Origin: Acidobacteriota bacterium
Lineage (GTDB): Bacteria > Acidobacteriota > Thermoanaerobaculia > Gp7-AA8
Length of the DNA: 64,000 bases
Reading direction: 5' to 3'
Assembly (NCBI GenBank): GCA_019244185.1
Contig: JAFATB010000006.1
Span: forward strand, 416,001-480,000
The notes beneath the pieces were generated by a model. The model had not been told where the DNA came from. It saw only the letters and a list, made by a program, of their open reading frames with translations, and did not search any database. This document shows, one piece after another, positions 1 through 64,000 of this stretch. Position 1 is the stretch's first letter; every line of letters starts with the position of its first letter. The translations under genes were made by a program, and so were the position numbers.

Positions 1-517
1 TGAAGCGGGCCAGCTCCGCGAGCACGTCCGCATCGCGCGTCACGAGATGGTTCTTGGTGATGATGCCGACCGGATTGCGAAAGTCGGCGAGCACCTGCAA
101 ACAGCCGCGCGTGAGTCCCAGGCGCCGCTCGATCGGCTGGTAGGGATCGGTGACGCCGCTGATGGCGATCGTCTTCGGCACCCACGACTTCGCGTTGAGC
201 TCCTCGGCCAGCAGCTGCGGCGCATCTTCTTTGACGAGGATCTTCGTCTCGAAGTCGAGACCGGCGGAGAAGCCGAGGTACTCGTGGGTCGGGCGTGCGA
301 AACAGTAGATGCAGCCGTGCTCGCAGCCGCGATAAGGATTCACGCTCGCGTCGAAGCCGACGTCGGGGCTGTCGTTCGTGGCGATGATGGTGCGCGTCGG
401 ATCGCGCAGGTACATCGTGTTGGGCGAGGTCTCGTCCGGCGGCGCATCCTCGTCGCGCTCGTAGGCGAGCGACTCGAAGCGGTTCTGCGGGTTCCAGCTC
501 GCGCCGCGGCCCTTCAC
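1..517 (-). CDS. PA0069-family radical SAM protein (runs off window start)
   Basis: Manual minus-strand translation from GTG 517: MKGRGASWNPQNRF...NPYRGCEHGCIYCFARPTHEYLG, with CxxxCxxC motif; GTGA overlap with upstream ADH stop. Not in the ORF track. Confidence 0.9.
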   Translation of the reverse strand, partial: MKGRGASWNPQNRFESLAYERDEDAPPDETSPNTMYLRDPTRTIIATNDSPDVGFDASVNPYRGCEHGCIYCFARPTHEYLGFSAGLDFETKILVKEDAPQLLAEELNAKSWVPKTIAISGVTDPYQPIERRLGLTRGCLQVLADFRNPVGIITKNHLVTRDADVLAELARF

Positions 518-1500
518 GCGACCTCCAGGACGGCGGTGCCGGTCAACTCTCCACTGCGTAGAGCGCGCAGCGCGTCGTTGGCGCGTTCCAGCGGATACGC
601 GGTGCGCTGCGTTTCGATGCGCAGCGAGGCGAGGCGCGCGAAGAATGCGAGACCGTCGGCGCGCGTGAGATTCGCGACGGAGCGGAGGACGCGCTCGCCC
701 CAGAGGAGGGAGTACGGGAAGGATGGAAGGTCGGTCATGTGGATGCCCGCACAGACGACGGTGCCGCCCTTGCGGAGTTGCGTCAGCGCGGTCACGACGA
801 GCTCGCCGGCCGGCGCGAAGACGATCGCAGCGTCCAACTCGAAGGGGCGCTCGCTTGTTCCTCCGGACGTTGCTTTGCGGGCCGTCGTTCCTCCGGCCCA
901 GACTGCCCCCATCCTCCGCGCAAACTCCTGCGCCGCGAGGTCGCCGTCGCGCGTGAACGCGTACACCTCCGCGCCGTCGGCGCGCGCGACCTGCGCGAGG
1001 ATCTGCGCGGCCGAGCCGAAGCCGTAGAAGCCGATGCACTTCGCGCCGGCGATCATGCGATACGCGCGATATCCGATGAGCCCCGCGCACAGCAGCGGCG
1101 CGGCCTCGGCGGGCGTGTAGTCCTCGGGGATCGCGAAGCAGTAGCGCGCGTCGGCGGCGACGTACTCCGCGTAACCGCCGTCGCGCGTGTAGCCGGTGAA
1201 GCGCGCGCGGTCGCAGAGGTTCTCCTCGCCGGCGACGCAGAAGCGGCAAACGCCGCACGTCCAGCCGAGCCACGGCACGCCGAGGCGGCGGCCGGTGGCG
1301 ACGTCGACGCCGACGATCTGATGGCCGGGGATGAGCGGCAGCTTTGGCTCGGCGAGCTCGCCGTCGACGAGATGGAGATCGGTGCGGCAGACGGCGCAGC
1401 ATTCGACGCGCAGCAGCACCTCGCCCTCGCGCGCCTCCGGCATCGCGACGTCGGCCGCTTCCAACAGACTTCCCGGTTGCCGCAGGAGCATCGCGCGCAT
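514..1500 (-). CDS. Zinc-dependent alcohol dehydrogenase family protein
   Basis: MRAMLLRQPG..., CRTDLH, GHQIVG, CGVCRFC..C, GFYGFG; start coupled to MFS stop (TGATG). Confidence 0.92.
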   Translation of the reverse strand: MRAMLLRQPGSLLEAADVAMPEAREGEVLLRVECCAVCRTDLHLVDGELAEPKLPLIPGHQIVGVDVATGRRLGVPWLGWTCGVCRFCVAGEENLCDRARFTGYTRDGGYAEYVAADARYCFAIPEDYTPAEAAPLLCAGLIGYRAYRMIAGAKCIGFYGFGSAAQILAQVARADGAEVYAFTRDGDLAAQEFARRMGAVWAGGTTARKATSGGTSERPFELDAAIVFAPAGELVVTALTQLRKGGTVVCAGIHMTDLPSFPYSLLWGERVLRSVANLTRADGLAFFARLASLRIETQRTAYPLERANDALRALRSGELTGTAVLEVA

Positions 1501-2720
1501 CAGAGCTCGCGCAATTTTCGCAGGCGGGGCGCCCTCCAGGCCGTCATTGCTACAACGAGTAGAGTCATCGATCCGCCAAAAAGCACGGACGGAACGACGC
1601 CCAGCAGTCTTGCCGCCACGCCGGATTCGAACGCGCCGATCTCGTTCGACGAGCCGATGAAGATCTGGTTGACCGCCGACACGCGGCCGAGGAGATGCTC
1701 GGGCGTGCGCGTCTGCAGGAGCGTCGAGCGGATCACGACGCTCACGTTGTCGAAGACGCCGCTCACGAAGAGCAGACCGAACGACAGCCACGCGTTGCGC
1801 GAGAGCGCGAAGCCGATCATGCAGACGCCGAACGCGGCGACGCTGACGAACAGCGCCAAACCGGCCCGGCGCATCGGCGGGCGGTGCGCGATCCAGAGCC
1901 CGGTGAGGATCGAGCCGACGGCCGGCGCGGCGCGGAGAATGCCGAGACCTTGCGGACCGATGGCGAGCAGCGTCGCGAACGCGGGCAGGAGCGCGGTCGC
2001 GCCGCCGAAGAGCACCGCGAAGAGATCGAGCGTCATCGCCGCGAGCAGCATCGGCTCGCCCCACAGAAAGCGGATGCCGACGGTGAGGCTCTCGCCGAGC
2101 GGCTCGCGCTCGACCGCGGCGGGACGCACGCGATGTTCGATCGACGCGATGATGGCCACGGTCAACGCCATCGCCACGACCACGCAGCCGTAGCCGAGCG
2201 CCGGTCCCGAGAAACCGTAGAGCAGACCGCCCACCGCGGGGCCGATCACCGCCGCGAGCTGCCACGACGATGAACGCCACGCCACGGAGTTCGCGTACAG
2301 CTCGCGCGGCACGACCTCGGCGGACAACGCGACCGTCGCCGGCCGCATGAAACTGCGCGCGGTCGCGCTGAGCGCGATCACGACGTACACCGGCCAGACG
2401 CGATGCGCGTGGATCGCGCCCGGCGTGACCGTCAGCAGCAGCAGCGCGATGCCGGACAGCAGCAGGCCGAACGCGCTCGTCAGCGCCACCGTGCGCCGCA
2501 CCGCGCGATCGGCAATGTGACCGGCGTACAGCGCGACGGCGATGTACGGCAGCGCCTCCGCGAGTCCGATGAGGCCCAGCGTCAGCGGATCGCGCGTGAG
2601 CGCGAAGATCTGCCAGCCGACGACGACGATCTGCGCTTCGCGCGCGATGGTGATCGAGCCGTAGGCGAGCAGGATCCTGCGGAAGTCGCGGATTCGCAGC
2701 GACGCGTAGGGAGACGGCAC
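1500..2720 (-). CDS. MFS transporter
   Basis: About 12 hydrophobic segments, GHIADRAVRR motif A; start placed at GTG 2720. Confidence 0.88.
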   Translation of the reverse strand: MPSPYASLRIRDFRRILLAYGSITIAREAQIVVVGWQIFALTRDPLTLGLIGLAEALPYIAVALYAGHIADRAVRRTVALTSAFGLLLSGIALLLLTVTPGAIHAHRVWPVYVVIALSATARSFMRPATVALSAEVVPRELYANSVAWRSSSWQLAAVIGPAVGGLLYGFSGPALGYGCVVVAMALTVAIIASIEHRVRPAAVEREPLGESLTVGIRFLWGEPMLLAAMTLDLFAVLFGGATALLPAFATLLAIGPQGLGILRAAPAVGSILTGLWIAHRPPMRRAGLALFVSVAAFGVCMIGFALSRNAWLSFGLLFVSGVFDNVSVVIRSTLLQTRTPEHLLGRVSAVNQIFIGSSNEIGAFESGVAARLLGVVPSVLFGGSMTLLVVAMTAWRAPRLRKLREL

Positions 2721-2783
2721 GGCGCGGGAGTTTACGCGAGGTCGACAAACCGCATCCGGCATTGGTGCTACGCTTCTGCTCGA

Positions 2784-3401
2784 TTGCTTCGTGAAACGAA
2801 GTCCGAGAAGAGCCGCAGGGCGGTCCTCGACGCGGGGCTGGAGCTGTTCTCGAGCAACGGGTTTCGGGCGACGACGGTGCGGGAGATCGCCGACGGCGCG
2901 GGCGTCTCGACCGGCAACGTCTACCATCACTTTCCGGACAAGGAAGCGATCTTCCGCGCGCTCATCGACGAGTATCTCGACCTGACGAGCACGCACCGCT
3001 TTCCGTTCACGCGCGCGCTGCACGAGACCACGCACTTCCCCGACAACATCGAGGAGCTCGGCTACGCGGCGCGCGAGTCGATCCGCAAGTTCCGGCCATA
3101 TCTCGCGCTGATTTACGTCGACGTCATCGAGTTCGGCGGCACGCACATCCAGCGCTTCTACGGCGAGATGGCGGCGCGCTTCACGAAGTTCTTCGAAGAG
3201 CGCGCGGACCTCGGCGAGATCAAGGCGCGCCTGCGTCCGAACGTCTCGCCGACCGACGCGCTGCTCCTCACCGCGCGGCTCTTCTTCAACTACTTCTCCC
3301 TCGAGATTCTCTTCGGCGTGGCCGAGCCGTTCGGCAAAGATCCCGCGGCGGTCGTCGAGCAGATCGCCGACATTCTGCGCAACGGGATCTGCGCGCGATG
3401 A
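2784..3401 (+). CDS. TetR/AcrR family transcriptional regulator
   Basis: GFRATTVREIADGAGVSTGNVYHHFPDKEAIF HTH; divergent from MFS; start uncertain. Confidence 0.9.
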   Translation: MLRETKSEKSRRAVLDAGLELFSSNGFRATTVREIADGAGVSTGNVYHHFPDKEAIFRALIDEYLDLTSTHRFPFTRALHETTHFPDNIEELGYAARESIRKFRPYLALIYVDVIEFGGTHIQRFYGEMAARFTKFFEERADLGEIKARLRPNVSPTDALLLTARLFFNYFSLEILFGVAEPFGKDPAAVVEQIADILRNGICAR

Positions 3402-4141
3402 GCTGGTCGCCCGAGCAATACGAACGATTCAAGGGCGAGCGCAAGCAACCGTTCGTCGATCTGGCCGCGCTCGTCGAGCGGCGTCCGCACATGCACGTCG
3501 TCGACCTCGGCTGCGGCACGGGCGAGCTGACGCGCGAGCTGCACGAATCGCTCGGCGCGGACGAAACCGTCGGCATCGACAACTCGGAGACGATGCTCCT
3601 CAAGGCGCGCGCGTTCGGCGACGAGCTGCTGCGCTTCGAGCGCGGCGACATCGAGGCGTTCGTCAGCGACCGGCCGTTCGATCTCATCTTCTCGAACGCC
3701 GCGCTGCATTGGGTGCCCGATCACGAGCAGCTGCTCGCGCGCCTCACGAGCCTCCTCGCGCCCGGCGGACAGCTCGCGATCCAGATGCCGGACAACGACG
3801 AGCACACCTCGCATCGCGTGGCCGCGGATGTCGCGGCGCGTTTCGGCGCGGCGCCGCGTCCCAACTACGTGCTCCCGCCCGCGCGCTACGCGGAGCTGCT
3901 GCATCGCCTCGGCTTCCAGCGGCAGCACGTGCGCGTGCAGATCTACGGGCATCTCCTGCCGGCATCGAGCGACGTCGTCGAGTGGGTGCGCGGCGCGCTG
4001 CTGACGCATTACGAGGCGGAGCTCGGCGCGCGCTTCGACGACTTTCTCGCGACGTATCGCGAGGAGCTGCAGCGCGCGCTCGGCGAACAGCGGCCGTACT
4101 TTTACACGTACAAGCGCGTGCTGTTCTGGGGCTCGTTCTAA
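3398..4141 (+). CDS. tam: Trans-aconitate 2-methyltransferase-like SAM methyltransferase
   Basis: MSWSPEQYERF, VVDLGCGTG, IFSNAALHWVPDH. Confidence 0.8.
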   Translation: MSWSPEQYERFKGERKQPFVDLAALVERRPHMHVVDLGCGTGELTRELHESLGADETVGIDNSETMLLKARAFGDELLRFERGDIEAFVSDRPFDLIFSNAALHWVPDHEQLLARLTSLLAPGGQLAIQMPDNDEHTSHRVAADVAARFGAAPRPNYVLPPARYAELLHRLGFQRQHVRVQIYGHLLPASSDVVEWVRGALLTHYEAELGARFDDFLATYREELQRALGEQRPYFYTYKRVLFWGSF

Positions 4142-4145
4142 GAAA

Positions 4146-4622
4146 TCACTCCTCGGCGAGGATGGCGTGCACGCCGAGCATCAGCGTCGCCGACGCGAGC
4201 ACGAACACGAGCGCGAGCACCGACAGCGACAGCGTCTGCGCGCGCGCGGCCGTCTCCAGCATGCCCGCGGGCGTGAAGCCGCGGATCCACCGCTCGACCG
4301 CCTCCCATTTCGCCATCAGCAGCCCGGCCCAGCCCGCGGCGACGAGGAGGTACGCGAGCATCTGCACGGCGTTGAGCGGGCGCGAGACGCGCGCGACGTC
4401 GGCGGGCGTGCGGATGAGCTGCGCCTTCAACCACACCAGTTGCGGATCGGGAAGGATGTGCTCGCGGTCGCTGATGCGCGCGAAGCGCTCCATCCACGGC
4501 GCGACCGACATCGCGGCGACGCAGTCGTCGCAGCCGGAGAGATGCTCGCGCAGCGCGTCCGTCCAGCGGTCGGCGGCGGCGGCGCGCAGCACCTCGCGTT
4601 CGTAGCGGCAACGCTCGCTCAT
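4146..4622 (-). CDS. Membrane-anchored zinc-binding anti-sigma factor
   Basis: HLSGCDDC (HxxxCxxC) followed by two TM helices; overlaps ECF sigma stop. Confidence 0.75.
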   Translation of the reverse strand: MSERCRYEREVLRAAAADRWTDALREHLSGCDDCVAAMSVAPWMERFARISDREHILPDPQLVWLKAQLIRTPADVARVSRPLNAVQMLAYLLVAAGWAGLLMAKWEAVERWIRGFTPAGMLETAARAQTLSLSVLALVFVLASATLMLGVHAILAEE

Positions 4623-5203
4623 CGTGTCTTCTCCGGCCCGAGGCCTTTGCGCGTCAGGAGATCGCCGAGGCGTTTGCGCGCGCGGAAGAGCAGCACCTTC
4701 ACGCTCTTCGCCTTGACGCCGAGGGCTTCCGAGATCGTCTCGTGGTCGGCTTCTTCGACGTGCGCGAGCCAGAGCAGCGCGCGCTCGCGCGGCTTGAGCT
4801 CGGCGAACGTCTTCATCATGTCGTGACGCAGCAGCTCGCGCGACTCGGTGCTCGCGTCGGCGCGCGGCGCCGGCTCCGCGTGCGCGCGGTCGCGCTTCGT
4901 CTCGCGGAAATGATCGAACGCGAGATTCGTCGCGGTGCGGAAGAGCCAGCGCCGCTGATGCTCCTCGCTCGTGAGCACGGGGTTCGCGCGGAGGAAGCGG
5001 AAGAACGCCTTCTGTAGCAGATCGTCCGACGCCGCGACGTCGCCGGTGAGCCGGTAGAGATAGGACCAGAGTCCGCCCGCGTTGCGGCGGTAGAACATCT
5101 CGAACCGGGCCTCGTCCATCGGCTTCGGCGCTCCCGTGCGGGAAGCGTCCGGGTCACCGGCGGCGACCAGCGTCGGCAGCGTCATGAGAGCTTCGGCCAC
5201 CAT
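4619..5203 (-). CDS. ECF RNA polymerase sigma factor
   Basis: DDLLQKAF, WLFRTATNLAFDHFR, VKVLLFRARKRL (sigma regions 2 and 4). Confidence 0.92.
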   Translation of the reverse strand: MVAEALMTLPTLVAAGDPDASRTGAPKPMDEARFEMFYRRNAGGLWSYLYRLTGDVAASDDLLQKAFFRFLRANPVLTSEEHQRRWLFRTATNLAFDHFRETKRDRAHAEPAPRADASTESRELLRHDMMKTFAELKPRERALLWLAHVEEADHETISEALGVKAKSVKVLLFRARKRLGDLLTRKGLGPEKTR

Positions 5204-5207
5204 GACA

Positions 5208-5654
5208 TCACAGACGCGTGAGCTCGCCCTCGGGTTGCGCGTTCGACGTCATCTTCAGCGAAAGGAGCCCGGCCAGCAGATACCCGATGCCGAGCGAGAT
5301 GACGATCACCGCCGCGATCGTGAAGTCGTGGTCGACCGTGAACGCGAGCACCGCGAAGCCAACGCCGAGCGCCGTCAGGATGATCGCGCGGCGGAACCCG
5401 CCCACGATGCGGTCGCGCGCGAGCACGGACGGCCCGCTCTGCACGCCACTGACGAACTGCCGGCCCGACTCCGACTGCAGGAACTGGATGAGATCGGGCG
5501 CGGAGCCGAAGCGATCGATGAGCTTCGCCTGCATCTCCGCCTGCAACTCGAGGCGCCGCTGACGGCTGCGGCTGGTGAAGTAAACGATCAGCACCGCCCC
5601 GGCGAACGACGCCAGGATGCCGGTGATGGGAATCATGAGGGTTGCAGCGTCCAT
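5208..5654 (-). CDS. Small 3-TM membrane protein leading the ECF operon (DUF6249-like)
   Basis: GAGGAG RBS before ATG 5654; TM, charged linker, two TM. Confidence 0.65.
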   Translation of the reverse strand: MDAATLMIPITGILASFAGAVLIVYFTSRSRQRRLELQAEMQAKLIDRFGSAPDLIQFLQSESGRQFVSGVQSGPSVLARDRIVGGFRRAIILTALGVGFAVLAFTVDHDFTIAAVIVISLGIGYLLAGLLSLKMTSNAQPEGELTRL

Positions 5655-5673
5655 GGTTTCTCCTCGCACGCAA

Positions 5674-5701
5674 CTACGGAGAAGCGCGCCTCCGGGTTAA
5701 C
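5674..5701 (-). promoter_or_regulatory. Candidate ECF-type promoter (AAC-N17-CGT) for the sigma operon
   Basis: Minus strand GTTAAC-ccggaggcgcgcttctc-CGTAG just upstream of the first gene. Confidence 0.5.
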
Positions 5702-5751
5702 AGCGTCTTGGTGAATGACGGCAAAACCGCTAGAATGCACGGCATCCCAGC

Positions 5752-6222
5752 ATGAGCATCGAAGTTCAGGACCTCCGCAAGGGGGCACGGTTCCTGGCGG
5801 TGGCCCCGCTCGCCGGCACGTTCAGCGCGTCGGAAGTGACGGTCATCAACATCAGCCTCGGCGGCGCGCAGCTGATGCACGCGCAGCCGCTGCGCATCGG
5901 CACGCGCGCGAAGCTGTGGTTCCAGGTCGGCGACGTCGTCTGCAGCACGCAGGCGCGCGTGCTCTGGAGCCATCTCTCTCAGCACGCGAACGAGAGCGGC
6001 AAGTTCGTGTACACCTCGGGGCTGCAGGTCGACGCGCCCGAACCGTCGTACGCGGCGTCGATCAACGCGCTCTTCACGCGCGGCATGATCCGCAAGGACA
6101 CGAACTCGCTCGAGAGGAAGCGCGAGCGCCTGCTCGAGCGCGAACGCGAGCGAGCGCGCGCCACGATGCGGACGAACATCATCTCCGGCGGCCTGCCGAA
6201 AGACACGACGCCCGAAGGCTAG
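5752..6222 (+). CDS. PilZ domain protein
   Basis: RKGAR (RxxxR) and NISLGG (D/NxSxxG) motifs. Confidence 0.8.
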   Translation: MSIEVQDLRKGARFLAVAPLAGTFSASEVTVINISLGGAQLMHAQPLRIGTRAKLWFQVGDVVCSTQARVLWSHLSQHANESGKFVYTSGLQVDAPEPSYAASINALFTRGMIRKDTNSLERKRERLLERERERARATMRTNIISGGLPKDTTPEG

Positions 6223-6287
6223 CGTTCCGCGCTTCCCGATCCACGCCGCCGAAGCGCTGTTCGTGTACACTCCTCCTTATCGGAGGA

Positions 6288-7483
6288 ATGATGGACGTAA
6301 ACAAAGACAGCAGCTTTGGATTCGGCGTGAACGTCACCGGCGGAAGCAGCGGCACGACGATGACGGTCAACACCCGGCAGGACCTCATCAAGGCGCTGAC
6401 GTCGTCGAACCTCGCCAACAAAATCGTCGAAATCGACAATCCGAAAGACGGCGACTACGACTTCGGCGGCTTGGGCGAGGGGCAGTCGCTCGCCATCGCC
6501 GCGAAGAACGTCACCATTCGCGCGCGGCGAACGCGAAGCCGGTGCTGAAGAACGTCCAGTTCAAGATCGACCTCGAGAAGTCGAACAACGTCCTGATCGA
6601 GGACCTGATCTTCCGTTCGGACGGAAAGGTCGACCGCGCCCGCGACGCCATCCTGTTCAACACGACCATCCCGAGCGACCGCGATGCCTCCGCCACGAAT
6701 CCCGTCGGCCTGCGCGTGACGCACTGCGCGTTCGACGGCTACCTCGACATGTCCATCGAGTCGCGCGGTGCCGCAGGCCGCCCGCGCATTCTCGCCACGA
6801 TCGATCACTGCCTCTTCTTCGACAACCGTCCCGGCGAGCCGGCGGATGGATTCGCCAATCGCGGCGGGGTCAATCTGGCCGTCGCGCTGGATACGAACGC
6901 CGCGGCTGCCGAGCTGGCGGGAAACGCACGGATCACCGTCGCCTACAACGCCTTCATCCGCGTGTGGCGGCGCATGCCGCGCGTGGCGCAGGGAAACGTC
7001 GGACACGCATACAACAACCTGCTGTTTCAATGGGGCCACACCGGCGACCATACGCGTCCTGAAACCAGCTGGAACGCGACTCCCGTGGGCGCCGACAAGA
7101 CCAAGGACGCGACGGCAGTCATCCAGGCGAACCGCTACCTTCCGTGGAGCCAGAAGCAGGATCTCAACCACGCGATCACCGTCGACGACGGCACGAAGGC
7201 CGATCTCAATCTCGACAACCGGCCGAACCTGAAGCCGAACCGCTTCGACGATCCGAACGGACGGCCGCTCCCGAACAAACCCGATCTGAAAGGACCGTTC
7301 ACGCAGCTGAGCGTCGCGAAGCTGTACAGCGATGATGGTCTCCGCGAGCCGTCCGTGCAGCCGATCGAAGCGGTGGTGTGGCGCGACGTGCTCGAGGGCG
7401 CCGGTCCACGGCGCACGTTCGACGCGGACGATCCGATCGACCGGGGGAAAGGGCACGCGCGATCGCTGGTGCAGCAGGGCTGA
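6288..7483 (+). pseudogene. Pectate lyase (PL1)-like beta-helix protein, frameshifted near 6519-6526
   Basis: N-part FGFGVNVTGG...KNVTIRA after GGAGG RBS; C-part with TIDHCLF, RRMPRV, HAYNNL in another frame; removing one CG from (CG)4 joins them. Confidence 0.7.
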
Positions 7484-7498
7484 GAACTTCGAGGTCCG

Positions 7499-8548
7499 TC
7501 ACGGGTCGAAGCCGATGAAGTTCGGCTCCGGATGGATCTCGACGCCGTACGCCGCGCGCACCTTCTCCTGAATCATCCGCACGAGCTCCAGCACCTCGCG
7601 CGCGGTGCCGCCGCCGCGATTGATCACCGCGAGCGTGTGCTTCGACGAGAGCCCCACGTTGCCGTGCACGAAGCCCTTGTGAAAGCCGGCGTGCTCGATG
7701 AGCCACGCCGCCGAGAGCTTCACCTCGTCACCCGATGGAAAGTGCGGAGCCTCGGGCGCGCGCGCGGCGAACTCCGCGTATTGCGCCGCGCTGAGCACGG
7801 GATTCATGAAGAACGAGCCGTCGCTGCGCGTGTCGTCGTCGGCCGGATCGAGCACCATGCCCTTGCGTTTGCGGATGGCGATCACCGCCGCGCGCACGCC
7901 GGCGAGATCGCGAGCATCGATGCCGTGCTCGTCGACGTACTTTTGCAGCTCGGGATAGCGGATCGACGCCGCGCCGCCGACGGTCAGGCGGAACGTCACC
8001 GACAGCACGACGTAGCGCTCGCGCTCGTAGTTCTTGAAGAGGCTCGAGCGATAGCCGAAGCGGCAGTCCCAGTTGGTAAACCACTTGACCAGTCCGGTCG
8101 TGCGGTCGAGCACTTCCACCCGCACGATCGTCTCGCTGACGTCCTGCCCGTACGCGCCGACGTTCTGGATCGGCGTCGCGCCGCAAGAGCCGGGAATGCC
8201 GGAGAGACACTCGACGCCCGCCCATCGGTGCGCCACCGTCATCGCCACGAACGCGTCCCACGGCTCGCCCGCGGCGACTTTCACCATCGCGTGCGCGTCT
8301 TCGCTCTCGACGGTCACGCCGCGCAGCTCGAGCCGCACGACGAGCCCGTCGAAGCCTTCGTCGCTGATGAGGAGATTGCTGCCGCCGCCGAGGAGGAAGA
8401 GGGGCTGCTGGCGATCGCGCGCCCAATCGATGGCGGCGCGGAGCTCGTCGACGTCGGAGACGCGCAGGAAGTAGCGCGCCGGACCGCCGATGCCGATCGT
8501 GGTGAACTGCGCAAGCGGGACGTGTTCCTCGATCTGCAGCGCCGGCAT
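7499..8548 (-). CDS. murB: UDP-N-acetylmuramate dehydrogenase
   Basis: TTIGIGGPA, GGGSNLL, GIPGSCGATPIQNVGAYG, GSFFMNP, SAAWLIE. Confidence 0.96.
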   Translation of the reverse strand: MPALQIEEHVPLAQFTTIGIGGPARYFLRVSDVDELRAAIDWARDRQQPLFLLGGGSNLLISDEGFDGLVVRLELRGVTVESEDAHAMVKVAAGEPWDAFVAMTVAHRWAGVECLSGIPGSCGATPIQNVGAYGQDVSETIVRVEVLDRTTGLVKWFTNWDCRFGYRSSLFKNYERERYVVLSVTFRLTVGGAASIRYPELQKYVDEHGIDARDLAGVRAAVIAIRKRKGMVLDPADDDTRSDGSFFMNPVLSAAQYAEFAARAPEAPHFPSGDEVKLSAAWLIEHAGFHKGFVHGNVGLSSKHTLAVINRGGGTAREVLELVRMIQEKVRAAYGVEIHPEPNFIGFDP

Positions 8549-8613
8549 CGTGCGCGGCGAGGATACAAAATCTTTACCCGGCACGCGCAAACAACGTAAT
8601 GTTCCCGGCACGT

Positions 8614-9945
<1,332 letters not shown>

Positions 9946-9991
9946 ACGCGCCGCCGCTCACGAATCCGCATCGCTCACGAATCCGCGCCGC

Positions 9992-10504
9992 TCAGAACGT
10001 CCGGAACTGCGCGACGTCCGCCTCGTCGGCGACGAACATCCGGCTCACGCCGGAGTTGCAGTACGCCCAGTCGTGGCTGATGCCGGTGACCATCAGCGAC
10101 TCGTCGGGACAGAGCTCGCCGAGCGCGGCGCCGAGCGTATGCACGTCCGTGCGGTCGTCGCTCTGGATGACGAACGTCGATTCGAACGGCAGGTCGACGA
10201 CGGTGCCGAGGCGCGCGAGCGCGTCGTGCAGCTCGGCGTAGTCGGCGCCCGGCGTCAAGCTGTGGCGCACGAGCAGGAAGTCGCGCGTGTTCGTGAACTG
10301 CGCCGACGCGACGAGCAGCTTCGCGTCCGCGCCGAGGTTCGCACGCAGGTAGCGGACGAGCGGCGCGGCGTGGCGTCCCTCGGGCAGAAACACCTGCCAG
10401 CTCTGATCGAAGTTGGGCTCCGCGCCGAGCCGGCGCATCACGTGGGAAACCTCCACCGTGAGATCGCCTTCATAGCAGATCTGGAACAGTCTGACCTCGC
10501 CCAT
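9992..10504 (-). CDS. Hypothetical protein with two tandem small alpha/beta (Cas2/VapD-like?) domains
   Basis: GGAGGG RBS, typical codon usage, internal two-fold similarity; fold call is inference. Confidence 0.6.
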   Translation of the reverse strand: MGEVRLFQICYEGDLTVEVSHVMRRLGAEPNFDQSWQVFLPEGRHAAPLVRYLRANLGADAKLLVASAQFTNTRDFLLVRHSLTPGADYAELHDALARLGTVVDLPFESTFVIQSDDRTDVHTLGAALGELCPDESLMVTGISHDWAYCNSGVSRMFVADEADVAQFRTF

Positions 10505-10571
10505 TCACACCCTCCCACTTCCAGACTTTCGTGTTGTGAGGTTGGAGAAGATGGTAGCAGAAGGAAAAGCT

Positions 10572-10666
10572 GAATGAAGAATGCAGAACGCAGAATGAAG
10601 AATTGAGAAATGGAGACCGGTCCCCTTTCTTCATTCTGAATTCTGCGTTCTGCGTTCTGCGTTCTG
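10572..10666. repeat. Inverted pair of heptamer tandem repeats
   Basis: GAATGAA GAATGCA GAACGCA GAATGAA ... TTCTTCA TTCTGAA TTCTGCG TTCTGCG TTCTGCG. Confidence 0.85.
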
Positions 10667-10672
10667 GTTTCC

Positions 10673-12070
10673 GTGCCGCCACGCAATGCGCGCCCCGAAG
10701 CGTCTCTCTACCCGGCTACCGCTTCCACCAAAGCGGACGCCGTCGCCTTCTATCGCTCCATCGCGAAGTTCATCCTGCCGCACCTGCGCCACCGGCCGCT
10801 CTCGTTCAAGCGCTACGTCGATGACGTGCGCGGCGAATCGTTCTGGGAGAAGGACGCGCCGTCGTTCACGCCGGCGTGGGTGAAGCGCTTTCCGGTGCCG
10901 CGGCGCGACGGACCGCCGATCGAATACATCGTCGTCGACAACGCGAAGACGCTGCTCTGGATCGCGAGCGTCGGCGGAATCGAGCTGCATCCGTTTCTGC
11001 ATCGCGTGCCGCACATCGACGTCGCCACGCACGTCGTCTTCGATCTCGATCCCGGTCCCGGCGCCGGTCTCGCGGACTGCGCACGCGTGGCGCTGCTGCT
11101 GCGCGACGCATTGCGCACGATCGCGCTCGAATCGTTCGCGAAAGTCTCCGGCTCGAAAGGCATTCAGGTGTACGTCCCGCTCAACAGCGACGTGCCTCAT
11201 ACGGCAACGGAGCCGTTCGCGCGCGTGGTCGCCGAGGAGCTCGCGCGCGCGTATCCGAAACTCGTGGTGGCGCGGATGGCGAAGTCGCTGCGCGCGAAGA
11301 AGGTGTTCATCGACTGGAGCCAGAACGCCGATTTCAAAACGACGGTCGCCGTCTACTCGCTGCGCGCGAAACGCGACGTACCGCTCGTGTCGATGCCGGT
11401 GCGCTGGGAAGAGCTCGAGCGCGATCCGCAGCGGCTCGAGTTCTCGCCCGACGCCGCGCTCGCGCGGCTGCGCAAACTCGGCGATCTCTTCGCGCCGGTG
11501 CTGACGATGCAGCAGACGCTCAATGTCGCCGCGCCGAAGCGTCGCGCGGCGAGCGCAACGCAACGCGCACGGCGCGAATCGGCGACGTCACTGCCGAAAG
11601 CGCGGTCGCAGTCGGGACGCCGTTTGTTTCTGCTGACGAAGACGGAAATGGGCGAAGAGCTGTGGCTCGACATGAACGGCGTCTTCACGCGCTGGATTCT
11701 CCGCCGCGATCGCGAGGGCGGACCGCGACTCGTGGCGATGCCCGCGGGCACGTTCCCGATCGATCCCGCTTATCGACGCGGTGAAGTGCCCGCGCAATGG
11801 AAGGGACGCACGACGATCGAAGACGCAGGCGCGCACGAGATCGTCGAAGGCAGCTTCGCGCGCGAGCGCTTCGCGCTGTGGTTCAGCGGCAAGATCCTCA
11901 GCGGTGCGTGGACGCTCGTGAAGTCGCCGGGCGCGGCGCACAAGTCGTGGCGGCTCGAGCCCGCGCAACGCAAAGCGCCGCAACGCAAACCAACGCGGCT
12001 CAAGCCAGCGCGGACAGGCGATGCCCGGTCGTCCGCAAAATCGCGTCGACGTCGTAGCGGCGGCCGCTGA
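10673..12070 (+). CDS. LigD-type primase/polymerase domain fused to a degenerate phosphoesterase domain
   Basis: FDLDPG, KVSGSKGIQVYVP, VFIDWSQN, TTVAVYSLRA; C-terminus follows the PE-domain pattern (FSGKILSGAWTLVK). Confidence 0.85.
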   Translation: MPPRNARPEASLYPATASTKADAVAFYRSIAKFILPHLRHRPLSFKRYVDDVRGESFWEKDAPSFTPAWVKRFPVPRRDGPPIEYIVVDNAKTLLWIASVGGIELHPFLHRVPHIDVATHVVFDLDPGPGAGLADCARVALLLRDALRTIALESFAKVSGSKGIQVYVPLNSDVPHTATEPFARVVAEELARAYPKLVVARMAKSLRAKKVFIDWSQNADFKTTVAVYSLRAKRDVPLVSMPVRWEELERDPQRLEFSPDAALARLRKLGDLFAPVLTMQQTLNVAAPKRRAASATQRARRESATSLPKARSQSGRRLFLLTKTEMGEELWLDMNGVFTRWILRRDREGGPRLVAMPAGTFPIDPAYRRGEVPAQWKGRTTIEDAGAHEIVEGSFARERFALWFSGKILSGAWTLVKSPGAAHKSWRLEPAQRKAPQRKPTRLKPARTGDARSSAKSRRRRSGGR

Positions 12071-12944
12071 GGCATTCCGTCAGCAGGTTGCGCATCTCCT
12101 GCGCGGCGACCGGCTTGTAGAGCACCGCGTGCACGATGTCGCGGTCGGCGACGCTCACGACCTGATCGCTGAAGCCGGTGACGATGAAGAGCGCGCGCGG
12201 ACGATCCTGCCGCGGCAGGCTGCGCAGGTAGTCGAGCACTTCCCAACCGCTGAGTCGCGGCATGTTGAGGTCGAGCAGCGCCATGTCGTAGCGGCACGTC
12301 TTCATCGCCGCGACGGCATCGCGTCCCGTGGCGACGATGTCCGCACTGACGCCGACGTGCGCGGCGAGCTGCGCGTAGAACTCGCGAATCGGCGCGTCGT
12401 CGTCCGCCATCAAGATCCGCTTGCCCGGAAACTGCGCCGGACGCGCGGTGAGCACCGCCAGCGCGGCGTCGAGCGCCTGTCCGAGCTCGGCCGGCGTCGC
12501 GTAGCGATCGCGCGGCTCGCGCGCGAGACACCGATACACCGCGGCCGCGACTTCGATCGGCACGTCGTTGCGCGACTCGCGCAAATCGAGCGGCAGATCG
12601 CTGCACGCGGCGAGCATCACTTCATTCGGCGTCGCGCCGCGGAACGGCGGATGTCCGGCAATCGCATGGAAGAGGATCGCGCCGAGGGAGAAGACGTCGG
12701 ACGCGGGCGTCGCGGGCTTGCCGAGGACGCGCTCGGGCGACGCGTACTGTCCCCAGCGCGGACGATCCGCGCCGCCGGGCGGTGCGATCGCAACGGTCGC
12801 GTCGTCGAAGACTTCGATCGCGCTCGGCCGCAGCTCGCCGTGCACGCTCTTGAGCGCGGCCGCGGCGCGGCGGATGATCCGCACCGCGTCGACGACCGGC
12901 ATCGGTCCCGACGCCATGAGCGTGGTGAGCGGCTCTCCGAGCAT
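12000..12944 (-). CDS. Degenerate Ser/Thr kinase C-lobe fused to a receiver domain
   Basis: HGELRPSAI, YASPE, SDVFSLG; then ILMADDD, LLDLNMP, VTG, YKP. Confidence 0.8.
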   Translation of the reverse strand: MLGEPLTTLMASGPMPVVDAVRIIRRAAAALKSVHGELRPSAIEVFDDATVAIAPPGGADRPRWGQYASPERVLGKPATPASDVFSLGAILFHAIAGHPPFRGATPNEVMLAACSDLPLDLRESRNDVPIEVAAAVYRCLAREPRDRYATPAELGQALDAALAVLTARPAQFPGKRILMADDDAPIREFYAQLAAHVGVSADIVATGRDAVAAMKTCRYDMALLDLNMPRLSGWEVLDYLRSLPRQDRPRALFIVTGFSDQVVSVADRDIVHAVLYKPVAAQEMRNLLTECLSGRRYDVDAILRTTGHRLSALA

Positions 12945-13069
12945 GGTTGCCCCCGCCAGCCGTGCAAAGCAATCGCCAGCCGGCCCGGCCGGCTGCGCTG
13001 GTTGCCCCAGGCTGCTTCAGGAGATGGGGCTGAAGGTCACATGCGCCGAAGCGGGCGAAACGATCGCGC

Positions 13070-15193
13070 TTACGGCTTAACGACGCCCAGCGTTGTGAGC
13101 AGCCACGCGTAATCCGCGGCGTCGTCGTGCAGCTTGTCGTACCGTCCCGACGAGCCGCCGTGGCCCGCGCCCATGTTCACGCGCAGGATGAGAGGGTTGT
13201 CGTCGGTCTTGTTCGCGCGCAGCTTCGCCACCCACTTCGTCCCTTCCCAGAAGCCGACCTGGCTGTCGTTGAGCGACGTGCGCACCAGCATCGCCGGATA
13301 CGCCTTCTTCTCGACGTTCGAGTAGGGGTCGTAGCTCTTCATGTAAAAGTACGCCTCCTTCTCGTTCGGATTGCCCCACTCGATGTACTCCTGCGTCGTG
13401 AGCGGGAGCGTGGCGTCGAGCATCGTGTTCATCACGTCGACGAACGGCACGTACGCCATGACGGCCTTGAAGAGATCGGGACGCATGTTCACGACCGCGC
13501 CCATCAGCAGGCCGCCCGCGCTGCCGCCCTGGATCGCGAGCTTGTCCTTCGTCGTGTAGCCTTCCTTCACCAGCTCGTCCGCGACGGCGATGAAGTCGGT
13601 GAAGGTGTTCTTCTTCGTCATCATGCGGCCGGCCTCGTGCCACTCCTTGCCCATCTCGCCGCCGCCGCGGATGTGCGCGATCGCGTAGACCATGCCGCGG
13701 TCGAGGAGCGAGATGCGGTTCGAGTTGAACGTGTCGCCGGTCGACGAGCCGTACGAGCCGTACGCGTAGAGCAGCAGCGGATTCTTCGCGCGCGGATCGA
13801 GGCCGCGCTTGTAGACGATGGCGACCGGGATCTTCGCGCCGTCGCTTGCCGTGACGAAGAAGCGCTCCGACTTGTACTTCGCCGGGTCGTAGCCGATGAC
13901 TTCCGTGCGCTTGAGCAGCGTCTGCTTGCGCGAGTCGAGGTCGTAGTCGTAGACGGAGAACGGCGTGACCATCGACTGGTAGCCGTAGCGGAAGACGTTG
14001 GTGTCGAACTCCTCGTTCGGCGCGGGCGTCGTCGTGTAGGCCGGTTCGGGGAACGAGACGCGATGCACCTTCGCCGGCGTCGCTCGGAGGTCGTAGATCT
14101 CGAACGCGGGCAGGCCGTTCTCGCGCAGCCGCACGACGAGATGGTTCTTGAAAAGGTCGATCGTCTCGATGCGCACCGGCTTGCGGTACGGCACGACTTC
14201 TTTCCATTGCGCCGGATCGGCGTAGTTGTCGACCGGCGCCGAGACGACGCGGAAGTTGATGCCGGCGTCGTTGGTCATGAAGTAGAAGCGGTCGCCGCGA
14301 TGATCGGGGTAGTACTTGCGGTCCGCCTTGCGCGGCATCATCAGCACCGGCGTCGACTCCGGTTTCGCCGCGGAGACGAGGCGCACTTCGTTCGAGGTCT
14401 TGCTCTCGGCGTTGAGGAAGATCCAGTCGCCGCTGCGCGAGCGCGAGGCGTCGACGTCGAACATCTCGTCGGTCTCTTCATACAACAGCGTCGAGGCGTC
14501 GCTGCCGAGGACGTGGCGGAAGATGCGGTTCTGCCGCTTGGCGTCGTTCTCCGTCGTGTAGAACAGCGTCTTATTGTCGGCCGCCCAGATCAGAGAGCCG
14601 ACGCGCTGTGCGGTGTCGGGCAGCATCTTCCCGGTGCGGAGATCCTTGACGTGCAGGATGTACTGGCGATACCCGGTCTCGTCGGTCGTGTAGGCGAGGA
14701 GGTTCTCGTCGTCACTGACGGTGAACTCCGCCACGACCATGTACTTCTTCCCCACCGCGAGCTCGTTGACGTCGATGAGCAGCTCTTCCGGCGCGTTCGG
14801 CGTCGTCTTCTTGCGCGCGAAGATCGGGTACTGCTTTCCCTCGATCGTCCGCGTGTAATAGAGGTAGTGGCCTTTGCGATACGGCACCGCGACGTCGGTC
14901 TGCTTCACGCGGCCGAGCATCTCGTCGTACAGCGTCTTCTGCAGCGCGAGCGTCGGCTTGGTCATCGCCTCCGCGTACGCGTTCTCCGCTTCGAGGTACG
15001 CGATCGTCTCCGGATTGGTCTTGTCGCGCAGCCAGCCGTAGTCGTCGACCCGCGTGTCGCCGTGCAGCTCGAGCGACTTCGGGACTTTCCTGGCGCTCGG
15101 TGGCTTGAGCGCGTCAGGTTTGGCGACTTCCGATTGCTGGGCGAGCGTGGTCACGGCGGCGAACGTCATGGCGAGCAAAGTAAGCAGACGCAT
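13070..15193 (-). CDS. ptrB: Oligopeptidase B (S9A) with signal peptide
   Basis: DDYGWLRD, HIRGGGEMG, GGSAGG nucleophile motif, GHGGSSGRY. Confidence 0.93.
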   Translation of the reverse strand: MRLLTLLAMTFAAVTTLAQQSEVAKPDALKPPSARKVPKSLELHGDTRVDDYGWLRDKTNPETIAYLEAENAYAEAMTKPTLALQKTLYDEMLGRVKQTDVAVPYRKGHYLYYTRTIEGKQYPIFARKKTTPNAPEELLIDVNELAVGKKYMVVAEFTVSDDENLLAYTTDETGYRQYILHVKDLRTGKMLPDTAQRVGSLIWAADNKTLFYTTENDAKRQNRIFRHVLGSDASTLLYEETDEMFDVDASRSRSGDWIFLNAESKTSNEVRLVSAAKPESTPVLMMPRKADRKYYPDHRGDRFYFMTNDAGINFRVVSAPVDNYADPAQWKEVVPYRKPVRIETIDLFKNHLVVRLRENGLPAFEIYDLRATPAKVHRVSFPEPAYTTTPAPNEEFDTNVFRYGYQSMVTPFSVYDYDLDSRKQTLLKRTEVIGYDPAKYKSERFFVTASDGAKIPVAIVYKRGLDPRAKNPLLLYAYGSYGSSTGDTFNSNRISLLDRGMVYAIAHIRGGGEMGKEWHEAGRMMTKKNTFTDFIAVADELVKEGYTTKDKLAIQGGSAGGLLMGAVVNMRPDLFKAVMAYVPFVDVMNTMLDATLPLTTQEYIEWGNPNEKEAYFYMKSYDPYSNVEKKAYPAMLVRTSLNDSQVGFWEGTKWVAKLRANKTDDNPLILRVNMGAGHGGSSGRYDKLHDDAADYAWLLTTLGVVKP

Positions 15194-15240
15194 CGCGCGT
15201 TGAAGACGCGTCGAAGCGGTCTGAAGATTCCCGCGTTCTC

Positions 15241-16923
<1,683 letters not shown>

Positions 16924-17031
16924 ACGGACTACGGATATGTGCGCGGCCCGCGCGTGCATTCCCGTGACGGAACCGCACCAACGCGGGAACGGCGTCTTGA
17001 CCGCGCTTCCGGCCCCGTCTACGGTTGCCAC

Positions 17032-17466
17032 ATGAAACGGCTTCCGCTTGCCGTCGTCATGTCCCTCGTCTTCGCGGCGGGAGCTCTCGCCGACGATCTC
17101 GAGGTCATCCAACGGCTCGATCACGAGATCACCGTCGCCACCTGGACGGCCGATCCGGTGTGGTTCGAGGAAAACCTCGCTGACGACTACGTGCTCATCA
17201 CGCCGGCGGGCACGATCCGCACGAAGGCGGACGTCATCCGCGAGCTCGGCGTCCCCGGCTTCAAGATGGCGCCGTTCGAGTCGACGGAAGTGCAGATCCG
17301 CATGTACGGCGACACCGCCATCGTCACCGGACGGATGCTGCAGCGCTCGACCGTCGGCGGCCTGCTCTACTCGCGCGACCTTCGCTACACCGACGTTTAC
17401 GTGCGCCGCAAAGCGCGCTGGCAGCTCGTGAGCGGGCATACGTCGACCGTCGGCAACAAGCGCTGA
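17032..17466 (+). CDS. Secreted NTF2-like (DUF4440) protein
   Basis: Signal peptide; [26 protein letters not shown]...WQLV. Confidence 0.85.
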
Positions 17467-17493
17467 CGGCCTGCATTCGCGTACTCTAGGTTC

Positions 17494-18924
17494 GTGACGT
17501 CCGGTCCGTTGCCGACGCGGCAATACGGCGACTACGACCTCGAGTCGTTCCTCGGCAAGGGCTCGATCGGCAAGGTCTACCTCGCGCGCCACCGGCGCAT
17601 CGGCCGCCGCGTCGCGCTGAAGACCGTCCATCTCGAGCAGAAGTTCGAGGACGAGATCGACCGCAACGAGTTCTACCGCCGGCTCCAGCGCGAGGCCGAG
17701 CTCTGCGCGGTGATGCAGCATCCGAACATCGTCACGCTCTACGACGTCGGCTACGAGGACGACGTCGTAACGTATCTCGCGACCGAGTACATCGACGGCG
17801 AATCGCTGCTCGGGCGCCTCCGTCGCACGCGCCCCCTGCCGCTCGGCGAGGCGCTCGCCATCGCGTTCGATCTGCTGCGCGGACTCGCGTACGCGCACGG
17901 CAAGGGCATCATCCACCGAGACATCAAGCCGGCGAACATTCTCCTGACGTCGGAAGGTCAGGCGAAGGTCGCCGACTTCGGCGTCGCGCGTCCGCTGCAC
18001 TCGAGCCTCACGACCTCGCGCTCGCTCGTCGGCACGCCGAACTACATGTCCCCCGAGCAGGTGAAGACGACGCCCGTGTCGCCGCGCTCCGATCTCTTCT
18101 CCGCCGGCGTCGTGATCTACGAGATGCTCACCGGCACGAAGCCGTTCGCCGCGCCGGAGCTGAGCGCGATCCTCTACAACATCGTCAACCTCACGCCGCC
18201 GCCGGTGCACGAGCTGAATCCGTCCGTGCCGCCGGCAATCTCGCAGGTCATCGCGAGACTCCTGGCGAAGGATCCGGCCGATCGCTACGAGAGCGCGAAC
18301 GATGCGCTGCGCGCGCTGGATGCCGCGCGTCCGGCGACCACACCCGCCGCGTCAACACCGTTAACCGCGGCGCCGCTGCCGCTCGCGTCCGAGGCCGAGA
18401 CCATCGCGGTGATGCCGCACGATGCGACGACGCCGCTGCCGACGATCGTCGATCCGATCGTTACGCGTCCGATCCTGCGCCGGCGCGTTCCGGGCGCGCT
18501 CTTCTGGACGATCACGCTGCTGCTCATCGCGGGACTCGCGACCGCGGTCGTGCTGCTGCGCCACTCCGCCGCGCGTCAGAAACCGGCCGCCGTGCTGCCG
18601 CCGTCGCTCGTCGCGCAGACGGACGCGAAGCGGCGCGCGCTCGAAAACGCTCGCGCGCTCGTGCGCGGCGGCGCGTATGCGGATGCGATTCGCGCCTACG
18701 ACGCGCTGCTCGCTCGCGCGCCGGAGATGGAAGTCGCGCGCGAGGAACGCGCCGAGGCCCAGCGGCTGCTCGATGCAGCCACGCCGAAGGCGGAGGTGAC
18801 GAAGACCGCGCGCAAGACGAAGCGCGTCGACGACAGCGAACCGGCGGCACAAGCGCAACAGCAGCAGCCGGCGAAGAAGCCGTCGCGGTGGGAGCGCGTC
18901 AAACACTGGTTCCGGGGGAAGTGA
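17494..18924 (+). CDS. Hanks-type Ser/Thr protein kinase with TM helix and C-terminal TPR-like region
   Basis: [26 protein letters not shown]. Confidence 0.95.
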
Positions 18925-19798
18925 GCAGCGAGCGCAACACGCGATGCCAGCGCGCGCGCTGAAAGTACCAGACCAGCGCCACGCCGATCGGCACGAACGA
19001 AAAGAGCAGAAGCATCCGCGCGACACCTTCGATGCCCGGCTGAATCCCGAAGCGGATCTGCAGGTCGAGCGCGATCGACTCGAGGTCGTTCATCAGCGCG
19101 CCGCCTTTGCCCTCACGGTACCAGTCGAGAAACTCCGCGTCGTGCATCAGCCGCCATGCGAAGTGCATGCTGTGGATCTGCACGAAGAACGCGACGAACG
19201 CGCCGAGCGGCCGCTCGACGTCGGGGTTCTTCCAGCCGACGCCCGCCAGTGCCTTGTAGAAGAGGATGCCCGCGAGGACGAACTCCGAGACGTGTCCCGC
19301 CGCGCTGAACGCGAGCTCGCGCCGCCATTCGCGCGAGACGAACACGAACCAGATCGCGAAGAGCACCAGCACGATGGCGAGGCTCGTGCGGTTCGTGCGG
19401 AACAGCCACGCGAGATAACCGAACCCGCACGCGACGAGGACCGCGATCGACGGATGAAACTCGCCCATGTGCGTCATGCCGCCGCCGTACACGAAATCGA
19501 AGGCGGGCAGCGACGGATGTCCGAGGAGCCAGCCGATGACCGCGTGTCCGAACTCGTGGAAGAGCGTCACCAGCGCCGAGAAGACGAACCGCGTGAACGG
19601 AATGATGTAGACGACGATCGCCGCCGCGAGACCGCCGCCGAGAATGCGCCATTCCGCCGCGCCGATGCGCCCATCCGCGACGCGCTCCTCTTCGAACACG
19701 TACGGCGTCACCGGCCGCCACTTCGCGAACACGATCCCGCACCGCGCGCATTCGAGCGCGTCCTCGGCGTTATCGAACGAGCAGCGCGGGCACGGCAC
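18899..19798 (-). CDS. Zinc-ribbon plus M50-like membrane metallopeptidase
   Basis: CPRC...CARCG N-terminus; HEFGH in a TM segment; distal ND motif. Confidence 0.7.
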   Translation of the reverse strand: MPCPRCSFDNAEDALECARCGIVFAKWRPVTPYVFEEERVADGRIGAAEWRILGGGLAAAIVVYIIPFTRFVFSALVTLFHEFGHAVIGWLLGHPSLPAFDFVYGGGMTHMGEFHPSIAVLVACGFGYLAWLFRTNRTSLAIVLVLFAIWFVFVSREWRRELAFSAAGHVSEFVLAGILFYKALAGVGWKNPDVERPLGAFVAFFVQIHSMHFAWRLMHDAEFLDWYREGKGGALMNDLESIALDLQIRFGIQPGIEGVARMLLLFSFVPIGVALVWYFQRARWHRVLRSLLTSPGTSV

Positions 19799-19839
19799 GC
19801 CGCGATGATAAGCGCGCTTCGCGTGCGATACTCGACCAC

Positions 19840-20337
19840 GTGTCGATCTACGAGCAGCTGTTCGCGCGACTGGCACAAGCGAATGTCCGATACGTCGTGG
19901 TGGGTGGAGTGGCGGTCGTGCTGCACGGGTATCTCCGCGCCACGGCGGATCTCGACCTGGTCATCGATCTCGAAGAAACGAACGCGCGCCGCGCGATGAC
20001 GGCACTCGAACGAGCGGGACTCGAGCCGCTTGCGCCGGTCCGCGCGGCAGAATTCGCGGATGCGGCAACTCGCAGACGATGGATCGATACGAAGAACCTG
20101 CGCGTGTTCTCCTTGCGCGACCCGCACGAGCCCTTGCTCACCGTCGATGTCTTTGCCGAAGATCCGCTTCCGTTCGAGGAACTCTGGACTCGATCGGCCA
20201 TCGTCCGCCTCGGCGGGTGTGACGTCCGCATCGCATCGATTGCCGATCTGCTCGTGATGAAGCGCGCAGCGGCCCGCCCGCAGGATGCCATCGACATCGA
20301 ACACCTGGAACGCATCGCGAAGGAACGCACCTCGTGA
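19840..20337 (+). CDS. Pol-beta-like nucleotidyltransferase
   Basis: YVVVGGVAVVLHG, RATADLDL, MKRAAARPQDAIDI. Confidence 0.85.
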   Translation: MSIYEQLFARLAQANVRYVVVGGVAVVLHGYLRATADLDLVIDLEETNARRAMTALERAGLEPLAPVRAAEFADAATRRRWIDTKNLRVFSLRDPHEPLLTVDVFAEDPLPFEELWTRSAIVRLGGCDVRIASIADLLVMKRAAARPQDAIDIEHLERIAKERTS

Positions 20338-20528
20338 ACGGTGAAAAGCCCGAATCCGACGACTGGTGCGGCGACTTCGCGACCGCCAGCGGGCATGCCG
20401 CGCGTGCCGGCCTGCTCGCGACGCCCGAGCAGCGGCTCGCGTGGCTCGAGTCGATGCTGCGTCTCGCCGCGAAGAGCGGCGCGCTCGAGCGCGTGCAACG
20501 CGAGCGCAGCCGCGAACGCATCTTCTGA
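20334..20528 (+). CDS. Small partner protein of the nucleotidyltransferase
   Basis: GTGA overlap; TPEQRLAWLE motif typical of small genes beside such NTases. Confidence 0.6.
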   Translation: MNGEKPESDDWCGDFATASGHAARAGLLATPEQRLAWLESMLRLAAKSGALERVQRERSRERIF

Positions 20529-20556
20529 TTGGCGCGCTTCGCGGTACGCTTGACGC

Positions 20557-21231
20557 ATGCGACGCATCGTTCTCGCGTTCCTCTGCCTCTCCGCCGCCGC
20601 GTCTCTGCGCGCCGCGAGCCTCGCCGACGAAGTCGTGGCGGCGTACGGCGGACGCGCCGCGCTCGCGAAAATCAGCGCGGTGCGCGAGACCGGCACGGTC
20701 GTGTCGATGATGCGCAGCGGCACCGGCAACACCGTGCGCACGTTCGCGTTTCCCGACCGGCTCAGCGTCGCCATCACCTATCCGCAGTCGAGCGAGCTAC
20801 GCGACGTCGACGGCGCGCGCGGCTGGCAGAACGGCAAGGAAGCGTCGGGCGCGCAGCTCGATGCGATGGCGTTGCAGGCGGCGCGGCTGAACGCGCCGCG
20901 GCTGCTCGCCGAACACGCGGCGGACGTGAAGCAGGACGGCGCCTCCAAGCTCGTCGTCACGCTGCCGCGCGGCCTAGCGCTCGCGCTGGAGATCGATCCG
21001 AAGACGCATTACATCGTTCATTCGGCCGGCACGCTCACGGGCGGCATGGCGTTCGAGACGAACTACAGCGACTTCCGCAACGTCGGCGGCGTCGTGTTCG
21101 CGTTTCACGAGGAGAACGTCGCCGGCGGCATGGCCACGGGAACGACCACGCTGACGAACGTCGAGCTGAACCCGAAGCTCGACGCAGGCGCATTCGGTCC
21201 CGACGCGGCGGCGCCGCGCCAGCGGAGCTGA
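20557..21231 (+). CDS. Secreted LolA/lipoprotein-sorting-like protein
   Basis: Signal peptide; AYGGRAAL, YSDFRNVGGV, VELNPKLD..F. Confidence 0.65.
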   Translation: MRRIVLAFLCLSAAASLRAASLADEVVAAYGGRAALAKISAVRETGTVVSMMRSGTGNTVRTFAFPDRLSVAITYPQSSELRDVDGARGWQNGKEASGAQLDAMALQAARLNAPRLLAEHAADVKQDGASKLVVTLPRGLALALEIDPKTHYIVHSAGTLTGGMAFETNYSDFRNVGGVVFAFHEENVAGGMATGTTTLTNVELNPKLDAGAFGPDAAAPRQRS

Positions 21232-21232
21232 C

Positions 21233-22261
21233 GTGTCCGCGAACTGGCTGCTGTACGGCGCGAACGGCTACACCGGCGAGCTGATCGCGCGCGAGGCCGT
21301 GCGCCGCGGCATCCATCCGATTCTCGCCGGCCGCAGCACGGAGAAGATCGAGCCGCTCGCGCGCGAGCTGCAATGCGAATCGCGCGTCTTCGACGTCCGT
21401 AAGCCCGATCTGCGCGGCGTTGCGCTCGTGCTCCACTGCGCCGGGCCGTTCGTGCACACCAGCGCGCCGATGGTCGACGCGTGTCTCGCGTCGGGCGTGC
21501 ACTATCTCGACATCACCGGCGAGATCGACGTCTTCGAAGCAGTGCTCGCGCGCGATGCCGAGGCGAAGCAGCGCAACGTGGCGCTCCTCCCCGGCGTCGG
21601 CTTCGACGTCGTTCCCACCGACTGTCTCGGCGCGATGCTGCATGCGCGCATGCCCGACGCCGTCGAGCTGTGGCTCGCGTTCGACTCGCGCCGCGGCGGC
21701 ATCAGCCGCGGCACGCTGCGCACGATGCTCGAAGGCCTGGGCAAGGGCGGCGCGATTCGCCGCGACGGGCAGATCGTGCACGTGCCGCTCCTGTACGACG
21801 TCCGCGAAATCCCGTACGCAAGCGGCCCGCGCCTGTCGATGACGATTCCATGGGGCGACGTCGCGACGGCGTTTCATACGACCGGCATTCCGAACATCCG
21901 CGTCTACAACGCCACGCCGCCGTCGACCATCCGCCGCCTGCGCCGCACGCGCTATTTCCTGCCGCTGATGCGCATCACGCCGGTCAAGCGCGCGATGCAG
22001 TGGATGTCGACGCGCAACCGCACGGGACCGGGCGAAACGCAGCGCGCGCAATCGCGCGTCGAGTTGTGGGGACGCGTCGTCAATGCACGCGGCGAAGAAG
22101 CCACAATGACCCTGTCGACGCCCGAGGGATATTCATTCACCGTGCTGTCATCGTTGGAGGCGGTGCGGAGAATTCTGCAGGAGCCGCGCGCCGGCGCATT
22201 CACACCCGCGCGCGCCTTTGGAATGAATTTCGTCAATGAGGTATTGACAAACGCACAATAG
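21233..22261 (+). CDS. Saccharopine dehydrogenase-like oxidoreductase
   Basis: YGANGYTG, HCAGPF, HYLDITGE, GFDVVPTD. Confidence 0.9.
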   Translation: MSANWLLYGANGYTGELIAREAVRRGIHPILAGRSTEKIEPLARELQCESRVFDVRKPDLRGVALVLHCAGPFVHTSAPMVDACLASGVHYLDITGEIDVFEAVLARDAEAKQRNVALLPGVGFDVVPTDCLGAMLHARMPDAVELWLAFDSRRGGISRGTLRTMLEGLGKGGAIRRDGQIVHVPLLYDVREIPYASGPRLSMTIPWGDVATAFHTTGIPNIRVYNATPPSTIRRLRRTRYFLPLMRITPVKRAMQWMSTRNRTGPGETQRAQSRVELWGRVVNARGEEATMTLSTPEGYSFTVLSSLEAVRRILQEPRAGAFTPARAFGMNFVNEVLTNAQ

Positions 22262-22276
22262 GCGCGCTATTGTGCG
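22244..22276 (+). promoter_or_regulatory. Sigma70-type promoter with overlapping palindrome
   Basis: TTGACA (22244)-N18-TATTGT (22268); CGCACAATAG-N5-CTATTGTGCG at 22252-22276. Confidence 0.65.
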
Positions 22277-22300
22277 CCACCCTTACAAACGACGACGAAC

Positions 22301-22381
22301 ATGATGACCAAACGCGAACAGAGATATTGGATCGGTCGACCGGAATTTCCGGGAACCGCCGGAGGTACGCTCGTGCCCTAG
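22301..22381 (+). CDS. Putative leader peptide MMTKREQRYWIGRPEFPGTAGGTLVP
   Basis: 26-codon ORF between promoter and terminator; contains the antiterminator-competent GCCGGAGG. Confidence 0.6.
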   Translation: MMTKREQRYWIGRPEFPGTAGGTLVP

Positions 22382-22409
22382 CCGATGCTCAGCATCCGCT
22401 CATTGCACG

Positions 22410-22448
22410 AGCCCCTTCGGTCATGACAGCCGAAGGGGCTTTTTGTTT
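22410..22448 (+). terminator. Intrinsic terminator (attenuator)
   Basis: AGCCCCTTCGG...CCGAAGGGGCT then TTTTGTTT. Confidence 0.85.
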
Positions 22449-22544
22449 GGTTTTTACTGAATTTCGAGGATGAGACCGTCCGGGTCCGGCGGCGCGCAGG
22501 TCGCTGACACTGTCGCGTTCCGTGTACGGGTTCTGACGAAGGAA

Positions 22545-22629
22545 GGTTGATTCCTGCCATGTGTAGCTCATTGGGTAGAGCGCAGGACTGATAATCCTGG
22601 GGTAGCGGGTTCGAATCCCGCCACAACCA
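22545..22629 (+). tRNA. tRNA-Ile(GAT)-like RNA with defective or interrupted acceptor stem
   Basis: D arm GCTC/GAGC, anticodon arm CAGGA-CTGATAA-TCCTG, T arm GCGGG-TTCGAAT-CCCGC; 3' strand CACAACC pairs only 4 bp with the adjacent 5' strand; no encoded CCA. Confidence 0.75.
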
Positions 22630-22639
22630 TCCTTACACG

Positions 22640-22870
22640 CCGACTGACCGCCGTTAGCGGTCACCGGCCGCGGCGTCGAATCGCGGTCAAGCCTGCCGGC
22701 GCTTCTGTAATGGCGCACCGGCAAGCGCGGAAGGAGCTCTGCAGCGCGCGTGCAGCGCGCAATGCGCTCCCACAATGCGGTGCGACGTCATTGTGGGAGC
22801 GCGCGTGGCGGCGCAGCGCTCCGCTCTGTAACGCGTGGCTTTTCCGCGCATTGGGCGCCCGGCCGGTCTT
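22640..22870 (+). ncRNA. Multi-hairpin structured RNA candidate
   Basis: Consecutive and nested stems, including a perfect 14-bp stem 22764-22777/22789-22802. Confidence 0.45.
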
Positions 22871-22894
22871 ATTGAGGAAAGGAGGGACCGAACC

Positions 22895-23995
22895 ATGTTT
22901 CGGCGTATGAAGATTCTTCCGCACGAGCGGGGCCTTCTGTTTCGTGAGGGCGCGTTCGCCGGCGTACTGCGGCCGGGCGTTCATTGGACGTTCGATCCGC
23001 TCCTGAAGCTGCGGCTCTTTGTCGTGTCGCCGCGCAATCCGTGGCTCGACCACCGCGACCTCGACCTCATCGTGAAGTCGGGCAAGCTCGGCGGCGAGGC
23101 CATTGTGGTCGACCTCAAGGACTACGAGCGCGCGCTCGTCTGGATCGACGGCCGCTTCGCGGCGGTGCTCGATACCGGCCTGTACGCGCTGTGGACCGTG
23201 GAGCGCGATGTGCGCGTCGAGATCGTCGACGCGCGGACGATGCGCTTCGACCACGCGGAGCTGCCGGTGATCGTGCGTTCGCGGACGGCGGCGTCCGTGC
23301 TCGAGGTCGTGCATGTGGAGGCCAACCACGCGGGACTGTGGTTCCGCGACGGCGCCTATCAGGCGACGCTCGCTCCGGGCACGTACGCGTTCTGGCGGAA
23401 CGTCGGCAAGCTGCAGGTCCAAATGGTCGATCTCCGCGAGCTGACGCTCGACATCAGCGGTCAGGAGATCATGACGGCCGACAAGGTCACGCTGCGCCTC
23501 AATGCGCTTGTCAACTACCGCGTCACCGATCCGCTGCGGTCGGTCGCGGAGGTCGACGGTGCGGCGCAGGCGCTCTACCGCGCCGCGCAGCTTGCGCTGC
23601 GCGAAGCGGTGGGCGCGAAGGACCTCGACGCGCTGCTCGTCGCGAAGGATGCGCTCGCGGGTGAGCTGTCCGTCGCGATCGCGCCGCGCGCCGCGGAGCT
23701 CGGCCTCACGGTCGTCGCCGCGGGTGTCCGCGACGTCATCCTGCCGGGCGACATGAAGGAGCTGATGAACAAGGTGACCGAGGCGAAGAAGGCCGCGGAG
23801 GCATCGCTGATCACGCGCCGTGAGGAGACGGCGGCGATGCGGATGCAGGCCAACACCGCGAAGATCCTCGAGGCGAGTCCGACGCTGATGAAGCTGAAGG
23901 AGCTCGAGGTGCTCGAGAAGGTCGCGCACAAGGCGAACCTCACCGTGGTCCTCGGCGACGAGGGCCTGGCGGACAAGGTCGTCAAGCTGCTGTAA
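22895..23995 (+). CDS. Slipin (SPFH/band-7) family protein
   Basis: AAAGGAGG RBS; repeated ERGLLF..G....L.PG units; QEIMTADKVTLRLN, VRDVILPG, RREETAAMR.QANTA. Confidence 0.92.
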   Translation: MFRRMKILPHERGLLFREGAFAGVLRPGVHWTFDPLLKLRLFVVSPRNPWLDHRDLDLIVKSGKLGGEAIVVDLKDYERALVWIDGRFAAVLDTGLYALWTVERDVRVEIVDARTMRFDHAELPVIVRSRTAASVLEVVHVEANHAGLWFRDGAYQATLAPGTYAFWRNVGKLQVQMVDLRELTLDISGQEIMTADKVTLRLNALVNYRVTDPLRSVAEVDGAAQALYRAAQLALREAVGAKDLDALLVAKDALAGELSVAIAPRAAELGLTVVAAGVRDVILPGDMKELMNKVTEAKKAAEASLITRREETAAMRMQANTAKILEASPTLMKLKELEVLEKVAHKANLTVVLGDEGLADKVVKLL

Positions 23996-24051
23996 CGACG
24001 CAGGGAGGGCAGGCCGTCCAGCGGGCCTGCCCTCCCGAGGTAAAGAAGGAG

Positions 24052-24690
24052 ATGAACAAAGACAAAGTTCGGGACATGATCCGCAGCATCCTGCCGTCGA
24101 AGGCGCGGGTGGGCGCGCGGTTCGGCAAGAGGTTCGAAAAGCGGCGCGTGCGCCACGCCATTCGCGCGGCGTTGCGCGCGGGAACGTTCGACGCCGATCT
24201 GCGGCGCGACGCGGACCTCTCGACGGTCGTCTGGTGGCGGCGCACCGCCGACAAGCTCCACCCTTTCATGCGCTGGTGCCGCGCGCGCACCGCGGGCATG
24301 ACGCCGGAGGAAGCGCTCGGCTACGTGCGCGGCCTGTTGCCGCGGAATCTCATCGGCGATCACGCGTACGGACACTGGGAAGCGGTCGTGCGGCCGTACA
24401 TGGGCCGGCTGCCGACAGTTCGCACGCGGCTCGACGTCGGGACGCTCTGCACGCGTTTGCGCGCGGCGTACGAGCGCGATCCGTCGCTCGTCGGGATGTT
24501 GAACGCCGCGATCAAGAGCCGTATCGCATTCGACGAACCACGCCGGCTGCTGTTCGGCGTGCACGACATCGACGCCTTCGCACGCGACGCGCTCCGACGC
24601 GGGAGCATCGAGCTCGATTGCGCGATGGCAATCATGGAAGAGATCGAAGGGCGGCCGAACGGCCGCCCTTCCCATTTTCGCGCCGCGTGA
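24052..24690 (+). CDS. Hypothetical Arg-rich protein
   Basis: AAGGAG RBS; follows slipin; no family recognised. Confidence 0.75.
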   Translation: MNKDKVRDMIRSILPSKARVGARFGKRFEKRRVRHAIRAALRAGTFDADLRRDADLSTVVWWRRTADKLHPFMRWCRARTAGMTPEEALGYVRGLLPRNLIGDHAYGHWEAVVRPYMGRLPTVRTRLDVGTLCTRLRAAYERDPSLVGMLNAAIKSRIAFDEPRRLLFGVHDIDAFARDALRRGSIELDCAMAIMEEIEGRPNGRPSHFRAA

Positions 24691-24713
24691 TATAGCGTTC
24701 CCTCAACGAACCC

Positions 24714-27700
24714 ATGTCCCTCGATCGCTTTCATCCCGTCCTCCAACGCTGGTTCTCTGACACCCTCGGCACTCCGACACCCGCGCAGCAGCAAGGGTGG
24801 TCCGCCATCCGCGAGCGCCGTCACACGCTCATCGCCGCGCCGACCGGCTCGGGTAAAACGCTCGCGGCGTTTCTGACCGCGCTCGACGACCTTTTCGTCG
24901 AAGCGCTGACCGCGCCGCTGCCTGATGAAGTGCGCGTCGTCTACGTCTCGCCGCTGAAAGCGCTCAGCGCCGACATCCACAAAAATCTCGCCGAGCCGCG
25001 CCACGGAATCCGCCGCATCGCGGAAGAACTGAACATCGACGCGCGCATCACGGCCGGCGTGCGCACCGGCGACACGACCTCGAGCGAACGCGCGGCGATG
25101 CTGAAGACGCCGCCGCACATCCTCGTCACGACGCCGGAGTCGCTCTACCTCCTGCTCACCGCCGAGCGCAGCCGCAACATGCTGCGCAGCGTGCGCACCG
25201 TGATCGTCGACGAGATTCACGCCGTGATCGGCACGCGCCGCGGCGCGCACCTCGCGCTCACGCTCGAACGCCTGCAACACGTCGCCGAAGCGCCGCTCCT
25301 GCGTATCGGACTCTCCGCGACGCAGAAGCCGATCGAAGCCGTCGCGCGCTATCTCACCGGCGGCGGCGACTGCACGATCGTCGACGAAGGCCACCGCCGC
25401 GCGATGGACCTCACGCTCGAGGTGCCGCGCTCGCCGCTCGAAGCGGTGATGTCCGCGGAAGTGTGGGAGGAGTATTACGACGCGCTGGTGCGGCTCATCG
25501 AGTCGCATCGCACGACGCTCGTCTTCGTGAACACGCGCAAGATGGCCGAGCGCGTCGCGCGTCACCTCAGCGATCGCCTCGGCGAAGACGCGGTGACCGC
25601 GCACCACGGCAGTCTCTCGAAAGAGAACCGTCTCGACGCGGAGACGCGGCTCAAAACCGGTCAGCTGAAAGCGCTCGTCGCGACGGCGTCGCTGGAGCTC
25701 GGCATCGACATCGGCCACGTCGATCTGGTCTGCCAGCTCGGCTCGCCGCACCGCATCGCCACGCTCCTGCAGCGCGTCGGCCGCTCGGGACACACCGTCT
25801 CCGGGCTGCCGAAAGGACGCGTCTTTCCAACCTCGCGCGACGATCTCTTTGAATGCGCGGCGCTGCTGCGCGCGGTCAAGCGCGGCGAGCTCGATCAGAT
25901 CGTCACGCACGACGCCCCGCTCGACGTGCTCGCACAACAACTCGTCGCCGAATCGTCGTGCGACGACTACGCGGAAGACGCGCTCTTCGCGCTGGCGAAA
26001 CGCGCGTGGCCGTACCGCGCGCTCGAACGCGGCGCGTTCGACGACGTCGTGAAGATGATGGCCGACGGCTTCGCCACGAAGCGCGGACGCCGCGGCGCGC
26101 TCATGCATCGCGACGAAGTGCACGGCAACGTGCGCGGACGCCGCGGCTCGCGCCTGCTCGCGCTCACGTCCGGCGGTGCGATCCCGGAAGTCGCCGACTA
26201 CCGCGTCGTGCAGGAGCCGGACGAGACGTTCATTGGAACGCTCAACGAGGACTTCGCGATCGAGAGCAACATCGGCGACGTCTTCCAGCTCGGCAACACT
26301 TCGTGGCGCGTGCTGCAGGTGTCGGGCGGCGTCGTGCGCGTCGCGGATGCGCACGGCGAGCCGCCGAGCATTCCGTTTTGGCTCGGCGAAGCGCCCGCGC
26401 GGAGCGACGAGCTGTCGCGCGCGGTGAGCTCGCTGCGCGCCGATCTCGAGCCGCTGCTCGACGATCGCGAGGCCGCGATCGCGTGGCTCGTCGACGCGTG
26501 CGGGATTCCGCGCGCCGCCGCCGAGCCGCTCATCGAGTACCTCGCCGAATCGCACCGCGTCCTCGGCACACTCCCGACGCAACAGACGCTCGTCCTCGAG
26601 CGCTTCTTCGACGAGTCGGGCGGCATGCAGCTCATCCTCCACGCGCCGTTCGGCAGCCGCATCAACAAGGCGTGGGGGCTCGCGCTGCGCAAGCGCTTCT
26701 GCCGGCAGTTCGATTTCGAATTGCAGGCCGCGGCGACGGAGGACGCGATCCTCTTGTCGCTCGGCCCACAGCATTCGTTTCCGCTCGCGGATGTCTTCCG
26801 CTATCTGCATCCCGCGACCGCGCGCGACGTGCTCGTGCAGGCCTTCCTCGACGCGCCGGTGTGGCAGACGCGCTGGCGGTGGAACGCGACGATCTCGCTG
26901 GCGGTGCCGCGCAATCGCAACGGCAAGAAGATCGCGCCGCAGTTGCAGCGCACGCTCGCCGACGATCTGATGGCCGCGGTGTTCCCAGACGCCGCAGCGT
27001 GCTTCGAGAACATCGGCGGCGACCGCAAGATCCCCGATCATCCGCTTGTCAACCAAGCCGTGCGCGACTGCCTCGAGGAAGCGATGGACTTCGACGGCCT
27101 CGCGCGCGTGCTGACCCGCATTCACGCGGACGAGCTGACGCTCGTCGCGCGCGATACGCCCGAGCCGTCGCCGCTCGCGCACGAGATCCTCAACGCGCAG
27201 CCGTACGCGTTTCTCGATGATGCGCCGCTCGAGGAGCGCCGCACGAACGCGGTCTACACGCGCCGCGTCGCCGACGCCGCGTCCGCGCGCGAGCTCGGCG
27301 CGCTCGACCTCGCGGCGATCGAACGCGTGCGCGACGAAGAGCGGCCCGATCCGCGCGATGCGGACGAGCTGCACGACGCGTTGCTGACGTTCGGCTTTCT
27401 CACGGACGAGGACGCGCCGCACGAGCTCTTCGACGCGCTCGCCGCGGCGAAACGCGCGACGCGCGTGCACGGACTCTGGTTCGCCGCGGAGCGCCTGCCG
27501 GAGCTCCTGGCCATTCATCGCGTCGAGACGACGATCGCGCCGCCGGCATCGCGCCTCACGCGCACGTGGTCGCGCGAGGAAGCGCTCGTCGAGTTGCTGC
27601 GCGGACGGCTTTCGCTCGTCGGACCGGCGACGTCTGACGCGCTCGCGTCGCTGCTCGCGGTACCGCAATCGAACGTCGACGCCGCGCTGCTCGCGCTCGA

Positions 27701-28913
27701 AGGCGAGGGCGCGATTCTGCGCGGCAACTTCACGCCCGGCGCGTCGCAGCTCGAATGGTGCGACCGGCGCCTGCTCGCGCGCATCCACCGCTACACGCTC
27801 AATCGTCTGCGCGCGGAGATCGAGCCGGTCACCGCCGCCGACTTCACGCGTTTCCTCTTCGCGTGGCAGCACGTGACGCCGTCGTCGCGCCTCAGTGGCA
27901 TCGATGGACTGCAGGAGCTGCTCGCCCAACTCGACGGCTTCGAACTCGCCGCAAACGCGTGGGAGCGCTCGGTGCTGCCCGCGCGCATGGACCGCTACGA
28001 CGCGTCGATGCTCGACACGCTCTGCTTCGCCGGCGTGGCCGGCTGGGCGCGCGTCTCACCGCCGACCGGCGCCGCGCTGCCCGTCGGCGCGACGCCGATC
28101 GCGCTGTTTCTCCGCGAGCACGCGGCGACGTGGCAGTCGCTGCGCGAGACGGCGCCGGTCGCGTTGTCCGAACAAGCGCAACGCGTCGTCGACACGCTTC
28201 GCGCGCGCGGCGCGTCGTTCGCGCGCGAGCTCGCGGCGCTCTGCGAGCTCGACGAAGCCGCGCTCGAACGCGCGCTCGGTGAGCTGGTCTGCGCGGGACT
28301 CGTGACGTCCGACGGCTTCGCCGGTCTGCGCTCGCTCGTGCGCGCGTCGCACGAGAAACGCGCGCGCACCGACGTCGCGGGACGGTGGTCGCTGCTCGCC
28401 TCCGACGCGAACGGCGACGACGCGCTGGAGCTGCAGGCGCGCACGTTCCTCCGCCGCTACGGCATCGTCTTCCGCCGCCTCCTCGCGCGCGAGTCGAACG
28501 CCGCGCCGTGGCGCGAGCTCGCACGCGTCTACCGCCGCATGGAAGCGCGCGGCGACCTGCGCGGCGGCCGCTTCGTCGCCGGCATGCCCGGCGAACAGTT
28601 CGCGCTCCCCGACGCCGTCGAACGCCTGCGCGAGATCCGCCGCACCCCGCACGACGGCACGCTGGTCGTGCTCTCCGCCGCCGACCCGCTCAACCTCACC
28701 GGCACCACCTCGCCCGGCGATCGCATCCGCGCCACACCCGGCACGCGCATCGCGTACCGCGACGGCGTGCCGGTGTCCGTGATGGAAGGCGACTACGTGC
28801 GCCCGCTCACGGACATCGAATCGAACGACGCGCTCACCGTCGCCGCCGCGCTCGCGGGGCGTGCGGTCGCGGCGGGGCGGGGGTGGGTGGGGCGGGGGTG
28901 GGTGGGGCGGTGA
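24714..28913 (+). CDS. lhr: Lhr family ATP-dependent helicase
   Basis: APTGSGKT, TTPESL, DEIH, LSAT, HHGSLS, QRVGRSGH; long C-terminal region. Confidence 0.93.
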   Translation: MSLDRFHPVLQRWFSDTLGTPTPAQQQGWSAIRERRHTLIAAPTGSGKTLAAFLTALDDLFVEALTAPLPDEVRVVYVSPLKALSADIHKNLAEPRHGIRRIAEELNIDARITAGVRTGDTTSSERAAMLKTPPHILVTTPESLYLLLTAERSRNMLRSVRTVIVDEIHAVIGTRRGAHLALTLERLQHVAEAPLLRIGLSATQKPIEAVARYLTGGGDCTIVDEGHRRAMDLTLEVPRSPLEAVMSAEVWEEYYDALVRLIESHRTTLVFVNTRKMAERVARHLSDRLGEDAVTAHHGSLSKENRLDAETRLKTGQLKALVATASLELGIDIGHVDLVCQLGSPHRIATLLQRVGRSGHTVSGLPKGRVFPTSRDDLFECAALLRAVKRGELDQIVTHDAPLDVLAQQLVAESSCDDYAEDALFALAKRAWPYRALERGAFDDVVKMMADGFATKRGRRGALMHRDEVHGNVRGRRGSRLLALTSGGAIPEVADYRVVQEPDETFIGTLNEDFAIESNIGDVFQLGNTSWRVLQVSGGVVRVADAHGEPPSIPFWLGEAPARSDELSRAVSSLRADLEPLLDDREAAIAWLVDACGIPRAAAEPLIEYLAESHRVLGTLPTQQTLVLERFFDESGGMQLILHAPFGSRINKAWGLALRKRFCRQFDFELQAAATEDAILLSLGPQHSFPLADVFRYLHPATARDVLVQAFLDAPVWQTRWRWNATISLAVPRNRNGKKIAPQLQRTLADDLMAAVFPDAAACFENIGGDRKIPDHPLVNQAVRDCLEEAMDFDGLARVLTRIHADELTLVARDTPEPSPLAHEILNAQPYAFLDDAPLEERRTNAVYTRRVADAASARELGALDLAAIERVRDEERPDPRDADELHDALLTFGFLTDEDAPHELFDALAAAKRATRVHGLWFAAERLPELLAIHRVETTIAPPASRLTRTWSREEALVELLRGRLSLVGPATSDALASLLAVPQSNVDAALLALEGEGAILRGNFTPGASQLEWCDRRLLARIHRYTLNRLRAEIEPVTAADFTRFLFAWQHVTPSSRLSGIDGLQELLAQLDGFELAANAWERSVLPARMDRYDASMLDTLCFAGVAGWARVSPPTGAALPVGATPIALFLREHAATWQSLRETAPVALSEQAQRVVDTLRARGASFARELAALCELDEAALERALGELVCAGLVTSDGFAGLRSLVRASHEKRARTDVAGRWSLLASDANGDDALELQARTFLRRYGIVFRRLLARESNAAPWRELARVYRRMEARGDLRGGRFVAGMPGEQFALPDAVERLREIRRTPHDGTLVVLSAADPLNLTGTTSPGDRIRATPGTRIAYRDGVPVSVMEGDYVRPLTDIESNDALTVAAALAGRAVAAGRGWVGRGWVGR

Positions 28914-28938
28914 AGCGCGCGCACATCGACGCGTAAAC

Positions 28939-28968
28939 AAAACGAGCGGCCTCGCGGCCGCTCGTTTT
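28939..28968. terminator. Bidirectional intrinsic terminator
   Basis: AAAACGAGCGGCC-TCGC-GGCCGCTCGTTTT between convergent lhr and nrdJ. Confidence 0.85.
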
Positions 28969-28990
28969 CATTTCGTGAGACTCGAAGCTC

Positions 28991-31867
<2,877 letters not shown>

Positions 31868-32073
31868 GGCCTTGCTCTCCTCAACCTTCAATCGTTAGAA
31901 CAAAAAAGTAGAGGAGGGCAGTTCGACGATGCTGAGAAGGATTTCGGCCGGGCGAGCTCGCGGATCCATGACGAACGCGGCCCGGGACATCCGAGGTCCC
32001 TCTCGATCGAACTTCCGTCCCCTACCTCCCCCAACACGGCCGTCCGCGATGCGTTCGCGGGCGGCAGTCAACT

Positions 32074-32226
32074 TCAGCGAAACAGCGTGGACGCCACGCG
32101 CGGCGAGGGGGTCTGAGGCACGGTCGACTTGACCTTCACCGTCACCTGGTAATCGCGAATCTGCAGCGATACCGAACGGACGGGGGAGTGGTTCCCAGGA
32201 CGAGTCGTATGCTTCAAATCCTTCAT
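32074..32226 (-). CDS. 50-aa small ORF in the nrdJ leader
   Basis: GAGGGAGG RBS; MKDLKHTTRPGNHSPVRSVSLQIRDYQVTVKVKSTVPQTPSPRVASTLFR. Confidence 0.45.
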   Translation of the reverse strand: MKDLKHTTRPGNHSPVRSVSLQIRDYQVTVKVKSTVPQTPSPRVASTLFR

Positions 32227-32264
32227 CGATCCTCCCTCACTTCGCGTTGTTTTGATGTGCCCTC

Positions 32265-32293
32265 AAGCTACGCCCGCACCTTCGGGATGTCAA
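32265..32293 (-). promoter_or_regulatory. Sigma70 promoter for the nrdJ unit
   Basis: TTGACA-N17-TAGCTT on the minus strand. Confidence 0.7.
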
Positions 32294-32301
32294 GCATCAG
32301 A

Positions 32302-32348
32302 CCACAACATATTGTGGTCGCGTTTGCTTCCGCGCCTATATCGTGTAG
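32302..32348. promoter_or_regulatory. Tandem NrdR boxes
   Basis: CCACAACATATTGTGG (32302) and CGCCTATATCGTGTAG (32333), 31 bp apart, matching acaCwAtATaTwGtgt. Confidence 0.85.
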
Positions 32349-32729
32349 ATAGAGCGACTTACGCGAGAGGTCGCAGAATGTCTCTAAGCTTCATTTCCGC
32401 CGCCGTTCCACCGGAATTCCGCGAGTTCCCGACAGCTTTTCCGCAGGCTTTTGCACAGCGATTCTGCGCGGATTTCCTCACGAAATCAGGCTCTTCTCCG
32501 CATGCTTTGCACGCGTTCTTCACGCACTTTTTCACCATGCGCGGAGGCGCCGGTTTTCAGCAGGATTCCCGCAGCCGGTCAGCGGGCGCGGCTGCAGAAA
32601 AAAGGGCGAAAAGCAAGCGGCAGCCACGCATCTGCGGAAAACCGGAAGGACGGGCGGAAGGCCACTACTAATGGGGGTCGGAGGCGGGGGTGCACACAGA
32701 ATGTGGCACGTGGAACACTTTTCCTCCTG

Positions 32730-33767
32730 TCAATAGCTTTCTGTGGCTCCGCCGCCTCCGAAGCCGCCGCCGTCCTGCGGACGCACCGGCGCCGAGCTAC
32801 CGTCCGCCGGCGCCGGCTGCGCCTGATGCGCGTGCTCCGCGGCGGCCAGCGCGCTGGCGACTTCGATCAGCTCGTCCGCGCCGGTGAGCTTCGCCGGCGT
32901 CACGACGAACCCGCGCGTGCGGCCGTGCAGCGCGCGCGACACCAAGTACGAGGCGAGGAGCAGAAAGGCGCCGCTCACCGCGAGCTTCAGCTCGAGCGGC
33001 GCGGGAAACTCGGGCGAGAGCTTGATGCCGGCGATCACGAAGCCGATGCCGCTCGCGACGAACATCGCGTGATGCCGCTTCACCAGTGCCGCAGCGAGGC
33101 AAATCACGGCGAACGCGCCGTACAGCAGGATCGTCACGCGACGCCACTCCTCGCCCGCGTTGAACACGCCCACCACCGGCATCGCCACGAGGATGAAGAT
33201 CCAGAGCCACTCCGTCGACGGCCGTTGCCACGTGCGCATCAACAACGCGAGCGCCGCGAGCGCGAGCACGAGCGCGCAGACGACGCCGAGATCGAAACGC
33301 TTTTCACCGTACTGCGCGACGAAACCCGCCGCGAGCGCGCCGAACAGCGGATTGCGCAGGCGCGCGCCCACCACCGCCGCTCCCGCCGCGAGCACGAGCA
33401 TCGCCTCGGGTGTCCCGCTGTGCGGCAGCGTCGAGATGAGCGCGCCGACACCGCCGAGCCACAGCGCCGCCTCGACGCCGGTCCGCCACCAACGCGGTCC
33501 GCGGATGAGCAGCTCCGCGAGCGTCAGCGCGCCGGCGCCGACCACGAACCCGGCAGGCCGCTCGCCGCCGAACAGAAAGTACAGAGCGAGGAGTCCGATC
33601 GCGGTGAGCACGAAGAACACCGCCTGCACGAGAACGTTGTAGCTGCGCCACGGTGTCGCGAGCTCGGCGCGCAACGCCTGTGCGGTCGCCGCGTCGACGC
33701 GCTTCTCGTCCTGCCACGCGAGAAGGCTCGCGCGCAGCGACTCGTTGCGTTCTTCGCGCGCGTTCAT
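32730..33767 (-). CDS. Polytopic membrane protein (partner of DUF2157 gene)
   Basis: ATGA overlap; many TMs; C-terminal GGGFGGGGA. Confidence 0.8.
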   Translation of the reverse strand: MNAREERNESLRASLLAWQDEKRVDAATAQALRAELATPWRSYNVLVQAVFFVLTAIGLLALYFLFGGERPAGFVVGAGALTLAELLIRGPRWWRTGVEAALWLGGVGALISTLPHSGTPEAMLVLAAGAAVVGARLRNPLFGALAAGFVAQYGEKRFDLGVVCALVLALAALALLMRTWQRPSTEWLWIFILVAMPVVGVFNAGEEWRRVTILLYGAFAVICLAAALVKRHHAMFVASGIGFVIAGIKLSPEFPAPLELKLAVSGAFLLLASYLVSRALHGRTRGFVVTPAKLTGADELIEVASALAAAEHAHQAQPAPADGSSAPVRPQDGGGFGGGGATESY

Positions 33768-34690
33768 GCGAAGCGCTCCCGGAATCGCGCGTGAATCACG
33801 AAGAGCGCGACGATGGACGCGATCGTCGAGACCACGATGACGAAGAAGATGGAGGTCTCGTCGTGAAGGTTCGACACGAGCAGCACGTCGGCCGCGACGA
33901 CGGCGTAGAGGAACGCGTAGAGCACGAACGACTCGCGTTGCGCGCGAATGCCCCACGCGATCACCGCGGCCGCGCAGCCGAGCGTCAGCAGACAACCGAG
34001 CGTGCGCGTGTCGTTTTCGAACACGAGCGAGAACGCGCCCGAGAGCGCGACCAGCGCCGCGGCGTGTTCGAAGATCCGTGAGAACTCGGGCGGCTGTTTA
34101 TGCCAGCGGCGATCGAGCGCGCGCCAGACGAGCAGCGCCAACGCGCAGATGAACGCGTGCACGGCGAGGCCGCCGCTCGTGAAGTCGAGGTCGAACATGC
34201 GCGGCTGACGCACGCCGAGCCACGCCGCGAACGCGCTCACGGAAAGCGACAACACCATGCGCGAGCCGTACGCGTACGCGACGATGCCGTGCACGATCGC
34301 GAGCAGGAGGAAGTAGAAGGCGCGCCGTTCGCCGAGGAGATGGAACTGCGACTCGATAAACGCGACGTCGGCGCTGACGATGAGCGCGCCGAGGAGCAGG
34401 ACGTAGTCGTCGACGAGCGAGGCGCGCGCGCGGCGCGACCACACCCACGCGTAACACACCAGCGCGGCCACGGCCATCAGCGACACCAGCGCCACAGGGC
34501 CGATGCGATCGAGGTTGTCCTTGAGGACGATGCCGGCGGCGGTCGCGAGGAGCGTTGCGCCTGCCCACGCGCAGATCCGCAATTCCGGATAAATCGAGAA
34601 AATCTCGCGCCGCTCGCGCGCGATCAGCAGGTCCGTGACGGCGCCGAGCCGCGGACGCAGCGCCTCGAGCTCCGGTTCGAAGGAAAGCAT
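33764..34690 (-). CDS. DUF2157-like membrane protein
   Basis: FSIYPELR, LSLSVSAFAAWLG, multiple TMs. Confidence 0.75.
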   Translation of the reverse strand: MLSFEPELEALRPRLGAVTDLLIARERREIFSIYPELRICAWAGATLLATAAGIVLKDNLDRIGPVALVSLMAVAALVCYAWVWSRRARASLVDDYVLLLGALIVSADVAFIESQFHLLGERRAFYFLLLAIVHGIVAYAYGSRMVLSLSVSAFAAWLGVRQPRMFDLDFTSGGLAVHAFICALALLVWRALDRRWHKQPPEFSRIFEHAAALVALSGAFSLVFENDTRTLGCLLTLGCAAAVIAWGIRAQRESFVLYAFLYAVVAADVLLVSNLHDETSIFFVIVVSTIASIVALFVIHARFRERFA

Positions 34691-34745
34691 GCGTCATGGT
34701 GCGCGCACGAGCTCGGCAGCGCAAGGATGCGTCAGAATCCGCGGC

Positions 34746-36176
34746 GTGCCACGCCACGTTGTCGAACGAGCGATCCTCGCCGCGCTCCTCGCGCTGCTCG
34801 CGTTCCTGCTGCTTTTCCGCATGGGCACGCTCGGCTTTACGTGGGATGAAGGCGGCGATCTCACGACGGTGCAGTGCCTGAAAGACACGCGCAATCCGTT
34901 CGCGTGCACGGGCGACATCTCGCAGACGCGGCTTCCCTTCTATGTGCATGCGCTGGCCGGCTCGTTGATGTCCGGCACGCGTCCGCACTTTCTGGTGAGC
35001 TTCCTCTTCAGCGCATTGACGCTGACCTGCGTCTATCAATTCGCGCTGCGCCGCTTCGGCCTCGGCATCGCGACGCTCGCCGGCGCGCTCTACGTCACGT
35101 CACCGCAGCTACTCGCGTCGGGACGGATGGTCGTGTCGCACTCGAACATCCTCTGCACGTTCTTCACGACCGTCGCGTTCCTCGCGGTCGTGCAGCTCAC
35201 GGAAACGCGACGCGTCCGCTGGCTCGTCGTCTGCGCGCTCGCGTGCGGCGCGGCCGCGGCGTGTTCGATCGTGGCGGTGTTCAACGCGCCGGCATTGCTC
35301 GCGATCTACCTCGCCGGCCGGCGCACGTCGTGGAAAGACCTGCTCTTCTTCCCTGTCGCCGCCGCGACCTTCTTCGCGACGACGATCGTCTATCTGCAGC
35401 CGTCGCTTTTTCGCGCCCTCATCGACGCCTGCCGCGAGCCAAACTTCTACAAATTCTGGAACTACCTCGGCATGGGTCCATACGCGCCGTGGTACTTCCC
35501 GCTGGTCATCCTCGTGATCAAGGTGGGCACGTGGTGGTTGCTGCTCGCCGCGCTCTGCGGACGCCACGTCCCGCGCTGGCTCCTCGCACTTGGCATCGCG
35601 TTCCTCGGCACGCTCGTGCTCAAAGGCGCGCTGTTCCACTACGACGCGCCGCACCATCAGGTGCAGTTCTATCCGCTGCTGTATCTCTTCATCGCCGTAG
35701 CCATCGGCGACACACTGCGACGCCGGCCGCGCGTCGCGGGCATCGCGGTCGCCGCCGCGTTCGTCGTGCAGCTCTACGGCGTCATCCAATTCTTTCCGAA
35801 TTACCTCTTCTACGGCGCGCAGTACGGCGACCGTTTCATCGGAGAGTTCTACGGACCGGCGGTGATCCACGGTCAGGACCGCGACCATACGTGGCAGACG
35901 ATCGACGCGATCCTCGCGCGCGAGCCGGACGCGAAGTTCCTCGTCGCCGACAACAACATCTTCGAGCGCAGCGGTCCGTCGTACGTGCCGTTCACCCAAC
36001 GCGATCCGCACGCGCGGTACGAGTACGCGCTCGTCGACCGGCTGTACGCGAAGCACTTCGACGCGTTTCCGGAGCGCGACGCATACAACGCGTATCTCGC
36101 CGCGCACTACGCGCCGATCGACACGCGCGTCTGGCCGCCGGGCGTCTGGATGTATCGCGTGTTGAAGCTCAGATGA
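34746..36176 (+). CDS. GT-C (GT39/ArnT-like) membrane glycosyltransferase
   Basis: TWDE after first TM, multi-TM core, soluble C-terminus. Confidence 0.75.
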   Translation: MPRHVVERAILAALLALLAFLLLFRMGTLGFTWDEGGDLTTVQCLKDTRNPFACTGDISQTRLPFYVHALAGSLMSGTRPHFLVSFLFSALTLTCVYQFALRRFGLGIATLAGALYVTSPQLLASGRMVVSHSNILCTFFTTVAFLAVVQLTETRRVRWLVVCALACGAAAACSIVAVFNAPALLAIYLAGRRTSWKDLLFFPVAAATFFATTIVYLQPSLFRALIDACREPNFYKFWNYLGMGPYAPWYFPLVILVIKVGTWWLLLAALCGRHVPRWLLALGIAFLGTLVLKGALFHYDAPHHQVQFYPLLYLFIAVAIGDTLRRRPRVAGIAVAAAFVVQLYGVIQFFPNYLFYGAQYGDRFIGEFYGPAVIHGQDRDHTWQTIDAILAREPDAKFLVADNNIFERSGPSYVPFTQRDPHARYEYALVDRLYAKHFDAFPERDAYNAYLAAHYAPIDTRVWPPGVWMYRVLKLR

Positions 36177-37122
36177 GATACGCGGCGGCGAAGCCGATCT
36201 GCGCGGCCATCATCATCAGGTACATGTGCCGCCACGACGGATGGTTCTCCGTCGACGTGAGCTCGTCGGGATTCCGCACGATCAGCCAGACCGTGTAGGC
36301 GCCCCAGAGCGCGAGCACGATGCCCAGCACCGAAAGGAACGTCGCGTTGCCGGTGAGCACGCCCGTGCGCGCGCCGATCGGCATGAGCAGCCACGGGAAG
36401 ATGAAGAACGGCGCGATCATCCACGCGGCACGCTTCACGCCGAACGCGATCGGCAGCGTGCGGCAGCCGCCGGCGCGATCGCCTTCGATGTCGCTGAAGT
36501 CTTTCGTCGAGGCGGCGCCGAGGAGGAAGAGCATGAAGATCGAGCCGATGTACCAGGGCTCGGCGAACGTCGCGCGGGCAACCATCGTCCAGCCGGCGAC
36601 TTTCAGCAGGCAGCCGCGCGGAATGGCGATCGTCAGATTCGCGCCGAGCGGATGCGCCTTCGTGCGGCCGAGCGCGGGCACCGAATAGACGAACGTCGAC
36701 ACGAGCGCGATCAGATAGATGAAGAAGCATTCGTGATAGCGCAGCGGCGCGAAGAGCTTCTGCGTCCACGTGGTGAACGGATGCACGACCACGAGCCACG
36801 TCGGGATCGTGCCGAGCGCGTAGAAGATCCAGGTGTAGATCCACGCCTCACGGATCGACACCTCGCCCGTCACGATCGGACGGCTCGGCTTGTTGATGCG
36901 ATCGATCTCGAGGTCGTAGATCTGGTTGAGCGTGTTGTTCGCGGCGTTCAAAAACGCGGCGCAGATGGAGCCCAGCGCGACGGTGAGAATGACGGAGCTC
37001 GTCAGCGTGCGCGTCGGATCGGGGTTGTGCGCGGAGCCCCACGCGCAGATCGCGCCCGAGATGATGCCGAGGAGCGGCGGGAGGAGGGTGAACGGCCGGG
37101 CGAGGGTGACGAAGCGTTTCAC
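36169..37122 (-). CDS. UbiA family prenyltransferase
   Basis: NQIYDLEIDRINKPSRP and KDFSDIEGD motifs. Confidence 0.92.
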   Translation of the reverse strand: MKRFVTLARPFTLLPPLLGIISGAICAWGSAHNPDPTRTLTSSVILTVALGSICAAFLNAANNTLNQIYDLEIDRINKPSRPIVTGEVSIREAWIYTWIFYALGTIPTWLVVVHPFTTWTQKLFAPLRYHECFFIYLIALVSTFVYSVPALGRTKAHPLGANLTIAIPRGCLLKVAGWTMVARATFAEPWYIGSIFMLFLLGAASTKDFSDIEGDRAGGCRTLPIAFGVKRAAWMIAPFFIFPWLLMPIGARTGVLTGNATFLSVLGIVLALWGAYTVWLIVRNPDELTSTENHPSWRHMYLMMMAAQIGFAAAYLI

Positions 37123-37273
37123 GCGCGCGTAGTGTCGCGGTTCGGGCCGCCTGACGCAACCGGCCGGCGCAGCCGGGCGCGCGCAAACGCGCGGGCCGTA
37201 TTAGACTGCCGCCGTGTCACGGAAGCCTCTCTTTGAAAACGAGGACGCCGACTACGGCGACTCATCCCGCAAC

Positions 37274-38029
37274 ATGAGCGAAAGCAAAATTGCCCTGTTC
37301 GTCGACTTCGAGAACATCGCCATCGGTGTGATGGACGCGAAGTACAAGAAGTTCGAGGCCAGCCTTCTCCTCGAGCGCCTGCTCGAGAAAGGGAAGATCG
37401 TGGTCAAGCGCGCGTACTGCGACTGGGACAAGTTCCCGGACTACAAACGCGAGCTCCACGAGGCGGCCATCGAGCTGATCGAGATCCCGGGACGCGGCTA
37501 CTCGGGCAAGAACTCCGCCGACATCCGCATGGCCGTCGATGCGATGGACATGTGCTGGTCGAAGGAGCACATCGATCTCTTCGTGATCGCTTCGGGCGAC
37601 TCGGACTTTTCGCCGCTGGTGTCGAAGCTGAAAGAGAACGACAAGTACGTCATCGGCTGCGGCGTGAAGAATTCGTCGAGCGATCTGCTGATCGACAACT
37701 GCGACGAGTTCATCTTCTACGAGGATCTCGTGCGCGGCGTGCAGAAGGCGCCCGCGGTGGCGTTTCAGGACAAGAAGAAGGCCGAGGTGTTCAAGCTGCT
37801 CATCGACTCCATCAAGGCGCTCATGCGCGAGAACAAGGAGATTCTCTGGGGCTCGATGGTGAAGCAGACGATGCAGCGCAAGAAGCCGACGTTCAACGAG
37901 GAGTACTACGGGTACAACACGTTCAGCGATCTGCTCGAGGACGCGCAGACGAACAACATCATCAAGATCAAGAAGGATCTGAAGTCGGGGTCGTATGTGA
38001 TCACGGGCTTTGCGCAGCCCGCGGCCTGA
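37274..38029 (+). CDS. NYN domain protein with C-terminal LOTUS/OST-HTH
   Basis: FVDFEN, GKNSADI, SGDSDF, FNEEYYGYNTFSDLL; alternative GTG start at 37214. Confidence 0.9.
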   Translation: MSESKIALFVDFENIAIGVMDAKYKKFEASLLLERLLEKGKIVVKRAYCDWDKFPDYKRELHEAAIELIEIPGRGYSGKNSADIRMAVDAMDMCWSKEHIDLFVIASGDSDFSPLVSKLKENDKYVIGCGVKNSSSDLLIDNCDEFIFYEDLVRGVQKAPAVAFQDKKKAEVFKLLIDSIKALMRENKEILWGSMVKQTMQRKKPTFNEEYYGYNTFSDLLEDAQTNNIIKIKKDLKSGSYVITGFAQPAA

Positions 38030-38143
38030 AGAGACGTGACCGGGAGCGCCTCCGGCGGGCCGGCGCGGCCGGCTGCGCTTAGGGCCTAGCCTATTCGCAC
38101 GTGCGGTTGGCCTGAACGTCGTAGAATGCGCGCCGCGCGTTTA

Positions 38144-39799
38144 ATGACGACTCTTCCGCATCGCGGGCACGTTCCTGTTCTCGTCATCGGCACCGGCATC
38201 GCGGGGCTCACGGCGGCGTTCACGCTCGCGAGCGCGGGCATCAAGGTGCTACTCGTCACGAAAGCGGCGGATCCGGCGGACTGCAATACCGCGTGGGCGC
38301 AGGGCGGGATCATCTATCAGGGTGAGAACGACTCCGCGGAGAAGCTCGTCAGCGACGTCATTCGCGCGGGCGCGGGCATCTCGAATCTCGAGGCGGTGCA
38401 CTTTCTGGCGGAGGAAGGCCCGCGCGTCGTCGAGAAGGTGCTGCTCAATGAGATGCACGTGCCGTTCTCCACGACGCACGAGGGAGAGCTCGACCTCACG
38501 CAGGAAGGCGCGCATTCGGTCTCGCGCATCATCCACGCGGGCGATGCGACGGGACGCGCGATCGAGACTTCGCTGCTGAATCGCGTGAAGGGCGAGCCGA
38601 ACATCACGCTCGCCACGGAAGTCACGGCGATCGATCTCCTCACGACGCAGCACCATCCGCAGGACATCCAGGTGCGCTACCGGCTGACGAACGAATGCGT
38701 CGGCGCGTACCTGCTCGACAACCGCACGAACGACGTCTACACCGTCTTCGCCGATTACACGATCCTCGCGACGGGCGGCGTCGGCCAGATCTATCTGCAC
38801 ACGACGAACACGCGCAGCTCGCTGGGCGACGGCGTCGTGATGGCGAGCCGCGCGGGCGCGAAGATCTTCAACGCGGAGTACGTGCAGTTCCATCCGACCG
38901 CGCTCGCGGACAAGAAGGCCAATCACTTTCTCATCTCCGAGGCGTTGCGCGGGGAGGGAGCGAGGCTGCGGAATCAGCGGGGCGAGTACTTCATGGAGCG
39001 GTACGCGCCGGAGCTGAAGGACCTCGCGCCGCGCGACGTCGTGGCGCGCGCGATCGTCGAGGAGATGACGCACAACAAAGAGGAGTTCGTGTGGCTCGAC
39101 CTCGCGAACTTCTACAACGGACGCGAGCCGATCGCCGAGCGCTTCCCGAACATCCGCGCCGCGTGCGCGGAGATGGGCGTCGACATCGAGCGCGATCCGA
39201 TTCCGGTCGTGCCGGCGGCGCATTACTTCTGCGGCGGCGTGCTCGTGAACACGCGCGGCGAGACGACGCTCAGCCGGCTGTACGCGATCGGCGAGACCTC
39301 GTGCTCGGGGTTGCACGGCGCGAACCGTCTCGCCTCGACGTCGCTCCTCGAAGGCGTGACGTGGGGCTACTTCGCGGCGGAGTCGATTCGCGAGAAGCTG
39401 ACATCTCCCGCGGCGACGGCTTCGCCCGCGGTGCGGCGCGCGTTCTCGTCGCTGCCGCCGGGCACGGGCTCCGTGCACGACAGCATCTTCGCGTCGATTC
39501 CGGACTGGCTGCCGCCGGGCAAAGAGAACCTCGAGGATCCCGCGCTGATCCTGCAGGACTGGACGACGATCCAGCACACGATGTGGAACTACGTCGGCAT
39601 CGTGCGCACATACGAGCGGCTCAAGCGCGCGGTGGCCGACATGCGCCAGCTCGGCAACCGCCTCACGAAGTACTACCACGAGTCGACGATCAGCAAATCG
39701 ATCGTCGAGCTCTTTCACGGCCAGCAGATGGCGGCCATCGTCGCGTCGGCGGCGATCCGCAATCCGCGCTCGATCGGCGCGCACTTCCGCGCGGACTGA
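38144..39799 (+). CDS. nadB: L-aspartate oxidase
   Basis: GTGIAG, AQGGI, EGAHS, QFHPT, LISEALRGEG, GLHGANRLASTSL. Confidence 0.95.
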   Translation: MTTLPHRGHVPVLVIGTGIAGLTAAFTLASAGIKVLLVTKAADPADCNTAWAQGGIIYQGENDSAEKLVSDVIRAGAGISNLEAVHFLAEEGPRVVEKVLLNEMHVPFSTTHEGELDLTQEGAHSVSRIIHAGDATGRAIETSLLNRVKGEPNITLATEVTAIDLLTTQHHPQDIQVRYRLTNECVGAYLLDNRTNDVYTVFADYTILATGGVGQIYLHTTNTRSSLGDGVVMASRAGAKIFNAEYVQFHPTALADKKANHFLISEALRGEGARLRNQRGEYFMERYAPELKDLAPRDVVARAIVEEMTHNKEEFVWLDLANFYNGREPIAERFPNIRAACAEMGVDIERDPIPVVPAAHYFCGGVLVNTRGETTLSRLYAIGETSCSGLHGANRLASTSLLEGVTWGYFAAESIREKLTSPAATASPAVRRAFSSLPPGTGSVHDSIFASIPDWLPPGKENLEDPALILQDWTTIQHTMWNYVGIVRTYERLKRAVADMRQLGNRLTKYYHESTISKSIVELFHGQQMAAIVASAAIRNPRSIGAHFRAD

Positions 39800-39816
39800 A
39801 CGGAGCGCGCGCGTCG

Positions 39817-40410
39817 ATGAAACTGCAACTCGGCTGCGGCCCGCTCGCGTTGCCGGGGTGGATCAACATCGACAACCAGCCGTACGACGGCGTCGACCGC
39901 GTGCTCGACGTCACGCAGGAGCTGCCGTACGACGATGTGCGCTTCATCTTCGCCGAGCACTTCATCGAGCATCTCGCGCTCGACGATGCGACCGCGTTGC
40001 TGCGCGACTGCCGCCGCGCGCTCGCGCACGACGGCGTGCTGCGGCTGTCGACGCCGAACCTCGACTGGGTCTGGGCGTCGCACTACAAACGCGTGATGAC
40101 GCCGCAGGAGGCGGTGCTCGCGTGCTTCGCCATCAACCGCGCGTTCCGCGGCTGGGGACATCAGTTCCTCTACAACGAGACGACGCTCACGTCGCTCTTG
40201 CGCGACGCAGGGTTCGCGCGCGTCGTGCGTTGCGAGTACGGCGCGAGCGAGCACGAGGAACTGCGCGGACTCGAGCGGCATGAATGGCAGCCCGATTTCG
40301 ACGGCCTGCCGCACATCCTGATCCTCGAGGCGTCGGGACGCGGCGGCTCCGCACCGGAGTATCTCGAAGAGCCGCGGGCGATGTTCCGCCGCGATGCGGC
40401 CGCGAAATGA
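39817..40410 (+). CDS. Class I SAM methyltransferase domain protein (paralog A)
   Basis: LQLGCG, GWINID, AEHFIEHL, LRLSTPNL. Confidence 0.85.
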   Translation: MKLQLGCGPLALPGWINIDNQPYDGVDRVLDVTQELPYDDVRFIFAEHFIEHLALDDATALLRDCRRALAHDGVLRLSTPNLDWVWASHYKRVMTPQEAVLACFAINRAFRGWGHQFLYNETTLTSLLRDAGFARVVRCEYGASEHEELRGLERHEWQPDFDGLPHILILEASGRGGSAPEYLEEPRAMFRRDAAAK

Positions 40411-40453
40411 TCCCGCCCAGGGGTCATTGGCGCGCTGAGGCCGCGGATCGTCG

Positions 40454-40936
40454 CTATCGGTCCGCGAACGACACTTCGACGAAGCTGTCGATCGGGACAA
40501 CGCTCGCCTCGCCCTTCGCGAGACGCGTCGAGACCTGTTTGTCGTCGACGCCCGTCGCGAGCAGCGTGCAGTCCGCGCGCAGACACCGCACCCTGAGAGT
40601 CCGTTCGTCGACCACGGTCAAGCCGACGTCGGCAGTCTGCCCGGAGGCCGCGACTCCTTTGGTGTCGAGTTTGTGCTCCGCATCCGGCTTGTCGCCGACC
40701 TGGCTGAGCATCAGCCACGTCCAGTGCGTGCCGCTGGTCTGATCGAGGAGCAGCACGCGATCGTTCGCGGCGCGGCGAAGCTGCTCGTCGGTGAGTTTCA
40801 TTTCGTCGAATTTCGGATTGGCGAGGAGCGCGGTGCGGCCGTCGGTGAGCTTGACGTGAAAACGAATCACGCTCTGGGCGCTGGCCGAGCCGACGAGCAT
40901 CAGCAACGCGAGAAGGGTCGAAAGCCGATTGCGCAT
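40454..40936 (-). CDS. Secreted hypothetical protein
   Basis: GGAGAG RBS; signal peptide ending ASA. Confidence 0.7.
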   Translation of the reverse strand: MRNRLSTLLALLMLVGSASAQSVIRFHVKLTDGRTALLANPKFDEMKLTDEQLRRAANDRVLLLDQTSGTHWTWLMLSQVGDKPDAEHKLDTKGVAASGQTADVGLTVVDERTLRVRCLRADCTLLATGVDDKQVSTRLAKGEASVVPIDSFVEVSFADR

Positions 40937-41140
40937 GAATCTCTCCAGCCTTTCGGACGAGCGCCTTCGCCACTCGCCCCTCGAAATCTCATCGTTGGGA
41001 CGGCCGCGCGTCACGTTGGTTTCGGCCGATCCGGATGGAAAGACTCGTCACGTCGACGAGCGGCCGCAAAATAACTCTTGTCGGATCCCGCCTCGTACCT
41101 TATGGTGTAACACCATAAAACCAAGCTGGAGGTCTGTTAG

Positions 41141-41953
41141 ATGGCTCGCTTGCGAATTTCATTCGCGCTCATCGTGATCCTCGCCGCATCGTCTCTCGCA
41201 GCACAAAACGATCCCACGACGAATCCCCAGCTGTTCGATCGCTACCTCGTTCCTGTTTTTACGAACGCCGTGCACGGATCGTTTGGGTCGGAGTTCTATT
41301 CGTCGCTTTCGCTCTGGAACAAGTCGGATACGCAGCCGCTGCGCGTGTGGGGGCTGCAGGAGGTCTGCGTCCTCAGCGCGTGCCCGCCGCCGCCCGACTT
41401 CCTCGACGTGCCGGCGCCGACGATCGAGGCGCCGCTGCTGCAGCCGAACGGCAATCCGGGACGCTTCGTCTTCGTCGAGAAGGCGCAATCCAACCGACTC
41501 GCGGCGAACCTCCGCGTTTACGACGCGAGCCGCGACGCGACGAACTTCGGCACCGAGCTGCCGGTCGTCCGCCAGAGTGATTTCGCGGAGCGCATCGTGC
41601 TGCCGGGCGTTCCGATGACGCCGCGGTTCCGCAACGTGCTGCGGATCTACTCCGCGGTCGCGACCGACGTCACGATCTCGTTCGGCGGCCCGGACGTCAT
41701 CGGCTCGCCGACGATCACGCCTCCGCCGCAACAGACGATCACGCTGCGCGAAGGCGAAAACGTCTTCGACCCGGCGTACGCGTCGTTCGCGAACTTTCCG
41801 TCGTACCCATACCCGCTGACGATCGTCGTCGACTCCGTCTCGGGCTGCCCGGTCTGTCTCTCGCCGCCCGTTCCACCGGCGCCGATCTGGGCTTTCGTCA
41901 GCGTCACGAACAACGAGACCCAGCACATCACCACGATCACGCCACAGCCGTGA
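41141..41953 (+). CDS. Secreted protein, paralog 1 (no IPT domain)
   Basis: Signal peptide; GSFGSEF, FGTELPVVR, WAFVSVTNNETQHITTITPQ. Confidence 0.85.
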   Translation: MARLRISFALIVILAASSLAAQNDPTTNPQLFDRYLVPVFTNAVHGSFGSEFYSSLSLWNKSDTQPLRVWGLQEVCVLSACPPPPDFLDVPAPTIEAPLLQPNGNPGRFVFVEKAQSNRLAANLRVYDASRDATNFGTELPVVRQSDFAERIVLPGVPMTPRFRNVLRIYSAVATDVTISFGGPDVIGSPTITPPPQQTITLREGENVFDPAYASFANFPSYPYPLTIVVDSVSGCPVCLSPPVPPAPIWAFVSVTNNETQHITTITPQP

Positions 41954-41979
41954 GCAATTTTTGAGGGAGGTTTGTCTTG

Positions 41980-42996
41980 ATGCGATTCCGGATCCCCCTT
42001 CTGCTATCGTTGTTTCTCTCCGCCTTTGCGCTCCTCGCCCAGGAAAGCACGCCGTACAGCATCACTCCGAATTCGGGCCCGGTCACCGGCGGCACGCAGG
42101 TGACGATCAAGGGCGACTTCGGCACGTGGCCCTATGGCGTCATCTTCGGCACGGCCGGTGTCGTGGCCACGCGGGTCGACGAACACACGCTCGTCGCCAC
42201 GACGCCTCCGCATCCCGCGGGTACCGTGAGCGTGTCGATCTTCGAGTACGACATCTTCCTCGCCACCGATCTCACGTTCACGTTCACCGGTGAATCGGAC
42301 GAGCGGTTCGAGCGCGTGCTGCTGCCGATCTTCACGCCGCCCGTGCATGGCGCGTTCGGGTCGGAGTTCCACACCGATCTCGACGTGTGGAATCCGGATC
42401 CGTCGAAGACGGTGACGCTCTTCGGCGCCGAGTACGACTACGACCAGCCCGACCCCGACCCGAGTGTCACCGTGATTCCGGGCGGGAAGGTGACGCTCGG
42501 CCGCGTGCCGGAGAGCTTCGACGGCAACCCGGGACGGTTCGTGTATGTCGCCAAAGACGATTTCGATCTTCTCGGCGCGACGCTGCGCGTTCACGACGTG
42601 ACCCGCGAGGCGGCGAGCTTCGGTACGGAGATCCCCATCGTCCGCGAGCACGAGTTCAGCAGCGAGAAGCGCATCGCATTTCCGCACGTGCCGATCGATC
42701 CGCGCTTCCGCAACACGCTGCGCATCTACAGCACCGCTGCGACCACGGTCACCGTGACCGTCGGCCAGCAGGCATTCGCCGTCGAGCTGCAGGCGGGCAG
42801 CAACACCTACGAGCCGGCGTACGCCGCGTTCACGAACTTCCCTTCGGACGGCGTCGGCGCGACGACGGTGACGATCGACGCCGAGCGCATCGGCGTCGAT
42901 CCGCCCTCGCCGTTGCTCGGCCCTCCCATCTGGGCCTTCATCAGCGTGACGAACAACGACACGCAGCAGATCACCACCATCACCCCGCAACGCTGA
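41980..42996 (+). CDS. Secreted IPT/TIG domain protein, paralog 2
   Basis: SITPNSGPVTGGTQVTIKG IPT signature plus shared C-terminal domain. Confidence 0.88.
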   Translation: MRFRIPLLLSLFLSAFALLAQESTPYSITPNSGPVTGGTQVTIKGDFGTWPYGVIFGTAGVVATRVDEHTLVATTPPHPAGTVSVSIFEYDIFLATDLTFTFTGESDERFERVLLPIFTPPVHGAFGSEFHTDLDVWNPDPSKTVTLFGAEYDYDQPDPDPSVTVIPGGKVTLGRVPESFDGNPGRFVYVAKDDFDLLGATLRVHDVTREAASFGTEIPIVREHEFSSEKRIAFPHVPIDPRFRNTLRIYSTAATTVTVTVGQQAFAVELQAGSNTYEPAYAAFTNFPSDGVGATTVTIDAERIGVDPPSPLLGPPIWAFISVTNNDTQQITTITPQR

Positions 42997-43074
42997 TTCC
43001 GCGAAATCCACGGCATGCGCGCGTCATCGCACGCGCGCATGCCCACAACCTCGAGCATTCGACGGAGGTCCTTC

Positions 43075-44088
43075 ATGCGATTCCGGATCCCCATTCTGCT
43101 GTCGTTGTTTCTCTCCGCAGTTGCGGTCTTCGCCCAGGAAAGCACGCCGTACTCGATCACTCCGAATTCCGGGCCGGTCGCCGGCGGCACGCAGGTGACG
43201 ATCAAGGGCGACTTCGGCTTCTGGCCGTACGCGATTCTCTTCGGCACTGCCGGCGTGCCCGCGACGCGCGTCGACGACCACACGCTCGTCGCCACGACGC
43301 CTGCGCATCCCGCGGGCACCGTGCCGGTCACGATCTTCGAGTACGACATCGGTCTCGCCACCGATCTCACGTTCACGTTCACCGGGCCCTCGGGCACGCG
43401 ATTCGAGCGCGTGCTGCTGCCGATCTTCACGCCGCCGGTGCAGGGCGCGTTCGGCTCGGAGTTCCACACCGAGGTCGAGGTGTGGAATCCGCAGTCGACG
43501 GGCGTGGTGACGCTGTTCGGAGCGGAAACCGACTCCAGCGTCGACATCGATCCGAGCGTCGCGCTGATTCCGGACGGGAAAACGACACTCAGCCGCGCGC
43601 CGCAGCACTTCAACGGCAACCCGGGGCATTTCCTCTACGTCGCCGAAGGAGACTTCGATCTCATCGGCGCCACGCTGCGCGTGCACGACGTAACGCGCGA
43701 GGCGACGAGCTTCGGCACGGAGATTCCCATCGTGCGCGAGCGCGAGTTCAGCCCATCGCAGACGATCGCGTTTCCGCATGTGCCGATCGATCCCCGCTTC
43801 CGCAACACGCTGCGCATCTACAGCACGGAGGCGACGACGGTGACAGTGAAGGTCGGGGCGCAGACGTTCGGGGTCACACTGCAACCCGGACGCGACATGT
43901 ACGAGCCCGCCTACGCGGCGTTCACGAACTTCCCCAACGACGGCATCGGCGCCACGACGGTGACGGTCGAACCGACCTTCATCCCGGTCGATCCGCCGTT
44001 GCCCGGCACAAACGTGCCCGTCTGGGCCTTCATCAGCGTGACGAACAACGACACGCAGCAGATCACCACCATCACCCCGCAACGCTAG
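43075..44088 (+). CDS. Secreted IPT/TIG domain protein, paralog 3
   Basis: Closely similar to paralog 2 over its full length. Confidence 0.88.
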   Translation: MRFRIPILLSLFLSAVAVFAQESTPYSITPNSGPVAGGTQVTIKGDFGFWPYAILFGTAGVPATRVDDHTLVATTPAHPAGTVPVTIFEYDIGLATDLTFTFTGPSGTRFERVLLPIFTPPVQGAFGSEFHTEVEVWNPQSTGVVTLFGAETDSSVDIDPSVALIPDGKTTLSRAPQHFNGNPGHFLYVAEGDFDLIGATLRVHDVTREATSFGTEIPIVREREFSPSQTIAFPHVPIDPRFRNTLRIYSTEATTVTVKVGAQTFGVTLQPGRDMYEPAYAAFTNFPNDGIGATTVTVEPTFIPVDPPLPGTNVPVWAFISVTNNDTQQITTITPQR

Positions 44089-44132
44089 TCCCGCGGAATC
44101 CGACGGCATGCGCGCGTCGTTGAAGCGCGCGC

Positions 44133-44798
44133 ATGCCGTCGCTCTACCACTACGCCAGCCGCGCGCCGATGAAGATCCGCAAGGTCTTCTTTCCCGCGCG
44201 CGCGGAGCGGCTGCACATCGGCTCCGGACCGCAGCGGCTCGATGGCTGGATCAACATCGACAACGTGAAGTATCCCGGCGTCGACCGCGTGCTCGACGTC
44301 ACGCACGGTCTGCCGTACCGCGACGTGCGCTTCATCTTCGCCGAGCATTTCATCGAGCATCTCAGCCTCAACGAGGTGATGTACCTCCTCCGCGAGTGCC
44401 GCCGCGTGCTCACCGACGACGGCGTGCTGCGCCTCTCGACGCCGAACCTCGACTGGGTCTGGGCATCGCACTACGAGCTCGGCTCCGAAGGCGACGACGC
44501 GGCGCGGACGTGCTTTCTGCTCAATCGCGCGTTCCGCGGCTGGGGACATCAGTTCCTCTACAACATCGAAGTGCTGCGCGGTCTGCTGCTCGACGCCGGC
44601 TTCGCGGACGTCGTCGTGTGCGCGTATGGCGAGAGCACGCATCCCGAGCTGCGCAATCTCGAGCGTCACGAGCGTTCCGAGGATTTCGAAGGACTGGCCG
44701 ACATCCTCGTCGTCGAGGCGTCCGGCCGCGGCGCCGGCGCTCCTCCCTATTTCTCGCGCTGGCGTCACGAGTTCCTCCACGCCCTCGGCGCGAAGTAA
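44133..44798 (+). CDS. Class I SAM methyltransferase domain protein (paralog B)
   Basis: Shares GVDRVLDVT, FAEHFIEHL, FRGWGHQFLYN with 39817-40410; start may be 44169. Confidence 0.85.
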   Translation: MPSLYHYASRAPMKIRKVFFPARAERLHIGSGPQRLDGWINIDNVKYPGVDRVLDVTHGLPYRDVRFIFAEHFIEHLSLNEVMYLLRECRRVLTDDGVLRLSTPNLDWVWASHYELGSEGDDAARTCFLLNRAFRGWGHQFLYNIEVLRGLLLDAGFADVVVCAYGESTHPELRNLERHERSEDFEGLADILVVEASGRGAGAPPYFSRWRHEFLHALGAK

Positions 44799-45821
44799 TC
44801 AGAACAAGTCGCGCTGGTGTCGCGCGGCGGAGAGCGGGTATCCGAGGTGCTCGTAGGCAGTGCGGCTCGCGACGCGGCCGCGCGGCGTGCGCTGCATGAA
44901 GCCGATCTGGATGAGATACGGCTCGTACAAGTCTTCGATGGTTCCGCGGTCTTCGCCGATCGACGACGCGAGCGCGTTCACGCCGACGGGCCCGCCGCCG
45001 AAGCGCTCGATGATCGTCGTGAGCAGCTTGCGATCGATCTCGTCGAGGCCGTACTCATCGACTTCGAGCATGCCCAGCGCCTCGCGGGCGATATGGACGT
45101 CGATCTTGCCCTCGTGCCGCACTTCCGCAAAGTCGCGCACGCGGCGCAGGAGGCGGTTCGCGATGCGCGGCGTGCCGCGCGAGCGGCGCGCGATCTCGGA
45201 CGCGGCCTCGCGCTCGGTGGGGATGCCGAGGATCTCGGAGGAGCGGCGGACGATCACGGTGAGCGAGTCGACGTCGTAGAAGTCGAGTCGATGGACGATG
45301 CCGAAGCGCGCGCGCAGTGGCGCGGTGATGAGGCCAGCGCGCGTCGTCGCGCCGACAAGCGTGAAGCGCGGCAGCTCGAACTTCATCGTGCGCGCCGCGG
45401 GGCCCTGGCCGATCACGACGTCGACGTGAAAGTCTTCCATCGCAGAGTAGAGGATCTCCTCGACCTGCGCGGGCATGCGATGGATCTCGTCGATGAACAG
45501 CACCTCGCCGGCCTCGAGGTTCGTGACGATGCCGACGAGATCGCCCGGCTTCTCCAGCGCGGGACCCGACGTCGAGCGGAGACTCGCGTTCATTTCATTC
45601 GCGATGATGTTCGCGAGCGTCGTCTTGCCGAGTCCGGGCGGACCGAAGAGCAGCACGTGATCGAGTGGCTCGTGCCGTTTGCGCGCGGCCTCGAGCGAGA
45701 TCTCGAGGTTCGCTTTCACCTTCTGCTGCCCGATGTACTCGCGCAGCATTTTCGGGCGCAGCGAGAGCTCGGTCTGGAGATCGTCCTGATCGGGAGCCGG
45801 TGAGAGGATGCGGTCGTCCAC
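44799..45821 (-). CDS. ruvB: Holliday junction branch migration helicase
   Basis: [35 protein letters not shown]. Confidence 0.98.
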
Positions 45822-45831
45822 CGCGCGCAGT

Positions 45832-47448
45832 TTACCTTGGCAGCGTGACGGTGATCGCGGTGCCGGCGCCTTCGCGCGAGCTCACGTCGATGCGTCCGCC
45901 GTGCTCCTGCACGATGCGATACGAGATGGCCATGCCCAGTCCCGTGCCGGAGGGGAAGTTCGTGCGGAACGGCTGGAAAAGCCGCTGCAGGTCCGCCTGC
46001 GACATCCCGCGTCCGCTGTCGGCGAAGACGATGTTGTACGAGCCGTTCTCGATGGACGTGCTGACGGTCAGCACGCCGCCTTTCGGCATCGCCTGCACCG
46101 CGTTGCGCGCGAGGTTCCAGAACACCTGGCGGATCTGATCGCCGTCGCCGACGAGCGTAAACGACGGCGGCGCGATCGCGCGGCGAATCTCGTGCGCCGG
46201 CTGCAGCTCCGGCGAGTTCTCGAGCAGATCGAGCGTCTCGGAGAGACTGGCCGCGACGTCGAACTCCGCGGGGTGTTTCTCCTGCGGCCGCACGAAGCGG
46301 AGAAAGTCGGAGATCGATTTGTTCAGCCGCTCCGACTCTTTCAGCACGATCGACATCAGCCGCTGTTCCTGCGTCGACAGTGAGCTCGAGCTCTTGAGCA
46401 CCTGCACCGAGCCGGCGATCGCGGCGAGCGGATTCCGGATCTCGTGCGCGATGCCGGCGGAGAGCTCGCCTACCGCGGCCATCCTGTCCTTCAGCCGCAC
46501 CTCTGCCTCGAGCTTTTTCATCTCGGTGAGGTCCTGAAAGATCAGCGTGTAGCCGGCGTCGACGCCGTCGAGCGTCGTCAGCGGACTGACCGCGAAGCCG
46601 AGGCTCTGCGCGGCGCCGGCGAAGTCATCGAGCTCGCGGCGCACGACGTCGCCCGCGGCGAGCCGCTCGCGCGCGTCGTCCCAGCCATTGGGCGTGAAGA
46701 AGCCGAGCTCCGTCACGTGACGCCCGAGCACCGCCGCCGGTTGCATCTGCAGGATGTTCGCGCCGGCGGGGTTGATGAACGATGCGATGCCCGACGTCGC
46801 GAGCGTGATCAGTCCCGAGGGGATCGACTCGACGACGTTCTGATTGAGCGCGCGCAACTCCGCGAGGTTCTGCCGGTTGACATCGAGCTCCTCGGATGTT
46901 CGCTGCAGTTTCTCGGACAGATACGACGTGAGCAGCGCGGTCGCGTAGAAACCGGCGAAGTTCGCGGCCATGTTGAAGTAGAGCCGCGACGAGGTCCACG
47001 CGATCGGCAGAAAGAGCGACTGCTCCGGCATCGGAAAGACGCCGTAGTACATGAGATCGACGAGAGCGCCGTAGAGGATCGCCGCGCCGGACGCGGTGAG
47101 CAATCCGCCGCGGCGGTAGAGCAGCATCGACGCGGCGATGACCGAGACGAGATAGAGAAACGAGAACGGCGAGTCGAGACCGCCGGTGAAGTAGACGAGC
47201 AGCGTCTCGACGCAGAGATCGCCGAGCGTCTGGATCATGAGGTTGACCGAGCGCGACGGCACCGTGAGCGCGAGCGCGATGTACGCGAGCGTCAGCGCGT
47301 ACGTGAGGCCGGTGGCGATGTAGAGATAGTTGAGCGGCAGGACCTCGCGGACGGTGTACTGGATGATCAGCGCCGCGAGGAGCAGCGTCGTGACGACGAC
47401 GACCCGGACGGCGATCAGCATCCGGGTATCGGAAGACATGGTGGACAT
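45832..47448 (-). CDS. pilS: PilS-like membrane PAS histidine kinase
   Basis: N-terminal TMs with TGGLDSPF; [19 protein letters not shown]; follows pilC. Confidence 0.8.
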
Positions 47449-47485
47449 GAGACTGCGGCGAGGCGGGCCCCAGGCCCGCCTCGGC

Positions 47486-48688
47486 TTATCCGATCTGTCC
47501 GATGAGCGAGAACATCGGCATGTACATCGCGATGACGATGCCGCCGATGGCCACGCCGAGGAAGGCGATGAGAATCGGCTCGAGGAGCTTCATCAGACCG
47601 GCCACGGCGACGTCGACTTCGTCTTCGTAGAAGTCGGCGATCTTGGTGAGCATCGTGTCGAGCGCACCGGTCTGTTCGCCGACGCCGATCATCTGCACGA
47701 CCATCGACGGGAAGACGTCGGTGTCGCCGAGCGGCTCGCTGATGGTCTTGCCTTCTTCGACCGACTTGCGCGTGGCCATGATCGCGTCTTCGACGATCGA
47801 GTTGCCGGCGGTGCGCGCGGTGATCTGCAGGCCGTCGAGAATGGGCACGCCGGACGAAGTCAGCGTGGCGAGCGTGCGGCAGAAACGCGCGACGGCGATC
47901 TTGCGCAGCAGCATGCCGAGGACCGGCATCTTGAGCAGCAGGCCGTCGATGACGCGCTTGCCTTTGTACGTGCCGTGATAGCGGCGGACCGAGACGATGA
48001 GCGCGATGACGACGATGGTGACGAGCCACCAGAAGTCGGCGATGAAGTTCGAGAGCGCGATGACGACGCGCGTCGGGAGCGGCAGCTGCGCGCCGAGGCT
48101 TTCGAAGAGGGAGGCGAAGACCGGGATGACCTTCCAGAGAATGACCGCGACGACGATGCAGGCGATGCTGATGACGGCGACCGGATAGATCATCGCCGAC
48201 TTGACCTGCGAGTTGAGCTTGACCGCTTTCTCGATGTAGGTCGCGAGACGCTGGAGGATCGTGTCGAGAATACCGCCCGCCTCACCCGCGGCGACCATGT
48301 TCGTGAAGAGGTCGTTGAAGACCTTGGGATGCTTGCGCATCGCGTCGGCGAGGTTCGAGCCCGACTCGACGTCCTGCCGCACCTGCACGAGCGTGCGCTT
48401 GAAGGTCTTGTGGTCCTGCTGCGAGCCGAGGATCTCGAGGCACTGCACGAGCGGCAGGCCGGCGTCGATCATGACGGAGAACTGCCGCGTGAAGATCGCG
48501 ATCTGCTGGGGCGGGACGCGTCCGCCGAACTTCGGCAGCGCGATCTCTTTGCCCTTTTCCTTGACCGCGGTGACGACGATCTGCTGCCGCCGCATCACGG
48601 TGATGACGGCGTCCTTCGAGTCGGCGACCAGCACACCCGACTGCGTCTGCCCGTTCCTGGCCGTTCCCTTCCACTCGAATGTCGGCAT
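47486..48688 (-). CDS. pilC: Type IV pilus platform protein
   Basis: FTRQFSVMIDAGLP, AGEAGGILD, GEQTGALD. Confidence 0.95.
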   Translation of the reverse strand: MPTFEWKGTARNGQTQSGVLVADSKDAVITVMRRQQIVVTAVKEKGKEIALPKFGGRVPPQQIAIFTRQFSVMIDAGLPLVQCLEILGSQQDHKTFKRTLVQVRQDVESGSNLADAMRKHPKVFNDLFTNMVAAGEAGGILDTILQRLATYIEKAVKLNSQVKSAMIYPVAVISIACIVVAVILWKVIPVFASLFESLGAQLPLPTRVVIALSNFIADFWWLVTIVVIALIVSVRRYHGTYKGKRVIDGLLLKMPVLGMLLRKIAVARFCRTLATLTSSGVPILDGLQITARTAGNSIVEDAIMATRKSVEEGKTISEPLGDTDVFPSMVVQMIGVGEQTGALDTMLTKIADFYEDEVDVAVAGLMKLLEPILIAFLGVAIGGIVIAMYMPMFSLIGQIG

Positions 48689-48711
48689 GTTCCCCCTCCG
48701 GTCTCCCTAAC

Positions 48712-49842
48712 TCACGCGGAACGCGGGCGCACCGCACCGGCCGCCGCGGGCGGCCCCTGCGGGAACAGCGCGCCGGCGCCGCGCGAGATCATCTCCTGCA
48801 GCTCGTCGGGATTCGACGAGCGTGACAACGCGGTCTGCAGCGTGATCAGCTTCTTGAAGTACAGCGTCGCCAACGACTGGTTGAAAGTCTGCATTCCGTA
48901 TTTCGTCTGACCAGTTTGCATCATCGAGTAGATCTGATGCACCTTGTCTTCGCGGATGAGGTTCCGGATCGCGGCGTTCGGAACGAGGATTTCCATCGCC
49001 ATCACGCGTCCCTTGCCGTTCGCTTTCGGGAGCAGCGCCTGGCAGAGGATGCCCTCCAGCACGAACGACAGCTGCGCGCGGATCTGCGGCTGCTGGTGCG
49101 CGGGGAAGACGTCGACGATGCGGTTGATGGTCTGCGCGGCCGAGTTCGTGTGCAGCGTGCCGAACGTGAGGTGGCCGGTCTCGGCGATGCGCAGCGCGGA
49201 CTCGATGGTCTCGAGGTCGCGCATCTCGCCGATGAGGACGACGTCGGGATCCTGGCGCAGCGCGGACTTCAACGAGTTCGCGAAAGAGTGCGTGTCGGCG
49301 TGCAGCTCGCGCTGATTGACGACGCAGTTCTTGTGCTGGTGGAGGAACTCGACGGGATCTTCGATGGTGATGATGTGCTCGTGGCGCTCGCGGTTGATCT
49401 TGTCGATCATCGCGGCGAGCGTGGTCGACTTGCCGGAGCCGGTGGGGCCGGTGACGAGCACGAGGCCGCGCGGTTTGTTGCAGATCTCCTCGACGACGGC
49501 GGGAAGGCCGAGCTCGCGGAAGCCGAGGATCTCGTACGGGATCTGCCGGTAGACGGCGGCCGTGGCGCCGCGCTGGTTGAAGATGTTCGCGCGGAAGCGC
49601 GCCAGTCCTTTGATGCCGAACGAAATGTCGAGCTCGAGGTTCTCTTCGAAGCGGTGCTTCTGCGCGTCGGTGAGCACTGAGTACGCGAGCTGCTTGGTCT
49701 CCGGCGCGGTGAGCGGCGGCATGTCCAGCGGCACGAGCTTGCCGTCGATGCGGATCTGGGGCGGCGAGTTGGTGGTGACGTGCAGGTCCGAGCCGCCGCG
49801 CTCGACCATCGTCTTCAGCAGCTGATGCAGTGTGACGGGCAT
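48712..49842 (-). CDS. pilT: Type IV pilus retraction ATPase
   Basis: GPTGSGKST, LRQDPD, AIRNLIRE, GMQT. Confidence 0.97.
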   Translation of the reverse strand: MPVTLHQLLKTMVERGGSDLHVTTNSPPQIRIDGKLVPLDMPPLTAPETKQLAYSVLTDAQKHRFEENLELDISFGIKGLARFRANIFNQRGATAAVYRQIPYEILGFRELGLPAVVEEICNKPRGLVLVTGPTGSGKSTTLAAMIDKINRERHEHIITIEDPVEFLHQHKNCVVNQRELHADTHSFANSLKSALRQDPDVVLIGEMRDLETIESALRIAETGHLTFGTLHTNSAAQTINRIVDVFPAHQQPQIRAQLSFVLEGILCQALLPKANGKGRVMAMEILVPNAAIRNLIREDKVHQIYSMMQTGQTKYGMQTFNQSLATLYFKKLITLQTALSRSSNPDELQEMISRGAGALFPQGPPAAAGAVRPRSA

Positions 49843-49868
49843 TCGGTTCTCCGACGTCCGCGCGGCCG

Positions 49869-51584
49869 CTACAGCACCGTCTCGCGGACGACTTCCTCCA
49901 CGGTGGTGACGCCTTCCTTGATTTTAAACAGTCCGGACCGCCGCAGCGTGATCATCCCGTTCTCCATCGCCCGGCGCTTGATGTCGATGGCCGTGCCGCC
50001 GGAGAGGATGAGGTCGCGGATGTCGTCGTCGATCTGCATGACTTCGATGAGCGCCACGCGGCCTTTGTAGCCGGTGTTGTTGCACTTCTCGCAGCCGCGG
50101 CCCTTGTAGACGGTGAAGGTGCCGACTTCCTCTTTCTTGTAGCCGAGGTTGAGGAGCGCCTGCGGGGTCATGTCCACCGGCTCCTTGCAGAGCGAGCAGA
50201 TGCGGCGCGTGAGGCGCTGCGCGGCGATGAGCTGCGTCGCCGTCGCCACGAGGAACGGCTCGATGCCCATGTTCATGAGGCGGTTGATCGTCGACGGCGC
50301 GTCGTTCGTGTGCAGCGTCGAGAGCACGAGGTGTCCCGTGAGCGCGGCCTTGATCGCGATCTCCGCGGTCTCGAAGTCGCGGATCTCGCCGACGAGGATG
50401 ATGTTCGGATCCTGCCGCAGGAACGAGCGCAGCGTGGCCGCGAAGTTGAGGCCGATGCCCTCTTTCATCTGCACCTGGTTGATGCCGGGGAGGTTGAACT
50501 CGACCGGATCTTCCGCGGTCATGATGTTGACTTCCGGCGAGTTGACCTTCGAGAGCGCCGAGTAGAGCGTGTTCGTCTTGCCCGAGCCGGTGGGACCGGT
50601 GACGAGCACCATGCCCCACGGCTTGAAGATCGCCTCCTCGAAGCGCGCCAGCGACTCCGGCTCGAAGCCGAGCTTGGTCATGTCGAGGCGGAGGTTGTCC
50701 TTGTCGAGGAGACGCAGAACCATCTTCTCGCCGAAGAGCGTCGGCAGGCAGGAGACGCGGAAGTCGAGCTCCTTGTTCTTGTCCTCGAGCTTGATCTTCA
50801 GCTTGATGCGTCCGTCCTGCGGGAGGCGCTTCTCCGAGATGTCGAGCTTCGCCAGGATCTTCATGCGCGAGGTCATGGCGTCCTTGAGCTTCAAGGGCGG
50901 GTTCATGATCTCGTAGAGGATGCCGTCGATGCGGAAGCGGACGCGGAACTCTTTCTCGTACGGCTCGATGTGGATGTCCGACGCGCCGCGCTTGATGGCG
51001 TCGGTCAGAATCAGGTTGCACAACTTCACGACCGGCGCTTCCTCGGCCGAATCGGCGAGGGCGCTGACGTCGAGCTCTTCGTCCTCCTCGAGGACTTCGA
51101 GGTCCGCCGTCTCCGCCTGCTGAAGGTCTTCCATGACCTTCTTCAGCTCGAGCGAAGACGTCGTGCCGTAGTAGTTGTCGATGGCCGCCTTGATCCCCAG
51201 CTCGGAGGCCACGACCGGCTCGACGTTGTAGCCGGTCATGAACTTGATGTCGTCCATGGCGAAGACGTTCGTCGGATCGGCCATGGCGATGGTGATCGTG
51301 GCGCCGGTCTTGTTGACCGGGAGGATGTTGTACTTGCGCGCGACGTCGCCGGGGATCAGCTTGATCACCGAGCCGTCGATCTCGAAGTGCTGGAGGTTGA
51401 TGGAGGGGACGCCGAACTGCTGGGAGAGGCACTCCGTGATGTCTTCTTCCGAGACGAAGCCGAGCTTGATCAGCGTTTCGCCGAGCTTGCCGCCTGTCTC
51501 TTTCTGAACGCGAAGGGCTTCTTTGAGCTGATCCTGCGTGATCAGACTCGCTTTGGTGAGCAACTCACCGAGACGAACGCTCAT
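49869..51584 (-). CDS. pilB: Type IV pilus extension ATPase
   Basis: RLGELL N-terminus, GPTGSGKT, LRQDP, tetra-Cys motif. Confidence 0.97.
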   Translation of the reverse strand: MSVRLGELLTKASLITQDQLKEALRVQKETGGKLGETLIKLGFVSEEDITECLSQQFGVPSINLQHFEIDGSVIKLIPGDVARKYNILPVNKTGATITIAMADPTNVFAMDDIKFMTGYNVEPVVASELGIKAAIDNYYGTTSSLELKKVMEDLQQAETADLEVLEEDEELDVSALADSAEEAPVVKLCNLILTDAIKRGASDIHIEPYEKEFRVRFRIDGILYEIMNPPLKLKDAMTSRMKILAKLDISEKRLPQDGRIKLKIKLEDKNKELDFRVSCLPTLFGEKMVLRLLDKDNLRLDMTKLGFEPESLARFEEAIFKPWGMVLVTGPTGSGKTNTLYSALSKVNSPEVNIMTAEDPVEFNLPGINQVQMKEGIGLNFAATLRSFLRQDPNIILVGEIRDFETAEIAIKAALTGHLVLSTLHTNDAPSTINRLMNMGIEPFLVATATQLIAAQRLTRRICSLCKEPVDMTPQALLNLGYKKEEVGTFTVYKGRGCEKCNNTGYKGRVALIEVMQIDDDIRDLILSGGTAIDIKRRAMENGMITLRRSGLFKIKEGVTTVEEVVRETVL

Positions 51585-51704
51585 AGGTGCTTTCTGTCGA
51601 CTCCTGGGACGGTTGAGGCTCGACCGGAGACGCCACGCAACTCAGGCCGGCCGAGTGTATCACCCGCGTGAAACGCGGATTGCGAGCTAAGTTATTCAGC
51701 GCCG

Positions 51705-52448
51705 CTAACGTTTGAGCGGCGGCGGCTCGACGGACGTGACGCCCGCCTGCACGCCGCGGAGGCTGGCGATGATGCTGCCGAACTTCACGTCCGTGCGGAT
51801 GCGCACCGGGATGCGCCGCTCGTCGTCGCTGTACCAGATGAAGAGCTTCTCTTCGCGCTCGACGCCGTCGCTCGTCATCCGCGGCTCCACGACCACGGTC
51901 GCGAACGTGCCCGCGGGGGTGTCGATCGTCTCGCGCCGTACGACGCGCGCCTGGACGTCGTAGACCTTGCCGTCGGCGATGAGCGTGAGCGCGTACGACT
52001 TGCCGGGGCTGAGATCGACCAGGCGCAGATAGAACATGACCGACATCGGATCGAAGACCGGCCGCGGCACGCGCGTCTTCTTCACCTTCCGCCGTGTGCG
52101 CGTGGCGACGCCGTCGTCGACGGTCGTTACTTCCTCGATCTTGTCGTCTTTCTCGTCGAGGCGTTTCACGTAGCGCAGCGTCGAGAAGTCCTTGCGCGCG
52201 ACCGTCGACTCGATCTCGTCGCGCACGCGGAAGATGCGTGAGAAGCCGGGCGTCGAATGCGCGACGGAGGTGATGCGGTAGCTGTCCTCGCCCGACGGAC
52301 CGATCGTGAGACGTCCGGTGCCGCCGGTGATCTTGAGCCAGCTGAGGTTGTAGTCGAGCGTCTCGCCGCGGGCGAACGCTTGTTCGACCGGCGTCGTGGC
52401 CGGCACCGACGCGGCGAAGAGCAACGCAACGGCGAGGATGAGGTTCAC
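51705..52448 (-). CDS. DUF3108 secreted protein
   Basis: Signal peptide; GETLDY, TPAGTF, IWYSDDERRIPV. Confidence 0.8.
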   Translation of the reverse strand: MNLILAVALLFAASVPATTPVEQAFARGETLDYNLSWLKITGGTGRLTIGPSGEDSYRITSVAHSTPGFSRIFRVRDEIESTVARKDFSTLRYVKRLDEKDDKIEEVTTVDDGVATRTRRKVKKTRVPRPVFDPMSVMFYLRLVDLSPGKSYALTLIADGKVYDVQARVVRRETIDTPAGTFATVVVEPRMTSDGVEREEKLFIWYSDDERRIPVRIRTDVKFGSIIASLRGVQAGVTSVEPPPLKR

Positions 52449-53359
52449 TCCGCGGCCACCCTTTCCACCAGCTGCATCACCTCTTCAACAGCAATCGCGT
52501 CCATGGATTTCGTCGAGCCGAAATGATCGACGCAATGGCCGAGCTGGCCATACGGCCCGTTGCGACGCGGATCGGTGGGACCGTAGAGGCCGATGACCTT
52601 CGTGCCGAGGGCGGCGGCGAGGTGGAGCGGACCGGTGTCGCCGCCGATGACGAGACGCGCGTGCTGCAGCAGCCACGCGAGCTCGCGCAGGCCGGTCGGC
52701 GGCGCGAGCCGCGCGCCGATCGCTTCCGCGCGCTCGCGCTCGCCGGGTCCCCACACCACGAGCACGCGCTCGCCGAGACGGCGCGCGAGCTCGCGGAAAC
52801 GCTCGACCGGCCACAGCTTCGATGGCTTGCCGGCGCCCGGCAGCAGCACGATCGCATCGGCGAACGCGTCGAGGTTGTCATTGCGCGGAAACGCGTCCCA
52901 GGACGGCACGGCCTTGCCGGCCGGCGCGAGCGCGGCGGCGAGGGCGCGGTTCTGCTCGATGACGTGACGCGTCGTGTCGACGGCGACCTTGCGATTCGTG
53001 AAGAGCAGCGCCGGCTTCTCGCGGATCGCATTCGCCGCGAAGCCGTAGCGTTCGCGCGCGCCGGCGAAGCGGCCGAGCATGGCCGACTTCACCAGGCCCT
53101 GAAAGTCGATCGACGCGTCCGCGCCTCGCAGCGTGCGCCACGCGTCGCGCATGGCCGCGCGCGAGGCGAGCGGCGCGCGTCCCCACGCTTTCATGCGCAT
53201 GGGGATCGTCTCCACGCCAGCCACCAATTCGACGAGCTCGCGATACGGCGCCTCCACGACCCACTGGATGCGATACGCATCGCGCAGTGCGACGACGGCT
53301 GGAATGGTGTGGATGACGTCGCCGAGCGCGGAGAGCCGCAGCACCAGCAGGCGTTTCAT
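52445..53359 (-). CDS. GT9 LPS heptosyltransferase (WaaC-like)
   Basis: [28 protein letters not shown]. Confidence 0.9.
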
Positions 53360-53829
53360 CGCCCGCGCAGCTTCTGCAAAACCGCGGTGGTGGAGTGGTC
53401 TTTCGGATCGCCGACGATGACGACGCGCCCGCCGTACGCGTTCACGACCTCCGCCTCCGGCACGGAGTCGGGCGTGTAGTCGGTCCCTTTCGCCTGCACG
53501 TCGGGCTTCAGGACCTGCAGAAGGTGGGCAGGACTTTTCTCGTGAAAGACGGTGACGTAGCCGACGCCCTGAATCGCGGCGATGATCTCCGCGCGTTCCT
53601 GCTCCGGCATCACAGGCCGGCCTTCGCCCTTGAGCGTGCGCACGGACTCGTCGCCGTTCACGCCGACCACCAGCACGTCCGCGACGTCCGCCGCGCCCTG
53701 GAGATAGCGGATGTGACCGACGTGCAGCACGTCGAAGCAGCCGTTCGCGAATGCGATCGTCTTTCCCGCCGCGCGCTCGCGTTCGACCGCCTCGGCCAAC
53801 GCGCCCTCGTCGAGAATCGGCGCGTTCAC
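53356..53829 (-). CDS. ADP-heptose synthase, adenylyltransferase domain (RfaE II)
   Basis: [27 protein letters not shown]. Confidence 0.9.
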
Positions 53830-54842
53830 GAGCGGAGCTCCTCGTCGCGCTCGATCGCGTAGCGCAGCTCGTCGTTCGACACCGTCGCGGTGCCCATCTT
53901 CATGACCACGATGCCGCCCGCGTAGTTGGCGAGCTTCGCCGCTTCCGCGTACGACGCGCCCGCTGCGAGCGCGAGCGTGAAGGTCGCGATGACGGTGTCG
54001 CCGGCGCCGGTGACGTCCGCGACCTGGTCGGTGCCATACACCGGGATCAGCAGCGGCTCGGTCGCGTCGCGCTCGAGGAGCGCCATGCCGCGGCTGCCGC
54101 GCGTGATCAGCACCGCTTCCGCGTCGAGTCCCTGCTGCAGCGTCTGCGCGACTTCGCCGATCTTGGCGTCGTCGCCGTTCCAGAGCGACGTCCCCGCGGC
54201 GGCGGCGGCTTCTTCCTCGTTCGGCGTCGCGGCGGTAACGCCGGGATAGCTGAGCAGCTCGTAGCGCGAGTCGAGCGTCACTGCCTTGCCGTGCGCGTAG
54301 CGTGTGAGGCTCGCCACGAGCGACGGCGCGACGACGCCGTAACCGTAATCGCTCACCAGCGCGGCGTGGCACATGCCGATCGCCTCGCGCAGCAGATCGG
54401 CGAAGCGCAGCGACTCGAGCTCGGTCATGCGGAACTCGTCCTCGATGTCGTAGCGCACGATCTGCTGCCGGCTCGCGTGCGGCATGCCACCGAGGATGCG
54501 CACCTTCGTCGGCGTGGCGTAGCGGCTCGTGCGCAGAATCCCGCTGCAGTCGATGCCGGCGGTCACGAGCGAGTCGACGAGCGTCTGCGCCGCGCCGTCG
54601 GTGCCGAGAACGGACACGGGCACCGGCAGGCCGCCGAGGGCGAAGATGTTGTTGATGGCGTTGCCGGCGCCGCCGAGGAGCACGTCTTCGCGGTACTGGC
54701 GAAGGATGAGCACGGGCGCCTCGCGGGAGATGCGTTTCGGCGTGCCGTAGATGAAGCGGTCCGCTACGATGTCGCCGTAGACGACCACCAGCTTCCCCTT
54801 CATCGCATCGCTCAGCTGCAGCAGGCGGGAACGGCTGAACAC
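53826..54842 (-). CDS. Heptose-7-phosphate kinase domain (RfaE I, PfkB family)
   Basis: [22 protein letters not shown]. Confidence 0.9.
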
Positions 54843-54876
54843 GCGCGGACTATAAACCAACGATGCAGGTTGAACG

Positions 54877-55062
54877 ATGAGCGGCGAACGCGGGAAGCTG
54901 ATCGAGGGCGTCGACTTTTACTACGAGGGCCGCTACCTCGTCTTCACCGAGAAGTTCCTGCGCGACCGCGGCTACTGCTGCGAGTCCGGCTGCCGCCACT
55001 GCCCGTACGGCTTCCGCAAGGATCAGCGCACCGACGTGCCGTCTAACGACGAGACCGATTGA
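54877..55062 (+). CDS. Small Cys-rich protein (DUF5522-like)
   Basis: RGYCCESGCRHCPY. Confidence 0.85.
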   Translation: MSGERGKLIEGVDFYYEGRYLVFTEKFLRDRGYCCESGCRHCPYGFRKDQRTDVPSNDETD

Positions 55063-55075
55063 TATCCATCGATCA

Positions 55076-55576
55076 TCATTCAGCGTTCAGCGCAGCAGCC
55101 GCGTCCTCCAGCTCCGCCTCGCGCAGTTCCTGCTTCTCGCCGCCGCTCAGCACGTTCTCGACGTCGATCAGGAGATAGACCTCGTCGCCGTGCGGCACGA
55201 CCGCGATGAGCAGCTCGCCGCGGATGCCGCGCACGAGCGGCGGCGGCGGCAGGAACGCGTCCGTCGACACCGTGACGATGCGGCGAACCTCGTCGACTTT
55301 GAGTCCGATCACGCCCGCGCTCGTGTGCGTGATGAGCACGAGCGGCTGCGGCGCACGTTCTGCGAGCTTCGGATAGAGCCGGTCGCGCAGGTCGATGATC
55401 GGCACGACCTCGTTGCGCAGCACCACGATGCCTTCGACGAACGCCGGCGCGGTCGGCACCGACGTCGAGCCGGTGTACGGCACGAGCTGACGCACCGCCA
55501 TGATGTCCATGACGAACGTCTCCGGCCCCACGCGAAACGTGATGAGCCGCAGCTCGTCGGATGTCGACGCGGCCAT
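55076..55576 (-). CDS. cheW: Chemotaxis coupling protein
   Basis: VP.AP.FVEGIV.LR.EVVPIIDL, GLKVDEV. Confidence 0.9.
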   Translation of the reverse strand: MAASTSDELRLITFRVGPETFVMDIMAVRQLVPYTGSTSVPTAPAFVEGIVVLRNEVVPIIDLRDRLYPKLAERAPQPLVLITHTSAGVIGLKVDEVRRIVTVSTDAFLPPPPLVRGIRGELLIAVVPHGDEVYLLIDVENVLSGGEKQELREAELEDAAAALNAE

Positions 55577-55580
55577 GCCG

Positions 55581-57665
55581 TCAGCCCCGCACGCGGAACT
55601 TCCGCGTCTCCTCGTCGAGGCTGCGGATCGCGTCGTTGAGGAGCGTGATGGCCTCGCCCATGTCGTTGGCGGTGGCGCGGTTGCCGTCCGAGATCGCGCG
55701 CACCTGCTGCATCGTGCCGACGATCTTCTCGCTCTCGGCCGCCTGATTCGCGGCGACCTGGAAGATCTCGTGGATCATGTCGATCATCCGCTCGGCCGCC
55801 GCGGAGATCATCGTCGAGCCGGACTTCTGCTCGATCATCGCCTGGCGCACGTACTTCGTGACCTCGCGCATCGACTCGACCGCGCGCATGATGTGATCCG
55901 AGCCTTGCGCCTGCTGCCGCGTGGCCCCGTTGATCTGCCCGACCATCGACTGCAGACGATCGACCGCGCGCGTCACGGTCTCGCTGCCGGTCGCCTGCTC
56001 GCGCGTCGCGCCGGCGATCTCTTTCCCCATGTTCGACGCTTTCGCGGACGACTCGAGGATGTTGTTGAGCGCCTTGCCCGCCTGATGCGAGAGCGACACG
56101 CCGGTCTCGACGAGCGTCGAGCCGGACGCCATCGCTTTGAGCGCGTTGTCCACTTCGTCCTGCACCGCGCGGATGAGGTTCGCGATGTCGCGCGTCGACG
56201 ACGCCGTGCGCTCCGACAGCTGGCGGATTTCCGCGGCGACGACGGAGAAGCCTTTGCCGTACTCGCCCGCCTGCGCCGCGAGGATGGCCGCGTTCAGCGC
56301 GAGGAGGTTCGTCTGCTCGGCGACGTCTTCGATGACGTTGAGGATCTTCCCGATCGCGACGGAGCGGTCGCCGAGCCGCGCCACGACGGAGTTCGCCTCG
56401 TGCACGGAGCGGCGGATCTGTTCCATTCCGTCGATCGTTTCGCGCACCGCACGCATCCCCGACTCCGCGGCATCCGCGACCGCGAGCGCGAGATCGTACG
56501 AACGCGCGGCGTTGCCTTCGACCTGCGCGATCGACGCTGACATCTCGACCATCGACGACGACGTCTCGGTCACGAAGTTCGTGAGATAGACGACGTTCGT
56601 GTCGACCTCGTTGATCGACGACACCATCTCGTGCGTCGCCGACGCCGTCTCTTCCACCGACGACCAGAGCGTGTCGGTGTGGCGGCTCACCTCTTCCATC
56701 GACGCGACCATCTCCAGCATCGACGACGACGTCTCTTCCGACGACGCGGAGAGCGCCTCGACGTTGTCGGTGATCTTGCGCACGCCGCCGTTGAGTTGGT
56801 CGATGGAGCGGTAGGTGTCGTCGATGATTGCGCGCTCGTCGTCGACGCGGCGCATGACGCTGTCGGACCGCGTCTGCACCGTTTCGACCACGGACTTCAG
56901 TTTCTGCTGCGACTGCACGAGGCTGTTGATGGTCCGCTCGAGGTTCGCCGCCATCCCGTTGAACGCCTCGGCGAGACTGCCGATCTCGTCGCTCGAATGC
57001 ACCTGCACGCGTTGCGTGAGATCGCCTTTCGCGATGAGCCGCGCCGTATCGACCAGCGACAGGATCGGCCGCACGATGACGCGCGAGGCGAACCACGCCA
57101 GGAGACTCGCCGCGATGAGGATCAGCACCGTGATGCCGGCGTTCCAGCCCCGCAGTGAGCGCACCGCCGCCTGCGCCTGGTCCTCGTTCATGAGGAGGCG
57201 GAAGTAGCCTTTCGGCTTCGCGGCGGGATTCGATGCGTCGGCTTTCGACTCGTAGAACGGCACCGTGTACGCGTGCAGCCCGTCGCCAACGTCGACGCCG
57301 TCCTCGCGCCGCAGCTTGCGCTTCGCGAGCTCCGCCGGAACCGCGTTCGCGGACGCCGCGAGGACTTTGCCGTTCGCATCGAGAAATTCGGCGTACTGCA
57401 CCGACGTGCCGCGCGCGAGATCGCCGACGATGTTCTTGAGGTCGTCGGTGAGGCCGAAGATGACGTAGTAGCCGGCGGTCGACTCGATCGTCTTCGCGAT
57501 CGCCTCGCCGTGCTCGACGGTCTGCCGGATCATGGCGCGGCGGACGAGCAGCTGCTGGATGCCGAGGAGAAGCAGCGCGACGAGAATCGTCTGCAGCGCG
57601 AATGCTCCGACGAACTTTGCGCGCAGCCCCGTGCGGACGTTTTCGGTTTGATTGCCGGCGAGCAT
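55581..57665 (-). CDS. Methyl-accepting chemotaxis protein
   Basis: Two TMs, HAMP (DEIGSLA..FN.M), EQTNLLALNAAILAAQAGEYGKGFSVVA. Confidence 0.95.
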   Translation of the reverse strand: MLAGNQTENVRTGLRAKFVGAFALQTILVALLLLGIQQLLVRRAMIRQTVEHGEAIAKTIESTAGYYVIFGLTDDLKNIVGDLARGTSVQYAEFLDANGKVLAASANAVPAELAKRKLRREDGVDVGDGLHAYTVPFYESKADASNPAAKPKGYFRLLMNEDQAQAAVRSLRGWNAGITVLILIAASLLAWFASRVIVRPILSLVDTARLIAKGDLTQRVQVHSSDEIGSLAEAFNGMAANLERTINSLVQSQQKLKSVVETVQTRSDSVMRRVDDERAIIDDTYRSIDQLNGGVRKITDNVEALSASSEETSSSMLEMVASMEEVSRHTDTLWSSVEETASATHEMVSSINEVDTNVVYLTNFVTETSSSMVEMSASIAQVEGNAARSYDLALAVADAAESGMRAVRETIDGMEQIRRSVHEANSVVARLGDRSVAIGKILNVIEDVAEQTNLLALNAAILAAQAGEYGKGFSVVAAEIRQLSERTASSTRDIANLIRAVQDEVDNALKAMASGSTLVETGVSLSHQAGKALNNILESSAKASNMGKEIAGATREQATGSETVTRAVDRLQSMVGQINGATRQQAQGSDHIMRAVESMREVTKYVRQAMIEQKSGSTMISAAAERMIDMIHEIFQVAANQAAESEKIVGTMQQVRAISDGNRATANDMGEAITLLNDAIRSLDEETRKFRVRG

Positions 57666-57721
57666 AGGACCGCGGAGAGTGTAGTGGCAGAACGCGCGAC
57701 TCTGCCACTATCATCGTTCGC

Positions 57722-58663
57722 ATGCCGCTCATCCGCTGCGCCAAGTGCGATCAGGCGTACGACATCCCCGGCGTCGTCGCGGTGCGGCTCGCGAGCTCGA
57801 TCGCCACGTGCGATTGCGGCGAATGGCTCTCCGGCAGCAAGGCCGCCGTGCTCGCGCGCATCATCGACGCGAGCGAGATCCGCGAGCTCGACGTGCAGCC
57901 GTATCGCGTCGACGCCGCGGCCGCCGCTCCCGCCGCGCCGCGCATCGAAACGGCGCCGCCCGCGCGTAAGCGTTCGTTGCGCGTCTTCGCCCGCGGCGCC
58001 AACCAATCCATCGATACGATCTTCACCATCGGCGAGCATCCGCTCTGGATCGGCCGCAAAGCCTGTCACGTGGAGCTCGCCGACGCGGAGCTGTCGATCC
58101 GCCACTGCTCGATCTCCGTGCGCGGCGAGGAGCTCGTCGTCCGCGATGCCGACTCGCACATGGGCACCTTCCTCGACGGCCACGAGATCACCGAAGCAGT
58201 CCTCGGCGACGGCGTGCACGTGCTGCGCGTCGGCTCCGCGCTCGTCACCGTCGAGCCGGTGAACGAGAGCGGGACCGCCGTCGAGCCGATCGCACTCGAT
58301 GATCTCTCGACCGTCGACGAAGCGCAGCTCGCGCACAAGCTGCGGACGTCGCGCTCGACGAATCCGGTCGCCACCCGCGCGGTGCTCGTCTGCGTCGAAG
58401 GTCCGCTCGTCGGCCAGGAGTTCGAAATCCCCGACTCCGGCCTCGTCATCGGCCGCGAAGGACACGTGCGCGTCCCCGACGAGTTCCTCTCCCGCCGCCA
58501 CTTCGAAGTCCTTCGCGACGGTGACGGCACGGTCCGCGTCCGCGACCTCGGCAGCCGCAACGGCACCTTCCTCAACACGCTCCCGGCGCGCAACACGAAG
58601 GTCCGCAGCGGCGACGAGATCCGCGCCGGCGTGAATCGCTTCCGCATCGAACAGCGCGCCTGA
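57722..58663 (+). CDS. Zinc-ribbon plus double FHA domain protein
   Basis: CAKC...CDCG; IGR..SIRH..S.MGT and IGR..SRRH..GSRNGT. Confidence 0.88.
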   Translation: MPLIRCAKCDQAYDIPGVVAVRLASSIATCDCGEWLSGSKAAVLARIIDASEIRELDVQPYRVDAAAAAPAAPRIETAPPARKRSLRVFARGANQSIDTIFTIGEHPLWIGRKACHVELADAELSIRHCSISVRGEELVVRDADSHMGTFLDGHEITEAVLGDGVHVLRVGSALVTVEPVNESGTAVEPIALDDLSTVDEAQLAHKLRTSRSTNPVATRAVLVCVEGPLVGQEFEIPDSGLVIGREGHVRVPDEFLSRRHFEVLRDGDGTVRVRDLGSRNGTFLNTLPARNTKVRSGDEIRAGVNRFRIEQRA

Positions 58664-58743
58664 CCCTTCCACGATTGAGCGTTGGCTCGCCGCGCGCGCT
58701 CGACCTATACTTCGCGGCACTCTCTCAGAGCAGGTGTTGTTGC

Positions 58744-59610
58744 ATGACCACGTTCGAATCCGCGGCGGCCCGGATTCTCGCGCCCTTGTCCGAGCTGCTG
58801 CACAAGCCTCTCTACCTCACCGACGCGCGCTCGCCCGAGGCGAGCAACGCGTTCGCCGTGCGCCTCGCGTTGCCGCGGGTGGCGGTGGTTTCCGCCGACG
58901 GCAAGCCGTTCTCCGACGACGAGCGGCGGCTGGTCAACGAGCTCTTCGAGGTCGTGCGCGTCGCGGAAGAAAGTGAAGCGCGCTACGCGGAGCTCGAGCA
59001 GCGGATGCTTCTGCTGCAGCGCGAGAACCTCGATCTCGTGGTGAAGAACCGCGCGCTTTCCGAGGTGTCGTCGCGCGACACGCTGACGGGGCTGTACAAC
59101 CGCTGGTACGTGATCGAGAAGATCGACAGCGAGATCAATCGCGCCGTGAGACATGGCTCGCCGATGTCGCTGCTGATGCTCGACATCGATCACTTCAAGC
59201 GCATCAACGACACGTGGGGCCACACGGCGGGCGACCAGGTGCTGCAGTCGATCGGCAAGCTGCTGCGCGACAGCTGCCGCGTGTACGACGTGCCGGGACG
59301 CTATGGCGGCGAGGAGTTCTGCATCGTGCTGCCGGAGACGCGCGTCGGCAACACCGGCGCCGTTGCGGAGCGCATCCGGCAGCGGCTCGCACAGACGGCG
59401 GTGCCGTGCGGCGACTCGTCGGTCGTCGTCACCGCATCGATCGGAATCGCGGGCATGGACGCGCCGGAAGCAATCGAGGTGCTCAGTCCCGCGGCGCTGA
59501 TCGACCGCGCCGACCGCGCGCTATACTCGGCGAAAACCCGCGGCAGAAATCGCGTCGAATTGTGGGACAGGGCGCTCCTTTGCGAAGACGACGGAGCGAT
59601 CGAGCACTGA
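58744..59610 (+). CDS. Diguanylate cyclase
   Basis: Coiled coil, DTLTGLYNR, DIDHFKRIND, RVYD I-site, GGEEF. Confidence 0.93.
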   Translation: MTTFESAAARILAPLSELLHKPLYLTDARSPEASNAFAVRLALPRVAVVSADGKPFSDDERRLVNELFEVVRVAEESEARYAELEQRMLLLQRENLDLVVKNRALSEVSSRDTLTGLYNRWYVIEKIDSEINRAVRHGSPMSLLMLDIDHFKRINDTWGHTAGDQVLQSIGKLLRDSCRVYDVPGRYGGEEFCIVLPETRVGNTGAVAERIRQRLAQTAVPCGDSSVVVTASIGIAGMDAPEAIEVLSPAALIDRADRALYSAKTRGRNRVELWDRALLCEDDGAIEH

Positions 59611-59697
59611 AGTTTCGCCGTTCGTGAGCCGCATCACGCCGCGTGTCCCGCGGCGGACTTAGATTGACGCCGCAAATCGGTTCTGAGGGAAAAATCA

Positions 59698-60405
59698 ATG
59701 CGAAAGAGTCTTGTGGTCTCGGTGTTTGCTTTGTTGTTGGTCACCGCGTCGGCGTTTGCGGGAGAGAAGCCGGCGATCGGCGTCGCTGAATTCAAGAACG
59801 AAACCTCCGCCTCCTGGTGGTATTCGGACGCGGCGAGCGATCTCGCCGGCATGCTGACGAACGAGCTCGCGAGCACGGGCAAGTTCAAGATCGTCGAGCG
59901 CGCGAAGCTCGGCCCCGTCCTCGACGAGCAGGATCTCGCCGAGTCCGGCCGCATCAAGAAGTCGACCGGCGCGAAGATCGGCAAGCTCACGGGCGCGAAG
60001 TACCTCGTGTTTGCGACGGTCAGCGCGTTCGACACGAAGAGCCGCGGCACCGGCGGCGCGCTGAGCTTCCGCGGCATCAGCGTCGGCGGCAAGAAAGAGG
60101 ACGCGTACATCGCCGTCGATCTCCGCGTCGTGGATACGACGACGGGCGAAGTCGAATACACGCGCACGGTCGAAGGCCGCGCGGCGAGCTACGGCATGTC
60201 GGGCGGCGTCTACCGCGGCGGCTTCGGCGGCGAGCTCGGAAAGTACGAGAACACGCCGACCGGCAAGGCGATCCGCGCCGTCATCGTCGAGATCAGCGAC
60301 TACCTCGCCTGCGCGATGGTCGAGCAGGGCAGCTGCATGGACGAGTACAACGCGAAGGAATCGAGCCGTCGCGAGAAGACCAAGAAAGCGATCAAGCTGG
60401 ACTAG
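59698..60405 (+). CDS. CsgG/HfaB family secreted protein
   Basis: Signal peptide; IGVAEF, FKIVERAKL..VLDEQ, VDLRVVDTTTGEV. Confidence 0.85.
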   Translation: MRKSLVVSVFALLLVTASAFAGEKPAIGVAEFKNETSASWWYSDAASDLAGMLTNELASTGKFKIVERAKLGPVLDEQDLAESGRIKKSTGAKIGKLTGAKYLVFATVSAFDTKSRGTGGALSFRGISVGGKKEDAYIAVDLRVVDTTTGEVEYTRTVEGRAASYGMSGGVYRGGFGGELGKYENTPTGKAIRAVIVEISDYLACAMVEQGSCMDEYNAKESSRREKTKKAIKLD

Positions 60406-60435
60406 CTTCAGGAAGGCGCTTCAGCAACGCGGTAG

Positions 60436-60467
60436 CGAAAAAGCCGGCCGGAAGGCCGGCTTTTTCG
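60436..60467. terminator. Bidirectional intrinsic terminator
   Basis: CGAAAAAGCCGGCC-GGAA-GGCCGGCTTTTTCG. Confidence 0.85.
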
Positions 60468-60661
60468 TCGAATACTTCCGGTGGTGGTCTAGTTTGAACG
60501 CTGAGTCGTAACAGGCGGCACCGTGGCGGCGATGTCTGTCACGTTGAGGACTGCAAGGCACTCCGTTCGGCAAGCCGTTTTGCAGACGACTCCCTCCGTC
60601 AAAGCCTTCCTCTCCCCGCGAAGTTTCCGCCACATCGCTGCCGAAGCGCACAGTATCGCCG

Positions 60662-61538
60662 CTACGCAACTGCGGCAAGCGTCCACAAATCGAGCGCGAG
60701 AAGGTCACTCGCCTTCCAAACATAGTCCGTCAGGCCAGCGGCCATCGCCGGAGTCTTCCCACCGAGCGACTTGTGCTTGCGGCAGAAGTTGTAGAAGACG
60801 ACGGTGATGGCGAGCATGAAGACGTGGTTGTCGAGCTTCTTCGAGAAGCCATTCGTGAGGCGCGTGAAGCGGCGGTTCTGCATCCGCAGCGTGAGGTTCC
60901 ACCGCTCCATGAACGACGTGGATATGTGCTTCGTGATCGGCATCCCGAACGTCGGTCGCTTCTCTACGGCCAGCAGGCGGCCGGGCGAGTATCTACTGGC
61001 CGCACTCCTCGGACTTGTTCCGGTGACCGGCTTACTGTTCGCGTACGTCTTCACCACCTCGGCATGATCGGCCTCGCCGTAGCGGAAGTTCTTCACGATG
61101 GCTTCGAGGTACACGGATAGGCCGTCGGTCGAAATCTGAAGGCGCATCGTCGTGCGGCATCTTCAGATCGCGAATCAGAGCGTCGGCCGCTTCCTGATTC
61201 CGGTCACTCACCATCCACGAGATGAGGAGCTTCGAGTCGGCGTCAAGCGCCGTCCACGTCCAGAGCGAGCCGTAACCTTCCTTGCCCTTCAGATCGGCCG
61301 GAACGTTCTTCTCCTTCGCGTAGCAGAACGACCAGACCTCATCACACTGCACGCGCAGCGTCGGCAGGTAGCGCACCTGAGCGTCATGGAAGCGAAGGCA
61401 CGCTTGACCAATCTCGCGGATGAGACTCAGCACCGTCATCTTCGCGGCGCCGGTCATGCGGCAGGTCGAGGCAATGGAGTTGCCTTCGATGAGGGCGGTC
61501 AGGATCTGCGCGCGCTTCGCAGGTGACAGCTTGTTCAT
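60662..61538 (-). pseudogene. IS1-family DDE transposase, frameshift near 61156
   Basis: HTH N-terminus, QCDEVW, ISTDG, STSFMERWNLTLR...RFTRLTNGFSKK; deleting one C in ATGCCGCACG fuses the two ORFs. Confidence 0.85.
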
Positions 61539-61544
61539 AACTAC

Positions 61545-61587
61545 AATATATGCTTGAGGGGTCAAGCTGTCAATGCTTGAGGGGTCA
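61545..61587 (-). promoter_or_regulatory. Leaderless transposase promoter with 15-bp direct repeats
   Basis: TTGACA-N17-TATATT-N6-ATG; ATGCTTGAGGGGTCA at 61550 and 61573. Confidence 0.75.
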
Positions 61588-61719
61588 CGCTACGCTATGT
61601 AACATGCCGGTCGGACGCGGATTACCGAAAGTAAGTTTGGTGTTGACCTGACGCGTAGACGGACCTACATTGTTACTGATAGCACCATGCTATCGGAGTC
61701 TTTTCTCAGTATCAAAAAG

Positions 61720-61793
61720 TGGCCCCGGCGGGGATCCAACCCGCGACATCCGCGTTAGCAGCGCGGCGTTCTGTGCACCTGAACTACGGGGCC
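61720..61793 (-). tRNA. Atypical tRNA, anticodon GCT (Ser) on a short-variable-loop body
   Basis: GGCCCCG/CGGGGCC, GTTC/GAAC, CCGCG-CTGCTAA-CGCGG, GCGGG-TTGGATC-CCCGC, A73. Confidence 0.8.
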
Positions 61794-61807
61794 ATAGGTG
61801 GTAAAGG

Positions 61808-61878
61808 TGGAGGTAGAGGGAATCGAACCCTCGGCCAGGGGTCCAAAGTCCGTAGCCGGGAAACCATCCACTACCCCC
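61808..61878 (-). tRNA. Atypical tRNA-like gene, anticodon TTG (Gln), G3:U70
   Basis: GGGGGTA/TACCTCC, mini D arm GGA-TGGTT-TCC, loop CTTTGGA, GAGGG-TTCGATT-CCCTC, A73. Confidence 0.7.
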
Positions 61879-61899
61879 ACGTTAGGGTTATCTGGCGCC

Positions 61900-62472
61900 T
61901 CACTCGTTAGCAGCGGGTGAGGCGTTTTCTTCTTCGTGCTCTTCATCATCATTGGCGGGGTCGTTGACTGCGCTAACGACTTCCGCTGCACCGCCCGCGG
62001 CACGCTTCTTCGTGCCCTTGCCACGCTTCAGGTGCGGGTAGAACTCGACCAAGCCGTAGTGTTCGTCAGGAAGTACCGCGACCTCGTACGTTGATCGCGC
62101 CATACGGACCTTCAGTTCACTCTCGTTGTCCACCTTGCAACCACCGCGACGAATGGCTTCCACAATCTCGCGGAACGGGCGCGCTTGCCCCCGTCGCTTC
62201 AGGTATCGCTTGGCGGCGTCGAGCCCGTCGAGGCCGTAATACTCGTCGGGCCGGATCGAGTAGCCTGACGCCCCGCTATCGGCAGTCGGCGCGTCCAAAC
62301 CGAAGAGTTGCGCGAGCGTACTCTTCGGTTGACCGACGATCTCCTCCAGTGCGTTAAGACCCTGCTGAAGCCGGAGCACTTCTGCCATGCTGGGGTCGGC
62401 TTTCATAGCCATAACTTTCTCGTCGATCTTCCTCTTTAGCTCCTCAGCGGCAGCCAAAATTGCATCACTCAT
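61900..62472 (-). CDS. Coiled-coil plus winged-helix-like protein with acidic tail
   Basis: GAGGA RBS; AAKRYLKRRGQARPFREIVEAIRRGG...YGLVEFY pattern. Confidence 0.7.
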   Translation of the reverse strand: MSDAILAAAEELKRKIDEKVMAMKADPSMAEVLRLQQGLNALEEIVGQPKSTLAQLFGLDAPTADSGASGYSIRPDEYYGLDGLDAAKRYLKRRGQARPFREIVEAIRRGGCKVDNESELKVRMARSTYEVAVLPDEHYGLVEFYPHLKRGKGTKKRAAGGAAEVVSAVNDPANDDEEHEEENASPAANE

Positions 62473-62491
62473 TTGATGTTCCTCATGTCAG

Positions 62492-62526
62492 AACCCAAAT
62501 GTAGGCTCGCGATTTTGGGTTGTCAA
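62492..62526 (-). promoter_or_regulatory. Sigma70 promoter with inverted-repeat operator
   Basis: TTGACA-N17-TACATT; AACCCAAA...TTTGGGTT overlaps it. Confidence 0.7.
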
Positions 62527-62637
62527 TATCCGATCTCAAACAAAACTTCGCAAGTTTGAGGCGATTGTCGCGAGAGGAATCATGCGAGGAGGGCGTATTT
62601 AGGACGCTGCCGGATAGTTTATTGCAGTTTAGTTTTC

Positions 62638-62803
62638 CAGACGAGCGCGGTGTACTCGCCCGATGACCGCAAGACATGACAAGCGGCTGAAATTGGCCGC
62701 GCGCTGAAGTCGCGCTGACGGAGGCATTTGCGACTTCGTTTCTGCGAAGTTCAGGCGCTTGTCATTTCTTGCGGTCATCGGGCGAGTACACCGCGCCTGT
62801 CTG
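62638..62803. repeat. Long near-perfect inverted repeat (hairpin)
   Basis: Arms of about 60 bp with about 6 mismatches, plus inner GAAGTCGC/GCGACTTC stem. Confidence 0.9.
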
Positions 62804-62821
62804 AAGGTGTTTTGACGAGTG

Positions 62822-63088
62822 TTATTTCCGACGCTTTTGCCAACGGGCGGTAGCGGCTTTCTTTGCAATCTCGGAGCGTTTTTTCGCGCTCAACGCAACG
62901 GCCCGAGCCGGCCCGCCGATCCTCCCGCCGATACGCCCGAACGCGGCGGCGGCAGCCCGCATCTCGTCCGTGATCTCGACCGGCGGCTCTTCCTCGGATT
63001 TCTCCGCGATCGTCTCCATGATACGGACGGCAGCCTGCGCCTCATCCTCGCGCTTCTTCCTCGGCTTCGTCCTTGACCCCTTAGGCAT
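62822..63088 (-). CDS. Small basic IS-associated protein
   Basis: AAAAFGRIGGRIGGPARAVALSAKKRSEIAKKAATARW; preceded by TATACT-N6-ATG. Confidence 0.85.
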   Translation of the reverse strand: MPKGSRTKPRKKREDEAQAAVRIMETIAEKSEEEPPVEITDEMRAAAAAFGRIGGRIGGPARAVALSAKKRSEIAKKAATARWQKRRK

Positions 63089-63106
63089 AACCTAAGTATA
63101 GGTTCA

Positions 63107-63337
63107 CTACCCGAGCTTGTCGAACGGCCGGAACAACTCCGACGGCGGAACGTCGAGCGCATCCGCCAGCTTGAGGATGTTGTCGAGACAAGGGTTCCGG
63201 TAGCCGCGCTCCACATCACTCACGTAGTTGCGATTCAGTCCGGCGAGTTCCGCGAGCCGCGTCTGTGAGAGTGAACGCTTCGCGCGCAGCTCGCGCAGGT
63301 GCGCGGCGAACCTCTCTCGCGGCGAAGCGGCGATCAT
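63107..63337 (-). CDS. XRE family HTH regulator
   Basis: LSQTRLAELAGLNRNYVSDVERGYRNPCLDNILKLADALDV. Confidence 0.9.
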   Translation of the reverse strand: MIAASPRERFAAHLRELRAKRSLSQTRLAELAGLNRNYVSDVERGYRNPCLDNILKLADALDVPPSELFRPFDKLG

Positions 63338-63402
63338 GCTTTGAGTGTGACGCTTTCGCGCGCTTAACCAACCAGCTATGAGTGTCACATGCTATGCGTG
63401 TT

Positions 63403-63645
63403 ATGGCGCGACGACGAAAGCTCTCCCGTCTCGGTCAGTTTCTGGCCACGAATGGCATCGTCCCGAACGAACTCGCCGATTCCTCAGGCATCAGCAGACA
63501 GCATCTGTGCCGCCTCCGTTATGGCCGCGCCGAGCCGACGCGACCGACGATGATCTGGTTGACGATTGCTTGCCGTCGCCTCCTCGGCGGACGACGACGC
63601 GTTCGGATCACGGAGTTGTTTGACCTCGGCGATGGTCAGCAATGA
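63403..63645 (+). CDS. Small Cro/XRE-like HTH protein
   Basis: ELADSSGISRQHLCRLRYGRAEPT. Confidence 0.75.
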   Translation: MARRRKLSRLGQFLATNGIVPNELADSSGISRQHLCRLRYGRAEPTRPTMIWLTIACRRLLGGRRRVRITELFDLGDGQQ

Positions 63646-63908
63646 AGCGGCGGCGCGCCTACGACACGCCGCTCGGCCACTTCATGCAGGCGCATCGAAT
63701 CGGAACCGCCACGCTCGCCCGAATCGCTGGCATCAGCAGCAGCCACCTTCGCGACCTTCAACGCGGCGGCTCGGAGCCGACGCGGCTCGTGATGATCTGG
63801 CTCGCTGAAGCCGTGTCATATGAGGTCGGTTGGAAGGTCGAAGTCGCCGAGCTGTTCGACCTCATCTTCCACTTCGACCGACGCAGGTTGGTGAGGTGGA
63901 GCCGGTGA
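63642..63908 (+). CDS. Small Cro/XRE-like HTH protein (paralog of previous)
   Basis: ATGA overlap; LARIAGISSSHLRDLQRGGSEPTR..MIWL...ELFDL. Confidence 0.75.
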   Translation: MKRRRAYDTPLGHFMQAHRIGTATLARIAGISSSHLRDLQRGGSEPTRLVMIWLAEAVSYEVGWKVEVAELFDLIFHFDRRRLVRWSR

Positions 63909-64000
63909 TCTCATTCGTAGCCGTCTACGTAGAACGAGACGAAGGGATCGTTGCCTACATCGAGGAACTGCCGGGCGTCGAGGCTACCGGCCTGACGGTC
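63905..64000 (+). CDS. HicB-like antitoxin (runs off window end)
   Basis: GTGA overlap; MISFVAVYVERDEGIVAYIEELPGVEATGLTV resembles the HicB N-terminus. Confidence 0.65.
   Translation, partial: MISFVAVYVERDEGIVAYIEELPGVEATGLTV

What the first reader, a model, noticed from the sequence alone, without database searches (positions are those of the whole stretch)
22244..24690. Attenuator-controlled tRNA-like RNA / structured RNA / slipin / unknown protein operon
Seen: promoter with palindrome, leader peptide, terminator, defective tRNA-Ile, ~230 nt of hairpins, SPFH gene and an Arg-rich ORF, all on +. Known: band-7/SPFH genes and tRNA-like RNAs are reported in RtcB/Ro-type RNA-repair neighbourhoods. 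Inference: a translation-stress-induced ribonucleoprotein module, here without rtcB or TROVE in the window; lhr starts 23 nt downstream and may be co-transcribed.
Basis: partly seen in the sequence, partly recalled or inferred. Interest (0 to 1): 0.78.

Follow-up and report, generated by a model that had tools for sequence, protein, structure and literature searches.

The report
Slipin gene with tRNA-like leader RNA
A soluble slipin (SPFH) gene sits behind a large conserved RNA with a tRNA-shaped part, a pairing predicted in 2016 to belong to bacterial RNA-repair systems, and here it appears to be switched by a small leader peptide and terminator that could sense how well the cell is translating.

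Summary

**What is conserved.** It is a composite RNA followed by a soluble slipin. The RNA has a 45-nt motif, a tRNA-like cloverleaf with only a 3-4 bp acceptor stub, a hairpin and a ~200-nt rod-like domain. I found it upstream of slipin relatives in 68 of 80 loci from Acidobacteriota, Planctomycetota and other phyla. Weaker or reduced forms occur in most of the rest.

**What is known.** This is the "Band-7 / b7a-tRNA" pair predicted by Burroughs and Aravind in 2016. I could not read that paper.

**Possibly new:**
- A leader ORF plus near-invariant terminator with a plausible antiterminator, in 22 of 22 close relatives.
- The rod domain, which has strong covariation and no Rfam match.
- Embedding of the module in long tRNA gene arrays with an HNH endonuclease (26 of 80 loci).
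- An RtcR-linked enterobacterial version, present in 1629 of 5426 E. coli genomes.

**What is not conserved.** The Arg-rich ORF (3 of 80 loci) and lhr (6 of 80) are local neighbours only.

**Status.** The function (an RNP acting on tRNA or translation damage) remains inference.

The parts
22244..22275 (+). Promoter-like site: -35 TTGACA at 22244-22249, -10 TATTGT at 22268-22273, with an inverted repeat (22253-22261 / 22267-22275) and a G+C-rich stretch before the likely start near 22279.
   Evidence: One search finds it as the only site in the region. The -35 and the block after the -10 are conserved in 12 of 12 aligned relatives. The inverted repeat is clear in only about 3-4 of those 12, judged by eye.
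22301..22381 (+). Leader ORF of 26 codons.
   Evidence: all 22 sources of the close group have an ATG ORF whose stop lies 24-34 nt before the terminator stem. The peptide sequences themselves are not conserved.
22358..22365 (+). GCCGGAGG, the candidate antiterminator strand. It can pair with 22414-22421 in the 5' arm of the terminator.
   Evidence: The motif is conserved as RNA even where the reading frame differs. It pairs with the terminator 5' arm in the MFE of the partial transcript in 15 of 22 sources.
22409..22455 (+). Intrinsic terminator: 13-bp stem followed by a T run.
   Evidence: The stem is near-invariant in 22 of 22 sources, with one compensated change in L002. It is unique in the window.
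22512..22559 (+). Conserved 5' motif: a small hairpin CCG-UGNA-YGG followed by GUUCUGACGAAGG.
   Evidence: It is part of the model R1 hit (107.4 bits). An exact 21-nt form occurs once per locus in 18 loci, always upstream of slipin.
22560..22628 (+). tRNA-like cloverleaf. The D and T arms are conserved, the anticodon loop is variable, the acceptor stem is only 3-4 bp, and there is no conserved CCA.
   Evidence: Rfam tRNA 57.9 bits over model positions 4-67. Covariation: 98.8% of cells paired against 24-47% when partners are slid, and 0 of 500 shuffles reach the score.
22646..22662 (+). Conserved hairpin immediately after the tRNA-like part.
   Evidence: Conserved block in the close relatives. 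Planctomycetota carry a 5-bp stem with a 7-nt loop at the same place.
22663..22867 (+). Rod-like structured RNA domain. It is closed by a helix between 22663-22670 and 22860-22867 and followed by a U-rich stretch.
   Evidence: The sequence profile of the close group hits 22641-22867 at E 8e-38. Homology to the planctomycete domain is bridged by L020, L024 and L027. That domain has 84 pairs, 61 of them with changes on both sides. No Rfam family matches.
22878..22886 (+). Shine-Dalgarno sequence AAAGGAGGG, 8 nt before the slipin ATG.
   Evidence: Read. Conserved.
22895..23995 (+). Soluble slipin (SPFH/Band-7), 366 aa. It has three ~65-aa beta repeats, then the SPFH core, then a long helix.
   Evidence: Pfam. 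Internal repeats at E 1e-8 and 3e-6. No transmembrane segment: maximum KD19 of 1.51. Closest solved structures are stomatins. Relatives are 58-90% identical.
24004..24035 (+). Perfect G+C-rich hairpin between slipin and the next ORF, with no T run.
   Evidence: Palindrome seen. Its function was not tested.
24052..24690 (+). Arg-rich all-alpha protein of unknown family. It is a lineage-specific neighbour, not part of the conserved unit.
   Evidence: 127 homologues, none with a function name (those named are called hypothetical). It sits downstream of slipin in 3 of 80 loci. The model has pLDDT 85.8, with no PDB fold match (best E 1.7).
24714..28913 (+). Lhr-type helicase, a local neighbour only.
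   Evidence: It lies near slipin in 6 of 80 loci.

Best explanation
**What it is.** The locus is a stand-alone member of the Band-7 / tRNA-like RNA ("b7a-tRNA") module. One transcript starts at the promoter near 22244-22279. It first carries a short leader ORF and an intrinsic terminator.

**How the switch is proposed to work (inferred).**
1. When ribosomes keep pace with the polymerase and reach the leader stop codon, they cover the GCCGGAGG strand. The terminator then forms and transcription ends near 22455.
2. When translation is slow or damaged, that strand pairs with the 5' arm of the terminator. Transcription then runs on.

**What the read-through RNA carries.** About 400 nt of conserved structure (5' motif, tRNA-like cloverleaf with a stub acceptor stem, hairpin, rod domain), followed by the slipin message.

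**What the product is proposed to do.** The slipin has no membrane anchor. Like other SPFH proteins it probably forms rings or cages. I propose that it binds this RNA, whose conserved tRNA elbow is the likely handle. The resulting RNP would act when tRNAs or ribosomes are damaged, alone here and together with RtcB/RtcA/RlaP or spare tRNA arrays in other lineages.

**Shown versus inferred.**
- Shown: the anatomy, its conservation, the RNA structures and the gene neighbourhoods.
- Inferred: co-transcription, the direction of the switch, RNA-protein binding and the cellular role.
For: **Module identity**
- Model R1 (5' motif plus tRNA-like part) gives full-length hits of 79.9 bits or more just upstream of slipin on the same strand in the window and in 68 of 80 loci. 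63 of those loci were in the training alignment; L018, L022, L071, L077 and L078 were not.
- Variant or weaker hits occur in L035, L045, L001, L065, L005, L004, L041, L007 and L006. L019 and L043 have no upstream flank.
- The cloverleaf is supported by covariation.
- The rod domain is found in 67 of 80 loci when searches are combined. Its covariation is strong: 86.1% of cells paired against 34-41% when partners are slid, 61 of 84 pairs changed on both sides, and 0 of 500 shuffles reaching the score.

**Attenuator**
- 22 of 22 sources of the close group keep the promoter block, an ORF ending 24-34 nt before a near-invariant terminator, and the CCGGAGG motif.
- The antiterminator helix appears in the partial-transcript MFE in 15 of 22 sources.
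- There is no other promoter-like site between the terminator and slipin.

**Theme of translation or tRNA damage**
- RtcA/RtcB lie downstream in L032, L061 and L076. RlaP lies downstream in L068 and in Citrobacter, where rtcR is divergent 449 nt upstream.
- 26 of 80 loci lie in same-strand arrays of 10 or more tRNA genes, and 21 of 80 have an HNH gene.
- In Anabaena such arrays are induced by translational stress together with rtcB and an HNH gene (PMC8421152; abstract and section 22 read).

**Soluble oligomer**
- No hydrophobic segment.
- Stomatin-type SPFH core and long helix.
Against: - No expression data of any kind were available.
- The full-length leader always folds into the terminator (22 of 22), so the default state and the direction of the switch are not settled.
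- In 7 of 22 sources the automated antiterminator test failed. In these the upstream sequence pairs differently or only partly with the terminator arm.
- The leader motif and terminator stem are nearly invariant, so covariation cannot test the alternative pairing.
- Nothing shows that slipin binds RNA. The N-terminal repeats have no recognised RNA-binding family, and the slipin model is only moderate (pLDDT 65, with 84-135 below 50).
- RtcB is near slipin in only 4 of 80 loci and is absent from the window.
- In Planctomycetota the closing helix of the rod is followed by a U run. The RNA could therefore end there as a separate ncRNA.
- Only the best 80 of 558 genome matches were examined.
Confidence: 0.55

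Rival explanations
1. The conserved RNA is purely a cis-acting 5' UTR, a riboswitch-like or tRNA-sensing regulator that sets slipin expression. It is not a partner of the protein.
For: - In the window the 3' strand of the closing helix ends 10 nt before the Shine-Dalgarno sequence.
- In Planctomycetota the same strand is followed by a U run, like a long-range terminator.
- The RNA is always on the same strand directly before the gene.
Against: - In many loci 30-250 nt of unconserved spacer separate the rod from the ribosome-binding site. This fits poorly with direct occlusion of that site.
- A 400-600-nt RNA with a full tRNA elbow is large for a switch.
- Extra tRNA-like copies occur after slipin in L038 and L039.
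Confidence: 0.2
2. The promoter, leader ORF and terminator make a separate small gene (a small protein or sRNA). The tRNA-like RNA and slipin are transcribed independently of it.
For: - The terminator is strong and has a long T run.
- The terminator is the MFE state in 22 of 22 full-length leaders.
Against: - There is no second promoter-like site in 21900-25000.
- The arrangement is fixed next to the RNA in 22 of 22 close relatives, although the flanking genes differ.
- The peptide is not conserved, which argues against a functional small protein.
Confidence: 0.12
3. The module is cargo of a mobile tRNA island. Its role is to protect or replace tRNAs attacked by anticodon nucleases of competitors or phages, so the window holds a stripped-down remnant that has lost the array.
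For: - Slipin lies inside or at the end of arrays of 10-35 tRNA genes in 26 of 80 loci, with an HNH endonuclease in 21 of 80.
- Long arrays spread by horizontal transfer and travel with HNH genes (PMC8421152).
- Slipin is 58-79% identical across phyla.
Against: - No match to slipin in 50,697 phage records.
- No PADLOC family for slipin.
- The 9 plasmid-collection matches are all typed non-mobilizable, and several records are over 1 Mb.
- This rival overlaps with the best explanation rather than excluding it.
Confidence: 0.1
4. The tRNA-like element is a decaying tRNA pseudogene and the downstream hairpins are ordinary G+C-rich UTR sequence with no function.
For: - ARAGORN rejects the element.
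- The acceptor stem is truncated, and the anticodon loop is irregular in relatives.
- Some relatives keep only the T arm.
Against: - The D and T arms are nearly invariant across phyla, while the stems covary.
- The flanking motif and the rod domain are conserved, with compensatory changes.
Confidence: 0.03

Closest known systems
[quoted passage not shown] Known to me only through Wang et al. 2018 (passages) and from recall.
   Same: A Band-7 gene lies next to an ncRNA that closely resembles a tRNA. Relatives sit beside RtcB, RtcA and RlaP.
   Different: - The window has no RtcB.
- Regulation is by a leader ORF and terminator instead of RtcR.
- I describe a 5' motif, a hairpin and a rod domain around the tRNA-like part, and a link to tRNA arrays.
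- Because the 2016 paper was not held, I cannot say whether these points are already in it.
YrlA / Y RNA with Ro60 (Rsr)
   Same: An ncRNA with a tRNA-like module (conserved D and T arms, no usable CCA end) joined to a long helical part. It is encoded in RNA-repair neighbourhoods.
   Different: - No Rfam YrlA or Y RNA match and no TROVE protein in the window.
- Here the anticodon arm is present.
- The long helix lies 3' of the tRNA-like part rather than enclosing it.
[quoted passage not shown] 2021
   Same: Relatives of this slipin sit in same-strand arrays of 10-35 tRNA genes with an HNH gene. The Anabaena array is induced by translational stress together with rtcB.
   Different: - The window has no array.
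- No SPFH, band 7, stomatin, HflC or slipin term occurs in the main text of that paper or of Tran et al. 2015.
- Figures and supplements were not seen.
Ribosome-mediated transcription attenuators (trp-type leaders; antibiotic-responsive leaders such as bmrCD; both recalled)
   Same: A short leader ORF is followed by alternative antiterminator and terminator hairpins.
   Different: - No run of regulatory codons, and the leader peptide is not conserved.
- The antiterminator strand lies inside the ORF, 5-6 codons before the stop.
- The mechanism is untested.
Vault particle (major vault protein plus vault RNA; function of the RNA recalled)
   Same: The protein architecture is beta repeats, then an SPFH-like domain, then a long helix. 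Foldseek aligns 412-419 columns to major vault protein at E about 1e-9. An associated small structured RNA is present.
   Different: - Stomatin and HflK/C match better (E 7e-16).
- The slipin is far smaller, with three repeats.
- No evidence of a closed shell.
RtcR-controlled rtcBA RNA repair operon
   Same: In Citrobacter an rtcR gene lies divergent from the slipin-RlaP pair, with a sigma-54-like motif between them.
   Different: No RtcR or sigma-54-type promoter here. The promoter is sigma-70-like.

Membership tests
Band-7 / b7a-tRNA module | A protein with a Band-7 (SPFH) domain | tested here: met
   PF01145, E 7.9e-34, residues 141-311.
Band-7 / b7a-tRNA module | An adjacent predicted ncRNA that strongly resembles a tRNA | tested here: met
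   Rfam tRNA 57.9 bits, 270 nt upstream on the same strand. Conserved in 68 of 80 loci.
Band-7 / b7a-tRNA module | Encoded next to the RNA ligase RtcB | tested here: not met
   No RtcB, RtcA or RlaP in the 64-kb window. RtcB lies within 6 kb in 4 of 80 relatives.
Functional tRNA gene | A 7-bp acceptor stem | tested here: not met
   Only 3-4 bp. The Rfam match covers model positions 4-67 of 71, the RNAalifold stem is 3 bp, and ARAGORN makes no call.
Functional tRNA gene | A conserved anticodon loop with U33 and a fixed anticodon among orthologues | tested here: not met
   The loop is 7 nt in 54 of 64. U33 is present in 29 of those 54, and there are 28 different triplets.
YrlA / Y RNA | Match to the Rfam model, with a Ro60/TROVE gene nearby | tested here: not met
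   No such Rfam hit at E up to 5. No TROVE domain in the window.
Leader-peptide transcription attenuator | A short ORF directly followed by an intrinsic terminator | tested here: met
   ORF 22301-22381 and terminator 22409-22455. The arrangement is kept in 22 of 22 relatives.
Leader-peptide transcription attenuator | A mutually exclusive antiterminator structure | tested here: inconclusive
   Predicted in 15 of 22 partial transcripts. The sequences are invariant, so there is no covariation to test it.
Leader-peptide transcription attenuator | Read-through that depends on translation of the leader | not testable with these tools
   Needs reporter or Term-seq experiments.
Membrane-anchored stomatin / HflK/C type SPFH | An N-terminal hydrophobic hairpin or transmembrane helix | tested here: not met
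   The highest 19-residue Kyte-Doolittle mean is 1.51 and lies inside the SPFH core. The N-terminus is made of beta repeats.
L-type tRNA gene array | 20 or more same-strand tRNA genes at high density | tested here: not met
   The window has one further tRNA, 39 kb away. 18 of 80 relatives have 20 or more, and 26 of 80 have 10 or more.

The most novel reading that the evidence does not exclude
The slipin is a soluble SPFH ring or cage that assembles on a 400-600-nt RNA built from a tRNA mimic and a long rod, making a bacterial counterpart of the vault or Ro-Y RNA particles. This particle would be the common core of a family of "translation damage" islands. Around it, different lineages have added spare tRNA arrays with an HNH endonuclease, RtcB/RtcA/RlaP repair enzymes, or nothing. 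Each lineage would switch it on with its own sensor of damaged translation: a leader-peptide attenuator here, RtcR in enterobacteria.
Probability: 0.15. Interest if true: 0.85.

Novelty: new variant of a known kind. Interest (0 to 1): 0.62.

Why it matters
- **An untested prediction.** As far as the texts I could search show, the Band-7 / tRNA-like RNA pair has stayed a computational prediction since 2016. Only one held paper uses the name, and in 2018 it said the RNA was not validated.
- **Concrete handles for experiments.** This locus and its relatives provide a defined RNA of several parts with strong covariation and no Rfam family. They also provide a simple sequence-encoded switch that can be tested with reporters. 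In addition, there are cultivated carriers (Lacipirellula, Adhaeretor, Bythopirellula) and an enterobacterial version present in about 30% of complete E. coli genomes.
- **A possible unifying link.** The tie to long tRNA arrays suggests that two puzzles, "cryptic" tRNA arrays and soluble SPFH proteins, may share one answer.
- **A new role for SPFH.** If the protein does bind the RNA, it would be the first SPFH protein known to me whose partner is an RNA rather than a membrane protein.

Tried and rejected
**RNA ideas that led nowhere**
- Hammerhead ribozyme. The CUGACGA in the 5' motif suggested one, but no conserved GAAA or stems were found and Rfam gave no hit.
- A longer acceptor stem made from the flanks. 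The single-sequence MFE of the window suggested it, but it is not supported across the 65 sequences.
- Rfam families for the rod domain. None were found in the window, L059, L063 or L082.
- Direct sequence-profile linkage of the planctomycete rod to the window. This failed. Homology rests on the bridge through L020, L024 and L027 and on shared short blocks.

**Arg-rich ORF**
- No Pfam, NCBIfam or PADLOC family.
- A confident all-alpha model with no PDB fold match.
- Atlas search found only unnamed clusters.

**Slipin with the Arg-rich ORF as a complex**
- The job gave no verdict (score 0.00). I do not count it either way.

**Slipin N-terminal part**
- Atlas returned mostly Band_7-bearing clusters, plus unnamed ones.

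**Distribution**
- Phage records: no slipin match.

**Literature**
- Burroughs and Aravind 2016 could not be read by DOI or by PMC id.
- Searches "tRNA-like" + "slipin", "tRNA gene cluster" + "SPFH" and "tRNA array" + "HflC" found no paper.
- The six-term search listed only stomatin papers among its first 25 of 487.
- The RlaP preprint does not mention slipin.

**Loose terminator pattern**
- It matched 30 of 81 sources. Eight of them (L033, L044, L045, L047, L051, L069, L072, L077) lacked the hairpin and T run, and I dropped them by eye before the 22-of-22 counts.

**Not checked**
- 478 of the 558 genome matches were not seen.
- Paper supplements and figures were not seen.

Full report
**1. 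Check of the observation**

All the listed features are present.
- A sigma-70-like site (TTGACA, 18 nt, TATTGT) lies at 22244-22273. It is the only such site in 21900-25000, where shuffles give a mean of 0.3.
- The sequence shows a 9-nt inverted repeat at 22253-22261 / 22267-22275.
- A 26-codon ORF runs 22301-22381.
- A 13-bp hairpin with a T run lies at 22409-22455.
- The tRNA-like element at 22560-22625 scores 57.9 bits against Rfam tRNA. The match covers only model positions 4-67 of 71, so the acceptor stem is cut to 4 bp. ARAGORN does not call it.
- The stretch 22457-22894 folds far better than shuffles (z = -4.3).
- The slipin gene is 22895-23995 (Band_7, E 8e-34).
- The next ORF (24052-24690) has no family.
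- An Lhr helicase starts 23 nt later.
- The window holds no RtcB, RtcA, RlaP, TROVE or HNH gene.

**2. What is conserved**

The slipin has thousands of relatives, and the best 120 listed are 75-90% identical. Those that carry a name are mostly from Thermoanaerobaculia.

A scan of one genome per species found 558 relatives, of which I saw the best 80. They come from Acidobacteriota, Planctomycetota, Hydrogenedentota and a few others, and are 58-79% identical.

Protein neighbours are mostly not shared.
- The Arg-rich ORF follows slipin in 3 of 80 loci, and lhr is nearby in 6 of 80.
This hints at further linkage within the class.

What is shared is RNA.
- A profile search, and then a covariance model of a 45-nt motif plus the tRNA-like part, found full-length matches just upstream of slipin. 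These occur in the window and in 68 of 80 loci at 79.9 bits or more.
- 63 of those loci had been used to build the model.
- Of the other twelve loci, two have no upstream flank. The rest carry interrupted or reduced forms, down to a lone T arm.

**3. The tRNA-like part**

- Across 64 sequences the D and T arms are almost invariant.
- The anticodon stem and a 3-bp acceptor stub covary: 98.8% of cells are paired against 24-47% for slid partners, and 133 cells change on both sides against 31 in shuffles.
- The "anticodon" is not kept. The loop has 7 nt in 54 of 64 sequences, U33 is present in 29 of those 54, and there are 28 different triplets.
- No CCA tail is conserved.
- It is therefore a tRNA mimic that preserves the elbow, not a decoder. 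The Ile reading in the window is incidental.

**4. The rest of the RNA**

A hairpin follows the tRNA-like part. In many Planctomycetota it has a 5-bp stem and a 7-nt loop that looks like an anticodon loop.

After that comes a long domain.
- In 24 planctomycete loci it folds into a rod of 84 pairs in 12 helices with a side hairpin.
- 86.1% of cells are paired against 34-41% for slid partners, 61 pairs change on both sides, and no shuffle of 500 reaches the observed values.
- The closing helix has a tandem G-A step and is followed by a U run.
- The window has a shorter version, 22663-22867, closed by 22663-22670 with 22860-22867.

The two versions could not be joined directly by sequence profiles. 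However, both profiles hit the same stretches of L020, L024 and L027, and the versions share short blocks. Together the two profiles cover 67 of 80 loci.

Rfam 15 has no family for this domain in four instances tested.

**5. The leader**

Twelve close relatives aligned over the whole upstream region keep three things:
- the -35 hexamer;
- a G+C-rich block after the -10, which from recall is typical of stable-RNA promoters;
- a start codon a few bases further on in most of the relatives (in the window it lies about 20 nt further on).

In all 22 sources of this group an ATG ORF ends 24-34 nt before a terminator whose stem is almost invariant. L002 carries one compensated change. I dropped eight loose pattern matches without a hairpin before this count.

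The peptides differ. What is kept is the RNA word CCGGAGG, even where the frame changes.

That word can pair with the 5' arm of the terminator.
- This helix is the predicted fold of the nascent transcript in 15 of 22 sources.
- In the other seven the upstream sequence pairs differently or only partly with the arm.
- The complete leader always folds into the terminator.

This is the layout of a ribosome-sensing attenuator. The direction of the switch is my inference.

**6. Neighbourhoods of relatives**

- ARAGORN finds 10 or more same-strand tRNA genes in 26 of 80 loci, and 20 or more in 18 of 80. The recurring order ends ...His, HNH gene, Trp, Thr, Arg, Arg, Arg, Cys, then the motif with the tRNA-like part, then slipin.
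- The roughly 200-aa ORF is an HNH endonuclease and is present in 21 of 80 loci.
- RtcA and RtcB follow slipin in L032, L061 and L076. RlaP follows it in L068.
- In the plasmid collection, full-length relatives of 31-37% identity occur in Burkholderia, Photobacterium, Citrobacter and E. coli.
- In Citrobacter the gene order is rtcR, a 449-nt gap, slipin, RlaP. The gap holds a sigma-54-like motif, a T-arm hairpin and a short match to the 5' motif.
- 1629 of 5426 complete E. coli genomes hold at least 80% of this slipin and its upstream region.

**7. The protein**

- There is no hydrophobic segment.
- Residues 7-62, 76-129 and 141-186 are three repeats of one beta unit (E 1e-8 and 3e-6).
- The third repeat opens the SPFH core, which is followed by a long helix (model pLDDT 65, so the N-terminal part is uncertain).
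- The nearest solved structures are stomatins, HflK/C, prohibitin and erlin.
- Major vault protein also aligns, over more columns but with a weaker score.

**8. Comparison with what is known**

- Wang et al. 2018 (passages seen) report the prediction of Burroughs and Aravind 2016: in some bacteria RtcB lies next to a Band-7 protein and a tRNA-like ncRNA named b7a-tRNA, not validated by experiment. I could not read the 2016 paper.
- The window meets the two features that define the pair, but not the RtcB adjacency.
- Santamaria-Gomez et al. 2021 (abstract, passages and section 22 seen) show that long tRNA arrays travel with HNH genes and are induced by translational stress together with rtcB. 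Their main text has no SPFH term.
- My searches found no paper that joins tRNA arrays or tRNA-like RNAs with slipins.

**9. Verdict**

- The finding is real. Its core is a known prediction, so the window is a new variant rather than a new kind.
- The leader attenuator, the extended RNA architecture, the tie to tRNA arrays and the common enterobacterial version may be new. One unread paper and unseen supplements limit that claim.
- The proposed working (a translation-sensing switch in front of an RNA-slipin particle that acts on damaged tRNAs or ribosomes) fits all the anatomy but is untested. I give it 0.55.

Noticed in passing
L014:5542-5608, L015:2849-2915, L018:5562-5627, L032:5296-5360, L011:5543-5609, L013:5537-5602; L038:7287-7352 and L039:7170-7284: Some loci carry a second tRNA-like copy in tandem, without the 5' motif. 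Two loci carry one just downstream of slipin.
   Followed up: partly
L081 and L082; E. coli genomes: An enterobacterial slipin-RlaP pair lies between rluF and lysC, with rtcR divergent in Citrobacter. At least 80% of the E. coli region is present in 1629 of 5426 complete genomes.
   Followed up: partly
window 24714-28913: The Lhr helicase scores 1591 bits against the PADLOC model named DpdJ but only 63.9 bits against NCBIfam DpdJ, whose cut-off is 800. No other Dpd gene was seen in the window.
   Followed up: no
window 24646-24671: A perfect hairpin inside the 3' end of the Arg-rich ORF encodes GRPNGRPS and is followed by four T. The same peptide appears in the homologue P0057. It may be a weak terminator before lhr.
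   Followed up: no
window 15241-18210 (-): A class I Glu/Gln-type tRNA synthetase of 989 aa. The catalytic domain starts only at residue 459, leaving a long N-terminal part without a Pfam match.
   Followed up: no
window 19840-20337 (+): A small nucleotidyltransferase of the DUF6036 / AbiEii type lies 2 kb upstream of the locus. No partner antitoxin gene was looked for.
   Followed up: no
window 10673-12070 (+) and 37214-38029 (+): There is a stand-alone LigD primase-polymerase domain protein and a NYN-domain protein.
   Followed up: no
L023, L036, L039, L056, L069, L073 and others: Within the tRNA arrays ARAGORN reports odd members: loops read as 2- or 4-base anticodons, tRNA-Ile(tat), and one tRNA read as a stop-codon reader (tta) in L056 just before slipin. 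Several of these are the tRNA-like element itself.
   Followed up: partly
L018, L037, L045, L049: In these loci the tRNA array continues after the slipin gene, so slipin lies inside the array rather than at its end.
   Followed up: no

What the first reader, a model, noticed from the sequence alone, without database searches (positions are those of the whole stretch)
61720..62526. Mobile operon: winged-helix protein followed by two non-canonical tRNAs with mismatched identity elements
Seen: a strong promoter (TTGACA-N17-TACATT) with an inverted-repeat operator drives a 190-aa protein; two tRNA-shaped genes follow, starting 21 nt after the stop and separated by 14 nt. Known: bacterial tRNA-Ser needs a long variable arm and G73, and G3:U70 with A73 is the AlaRS determinant. 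Inference: neither RNA would be charged with the amino acid its anticodon calls for, so the cassette may make mistranslating tRNAs, decoys for anticodon nucleases, or RNA partners of the protein, carried as IS cargo. I know of no described system with this layout.
Basis: partly seen in the sequence, partly recalled or inferred. Interest (0 to 1): 0.88.

Follow-up and report, generated by a model that had tools for sequence, protein, structure and literature searches.

The report
Transposon-borne operon of identity-swapped tRNAs
A decayed jumping-gene island in a soil bacterium carries a small operon: a winged-helix-type protein followed by two odd transfer RNAs whose charging signals (alanine, arginine) disagree with their anticodons (glutamine, serine), so they could miscode proteins on purpose or act as tRNA mimics.

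Summary
On the minus strand a TTGACA-N17-TACATT promoter drives a 190-aa ORF (62472..61900). Two tRNA-shaped genes follow: RNA1 (61878..61805) and RNA2 (61793..61720).

- **RNA2** is a clean cloverleaf. It is 83% identical to a genuine tRNA-Arg(CCU) and carries every listed bacterial ArgRS determinant, but its anticodon is GCU (Ser AGY).
- **RNA1** has the AlaRS set (G3:U70, A73), a reduced D arm, a 9-bp stem, no variable loop and a UUG (Gln) loop. A compensated homologue lies in another genome.
- **The protein** belongs to an unnamed family (959 cluster representatives). Its genes sit beside IS1 or IS1595 transposases and, in 10 of 28 distinct metagenome loci, beside irregular tRNAs. Five elements have Arg-type bodies with ACU or GCU.
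- **New here:** a hairpin over the protein's stop codon shows the same 7-nt loop as RNA2's anticodon loop, and it changes G to A together with it in relatives.

Irregular, identity-mismatched tRNA polycistrons on mobile DNA of Acidobacteria were described by Mukai et al. 2017, so this is a new variant of a known kind. Whether the RNAs miscode or act as mimics is unresolved. Expression evidence is weak: contigs from two RNA libraries.

The parts
62498..62526 (-). Sigma-70-type promoter TTGACA-N17-TACATT of the operon
   Evidence: 10 of 12 matches. Both hexamers are conserved in L010 while the spacer differs.
62492..62521 (.). Inverted repeat AACCCAAA-N14-TTTGGGTT over the spacer and -10 (putative operator)
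   Evidence: 8-nt arms; 1% of 200 shuffles as good. It is degraded in L010, which has another inverted repeat upstream. Operator function is inferred.
61900..62472 (-). 190-aa protein (WH190): N-terminal helical hairpin, winged-helix-like domain at residues 83-141, disordered basic then acidic tail
   Evidence: No Pfam, PHROG, NCBIfam or PDB-sequence match. dN/dS is 0.096 against L010.
61896..61924 (-). Hairpin spanning the stop codon: 8-bp plus 2-bp stem and a 7-nt loop CUGCUAA identical to RNA2's anticodon loop
   Evidence: The same hairpin in L010 and L024 has CUACUAA, matching their ACU tRNAs. CTGCTAA occurs only 22 times in the 5.3-Mb genome, both strands.
61805..61878 (-). RNA1: tRNA-like RNA with acceptor G3:U70 and A73 followed by CCU, 3-bp D hairpin, 9-bp stem with C.C and A.C mismatches, loop CUUUGGA (UUG), no variable loop, canonical T arm
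   Evidence: 72 of 74 nt are identical in L010. The homologue L077 has compensatory changes.
61720..61793 (-). RNA2: class-I cloverleaf tRNA with an Arg-type body (A20, C35, U36, A73, G2-C71, C3-G70), anticodon GCU and no encoded CCA
60662..61565 (-). IS1-family transposase gene, split by a frameshift near residue 150 (ORFs 61565..61032 and 61147..60662)
   Evidence: Relatives are broken at other positions (L010 near residue 91; L013 has TAG at W119).
61545..61587 (-). Transposase promoter TTGACA-N17-TATATT, flanked by two direct copies of ATGCTTGAGGGGTCA
   Evidence: A third, inverted copy with 2 mismatches lies at 63074-63088, over the start of the 88-aa gene.
62822..63088 (-). 88-aa protein (GGRW88) that travels with WH190
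   Evidence: present in 9 of the 36 metagenome loci plus the window. The only family match is PHROG 2384, unknown function.
63107..63388 (-). XRE-family HTH repressor of the island
   Evidence: Shared with L009/L010.

Best explanation
The region is cargo of a decayed IS1-type transposon island. A strong, probably auto-repressed promoter transcribes WH190 and then two tRNAs that are cut out of the transcript.

- RNA2 descends from a tRNA-Arg(CCU)-type gene. It keeps every known bacterial ArgRS determinant but has G34, so it should be charged with arginine and pair with the serine codons AGC and AGU.
- RNA1 keeps the AlaRS determinants on a remodelled core and presents a UUG loop, so it should be charged with alanine and, if the ribosome accepts its shape, pair with CAA and CAG.

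The cassette is thus a mobile, regulated source of missense (Ser to Arg, Gln to Ala) tRNAs. It is of the same kind as the irregular acidobacterial tRNAs of Mukai et al. 2017.

Shown: anatomy, identity elements, descent from tRNA-Arg, covariation, synteny with transposases, purifying selection.

Inferred: charging, decoding, repression by WH190, and processing.
For: **RNA2**
- Rfam tRNA score 60.7 bits.
- The best match in 401 genomes of the phylum is a tRNA-Arg(CCU): 83% over 77 nt, E 9.6e-16.
- The acceptor stem is identical to the host's tRNA-Arg(CCU).
- A73, G2-C71, C3-G70, A20, C35 and U36 equal the bacterial Arg set in Table 1 of PMC9976931.
- Five distinct elements carry such bodies with ACU or GCU and none with UCU or CCU.
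- The cloverleaf covaries: 88% of cells paired, 12 of 21 pairs changed on both sides, 0 of 500 shuffles as good.
- Grafted ACU and GCU anticodons decode AGU and AGC on foreign tRNA bodies in E. coli extract (PMC6158751, passages).

**RNA1**
- G3:U70 is present in 4 of 4 family members. A73-C-C is kept in all four, with the next base variable.
- 72 of 74 nt are identical to L010, while the adjacent ORF has dS 1.1 and the spacers differ.
- G3:U70 irregular tRNAs inserted Ala in E. coli (PMC5389517).

**Context and expression**
- Synteny.
- Contigs from two RNA libraries span RNA1 and RNA2 but not the ORF.
Against: - No charging or decoding was measured.
- RNA1 is not a canonical cloverleaf. ARAGORN misses it at default, it has two mismatches in the long stem, and it lacks G20.
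- In the host, RNA2's D and T arms resemble tRNA-Asp more than tRNA-Arg by plain alignment.
- Other irregular tRNAs of this kind were charged but did not decode in E. coli (PMC5389517).
- AGC is a common host codon (14.9 per 1000), so Ser to Arg from a strong promoter should be harmful.
- WH190 itself uses AGY for 6 of its 10 Ser codons.
- No conserved Arg of the transposase is AGY-coded.
- The anticodon-loop mimic in the mRNA points to a binding factor rather than to decoding.
- The RNA-library contigs may contain DNA and cannot show transcript ends.
Confidence: 0.4

Rival explanations
1. The RNAs are tRNA mimics that are not used for decoding. They, and the stop-codon hairpin, present an RCUAA anticodon-type loop (RNA2) or a fixed ACUUUGGAC loop (RNA1) to a binding partner. 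The partner could be WH190 itself, a synthetase or modification enzyme, or an anticodon-loop nuclease of a TA or competition system. The RNAs would act as decoys, sponges or regulators.
For: - The stop-codon hairpin has a loop identical to RNA2's anticodon loop, and it changes G to A together with the tRNA in L010 and L024.
- GCUAA loops also sit in the hairpins just 3' of the WH190 gene in L027 and L066.
- 14 nt around RNA1's loop, including the A.C closing mismatch, are identical in the distant homologue L077.
- Island neighbours are XRE repressors and a HicB-like UPF0150 protein.
- Mukai et al. found charged but non-decoding irregular tRNAs near TA loci.
- Weak fold matches include the RNA-binding winged helices of SelB.
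Against: - The loop-anticodon covariation rests on one G/A change across three elements.
- No nuclease or toxin gene was recognised in the island.
- A plain decoy for tRNA-Arg would not need N34 to be A or G in 5 of 5 elements.
- A73-C-C is conserved in the RNA1 family, and the full synthetase identity sets suggest that charging matters.
- Most WH190 loci have other tRNAs or none.
Confidence: 0.3
2. The tRNA-like genes serve the transposon as RNA punctuation. RNase P and RNase Z cuts at them would separate the WH190 message from read-through into the transposase gene. This is the role a terminator hairpin plays at the same spot in relatives. Identity elements would be leftovers.
For: - The slot between WH190 and the transposase holds tRNA-like genes in 7 of 23 distinct loci with visible downstream sequence. 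In the others it holds a GC-rich hairpin, with or without a small ORF.
- The transposase has its own promoter.
Against: - Punctuation needs only shape, yet RNA1 is 72 of 74 nt identical across a dS of 1.1.
- NCU anticodons and the A20, C35, U36 set recur in 5 elements.
- Several of the tRNAs lie upstream on the other strand, not between the genes.
Confidence: 0.1
3. RNA1 is a minimal tmRNA: a tRNA-like domain without the message part. It would be charged with Ala and bound by SmpB, and would compete with or modify trans-translation.
For: - The Rfam tmRNA model aligns both ends (39.6 bits, E 5.8e-14), with 26 nt in place of 328 model positions.
- The D region is reduced, and in L077 it has no stem.
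- The long helix joins the T arm with no variable loop.
- The host's real tmRNA differs in sequence, so RNA1 is not a deletion of it.
Against: - The score is below Rfam's gathering score of 47.
- The host's ordinary tRNA-Ala(GGC) scores 32.6 bits in the same way, so most of the signal is the Ala-type acceptor and T arm.
- There is no resume codon, tag frame or pseudoknot.
- The helix ends in a standard 7-nt anticodon-type loop with U33 that is identical to the host tRNA-Gln loop.
Confidence: 0.05
4. The RNAs are decaying relics of captured tRNA genes in a dead transposon and have no present function.
For: - The transposase is frameshifted here and broken at other places in relatives.
- No terminal repeats remain around the window's island.
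- The ACU tRNA of L009/L010 has two mismatches in its anticodon stem.
- The RNA1 relative in L068 has a weak T stem.
Against: - RNA1 is 72 of 74 nt conserved, with diverged spacers on both sides.
- RNA2 keeps its fold through compensatory changes, including a swap of the 19:56 tertiary pair.
- WH190 has dN/dS 0.096.
- The promoter hexamers are conserved.
- RNA-library contigs cover the RNAs.
Confidence: 0.08

Closest known systems
Irregular tRNA polycistrons and G3:U70 allo-tRNAs of Acidobacteria (Mukai et al. 2017, PMC5389517; review PMC7609411)
   Same: Both are soil-bacterial, mobile or TA-linked loci with tandem non-canonical tRNAs whose identity elements disagree with their anticodons. 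G3:U70 examples with non-Ala anticodons inserted Ala in E. coli. Both were proposed to be missense or nonsense suppressors or regulatory RNAs.
   Different: - The RNAs here have 7/5 acceptor/T geometry and no long variable arm, so they are not allo-tRNAs.
- The Arg-identity body with AGY anticodons, the RNA1 architecture, the WH190 and GGRW88 partner genes, the IS1/IS1595 synteny and the stop-codon loop mimic are not in the text I read.
- Figure 4A and Supplementary Figure S6 could not be seen and might show related loci.
tRNAProX dual-identity tRNAs of Streptomyces and Kitasatospora (as reviewed in PMC11415595, passages)
   Same: Natural bacterial tRNAs that join one amino acid's identity elements to another's anticodon. 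They are taken to cause deliberate mistranslation.
   Different: - Pro identity with Ala, Asn or Thr anticodons, in Actinomycetes.
- By recall, they are paired with a dedicated synthetase variant, and no synthetase gene is in this island.
- No transposon or winged-helix partner is described in the passages read.
Bacterial tRNA-Arg (CCU/UCU isoacceptors)
   Same: RNA2 shares the body, acceptor stem, A20, C35, U36, A37, A38 and A73. It is 83% identical to a genuine tRNA-Arg(CCU), including that tRNA's unusual C19/G56 elbow.
   Different: Position 34 is G here (A in relatives), so the anticodon matches Ser AGY, not Arg AGR. There is no encoded CCA, whereas host tRNAs encode it.
tmRNA tRNA-like domain (Rfam RF00023)
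   Same: RNA1 shares the Ala-type acceptor with G3:U70, the T arm, a reduced D region, and a long helix in place of the anticodon and variable arms.
   Different: RNA1 has no message domain, tag or pseudoknots. It scores below the gathering score and ends in an anticodon-type loop.
IS1 and IS1595 insertion sequences carrying passenger genes
   Same: DDE transposases of these families lie next to the cassette. In L015, 32-nt inverted repeats bracket the transposase together with WH190 and the tRNAs.
   Different: - Textbook members (recalled) carry only the transposase.
- Here the window's copy is frameshifted and has no detectable terminal repeats.

Membership tests
Bacterial tRNA-Arg (ArgRS substrate) | A20 in the D loop | tested here: met
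   The D loop is AGGUGCACA, with A at position 20. The column is invariant in 6 of 6 aligned sequences. The identity set is from PMC9976931 Table 1.
Bacterial tRNA-Arg (ArgRS substrate) | C35 and U36 or G36 | tested here: met
   The anticodon loop is CUGCUAA. C35 and U36 are invariant in 6 of 6 sequences.
Bacterial tRNA-Arg (ArgRS substrate) | A/G73, G2-C71, C3-G70 | tested here: met
   The acceptor is GGCCCCG/CGGGGCC plus A73, identical to the host tRNA-Arg(CCU).
Bacterial tRNA-Arg (ArgRS substrate) | Anticodon that reads an Arg codon | tested here: not met
   GCU reads AGC and AGU (Ser).
Bacterial tRNA-Arg (ArgRS substrate) | Arginylation by ArgRS | not testable with these tools
   Needs an aminoacylation assay.
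Bacterial tRNA-Ser | Long variable arm and G73 | tested here: not met
   RNA2 has a 5-nt variable loop and A73. The host's real tRNA-Ser(GCU) is 94 nt long, at C14:270000.
AlaRS substrates (tRNA-Ala type) | G3:U70 with A73, G2-C71, G4-C69 | tested here: met
   RNA1 has the acceptor GGGGGUA/UACCUCC plus A. G:U at 3:70 is present in 4 of 4 RNA1-type RNAs.
AlaRS substrates (tRNA-Ala type) | Canonical cloverleaf with G20 and an Ala anticodon | tested here: not met
   RNA1 has a 3-bp D hairpin with loop UGGUU, a 9-bp stem, no variable loop and a UUG loop. ARAGORN calls it only at a lowered threshold.
tmRNA (RF00023) | Score at or above the Rfam gathering score; message domain with a tag frame; pseudoknots | tested here: not met
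   39.6 bits against a gathering score of 47, with 26 nt replacing 328 model positions. ARAGORN finds the real tmRNA elsewhere, with tag ANSDFALAA.
allo-tRNA (Mukai 2017) | 12-bp acceptor branch in 8/4 or 9/3 form and a long variable arm | tested here: not met
   Both RNAs are 7/5 and lack a long variable arm. The definition is from PMC5389517.
Irregular-tRNA polycistrons of Acidobacteria (Mukai 2017) | Tandem irregular tRNAs on one transcript, near mobile or TA genes | tested here: inconclusive
   The genes are in tandem, 11-14 nt apart. Contigs from two RNA libraries bridge both, but contigs cannot prove a transcript. IS, XRE and HicB-like genes are neighbours. Sequence comparison with their tRNA0, tRNA1 and tRNA2 was not possible because supplements are closed.
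IS1 family insertion sequence | Intact DDE transposase and terminal inverted repeats | tested here: not met
   The window copy scores 15.4 bits on DDE_Tnp_IS1 (cut-off 24.1) and is frameshifted. No terminal repeats were found. The intact relative L066 passes Pfam at 28 bits.
Winged-helix (HARE-HTH-like) DNA/RNA-binding proteins | Three helices and a beta hairpin wing; family profile match | tested here: inconclusive
   The AlphaFold2 model has H83-94, H100-109, H117-126, E131-134 and E138-141, with block pLDDT of 87-94 over this domain. The best Foldseek hits have E of 0.017 or worse: RpoE delta, Rok, SelB WH. There is no Pfam hit. An Atlas neighbour cluster carries HARE-HTH in 11% of members.

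The most novel reading that the evidence does not exclude
WH190 recognises the RCUAA anticodon-type loop. That loop is displayed both by the arginine-accepting AGY-reading tRNA and by a hairpin over the stop codon of WH190's own mRNA. The cassette would then be a protein-tRNA control or addiction module of IS1/IS1595 transposons, in which a miscoding tRNA is the harmful component and the protein holds it, and its own dosage, in check. That would be a toxin-antitoxin-like pair whose 'toxin' is a tRNA.
Probability: 0.12. Interest if true: 0.9.

Novelty: new variant of a known kind. Interest (0 to 1): 0.62.

Why it matters
Natural tRNAs that join one amino acid's charging signals to another's anticodon are rare, and what they do is an open question.

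This locus offers a compact system that can be taken to the bench:
- one promoter;
- one unnamed but widespread protein family (959 cluster representatives);
- a cleanly Arg-type tRNA aimed at Ser codons;
- an Ala-type tRNA-like RNA under very strong sequence constraint;
- an mRNA hairpin that copies the tRNA's anticodon loop.

If the RNAs decode, transposons spread regulated miscoding among soil bacteria. If they do not, they are a new class of tRNA mimics with a dedicated partner. Either answer would explain the irregular tRNAs reported in Acidobacteria in 2017.

Tried and rejected
1. **Mini-tmRNA reading of RNA1.** Kept only as a minor rival, because the host tRNA-Ala(GGC) scores 32.6 bits on the tmRNA model in the same way.

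2. **Wider search for RNA1.** A 20-nt word of RNA1 has no exact match in genome contigs or viral contigs. Covariance model R1 found only L009/L010, L068 (weak) and L077. In one search, 28 of 101 genomes had hits. I inspected 4 loci: one was RNA1-like and three were ordinary tRNAs. The rest were not inspected.

3. **The cassette in other collections.**
   - The 861-nt cassette was not found in the 400 other genomes of the phylum sample. There were only short tRNA- or tmRNA-like matches.
   - The WH190 profile matched 5 of 401 genomes, the host included.
   - Genome contigs: 37 pattern hits, none confirmed.
   - No match in the plasmid or phage collections.

4. **Operator as a family trait.** The best inverted repeat in 21 upstream regions averaged 5.19 nt, against 4.45 nt in shuffles. 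Only 3 of 21 were at or below 5%. I dropped the claim that operators co-vary across the family.

5. **Self-recoding transposase.** Neither version of this idea is supported.
   - No consistent conserved-Arg column is AGY-coded in the elements with NCU tRNAs.
   - L013's stop is TAG, but its tRNA is GCU.

6. **Programmed frameshift in the transposase.** Breaks lie at different residues: about 150 in the window, 132 in the second host copy, 91 in L010, and a stop at 119 in L013. I therefore read these as damage.

7. **The 60-nt-arm palindrome at 62638-62803 as a MITE.** It is unique in the genome and absent from the loci.

8. **WH190 homodimer by complex prediction.** No verdict.

9. **Odd-length ARAGORN calls elsewhere in the genome.** They look like false positives in coding DNA.

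10. **Sequencing runs with small word shares.** Parts of the stretch without cover in X5, X9 and X4 say nothing.

Full report
**Anatomy**

The window is G000:C6:416001-480000 of a 5.3-Mb, 67% G+C genome. The feature lies on the minus strand.

- A promoter-like site, TTGACA-N17-TACATT, occupies 62526..62498. Six such sites were found in 61400-63200 against 0.5 expected.
- An 8-nt-arm inverted repeat, AACCCAAA-N14-TTTGGGTT, covers its spacer and -10. Only 1% of 200 shuffles did as well.
- A 190-aa ORF, here called WH190, runs 62472..61900.
- RNA1 starts 21 nt after the stop (61878..61805). RNA2 follows at 61793..61720.

**RNA2**

Rfam's tRNA model gives 60.7 bits. ARAGORN calls a 75-nt 'Ser' GCU tRNA with a 5-nt variable loop and A73. 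The host has a normal 94-nt tRNA-Ser(GCU) elsewhere.

Evidence that the body is of tRNA-Arg type:
- The acceptor stem and discriminator equal those of the host's tRNA-Arg(CCU). Its loop, CUGCUAA, differs from the host tRNA-Arg(UCU) loop only at position 34.
- Among 401 genomes of the phylum, the best match is a genuine tRNA-Arg(CCU): 83% over 77 nt. That tRNA shares the unusual GC in the D loop and UUGG in the T loop.
- The bacterial Arg identity set in Table 1 of PMC9976931 is A/G73, G2-C71, C3-G70, A20, C35 and U/G36. All of it is present.
- The Ser set (long variable region, G73) is absent.

One point against: by plain alignment within the host, tRNA-Asp scores higher than the Arg tRNAs because of the D and T arms. 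But RNA2 lacks the Asp determinants.

**RNA1**

ARAGORN misses it at default and calls tRNA-Gln(UUG) at a 90% threshold.

By hand and by model its parts are:
- a 7-bp acceptor with G3:U70, then A73 and CCU;
- a 3-bp D hairpin with loop UGGUU;
- a 9-bp stem with C.C and A.C mismatches;
- the loop CUUUGGA, identical to the host tRNA-Gln(UUG) loop;
- no variable loop;
- a standard T arm.

Rfam's tmRNA model aligns both ends at 39.6 bits, below the gathering score of 47. The host tRNA-Ala(GGC) scores 32.6 bits in the same way. I therefore treat RNA1 as an Ala-identity tRNA-like RNA, not a tmRNA.

**Relatives of the protein and of the layout**

WH190 has no Pfam, PHROG, NCBIfam or PDB-sequence match.
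- It has 24 close homologues.
- By profile it has 959 cluster representatives at E of 0.001 or better, all unnamed.
- The AlphaFold2 model (pLDDT 77.9) shows an N-terminal helical hairpin, a helix-helix-helix-strand-strand domain at residues 83-141, and a disordered tail.
- Foldseek gives only weak winged-helix matches, with E of 0.017 or worse.

A metagenome scan returned 36 loci. By identical downstream sequence they collapse to 28 distinct ones.
- Ten of the 28 have tRNA-like genes beside the WH190 gene.
- Of the 23 with visible downstream sequence, 7 have them on the same strand within 300 nt of the stop.
- Five distinct elements, the window included, carry class-I bodies with A20, C35 and U36 and anticodon ACU or GCU.
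- Others carry class-II bodies with Gly, Glu or Pro anticodons or an ochre anticodon, or tRNA-model matches of 104-113 nt.
- The cloverleaf of the NCU set covaries.

**Transposon context**

ORF clustering shows the recurring order GGRW88, WH190, then either tRNAs or a hairpin with or without a small ORF, then a transposase.
- The transposase is IS1-like or IS1595.
- In L015, 32-nt inverted repeats bracket 4.1 kb. That stretch holds an ACU tRNA, WH190, a class-II UGG tRNA, the transposase and a protein that looks KilA-N-like by eye (not scanned against any family library).
- In the window the transposase is frameshifted. Relatives are broken at other positions.
- No terminal repeats remain in the window.

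**Conservation**

L009/L010 come from a related genome with the same flanking genes, but there the island is inverted. Against L010:
- WH190 has dS 1.1 and dN/dS 0.096.
- The promoter hexamers are kept.
- RNA1 is 72 of 74 nt identical, although the spacers on both sides differ.
- RNA2 is about one third diverged, with compensatory pairs and a swapped 19:56 pair.

Model R1 found further RNA1 relatives.
- One lies in another family of the phylum (L077, 52 bits). It keeps G3:U70 and A73-C-C. It has no D stem and a re-paired long stem. The 14 nt around the loop are identical.
- It sits between an ORF that looks XRE/ImmA-like by eye (not scanned against any family library) and an IS1595 transposase.
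- A weaker relative lies beside a distant WH190 gene (L068).
- Across the four RNAs, 97.6% of cells pair and 5 of 22 pairs changed on both sides. The alignment is fitted to the model, so these counts lean towards it.

**A new feature**

A hairpin spanning the WH190 stop codon (61924..61896) has a 7-nt loop, CUGCUAA, identical to RNA2's anticodon loop.
- L010 and the distant L024 (41% protein identity) carry the same hairpin with CUACUAA, matching their ACU tRNAs.
- CTGCTAA occurs 22 times in the whole genome, both strands.
- GCUAA loops also follow the gene in L027 and L066.
- This rests on one co-change. A DNA-level explanation, two recombination sites sharing a 7-bp core, is not excluded. 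No recombinase gene was recognised among the island ORFs scanned.

**Expression**

Three DNA runs hold the whole stretch and may be its source.

Contigs from two RNA libraries of two studies cover 61714-61924 and 61737-61889. They span RNA1 and RNA2 but not the ORF. One begins at the first base of the hairpin. Contigs cannot show ends, and DNA may be present in RNA libraries, so this is a weak hint only.

**Literature**

- Mukai et al. 2017 (PMC5389517; abstract, found passages and section 16 read) report allo-tRNAs, G3:U70 tRNAs with non-Ala anticodons that insert Ala in E. coli, and polycistrons of irregular tRNAs near TA or transposon genes in Acidobacteria. Some were charged but did not decode.
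- The review PMC7609411 repeats this (passages).
- tRNAProX is the other natural bacterial case (PMC11415595, passages).
- My searches found no paper on Arg-identity tRNAs with AGY anticodons, on this protein family, or on the loop mimic.
- Figures and supplements were not visible and may bear on this.

**Verdict**

This is a new variant of a known kind. I commit, at 0.4, to chargeable missense tRNAs under WH190 control. Non-decoding mimicry is the main rival, at 0.3.

Noticed in passing
window 22560-22625 (+): A tRNA-like gene that ARAGORN misses. It scores 57.9 bits on the Rfam tRNA model, covering only model positions 4-67, with anticodon GAU (Ile). The 5' acceptor strand appears to be interrupted by about 10-12 extra bases. 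No other tRNA-Ile is in the assembly.
   Followed up: partly
window 59926-65358 versus L009 and L010: The whole island, from the transposase to the XRE genes, lies between the same two host genes (a lipoprotein gene ending at 60405, and lexA) in a related metagenome genome, but in the opposite orientation.
   Followed up: partly
window 62638-62803: A large palindrome with 60-nt arms, 90% complementary, 46 nt apart, between WH190's promoter and the 88-aa gene. It is unique in the genome and absent from related loci.
   Followed up: partly
window 61550-61564, 61573-61587 and 63074-63088: The 15-nt motif ATGCTTGAGGGGTCA occurs twice in direct order around the -35 of the transposase promoter. It occurs once inverted (2 mismatches) over the start codon of the 88-aa gene. 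It may be a regulator or transposase binding site.
   Followed up: no
window 61643-61671 (+) and 61894-61926 (+): A plus-strand promoter-like site (TTGACC-N17-TACATT) and a plus-strand terminator-like hairpin would frame an antisense transcript across RNA2 and RNA1. Rfam gives a weak ctRNA-type hit on the hairpin (E 0.041).
   Followed up: no
L031, L034-L037, L066 (downstream of the WH190 gene): Where no tRNA follows WH190, there is a hairpin and then a small ORF of about 30 codons ending in a V/I-I-T-I-D/E-I-P motif, for example at L066:2125-2211.
   Followed up: no
L015:448-479 and 4534-4565: 32-nt inverted repeats, 88% complementary, bracket a 4.1-kb unit. The unit holds two irregular tRNAs, WH190, an IS1595 transposase and a protein that looks KilA-N-like by eye (not scanned). 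It lies next to a gene that looks trmFO-like by eye (not scanned).
   Followed up: partly
G000:C6:199153-199933: A second IS1-like transposase copy in the host. It is also frameshifted (near residue 132) and has no WH190 beside it.
   Followed up: no
L068:868-1182 (-) and 1342-1893 (+): In genome G158, a distant WH190 gene faces an inverted partial duplicate of its own winged-helix part. The RNA1-like RNA lies between them.
   Followed up: no

What the first reader, a model, noticed from the sequence alone, without database searches (positions are those of the whole stretch)
61720..61793. Ser-anticodon tRNA on a class I body with an apparent compensatory D/T-loop swap
Seen: all four stems pair perfectly, anticodon GCT, 5-nt variable loop, A73. 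The T loop is TTGGATC (G at invariant C56) and the D loop AGGTGCACA has GC where GG is expected. Inference: G19-C56 has flipped to C19-G56, which implies selection on the L-shaped fold rather than decay; if charged by a non-Ser synthetase it would misread AGC/AGU. D-loop numbering is my alignment.
Basis: partly seen in the sequence, partly recalled or inferred. Interest (0 to 1): 0.78.

Follow-up and report, generated by a model that had tools for sequence, protein, structure and literature searches.

The report
Arg-like tRNA with serine anticodon
This is a real extra tRNA gene beside a broken jumping-gene enzyme: it has the build of an arginine tRNA but a serine anticodon, belongs to a large family apparently not yet described, and its two odd loop bases are a matched swap that keeps the tRNA's L shape.

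Summary
Window 61720-61793 (minus strand) is a 74-nt class I tRNA with anticodon GCT, 21 of 21 Watson-Crick stem pairs, a 5-nt variable loop, A73, D loop AGGTGCACA and T loop TTGGATC.

It is additional to the host's normal class II tRNA-Ser(GCU). It lies 181 nt upstream of a frameshifted IS1-like transposase gene.

It belongs to a large family of tRNA-Arg-like tRNAs with ACU or GCU anticodons, found in Thermoanaerobaculia genomes, soil metagenomes and viral contigs.

The 19:56 swap is supported. Among 91 distinct members the pair is G:C 83, A:U 4, C:G 3 and G:U 1, with no clear mismatch; 0 of 100,000 shuffles reach this. The nearest relative has canonical GG/TTC loops.

A20, C35 and U36 point to ArgRS, so a Ser-to-Arg reading of AGY codons is plausible but untested.

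In the window's clade the adjacent transposase genes are enriched in the rare AGT codon: 89 AGT to 23 AGC. The amino acid inserted could not be inferred.

This local copy may be a relic.

The parts
61720..61793 (-). Class I tRNA, anticodon GCU, C19:G56 elbow pair, A20, A73, no encoded CCA
   Evidence: ARAGORN; Rfam tRNA 60.7 bits; family model R1 82.7 bits
61805..61878 (-). 74-nt mini tmRNA-like / tRNA-like element 11 nt upstream of the tRNA. It has a 7-bp acceptor stem with G3:U70, a central hairpin, a T arm and an ACC tail, but no mRNA-like domain
   Evidence: Rfam tmRNA 39.6 bits, below the gathering score of 47; only the two ends of the model match. It differs in sequence from the host's real tmRNA. 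Similar elements lie upstream of homologous transposases in L022, L023, L024, L037, L059 and L072
61894..61926 (.). 15-bp hairpin overlapping the end of the upstream ORF. It is terminator-like only when read on the + strand
   Evidence: a similar hairpin precedes the mini element in L022
61900..62472 (-). 190-aa ORF of unknown function with an acidic C-terminus, in the same orientation as the two RNA genes and upstream of them
   Evidence: no family in Pfam, PHROGs, PADLOC or NCBIfam; atlas hits are hypothetical proteins only
62498..62526 (-). Promoter-like site (TTGACA-17-TACATT) upstream of the 190-aa ORF; a possible source of a transcript that runs on into the two RNA genes (inference)
61545..61573 (-). 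Promoter-like site (TTGACA-17-TATATT) for the transposase, overlapped by two copies of a 15-nt direct repeat at 61550-61564 and 61573-61587; conserved in homologous loci
   Evidence: the same motif is seen across loci
61158..61538 (-). N-terminal part (residues 1-127) of an IS1-like DDE transposase pseudogene
   Evidence: 73% identity to the intact L005 protein; NCBIfam IS1 family 54 bits, below its cut-off of 100
60671..61177 (-). C-terminal part of the same transposase in another frame, with 2 in-frame TGA. The two parts together hold 7 AGT and 0 AGC codons
62822..63388 (-). Xre-type HTH gene (63107-63388) followed by an 88-aa ORF (62822-63088), same orientation and further upstream; a possible toxin-antitoxin-like or regulator pair (inference)
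   Evidence: Pfam HTH_3 3e-16; PADLOC 'control protein' 6e-20

Best explanation
The feature is a genuine tRNA-shaped RNA gene of a mobile-element-associated family descended from tRNA-Arg, most like tRNA-Arg(UCU). In this family position 34 has become A or G, so the anticodon (ACU or GCU) matches serine AGY codons, while the arginine identity positions (A20, C35, U36, and here A73) are kept. The family is under selection for the L-shaped fold. All four stems covary, and the elbow pair 19:56 has switched several times to C:G (as here) or A:U by paired changes. The most likely mechanism, inferred and not shown, is this: the single host ArgRS charges it with arginine, and it decodes AGU (and AGC for the G34 form) on the ribosome. 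In the Thermoanaerobaculia clade to which the window belongs, the tRNA forms the 5' end of a roughly 1.06-kb unit consisting of tRNA, promoter with operator repeats, and an IS1-like transposase gene. That gene is strongly and specifically enriched in AGT, otherwise one of the rarest codons of these GC-rich hosts. This suggests the element supplies a decoder for codons in its own gene. In this window the transposase is broken, so the tRNA is either a still-intact remnant or has been kept for another reason.
For: The gene is real.

It is an extra tRNA. The genome has a normal 94-nt class II tRNA-Ser(GCU), one SerRS and one ArgRS.

It belongs to a family linked to a transposase. ARAGORN finds a class-I-size ACT or GCT tRNA 100-250 nt upstream of the transposase homologue, on the same strand, in 11 of 30 loci from 55 of 301 genomes with a hit. 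Three copies in genome G107 share homology that starts within 0-3 nt of tRNA base 1 and ends at the transposase stop codon.

The ancestry is arginine. A covariance model built only from 14 family members scores each genome's housekeeping tRNA-Arg(UCU) at about 95 bits, above the window copy at 82.7 bits. For 78 of 91 members the best-matching tRNA of this genome is an Arg isoacceptor. The window's acceptor stem plus A73 is identical to the host tRNA-Arg(CCU).

The identity positions are kept. C35, U36, A37 and A38 are invariant and A20 is at least 90% conserved in the 14 transposase-anchored members. A20 is present in about 87 of 91 members after two by-eye corrections. Arg identity is given as A20, C35, position 36 and A/G73, and Ser identity as the variable arm, in passages read from PMC9976931.

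The fold is selected. 19:56 is G:C 83, A:U 4, C:G 3, G:U 1, and 0 of 100,000 shuffles reach this. More C:G and A:U cases occur in viral contigs. An A54:U58 swap occurs in L017 and L186.

Codon use has co-adapted. In 11 clade genes AGT is 89 against AGC 23, whereas other Y-ending two-codon boxes have 148 T to 459 C (odds ratio 12, Fisher p 1.8e-28). In 17 homologues without a tRNA, AGT is 5 against AGC 88. Genome-wide, AGT is 1.19 and AGC 16.07 per 1000 codons. The window's remnant has 7 AGT and 0 AGC. AGT is kept in 10-11 of 11 genes at three alignment columns.

There is a hint of Arg. At column 38, in the HTH region, all 17 outgroup proteins have K or R, while 6 clade genes, L026 and the window have AGT.
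Against: Charging by ArgRS and use in translation are untested. No run on record as RNA was available.

A Codetta-like test gives no clear amino acid for AGT: best S -10.4, T -11.0, Q -11.4, K -12.1. All 11 control codons recover their standard meaning.

Column 116 is an invariant Gly in 16 of 17 outgroup proteins, which fits Ser better than Arg.

The AGT enrichment is specific to one clade. Of 14 IS1-like genes downstream of NCU tRNAs in metagenome contigs, only about 2 have more AGT than AGC.

The window's G34 form would also read AGC, a common codon (16 per 1000), so efficient Arg insertion should be harmful.

The counts across related genes are not independent.

No promoter for the tRNA was identified. 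CCA is not encoded. The adjacent transposase is broken. The locus was not found in the 34 other genomes of the genus searched.

No inverted repeats or target duplications define the unit.

The window copy's best-matching host tRNA is Asp, with Arg second to fourth.
Confidence: 0.55

Rival explanations
1. Relic in this genome. The family is or was functional, but this copy is a leftover of a dead element and does nothing now. Its perfect stems only reflect the short time since inactivation.
For: The adjacent transposase has a frameshift and 2 in-frame TGA. No CCA is encoded, although the host's own tRNAs encode it. The locus lies in a lower-GC stretch, 0.60 against about 0.66. It was not found in the other 34 same-genus genomes searched. 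A 74-nt gene would collect few mutations in the time a roughly 880-nt gene collects three disabling ones (inference).
Against: 21 of 21 stem pairs are intact, and the rare C19:G56 state is a completed double change relative to L026. Several other family members also lack encoded CCA. The upstream mini tmRNA-like gene and the promoter/operator repeats are also intact.
Confidence: 0.35
2. A tRNA-shaped RNA that does not decode. It would be kept as an RNase P/Z processing signal or insulator that cuts read-through transcripts from the upstream operon away from the transposase mRNA. Alternatively it would act as a decoy or partner for a tRNA-directed toxin of the neighbouring toxin-antitoxin or defence genes.
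For: The tRNA sits at the very 5' end of the repeated unit with no room for its own promoter, often 4-20 nt after a hairpin. Toxin-antitoxin or defence operons lie upstream in the same orientation: RosmerTA RmrT+RmrA in G012 and G248, RmrA also in G147 and, by its C-terminal peptide read by eye, G159; a Gp49-like/HTH/SecB-like trio in G107. 24 of 91 members have C55 instead of the near-universal U55. Mukai et al. found irregular acidobacterial tRNAs near toxin-antitoxin systems, and some were charged but not used in translation (PMC5389517, section 16 read).
Against: A pure processing signal needs neither an invariant C35-U36-A37-A38 anticodon loop nor A20. It also does not explain the AGT-specific codon bias of the adjacent gene.
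Confidence: 0.25
3. An ordinary serine supplement. The tRNA is charged with Ser despite its class I body and simply speeds decoding of rare AGU codons in the element's gene, as phage-borne tRNAs do.
For: Most AGT columns align with S, T, N, A or G in relatives. S is nominally the best of the poor scores. This would make the G34 form harmless.
Against: Serine identity rests primarily on the long variable arm (PMC9976931, passages read), and the arm is absent here. There is only one, standard SerRS. If AGT and AGC both mean Ser, the strict retention of T at the third position is hard to explain. A20 conservation would be unexplained.
Confidence: 0.08
4. Chance cloverleaf or tRNA-finder false positive.
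For: ARAGORN lists several evident false positives inside GC-rich coding sequence of this genome. The fold energy z-score is only -1.31.
Against: Rfam scores it 60.7 bits against a gathering score of 29. There are dozens of homologues with compensatory changes.
Confidence: 0.01

Closest known systems
tRNA-ProX (tRNAProA/N/T), the dual-identity mistranslating tRNAs of Streptomyces and Kitasatospora (review PMC11415595, sections 17, 18 and 23 read or seen as passages)
   Same: The body and identity elements belong to one amino acid and the anticodon to another. A34 anticodons read U-ending codons that are rare in GC-rich soil bacteria. Both are extra genes beside a complete canonical set.
   Different: ProX tRNAs come with a dedicated synthetase (ProRSx), because ProRS reads the anticodon. 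Here the changed base is position 34; position 34 is not among the arginine identity elements listed in PMC9976931, so the single host ArgRS could suffice, and no extra ArgRS or SerRS was found. The link to an IS1-like transposase and its AGT-rich gene has no counterpart in what I read.
Irregular and allo-tRNAs of Acidobacteria (Mukai et al. 2017, PMC5389517; abstract, passages and section 16 read)
   Same: The phylum is the same. Both are non-canonical tRNAs with mismatched anticodons near toxin-antitoxin systems and transposon-related genes, sometimes as polycistrons of odd tRNAs. That paper mentions one GCU-anticodon tRNA.
   Different: Allo-tRNAs have 8/4 or 9/3 acceptor/T branches and a long variable arm; this one is 7/5 with a 5-nt variable loop. 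Their GCU example has an extra loop and U73. Their figures and supplements could not be seen, so some overlap with 'tRNA0/1/2' cannot be excluded.
Housekeeping tRNA-Arg(UCU) of the same bacteria
   Same: The overall sequence is alike: model R1 scores it about 95 bits. It shares A20, C35, U36, A37 and A38.
   Different: Position 34 is A or G instead of U, so the codons matched are AGY (Ser) and not AGR (Arg). In the window copy the elbow pair is C19:G56. The location is a mobile context rather than beside tRNA-Pro(UGG).
tRNA genes carried by phages and other mobile elements to match their own codon usage (recalled, no call)
   Same: A mobile element carries a tRNA whose anticodon matches codons over-represented in its own gene.
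   Different: Those tRNAs keep a matching body and anticodon. Here they disagree, and the carrier is a roughly 1-kb transposase unit.

Membership tests
Bacterial tRNA-Ser (class II) | Long variable arm (stem-loop), the main SerRS determinant | tested here: not met
   5-nt variable loop. The host's own tRNA-Ser(GCU) is 94 nt with a long arm. The determinant is as given in PMC9976931.
Bacterial tRNA-Ser (class II) | Anticodon for a Ser codon | tested here: met
   GCU. By itself the anticodon is not a SerRS determinant.
Elongator tRNA (Rfam RF00005) | Cloverleaf with 7/4/5/5 stems scoring above the gathering score | tested here: met
   60.7 bits against 29; 21 of 21 Watson-Crick pairs.
Elongator tRNA (Rfam RF00005) | Canonical elbow bases G18 G19 and U54 U55 C56 | tested here: not met
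   C19 and G56. The pair itself is kept as a Watson-Crick pair and covaries in the family.
tRNA-Arg (ArgRS substrate) | A20 in the D loop | tested here: met
   In the D loop AGGTGCACA the bases are G18, C19, A20, by alignment to L026. A20 is present in about 87 of 91 members.
tRNA-Arg (ArgRS substrate) | C35 plus U36 or G36, and A or G at 73 | tested here: met
   C35, U36 and A73. C35 and U36 are invariant in the 14 transposase-anchored members. N73 varies across the family: A 39, G 29, U 14, C 9.
tRNA-Arg (ArgRS substrate) | Anticodon that reads an Arg codon | tested here: not met
   GCU reads AGC/AGU.
tRNA-Arg (ArgRS substrate) | Aminoacylation with arginine | not testable with these tools
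   Needs an in vitro charging assay.
Natural dual-identity (mistranslating) tRNAs | Identity elements of one amino acid combined with the anticodon of another | tested here: met
   (sequence level only).
Natural dual-identity (mistranslating) tRNAs | Demonstrated misincorporation, or a dedicated partner synthetase | tested here: not met
   No second ArgRS or SerRS in the genome. Misincorporation cannot be tested here.
allo-tRNA | 8/4 or 9/3 acceptor/T branch and a long variable arm | tested here: not met
   7/5 branch and a short variable loop.
tmRNA (the neighbouring element at 61805-61878) | tRNA-like domain with G3:U70, plus an mRNA-like domain with a tag reading frame and pseudoknots | tested here: not met
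   Only the two ends of the model match, with 26 nt in place of 328. The score of 39.6 bits is below the gathering score of 47. The real tmRNA lies elsewhere in the genome.
IS1 family insertion sequence (the adjacent gene) | IS1-type DDE transposase | tested here: inconclusive
   NCBIfam IS1 E 1.6e-14 but 54 bits against a cut-off of 100. Pfam DDE_Tnp_IS1 23.5 bits against 24.1.
IS1 family insertion sequence (the adjacent gene) | Terminal inverted repeats and target-site duplication | tested here: not met
   None seen at the ends of the three G107 copies, nor in a search for inverted 14-mers.

The most novel reading that the evidence does not exclude
A selfish element with a private codon. The roughly 1-kb unit carries an Arg-accepting tRNA(ACU/GCU) that reads AGU as arginine, and its own transposase gene is written with AGU at positions that need that reading (for example the K/R position in the HTH region). 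Active transposase would then be made only when the element's tRNA is transcribed. Because the tRNA has no promoter of its own and lies downstream of toxin-antitoxin or defence operons in the same orientation, this would happen on read-through from those operons under stress. That would be a natural, mobile, sense-codon recoding switch.
Probability: 0.18. Interest if true: 0.9.

Novelty: new variant of a known kind. Interest (0 to 1): 0.74.

Why it matters
Natural tRNAs whose body and anticodon disagree are very few; the review read here (PMC11415595) lists tRNA-ProX and a handful of Sec/Cys cases. They bear directly on how flexible the genetic code is.

This finding points to a large, easily sampled family. 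The family could use the ordinary ArgRS and would convert Ser AGY codons to Arg.

It also offers an unusually clear natural experiment on the tRNA elbow. The near-universal G19:C56 pair has been replaced by C:G or A:U several times, always by paired changes.

The link between the tRNA and an AGT-rich transposase gene makes one question testable at the bench: can a mobile element reserve a rare host codon for itself?

If instead the RNA turns out to be a processing signal or a partner of a toxin-antitoxin system, it would still explain why irregular tRNAs cluster with such systems in Acidobacteria.

Tried and rejected
Phage origin. blastn of window 60500-63000 against 50,697 phage records found no match. 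The flanks are chromosomal genes (CheW, MCP, FHA, GGDEF, CsgG on one side; LexA, TsaD, ValRS on the other), so I dropped a prophage reading for this locus.

Ends of the mobile unit. The three G107 copies gave sharp homology limits but no inverted repeats or target duplications. Copies of the tRNA-less homologues within G147, G182 and G315 were too diverged to define ends: 0 of 3, 0 of 3 and 5 of 6 pairs aligned, mostly over the gene only. A search for an inverted 14-mer of the upstream 60 nt near the stop codon found nothing better than 11 of 14.

Which amino acid AGT stands for. The profile-based test gave no answer, and the column-by-column reading was mixed.

Generality of the AGT bias. It is not general outside the clade.

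Expression. The look-up of sequencing runs listed 5 DNA holders and no RNA holder; read laying was therefore not used.

Upstream 190-aa ORF. No family was found in four libraries or the atlas. Its likeness to the ORF at the same position in L022 is weak: blastp at 1e-3 found nothing, and a single 20-residue stretch scored E 0.011. I therefore do not claim homology.

Extra synthetase. None was found.

Literature. Seven full-text searches turned up no paper on Arg-bodied tRNAs with AGY anticodons or on tRNAs at the ends of IS1-like units. That statement rests on these searches only. Supplements and figures of PMC5389517 could not be seen and may bear on it.

Names I give to two other downstream gene clusters in metagenome loci ('SWIM-like', 'IS1595-like') come from recalled motifs and were not tested.
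Full report
**1. The observation.**
ARAGORN finds one tRNA in the window, at 61719-61793 on the minus strand, with anticodon gct. Rfam's tRNA model scores 61720-61793 (-) at 60.7 bits, against a gathering score of 29.

ARAGORN's bracket structure gives a 7-bp acceptor stem, 4-bp D stem, 5-bp anticodon stem and 5-bp T stem, all Watson-Crick. It also gives D loop AGGTGCACA, anticodon loop CTGCTAA, a 5-nt variable loop, T loop TTGGATC and A73.

CCA is not encoded, unlike in the genome's other real tRNAs. Fold energy alone is unremarkable (z -1.31).

**2. Place in the genome.**
The window is contig C6:416001-480000 of a 5.3-Mb, 26-contig assembly. A relative's record is titled Thermoanaerobaculia, so the organism probably belongs to that class of Acidobacteriota.

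The genome has a normal 94-nt class II tRNA-Ser(GCU), a normal tmRNA, one SerRS and one ArgRS. This tRNA is therefore an extra one.

It lies in a stretch of lower GC, 0.60 against about 0.66, between ordinary chromosomal genes. Read on the minus strand, the order is:
- an Xre-type HTH gene;
- an 88-aa ORF;
- a 190-aa ORF of unknown function;
- a hairpin;
- a 74-nt mini tmRNA-like element with G3:U70;
- the tRNA;
- a promoter-like site overlapped by two 15-nt direct repeats;
- an IS1-like transposase gene broken by a frameshift and two TGA codons.

The 201 nt holding both RNA genes were not found in the other 34 genomes of the genus that were searched.

**3. A family tied to a transposase.**
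One weak hit (G012) was a 77-nt tRNA with anticodon ACT, upstream of an intact 292-aa homologue of the broken gene.

Searching that protein in 301 genomes of the class gave hits in 55. In 11 of the 30 loci returned, ARAGORN finds a class-I-size tRNA with anticodon ACT or GCT 100-250 nt upstream on the same strand.

Genome G107 has three copies. Homology between them begins within 0-3 nt of tRNA base 1 and ends at the transposase stop codon, a unit of about 1,058 bp with unrelated flanks. I saw no inverted repeats or target duplications, so how the unit moves is unknown.

The protein is a distant IS1 relative: NCBIfam E 1.6e-14, but below the curated cut-off.

**4. Arginine ancestry and identity.**
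A covariance model built only from 14 family members scores the housekeeping tRNA-Arg(UCU) of this and related genomes at about 95 bits. That is higher than the window copy itself, at 82.7 bits.

For 78 of 91 distinct members the most similar tRNA of this genome is an Arg isoacceptor. For the window copy the best match is tRNA-Asp, followed by three Arg tRNAs. Its acceptor stem plus A73 equals that of tRNA-Arg(CCU).

In the 14 members found through the transposase, that is, without selecting on the anticodon, C35, U36, A37 and A38 are invariant and A20 is at least 90% conserved.

In the wider set A20 is present in about 87 of 91 members. The script gave 85; I corrected WIN and L177 by eye. N73 varies freely.

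The passages I read in PMC9976931 give A20, C35, position 36 and A/G73 as the arginine set, with A20 the main determinant for E. coli ArgRS. [quoted passage not shown] So ArgRS is the expected charging enzyme and SerRS is not. This is inference, not a result.

**5. The elbow pair.**
A pattern fixing only the D stem and the anticodon loop (with R at position 34) was scanned over metagenome contigs. The 80 loci returned held 75 class-I NCU tRNAs.

Together with the earlier loci this gives 91 distinct sequences. After correcting two D loops that my rule misread (WIN and L177), the 19:56 pair is:
- G:C in 83 (one of these, L176, is ambiguous);
- A:U in 4 (L015, L181, L177, L211);
- C:G in 3 (WIN, L220, L226);
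- G:U in 1 (L201).

Ninety of 91 are Watson-Crick. None of 100,000 shuffles of the position-56 letters reaches that; the maximum was 84.

The shuffle ignores relatedness. However, most variant members have G:C-type nearest neighbours: WIN is nearest to L026 at 80%, and L177, L211 and L220 are also nearest to G:C types. Several independent double changes are therefore likely.

A scan of viral contigs added two more C:G cases (L305, L343) and two more A:U cases (L304, L336). It also gave one possible exception: L325 has C19 with a T loop that may put U at 56. These were read by eye.

Other tertiary positions also move in pairs: L017 and L186 have A54 with U58. Twenty-four of 91 members have C55.

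Between WIN and L026, stem differences at 5:68, 10:25 and 11:24 are likewise compensated (read).

**6. Codon use of the adjacent gene.**
In the 11 transposase genes of the clade, AGT outnumbers AGC by 89 to 23. The clade is defined as at least 62% identity to the G012 protein, and two of its genes have no adjacent tRNA.

In the same genes the other Y-ending two-codon boxes have 148 T to 459 C (odds ratio 12, Fisher p 1.8e-28; the genes are related, so the p-value overstates the case). Seventeen tRNA-less homologues have 5 AGT to 88 AGC.

Genome-wide, AGT is 1.19 and AGC 16.07 per 1000 codons. The window's broken gene has 7 AGT and no AGC. AGT is retained in 10-11 of 11 genes at three alignment columns. 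The window keeps AGT at six of the clade's recurrent AGT columns (38, 116, 177, 187, 190 and 286).

This fits a decoder supplied for the element's own codons. What AGT encodes remains open:
- Column 38, in the HTH region, is K or R in all 17 outgroup proteins and AGT in 6 clade genes, L026 and the window. Columns 3 and 263 also alternate with K or R.
- Column 116 is a conserved Gly in the outgroup, and columns 5, 176 and 184 alternate with S, T and N.
- A profile-based test recovers the standard meaning of all 11 control codons but gives only negative scores for AGT.

Outside the clade the bias is mostly absent.

**7. Surroundings elsewhere.**
Upstream of the tRNA and in the same orientation lie:
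- a RosmerTA pair (RmrT weak, RmrA E 1e-110) in G012 and G248;
- RmrA in G147 and, judged by its C-terminal peptide, in G159;
- a Gp49-like / HTH / SecB-like trio in one G107 copy;
- HTH plus DUF3467 in L026.

Mini tmRNA-like elements with G3:U70 precede the tRNA or the transposase in the window and in L022, L023, L024, L037, L059 and L072. In L233 one lies between the tRNA and the transposase.

In other phyla the tRNA upstream of the homologous transposase has other unusual anticodon loops (L055, L059, L072).

In metagenome contigs 19 of the 75 NCU tRNAs had a same-strand homologue within 900 nt downstream. Among the 51 longest downstream ORFs drawn from the 59 tRNAs with at least 700 nt downstream, 15 fell in the transposase cluster. 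In viral contigs, 7 of the 40 tRNA rows carry a homologue on the contig; in 4 of them it is full-length or N-terminal and lies downstream on the same strand. The link to the transposase is therefore frequent but not obligatory.

**8. Mechanism and rivals.**
What is shown: a real, structurally constrained, tRNA-Arg-derived gene family with AGY anticodons in mobile contexts, and clade-specific AGT enrichment next to it.

What is inferred: charging by ArgRS, ribosomal decoding of AGU or AGC, and transcription by read-through from the upstream operon.

Against efficient Arg insertion by this G34 copy stands the abundance of AGC codons in the host.

The rivals are a local relic, a non-decoding processing or toxin-antitoxin-linked RNA, and a Ser-charged supplement. 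They are weighed in their own sections of this report.

**9. Comparison with what is known.**
The closest cases I could read are:
- the tRNA-ProX family, which needs its own ProRSx (PMC11415595);
- the irregular acidobacterial tRNAs of Mukai et al., found near toxin-antitoxin and transposon genes (PMC5389517; review PMC7609411, passages).

Neither describes an Arg body with AGY anticodons, paired changes at the elbow, or a tRNA at the end of an IS1-like unit. My seven searches found no such paper, and supplements were closed.

**10. Caveats.**
- The metagenome and viral sets were selected by a pattern that fixes R34 and the D-stem sequence, so they say nothing about anticodon frequencies.
- Assignments of 18, 19 and 20 use a simple rule with by-eye corrections.
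- Related sequences are not independent.
- L022 and L291 come from an unpublished genome (G201).

Noticed in passing
window 61805-61878 (-): A 74-nt mini tmRNA-like element: G3:U70 acceptor stem, central hairpin, T arm and ACC tail, but no tag reading frame. It is not derived from the host tmRNA. Similar elements accompany homologous transposases in Acidobacteriota and Zixibacteria. G3:U70 suggests charging by AlaRS (recalled rule, not tested).
   Followed up: partly
window 22557-22629 (+): A second tRNA-like gene that ARAGORN misses. Rfam tRNA scores it 57.9 bits over model positions 4-67. The anticodon loop reads GAT (Ile), but the top three acceptor pairs do not pair, so it is a pseudo-tRNA or the remnant of an integration site.
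   Followed up: partly
L055:2241-2315, L059:547-621, L072:2346-2420: In Planctomycetota and Zixibacteria records the homologous transposase is preceded by other odd tRNAs: a GUU anticodon on an irregular D arm, a CGU anticodon with C33, and an 8-nt anticodon loop that ARAGORN reads as the four-base anticodon tccc.
   Followed up: no
L288:3940-5795, L289:190-2102, L020:232-1326, L042:3610-4959: Defence or toxin-antitoxin operons end just before the tRNA(ACU) and run in the same orientation: RosmerTA RmrT/RmrA, and a Gp49-like / HTH / SecB-like trio.
   Followed up: partly
G000:C6:199153-199951 (outside the window): A second, more decayed copy of the same transposase family (1 TAA, split into two pieces). 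ARAGORN finds no tRNA beside it.
   Followed up: partly
L006:1500-1545: A same-genus genome holds a fragment resembling a tRNA 3' half whose T loop reads TTGGAGC (G at 56), without a detectable full tRNA.
   Followed up: no
L295, L298, L317, L324, L330, L333 (viral contigs): In six AT-rich viral contigs a tRNA(ACU) lies 35 nt from the end of the same 405-aa ORF on the opposite strand. In L295 the top of the acceptor stem does not pair. I did not establish what the ORF is.
   Followed up: no
L284:2422-2582 and L285:1221-1511: Short tandem repeats directly downstream of tRNA-less transposase homologues in genome G315, seen as a ladder of blastn matches.
   Followed up: no
L165, L225, L229; L192, L238 (metagenome loci): Other recurring genes follow NCU tRNAs downstream: a 3-member cluster with a Cys-rich motif and a 2-member cluster with zinc-ribbon-like motifs. 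I would guess these are other transposase types; that rests on recalled resemblance and was not tested.
   Followed up: no
G000, several contigs: ARAGORN lists evident false positives inside GC-rich coding sequence: a permuted 'tmRNA*' overlapping the real tmRNA, and 80-95-nt 'tRNAs' without CCA.
   Followed up: no

What the first reader, a model, noticed from the sequence alone, without database searches (positions are those of the whole stretch)
61808..61878. Gln-anticodon tRNA-like RNA with alanine identity and remodelled arms
Seen: acceptor GGGGGTA/TACCTCC with G3:U70 and A73, canonical T arm, 3-bp D arm with 5-nt loop, an elongated imperfect anticodon arm (GGCTACGGA-CTTTGGA-CCCCTGGCC) and essentially no variable loop. 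Inference: could be alanylated yet display UUG, or act as a structural mimic; two mismatches in the anticodon stem leave decoding in doubt.
Basis: partly seen in the sequence, partly recalled or inferred. Interest (0 to 1): 0.7.

Follow-up and report, generated by a model that had tools for sequence, protein, structure and literature searches.

The report
Compact alanine-type tRNA on mobile DNA
This is a real gene for an oddly shaped, small transfer RNA that should carry alanine but shows a glutamine anticodon, and it belongs to a large, little-described family that travels with transposase genes and phages.

Summary
The feature is real, on the minus strand at 61808-61878. It is not a decayed tRNA: a covariance model and a pattern scan found a family of about 70-nt homologues, at least 119 stretches in species-representative genomes of many phyla and 14 viral contigs. 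Covariation supports every helix, including the 8-9 bp "anticodon" stem. Both "mismatches" recur among close relatives. G3:U70 is present in all 9 homologues found without forcing it.

In phage and actinobacterial tRNA arrays, members with a UGC anticodon are the only tRNA-Ala, so the family descends from working alanine tRNAs.

In the window the gene sits in a roughly 3.8 kb low-GC islet. It follows a 190-aa ORF, precedes an odd class-I-sized tRNA(GCU), and lies next to a frameshifted IS1-like transposase. Of 118 family loci, 35 carry an IS1- or IS1595-like transposase nearby.

Alanine charging and decoding of CAA/CAG are inferred, not shown. Rival readings are a tmRNA-TLD-like SmpB decoy (precedent: phage DS6A), a relic, or a transposase-linked role.

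Verdict: a new variant of known non-canonical tRNAs, of moderate to high interest.

The parts
61808..61878 (-). Compact tRNA-like gene, from position 1 to the discriminator A73. Acceptor 5' strand 61872-61878; D hairpin 61859-61869; long stem 61850-61857 with 61833-61840; loop region 61841-61849; T arm 61816-61832; acceptor 3' strand 61809-61815; A73 at 61808.
   Evidence: Homologues and covariation.
61805..61807 (-). 3' trailer C-C-T. CC is encoded, but the terminal A of CCA is not.
   Evidence: The host tRNAs printed do encode CCA.
61719..61793 (-). Second gene of the pair: a 75-nt tRNA of class-I size with a GCU anticodon, starting 14 nt after the end of the first gene.
   Evidence: ARAGORN; Rfam tRNA, 60.7 bits. 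The genome also has a normal 94-nt tRNA-Ser(GCU). Homologues with an ACU anticodon occur in L011 and L025/L088.
61900..62472 (-). ORF190, a co-directional upstream gene with no Pfam, PHROG, NCBIfam or PADLOC family. The protein-atlas search gives a HARE-HTH lead only.
   Evidence: Homologues lie upstream of family members in 5 of 118 loci and in G189.
62498..62526 (-). Promoter-like site (TTGACA, 17 nt spacer, TACATT) upstream of ORF190. It is the nearest one listed that could drive ORF190 and the two tRNA genes.
   Evidence: No promoter-like site is listed between ORF190 and the tRNA-like gene.
61894..61926 (.). 15-bp hairpin over the ORF190 stop codon. A related hairpin stands at the same place in G479. 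On the + strand it reads as an intrinsic terminator.
60662..61565 (-). IS1-like transposase gene, split into two frames by a frameshift near 61150. Orthologues elsewhere are single ORFs of 287-304 aa.
61545..61573 (-). Near-consensus promoter-like site (TTGACA, 17 nt spacer, TATATT) in front of the transposase gene, set within a twice-repeated motif.
62822..63088 (-). ORF88, a small basic protein that recurs beside family members.
   Evidence: It belongs to neighbour cluster 6, found in 5 of 118 loci.

Best explanation
It is a gene for a compact, non-canonical tRNA of the alanine-acceptor type.

The top half is standard: a 7-bp acceptor stem with G3:U70 and A73, and a normal T arm.

The bottom half is rebuilt:
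- one nucleotide (G8) follows the acceptor stem;
- a 3-bp D hairpin follows, whose 5-nt loop keeps the GG that meets the T loop;
- a single 8-9 bp helix takes the place of the D stem plus anticodon stem;
- that helix ends in a 7-nt loop with a C32/U33...A38-like frame that shows UUG;
- there is no variable loop.

It belongs to a widespread family carried on mobile DNA. Members with a UGC anticodon serve as the tRNA-Ala of phage and actinobacterial tRNA arrays.

Inferred steps, none shown:
- In the window it is transcribed from the ORF190 promoter together with the next odd tRNA.
- It is released by RNase P and 3' processing.
- The CCA-adding enzyme completes its 3' end.
- AlaRS charges it with alanine, because AlaRS reads the acceptor stem and not the anticodon.
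- If the ribosome accepts it, it would put alanine at CAA/CAG codons. Whether it decodes at all is open.
For: - Anatomy at the stated coordinates.
- Homologues were found by structure-aware search in 5 of 149 related genomes.
- 118 elements have 7 of 7 acceptor pairs, and 115 of them are unique.
- Covariation: each of the 7 long-stem pairs has 6-47 sequences changed on both sides, and D-stem cells are 92% paired. The independent MAFFT alignment agrees.
- G3:U70 is present in 9 of 9 homologues found by the covariance model.
- Loop frame in 54 sequences with a 9-nt loop region: pyrimidine at the '32' position in 48, U at '33' in 48, A at '38' in 50.
- In the closest relatives the arm is conserved in sequence while only the two middle loop letters change. 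This gives UUG, UAG, UGA and UUA with G at the '37' position.
- In tRNA arrays the family member with UGC is the only tRNA-Ala: L179 (22 tRNAs), L093 (32) and L134 (20). In L176 it stands beside an Ala(GGC).
- Against the syntenic G479 copy, the T arm is identical and acceptor pair 7:66 changes from A-U to G-C.
- Established knowledge, recalled: AlaRS identity rests on G3:U70 and A73 and is independent of the anticodon. G3:U70 allo-tRNAs insert alanine in E. coli (PMC5389517, sections read).
Against: - There are no expression or charging data.
- The single-sequence fold is no more stable than shuffles.
- ARAGORN at default settings and Rfam gathering thresholds miss it.
- Rfam's best clan match is tmRNA, not tRNA.
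- A zero-nucleotide junction between the long stem and the T stem is the tmRNA P2a arrangement rather than a tRNA one (inference).
- Across the family the '37' position is C in 26 of 54 sequences, which is unlike decoding tRNAs.
- The syntenic copy in G479 has a different loop (TTACCCA), so no particular anticodon is conserved at this locus.
- The terminal A of CCA is not encoded, although host tRNAs encode CCA.
- The neighbouring transposase gene is frameshifted, so this cassette may be decaying.
Confidence: 0.55

Rival explanations
1. It is a tmRNA tRNA-like-domain mimic. It is a chargeable or non-chargeable decoy that binds SmpB (and perhaps EF-Tu) and dampens trans-translation, as proposed for the TLD-only tmRNA of mycobacteriophage DS6A. 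The long helix would correspond to tmRNA helix P2a closed by a loop.
For: - Rfam tmRNA is the best match (39.6 bits, E 3.5e-14), aligning only the two TLD ends with 26 nt in place of 328.
- 4 of 5 homologue loci scanned give the same kind of hit, at 19.7-36.1 bits.
- The DS6A element (JN698994 28478-28560) gives 43.2 bits on the tmRNA model and 26.4 bits on my model.
- The long stem joins the T stem with no linker.
- Literature passages: 'DS6A (TLD only)', and a similar molecule strongly inhibits tmRNA, perhaps by titrating SmpB (PMC4131195; PMC11915505). Mao et al. 2009 itself was not read.
Against: - The genome's ordinary tRNA-Ala(GGC) also scores 32.6 bits on the tmRNA model, so the hit mostly reflects an Ala-type acceptor and T arm.
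- The family has a D hairpin and a 7-nt loop with an anticodon-loop frame, which the DS6A element lacks.
- Members with UGC are the sole tRNA-Ala of tRNA arrays.
- The acceptor stem differs from that of the host's own ssrA.
Confidence: 0.12
2. It is a relic: a tRNA gene brought in by a mobile element, no longer expressed or useful in this genome, and kept only because it is young.
For: - It lies in a low-GC islet (0.60 against 0.64-0.69 elsewhere).
- The adjacent transposase gene is frameshifted, while its orthologues are intact.
- The terminal A of CCA is not encoded.
- No promoter-like site of its own is listed.
- BLAST found it in none of 60 relatives.
- The G012 copy of the islet keeps the odd tRNA and the IS but has no mini gene.
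Against: - Both non-Watson-Crick positions recur among close relatives and do not look like random damage.
- Against the syntenic G479 copy the T arm is identical and an acceptor pair changed on both sides.
- All 7 acceptor pairs and all 5 T-stem pairs are intact.
Confidence: 0.18
3. Its role is tied to the transposase and not to translation. The tRNA-shaped RNA or its gene would be part of a two-gene unit with an IS1/IS1595-type transposase. It might act as an RNase P/Z processing signal that uncouples transposase mRNA from outside transcription, as a cofactor or regulator, or as the preferred landing site.
For: - 35 of 118 family loci have an IS1595-like (23) or IS1-like (12) transposase gene within 2.5 kb, and 14 have a full-length one within 150 nt of the 3' end.
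- In three genomes with several IS1595-type copies there is a single mini gene. The copy beside it is the one most similar across genomes (43-44% identity, against 36-38% for copies without a mini).
- In L057, L105, L174 and L144 the conserved block runs from a promoter and leader about 125-200 nt upstream of the mini gene to just past the transposase stop codon.
Against: - 83 of 118 loci show no such transposase within 2.5 kb.
- The IS1595-like gene occurs in both orientations and sometimes upstream.
- No terminal inverted repeats enclosing the mini gene were found.
- The second IS1-like copy in this genome has no mini gene.
- Array members clearly look like translation tRNAs.
Confidence: 0.15

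Closest known systems
Canonical bacterial tRNA-Ala and AlaRS recognition of the acceptor stem (G3:U70, A73)
   Same: It has a 7-bp acceptor stem with G1:C72, G2:C71 and G3:U70, plus A73 and a standard T arm. Family members with a UGC anticodon and the loop TTTGCAA stand as the only tRNA-Ala in tRNA arrays.
   Different: It has no 4-bp D stem with an 8-nt loop and no variable loop. The anticodon stem is 8-9 bp rather than 5. The anticodon is UUG here, and it varies across the family.
TLD-only tmRNA of mycobacteriophage DS6A, and the CDS-less tmRNAs of jakobid mitochondria and some plastids
   Same: It is short, has an Ala-type acceptor and T arm, no tag reading frame and a mobile-element context. 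It gives the same kind of Rfam tmRNA 'ends only' hit. A role as an inhibitor of trans-translation is on record for such a molecule.
   Different: The DS6A element (83 nt) has a tmRNA-like unpaired D region and an irregular inner part with no anticodon-like loop. It scores only 26.4 bits on my model.
allo-tRNAs and the 'polycistrons of irregular tRNAs' from Acidobacteria (Mukai et al. 2017, PMC5389517)
   Same: These are non-canonical tRNAs with diverse anticodons, some with G3:U70 that insert alanine in E. coli. They are found next to transposon and toxin-antitoxin genes, and in tandem with other irregular tRNAs. Here, family members sit within 30 nt of other, partly 87-95-nt, irregular tRNAs in about a dozen loci. 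A Rosmer TA pair lies in the same islet in G012 and G034.
   Different: allo-tRNAs have 8/4 or 9/3 acceptor/T branches, a long D stem and a long variable arm. This RNA is 7/5 with a tiny D arm and no variable arm. Whether the paper's 7/5 'irregular' species include this shape is shown only in supplements that I could not see.
tRNA-Pyl and mammalian mitochondrial tRNA-Ser(UCN)
   Same: The direction of remodelling is the same: one nucleotide between the acceptor and D stems, a small D loop, a lengthened anticodon stem and a shortened variable region (PMC7609411, passages).
   Different: Those have 6-bp anticodon stems and 3-nt variable loops. This one has 8-9 bp and 0-2 nt. Their identities and hosts are also different.

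Membership tests
Canonical tRNA (Rfam RF00005), read as tRNA-Gln(UUG) | Score at or above the Rfam gathering score, or a call by ARAGORN at default settings | tested here: not met
   It is not listed at gathering thresholds, and ARAGORN at default settings does not call it. ARAGORN calls it only at -ps80, as tRNA-Gln(ttg).
Canonical tRNA (Rfam RF00005), read as tRNA-Gln(UUG) | 4-bp D stem with a 7-11 nt loop, 5-bp anticodon stem, and a 4-5 nt variable loop | tested here: not met
   It has a 3-bp D stem with a 5-nt loop, an 8-9 bp stem supported by covariation, and a 0-nt junction.
Canonical tRNA (Rfam RF00005), read as tRNA-Gln(UUG) | Glutamine identity in the acceptor end (a weak 1:72 pair and G73; recalled, from no call) | tested here: not met
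   It has G1:C72 and A73. The host's own tRNA-Gln genes start with T and end in ...AGCCA.
Alanine-accepting tRNA (AlaRS substrate) | G3:U70 wobble pair in a 7-bp acceptor stem, with A73 | tested here: met
   The pair is conserved in 9 of 9 covariance-model-found homologues.
Alanine-accepting tRNA (AlaRS substrate) | Actual aminoacylation with alanine | not testable with these tools
   This needs an AlaRS assay or acid-gel Northern blots.
tmRNA (Rfam RF00023) | Score at or above the gathering score of 47 bits | tested here: not met
   It scores 39.6 bits. The genome's true tmRNA scores 177 bits.
tmRNA (Rfam RF00023) | An mRNA-like domain with a tag reading frame and pseudoknots between the two TLD halves | tested here: not met
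   Only 26 nt lie between the aligned ends. ARAGORN's tmRNA mode finds nothing.
TLD-only tmRNA (DS6A type) | tmRNA-type D region without a hairpin, and no anticodon-like loop | tested here: not met
   The D hairpin is conserved (92% of cells paired) and the loop frame is C/U-U...A. The DS6A sequence differs.
TLD-only tmRNA (DS6A type) | Binds SmpB or inhibits trans-translation | not testable with these tools
   This needs a binding assay and a tagging assay.
allo-tRNA (Mukai et al. 2017) | 8/4 or 9/3 acceptor/T branch, a long D stem with a tetraloop, and a long variable arm | tested here: not met
   It has a 7/5 branch, a 3-bp D stem and no variable arm.
   The pattern matches at 61808-61878. 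It scores 108.6 bits on its own model, and its nearest relatives score 70-76 bits.

The most novel reading that the evidence does not exclude
The compact alanine-type tRNA is the dedicated RNA partner of a subfamily of IS1/IS1595 DDE transposases. The two would form a two-gene unit kept together across phyla. The RNA would serve one of these roles:
- it regulates or insulates transposase expression through tRNA processing;
- it acts as a cofactor;
- it acts as a deliberately mistranslating, alanine-inserting 'toxic tRNA' whose anticodon drifts freely because AlaRS does not read it.
Probability: 0.15. Interest if true: 0.85.

Novelty: new variant of a known kind. Interest (0 to 1): 0.62.

Why it matters
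Non-canonical tRNAs that keep an alanine acceptor but change the anticodon are natural candidates for missense or nonsense suppression, because AlaRS does not check the anticodon. This family offers three things:

- It shows a body plan more extreme than tRNA-Pyl: a tiny D arm, an 8-9 bp anticodon stem and no variable loop.
- It spans many phyla and phages.
- Standard gene finders and Rfam thresholds partly miss it.

If these RNAs decode, they would be a widespread, mobile source of alanine mistranslation or stop-codon read-through. They would also be ready-made compact scaffolds for genetic-code engineering.

If they do not decode, their steady link with IS1/IS1595 transposases points to an undescribed use of a tRNA shape by transposable elements. 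Alternatively, they would be a broader class of tmRNA/SmpB decoys than the single phage example on record.

Tried and rejected
**Prophage attachment-site remnant: rejected.** No tyrosine integrase match lies near C6:477-500 kb among the 13 matches in the genome. The tRNA region has no direct repeat elsewhere. The right flank holds host genes: LexA, ValRS, BirA, CoaX, GGT and RpiA.

**Copy of the host ssrA ends: rejected.** The host tmRNA has a different acceptor stem and D region.

**Decayed copy of the host tRNA-Gln, tRNA-Ser or tRNA-Ala: rejected.** There is no extended similarity beyond a generic T arm.

**Searches that found nothing:**
- A phage-database search with 1 kb around the site gave no match.
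- BLAST of 201 nt against 60 relatives hit only the neighbouring tRNA, plus a 29-nt T-arm match.
- My first, too-specific pattern gave 0 matches in genome contigs and in viral contigs.

**ORF190 as a universal protein partner: rejected.** A profile built from 4 homologues reached only 5 of 118 loci. Seven of 401 phylum genomes have a match.

**Terminal inverted repeats enclosing the mini gene and the transposase gene:** none convincing in the 8 loci examined.

**My own script to place 7-nt loops** mislocated many loops and was discarded. I used the model-based alignment instead.

**Expression:** no RNA holder was listed for 61000-63200.

**Literature.** The following searches turned up no paper describing this RNA shape or its link to IS1/IS1595. 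This library lacks most subscription journals.
- 'tRNA-like' with 'IS1595': 0 papers.
- 'tmRNA-like' with 'transposase': 1 paper, judged irrelevant from its listing only.
- 'IS1595', 'tRNA gene' and 'insertion': 38 papers, 10 of them listed and judged from title and abstract start, none on point.
- 'allo-tRNA': 22 papers.
- 'DS6A' with 'tmRNA': 10 papers.
- A tmRNA/TLD search: 97 papers.

Mao et al. 2009 was not available to read.

**Claims that rest on genomes flagged unpublished:**
- G479: the syntenic orthologue, its neighbours, and the compensatory acceptor change.
- G042: one of the 9 homologues with G3:U70.
- G002: the 29-nt T-arm match.

L088 and L113 carry the same element sequences as G479 and G050, and I did not count them as further independent cases.
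Full report
**What is there.**

On the minus strand, 61878 down to 61808, the window encodes a 71-nt tRNA-shaped sequence, followed by C-C-T.

It has these parts:
- a perfect 7-bp acceptor stem, GGGGGTA/TACCTCC, whose third pair is G:U;
- A at the discriminator position;
- a textbook T arm (5 bp, loop TTCGATT);
- G-T after the acceptor stem;
- a 3-bp hairpin, GGA/TCC, with loop TGGTT;
- one C;
- a long helix, element positions 22-29 with 39-46, with one internal C.C;
- a loop region, ACTTTGGAC, whose outer A and C cannot form a standard pair.

There is no nucleotide between the long helix and the T stem.

Standard tools do not call it:
- ARAGORN at default settings skips it.
- At Rfam's gathering scores nothing is listed over the feature.
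- At a relaxed threshold ARAGORN calls tRNA-Gln(UUG), with a weak D stem, a 5-bp anticodon stem with two mismatches and a 4-nt variable loop.
- With E-value reporting, the best Rfam match is tmRNA (39.6 bits, gathering score 47). Only the two halves of the tRNA-like domain align, with 26 nt in place of 328.
- The minimum free energy of the single sequence is not unusual (z = -1.28).

**Is it more than chance or decay?**

BLAST found nothing similar in 60 relatives, and a narrow pattern found nothing either.

It found five further RNAs of 72-74 nt with the same architecture:

| Genome | Bits |
|---|---|
| G050 | 76.5 |
| G046 | 46.1 |
| G479 | 40.6 |
| G034 | 36.6 |
| G042 | 36.5 |

The other hits were ordinary 76-77-nt tRNAs.

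A pattern abstracted from these six sequences matched at least 119 stretches in the species-representative genome collection. The record titles span Patescibacteria, Peregrinibacteria, Acidobacteriota, Gemmatimonadota, Actinomycetes, Planctomycetota, Verrucomicrobia, Cyanobacteria and several proteobacterial classes. The pattern also matched 14 viral contigs.

In the window it matches once, against 0 matches in 100 shuffles. Of the elements recovered, 118 have all seven acceptor pairs, and 115 of these are unique.

Covariation supports every helix:
- On 101 model-aligned hits, 96.8% of cells pair, against 69.7% in shuffles and at most 69.1% when partners are slid.
- Each of the seven counted long-stem pairs has 6 to 47 sequences changed on both sides.
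- That alignment is fitted to the model, so I repeated the count on a plain MAFFT alignment of the 11 closest members. There 88.8% pair, against 71.7% in shuffles.

So the long stem is real. ARAGORN's alternative, a short stem plus a variable loop, is not the conserved fold.

The two "mismatches" recur among close relatives:
- Pair 27:41 is unpaired in 6 of 11 close relatives.
- The nucleotides flanking the 7-nt loop are A and C in 17 of 54 sequences, the commonest combination.

**Alanine identity.**

The pattern itself fixes GGGG...CTCCA, so its hits say nothing about G3:U70.

The homologues found by the covariance model do bear on it. All nine of this shape have G3:U70 and A73. They are G050, G046, G479, G034 and G042, plus second copies in L063, L096, L080 and L078.

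**Where the family comes from.**

In several loci the element sits inside large tRNA arrays. There ARAGORN at default settings calls it tRNA-Ala(UGC), 70-72 nt long:

| Locus | Context | tRNAs in the locus | tRNA-Ala present |
|---|---|---|---|
| L179 | viral contig | 22 | only this element |
| L093 | actinobacterial | 32 | only this element |
| L134 | actinobacterial | 20 | only this element |
| L176 | viral contig | 36 | this element plus Ala(GGC) |

In L179 the loop is TTTGCAA, closed directly by G-C pairs. This matches the tRNA-Ala anticodon-loop sequence as I recall it.

The family therefore most likely began as a working, compacted tRNA-Ala of mobile elements. That fits with AlaRS needing only the acceptor stem (recalled knowledge).

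Outside the arrays the loop keeps an anticodon-loop frame in 54 sequences with a 9-nt loop region: pyrimidine at '32' in 48, U at '33' in 48, A at '38' in 50. The middle letters vary widely. The '37' position is C in 26, G in 14 and A in 14, which is unlike decoding tRNAs.

The window's nearest relatives are L118, L111, L100, L154, L052, G050 and viral L170. In them the arm is conserved in sequence around GGACTT-NN-GACCCC and only two letters change. This gives the geometric anticodons UUG (window), UAG, UGA and UUA, with G at '37'.

**Context in the window.**

The gene lies in a roughly 3.8 kb islet of lower G+C (0.60 against 0.64-0.69 elsewhere). The islet sits between a CsgG-family gene (59698-60405) and LexA, ValRS and other core genes.

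On the minus strand the order is:
1. ORF88
2. ORF190, with a promoter-like site at 62526-62498
3. a hairpin over the ORF190 stop codon
4. the compact tRNA
5. a 14-nt spacer
6. a 75-nt tRNA of class-I size with a GCU anticodon
7. a T-run
8. a near-consensus promoter-like site
9. an IS1-like transposase gene, split by a frameshift

The same islet, at the same chromosomal place, occurs in G479, a different genus. There the order is ORF82, ORF182, a hairpin, the compact tRNA, a 73-nt tRNA(ACU) and an intact transposase gene. It also occurs inverted in G012, where the odd tRNA(ACU) and the IS are present but the compact tRNA is not, and a Rosmer toxin-antitoxin pair is present.

Between the window and G479 the T arm is identical and acceptor pair 7:66 changed on both sides. 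The D and anticodon arms, including the loop, differ. Selection at this locus is therefore visible on the top half of the molecule and on the arm's shape, but not on a particular anticodon.

The genome has its own normal tmRNA (tag ANSDFALAA), tRNA-Gln(UUG and CUG), tRNA-Ala genes and a 94-nt tRNA-Ser(GCU). It has only this one compact tRNA.

**Company it keeps across the family.**

- Of 118 loci, 35 have an IS1595-like (23) or IS1-like (12) transposase gene within 2.5 kb. In 14 loci a full-length one starts or ends within 150 nt of the 3' end.
- In three genomes with several IS1595-type genes there is one compact tRNA. The transposase beside it is the one most alike across genomes: 43-44% identity, against 36-38% for the others.
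- In L057, L105, L174 and L144 the conserved block runs from a promoter and a structured leader of about 130 nt, through the tRNA, to just past the transposase stop codon.
- About a dozen loci have another tRNA within 30 nt. Several of these are irregular (87-95 nt, with stop or odd anticodons) and resemble published allo-tRNAs.
- No protein partner is universal. The ORF190 family is seen in 5 of 118 loci.

**What is known.**

- A "TLD only" tmRNA is recorded for mycobacteriophage DS6A, and a similar molecule inhibits tmRNA in E. coli (passages of PMC4131195 and PMC11915505; the primary paper, Mao et al. 2009, was not read). I located the DS6A element at JN698994 28478-28560. It gives the same kind of Rfam hit (43.2 bits) but only 26.4 bits on my model. 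It has no D hairpin and no anticodon-like loop.
- Mukai et al. [quoted passage not shown] They showed that G3:U70 allo-tRNAs insert alanine in E. coli. Their supplementary figures, which I could not see, may include RNAs of the present shape.
- tRNA-Pyl and mitochondrial tRNA-Ser(UCN) show milder versions of the same remodelling (PMC7609411, passages).
- My literature searches found no description of this body plan or of its link to IS1/IS1595.

**Verdict.**

The most likely reading (0.55) is a genuine member of a widespread family of compact alanine-acceptor tRNAs on mobile DNA.

In this reading the RNA is co-transcribed with ORF190 and the odd tRNA, then processed, CCA-completed and alanylated. 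These steps are inferred. Decoding of CAA/CAG as alanine is possible but unproven.

The rivals are:
- a relic (0.18);
- a transposase-linked, non-translational role (0.15);
- a tmRNA-TLD-like SmpB decoy (0.12).

It is best filed as a new variant of known non-canonical tRNAs. It does not meet the defining features of canonical tRNA-Gln, tmRNA, the DS6A-type TLD or allo-tRNA.

Noticed in passing
window 61719-61793 (-): A 75-nt tRNA of class-I size with a GCU anticodon (Rfam 60.7 bits), although the genome has a normal 94-nt tRNA-Ser(GCU). It has no long variable arm, so SerRS charging is unlikely (recalled rule). C35, U36, A73 and an A in the D loop look arginine-like (recalled, untested). Its T loop reads TTGGATC, with G where C56 normally stands. 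Homologues with an ACU anticodon occur in L011 (G012) and L025/L088.
   Followed up: partly
window 22560-22625 (+): A tRNA-Ile(GAT)-like sequence that scores 57.9 bits on Rfam tRNA but matches only model positions 4-67. ARAGORN misses it. The bases upstream do not complete a 7-bp acceptor stem. It may be a truncated tRNA or an integration remnant.
   Followed up: no
window 60662-61565 (-): The IS1-like transposase gene is split into 177-aa and 161-aa frames by a frameshift near 61150, with no slippery run there. Orthologues in G012, G050 and G479 are single ORFs. A second, diverged copy lies at G000:C6:199153-199903, without a compact tRNA.
   Followed up: partly
window 61523-61592: A twice-repeated motif of about 16 nt (TTGACCCCTCAAGCAT-like) overlaps the near-consensus promoter-like site in front of the transposase gene. 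The same arrangement is seen in G012, G050 and G479. It looks like an operator.
   Followed up: no
L057, L105, L174 and L144: about 125-200 nt upstream of the compact tRNA: A conserved promoter is followed by a leader of about 130 nt with two hairpins. The hairpins keep pairing through changes on both sides between loci. The leader starts with a Shine-Dalgarno-like GGAGGA followed by ATGAGAAGAG. It may be a structured RNA or a tiny ORF fused upstream of the tRNA and the transposase gene.
   Followed up: partly
L046 5440-7295 (G012), and the same two ORFs in the G034 locus (L044): A Rosmer toxin-antitoxin defence pair (PADLOC RmrT and RmrA) occupies the same islet in a same-genus genome, G012. 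Near-identical ORFs lie in G034.
   Followed up: partly
L050, L094, L098 (two copies about 25 nt apart); also L063, L096, L078, L080: Tandem or nearby second copies of the compact tRNA occur within one locus.
   Followed up: no
window 61894-61926: A hairpin over the ORF190 stop codon lies partly inside the coding sequence, and a related one sits at the same place in G479. On the + strand it is followed by a T-run and scores as an intrinsic terminator facing the tRNA genes.
   Followed up: partly
G000:C14:136172-136519 (L001): The host tmRNA gene is followed by TCT rather than CCA after the discriminator, while the host tRNAs I printed encode CCA.
   Followed up: no
G000:C6:198883-199006: A long, near-perfect inverted repeat of about 120 nt lies between an HTH gene and the second IS1-like transposase copy.
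   Followed up: no
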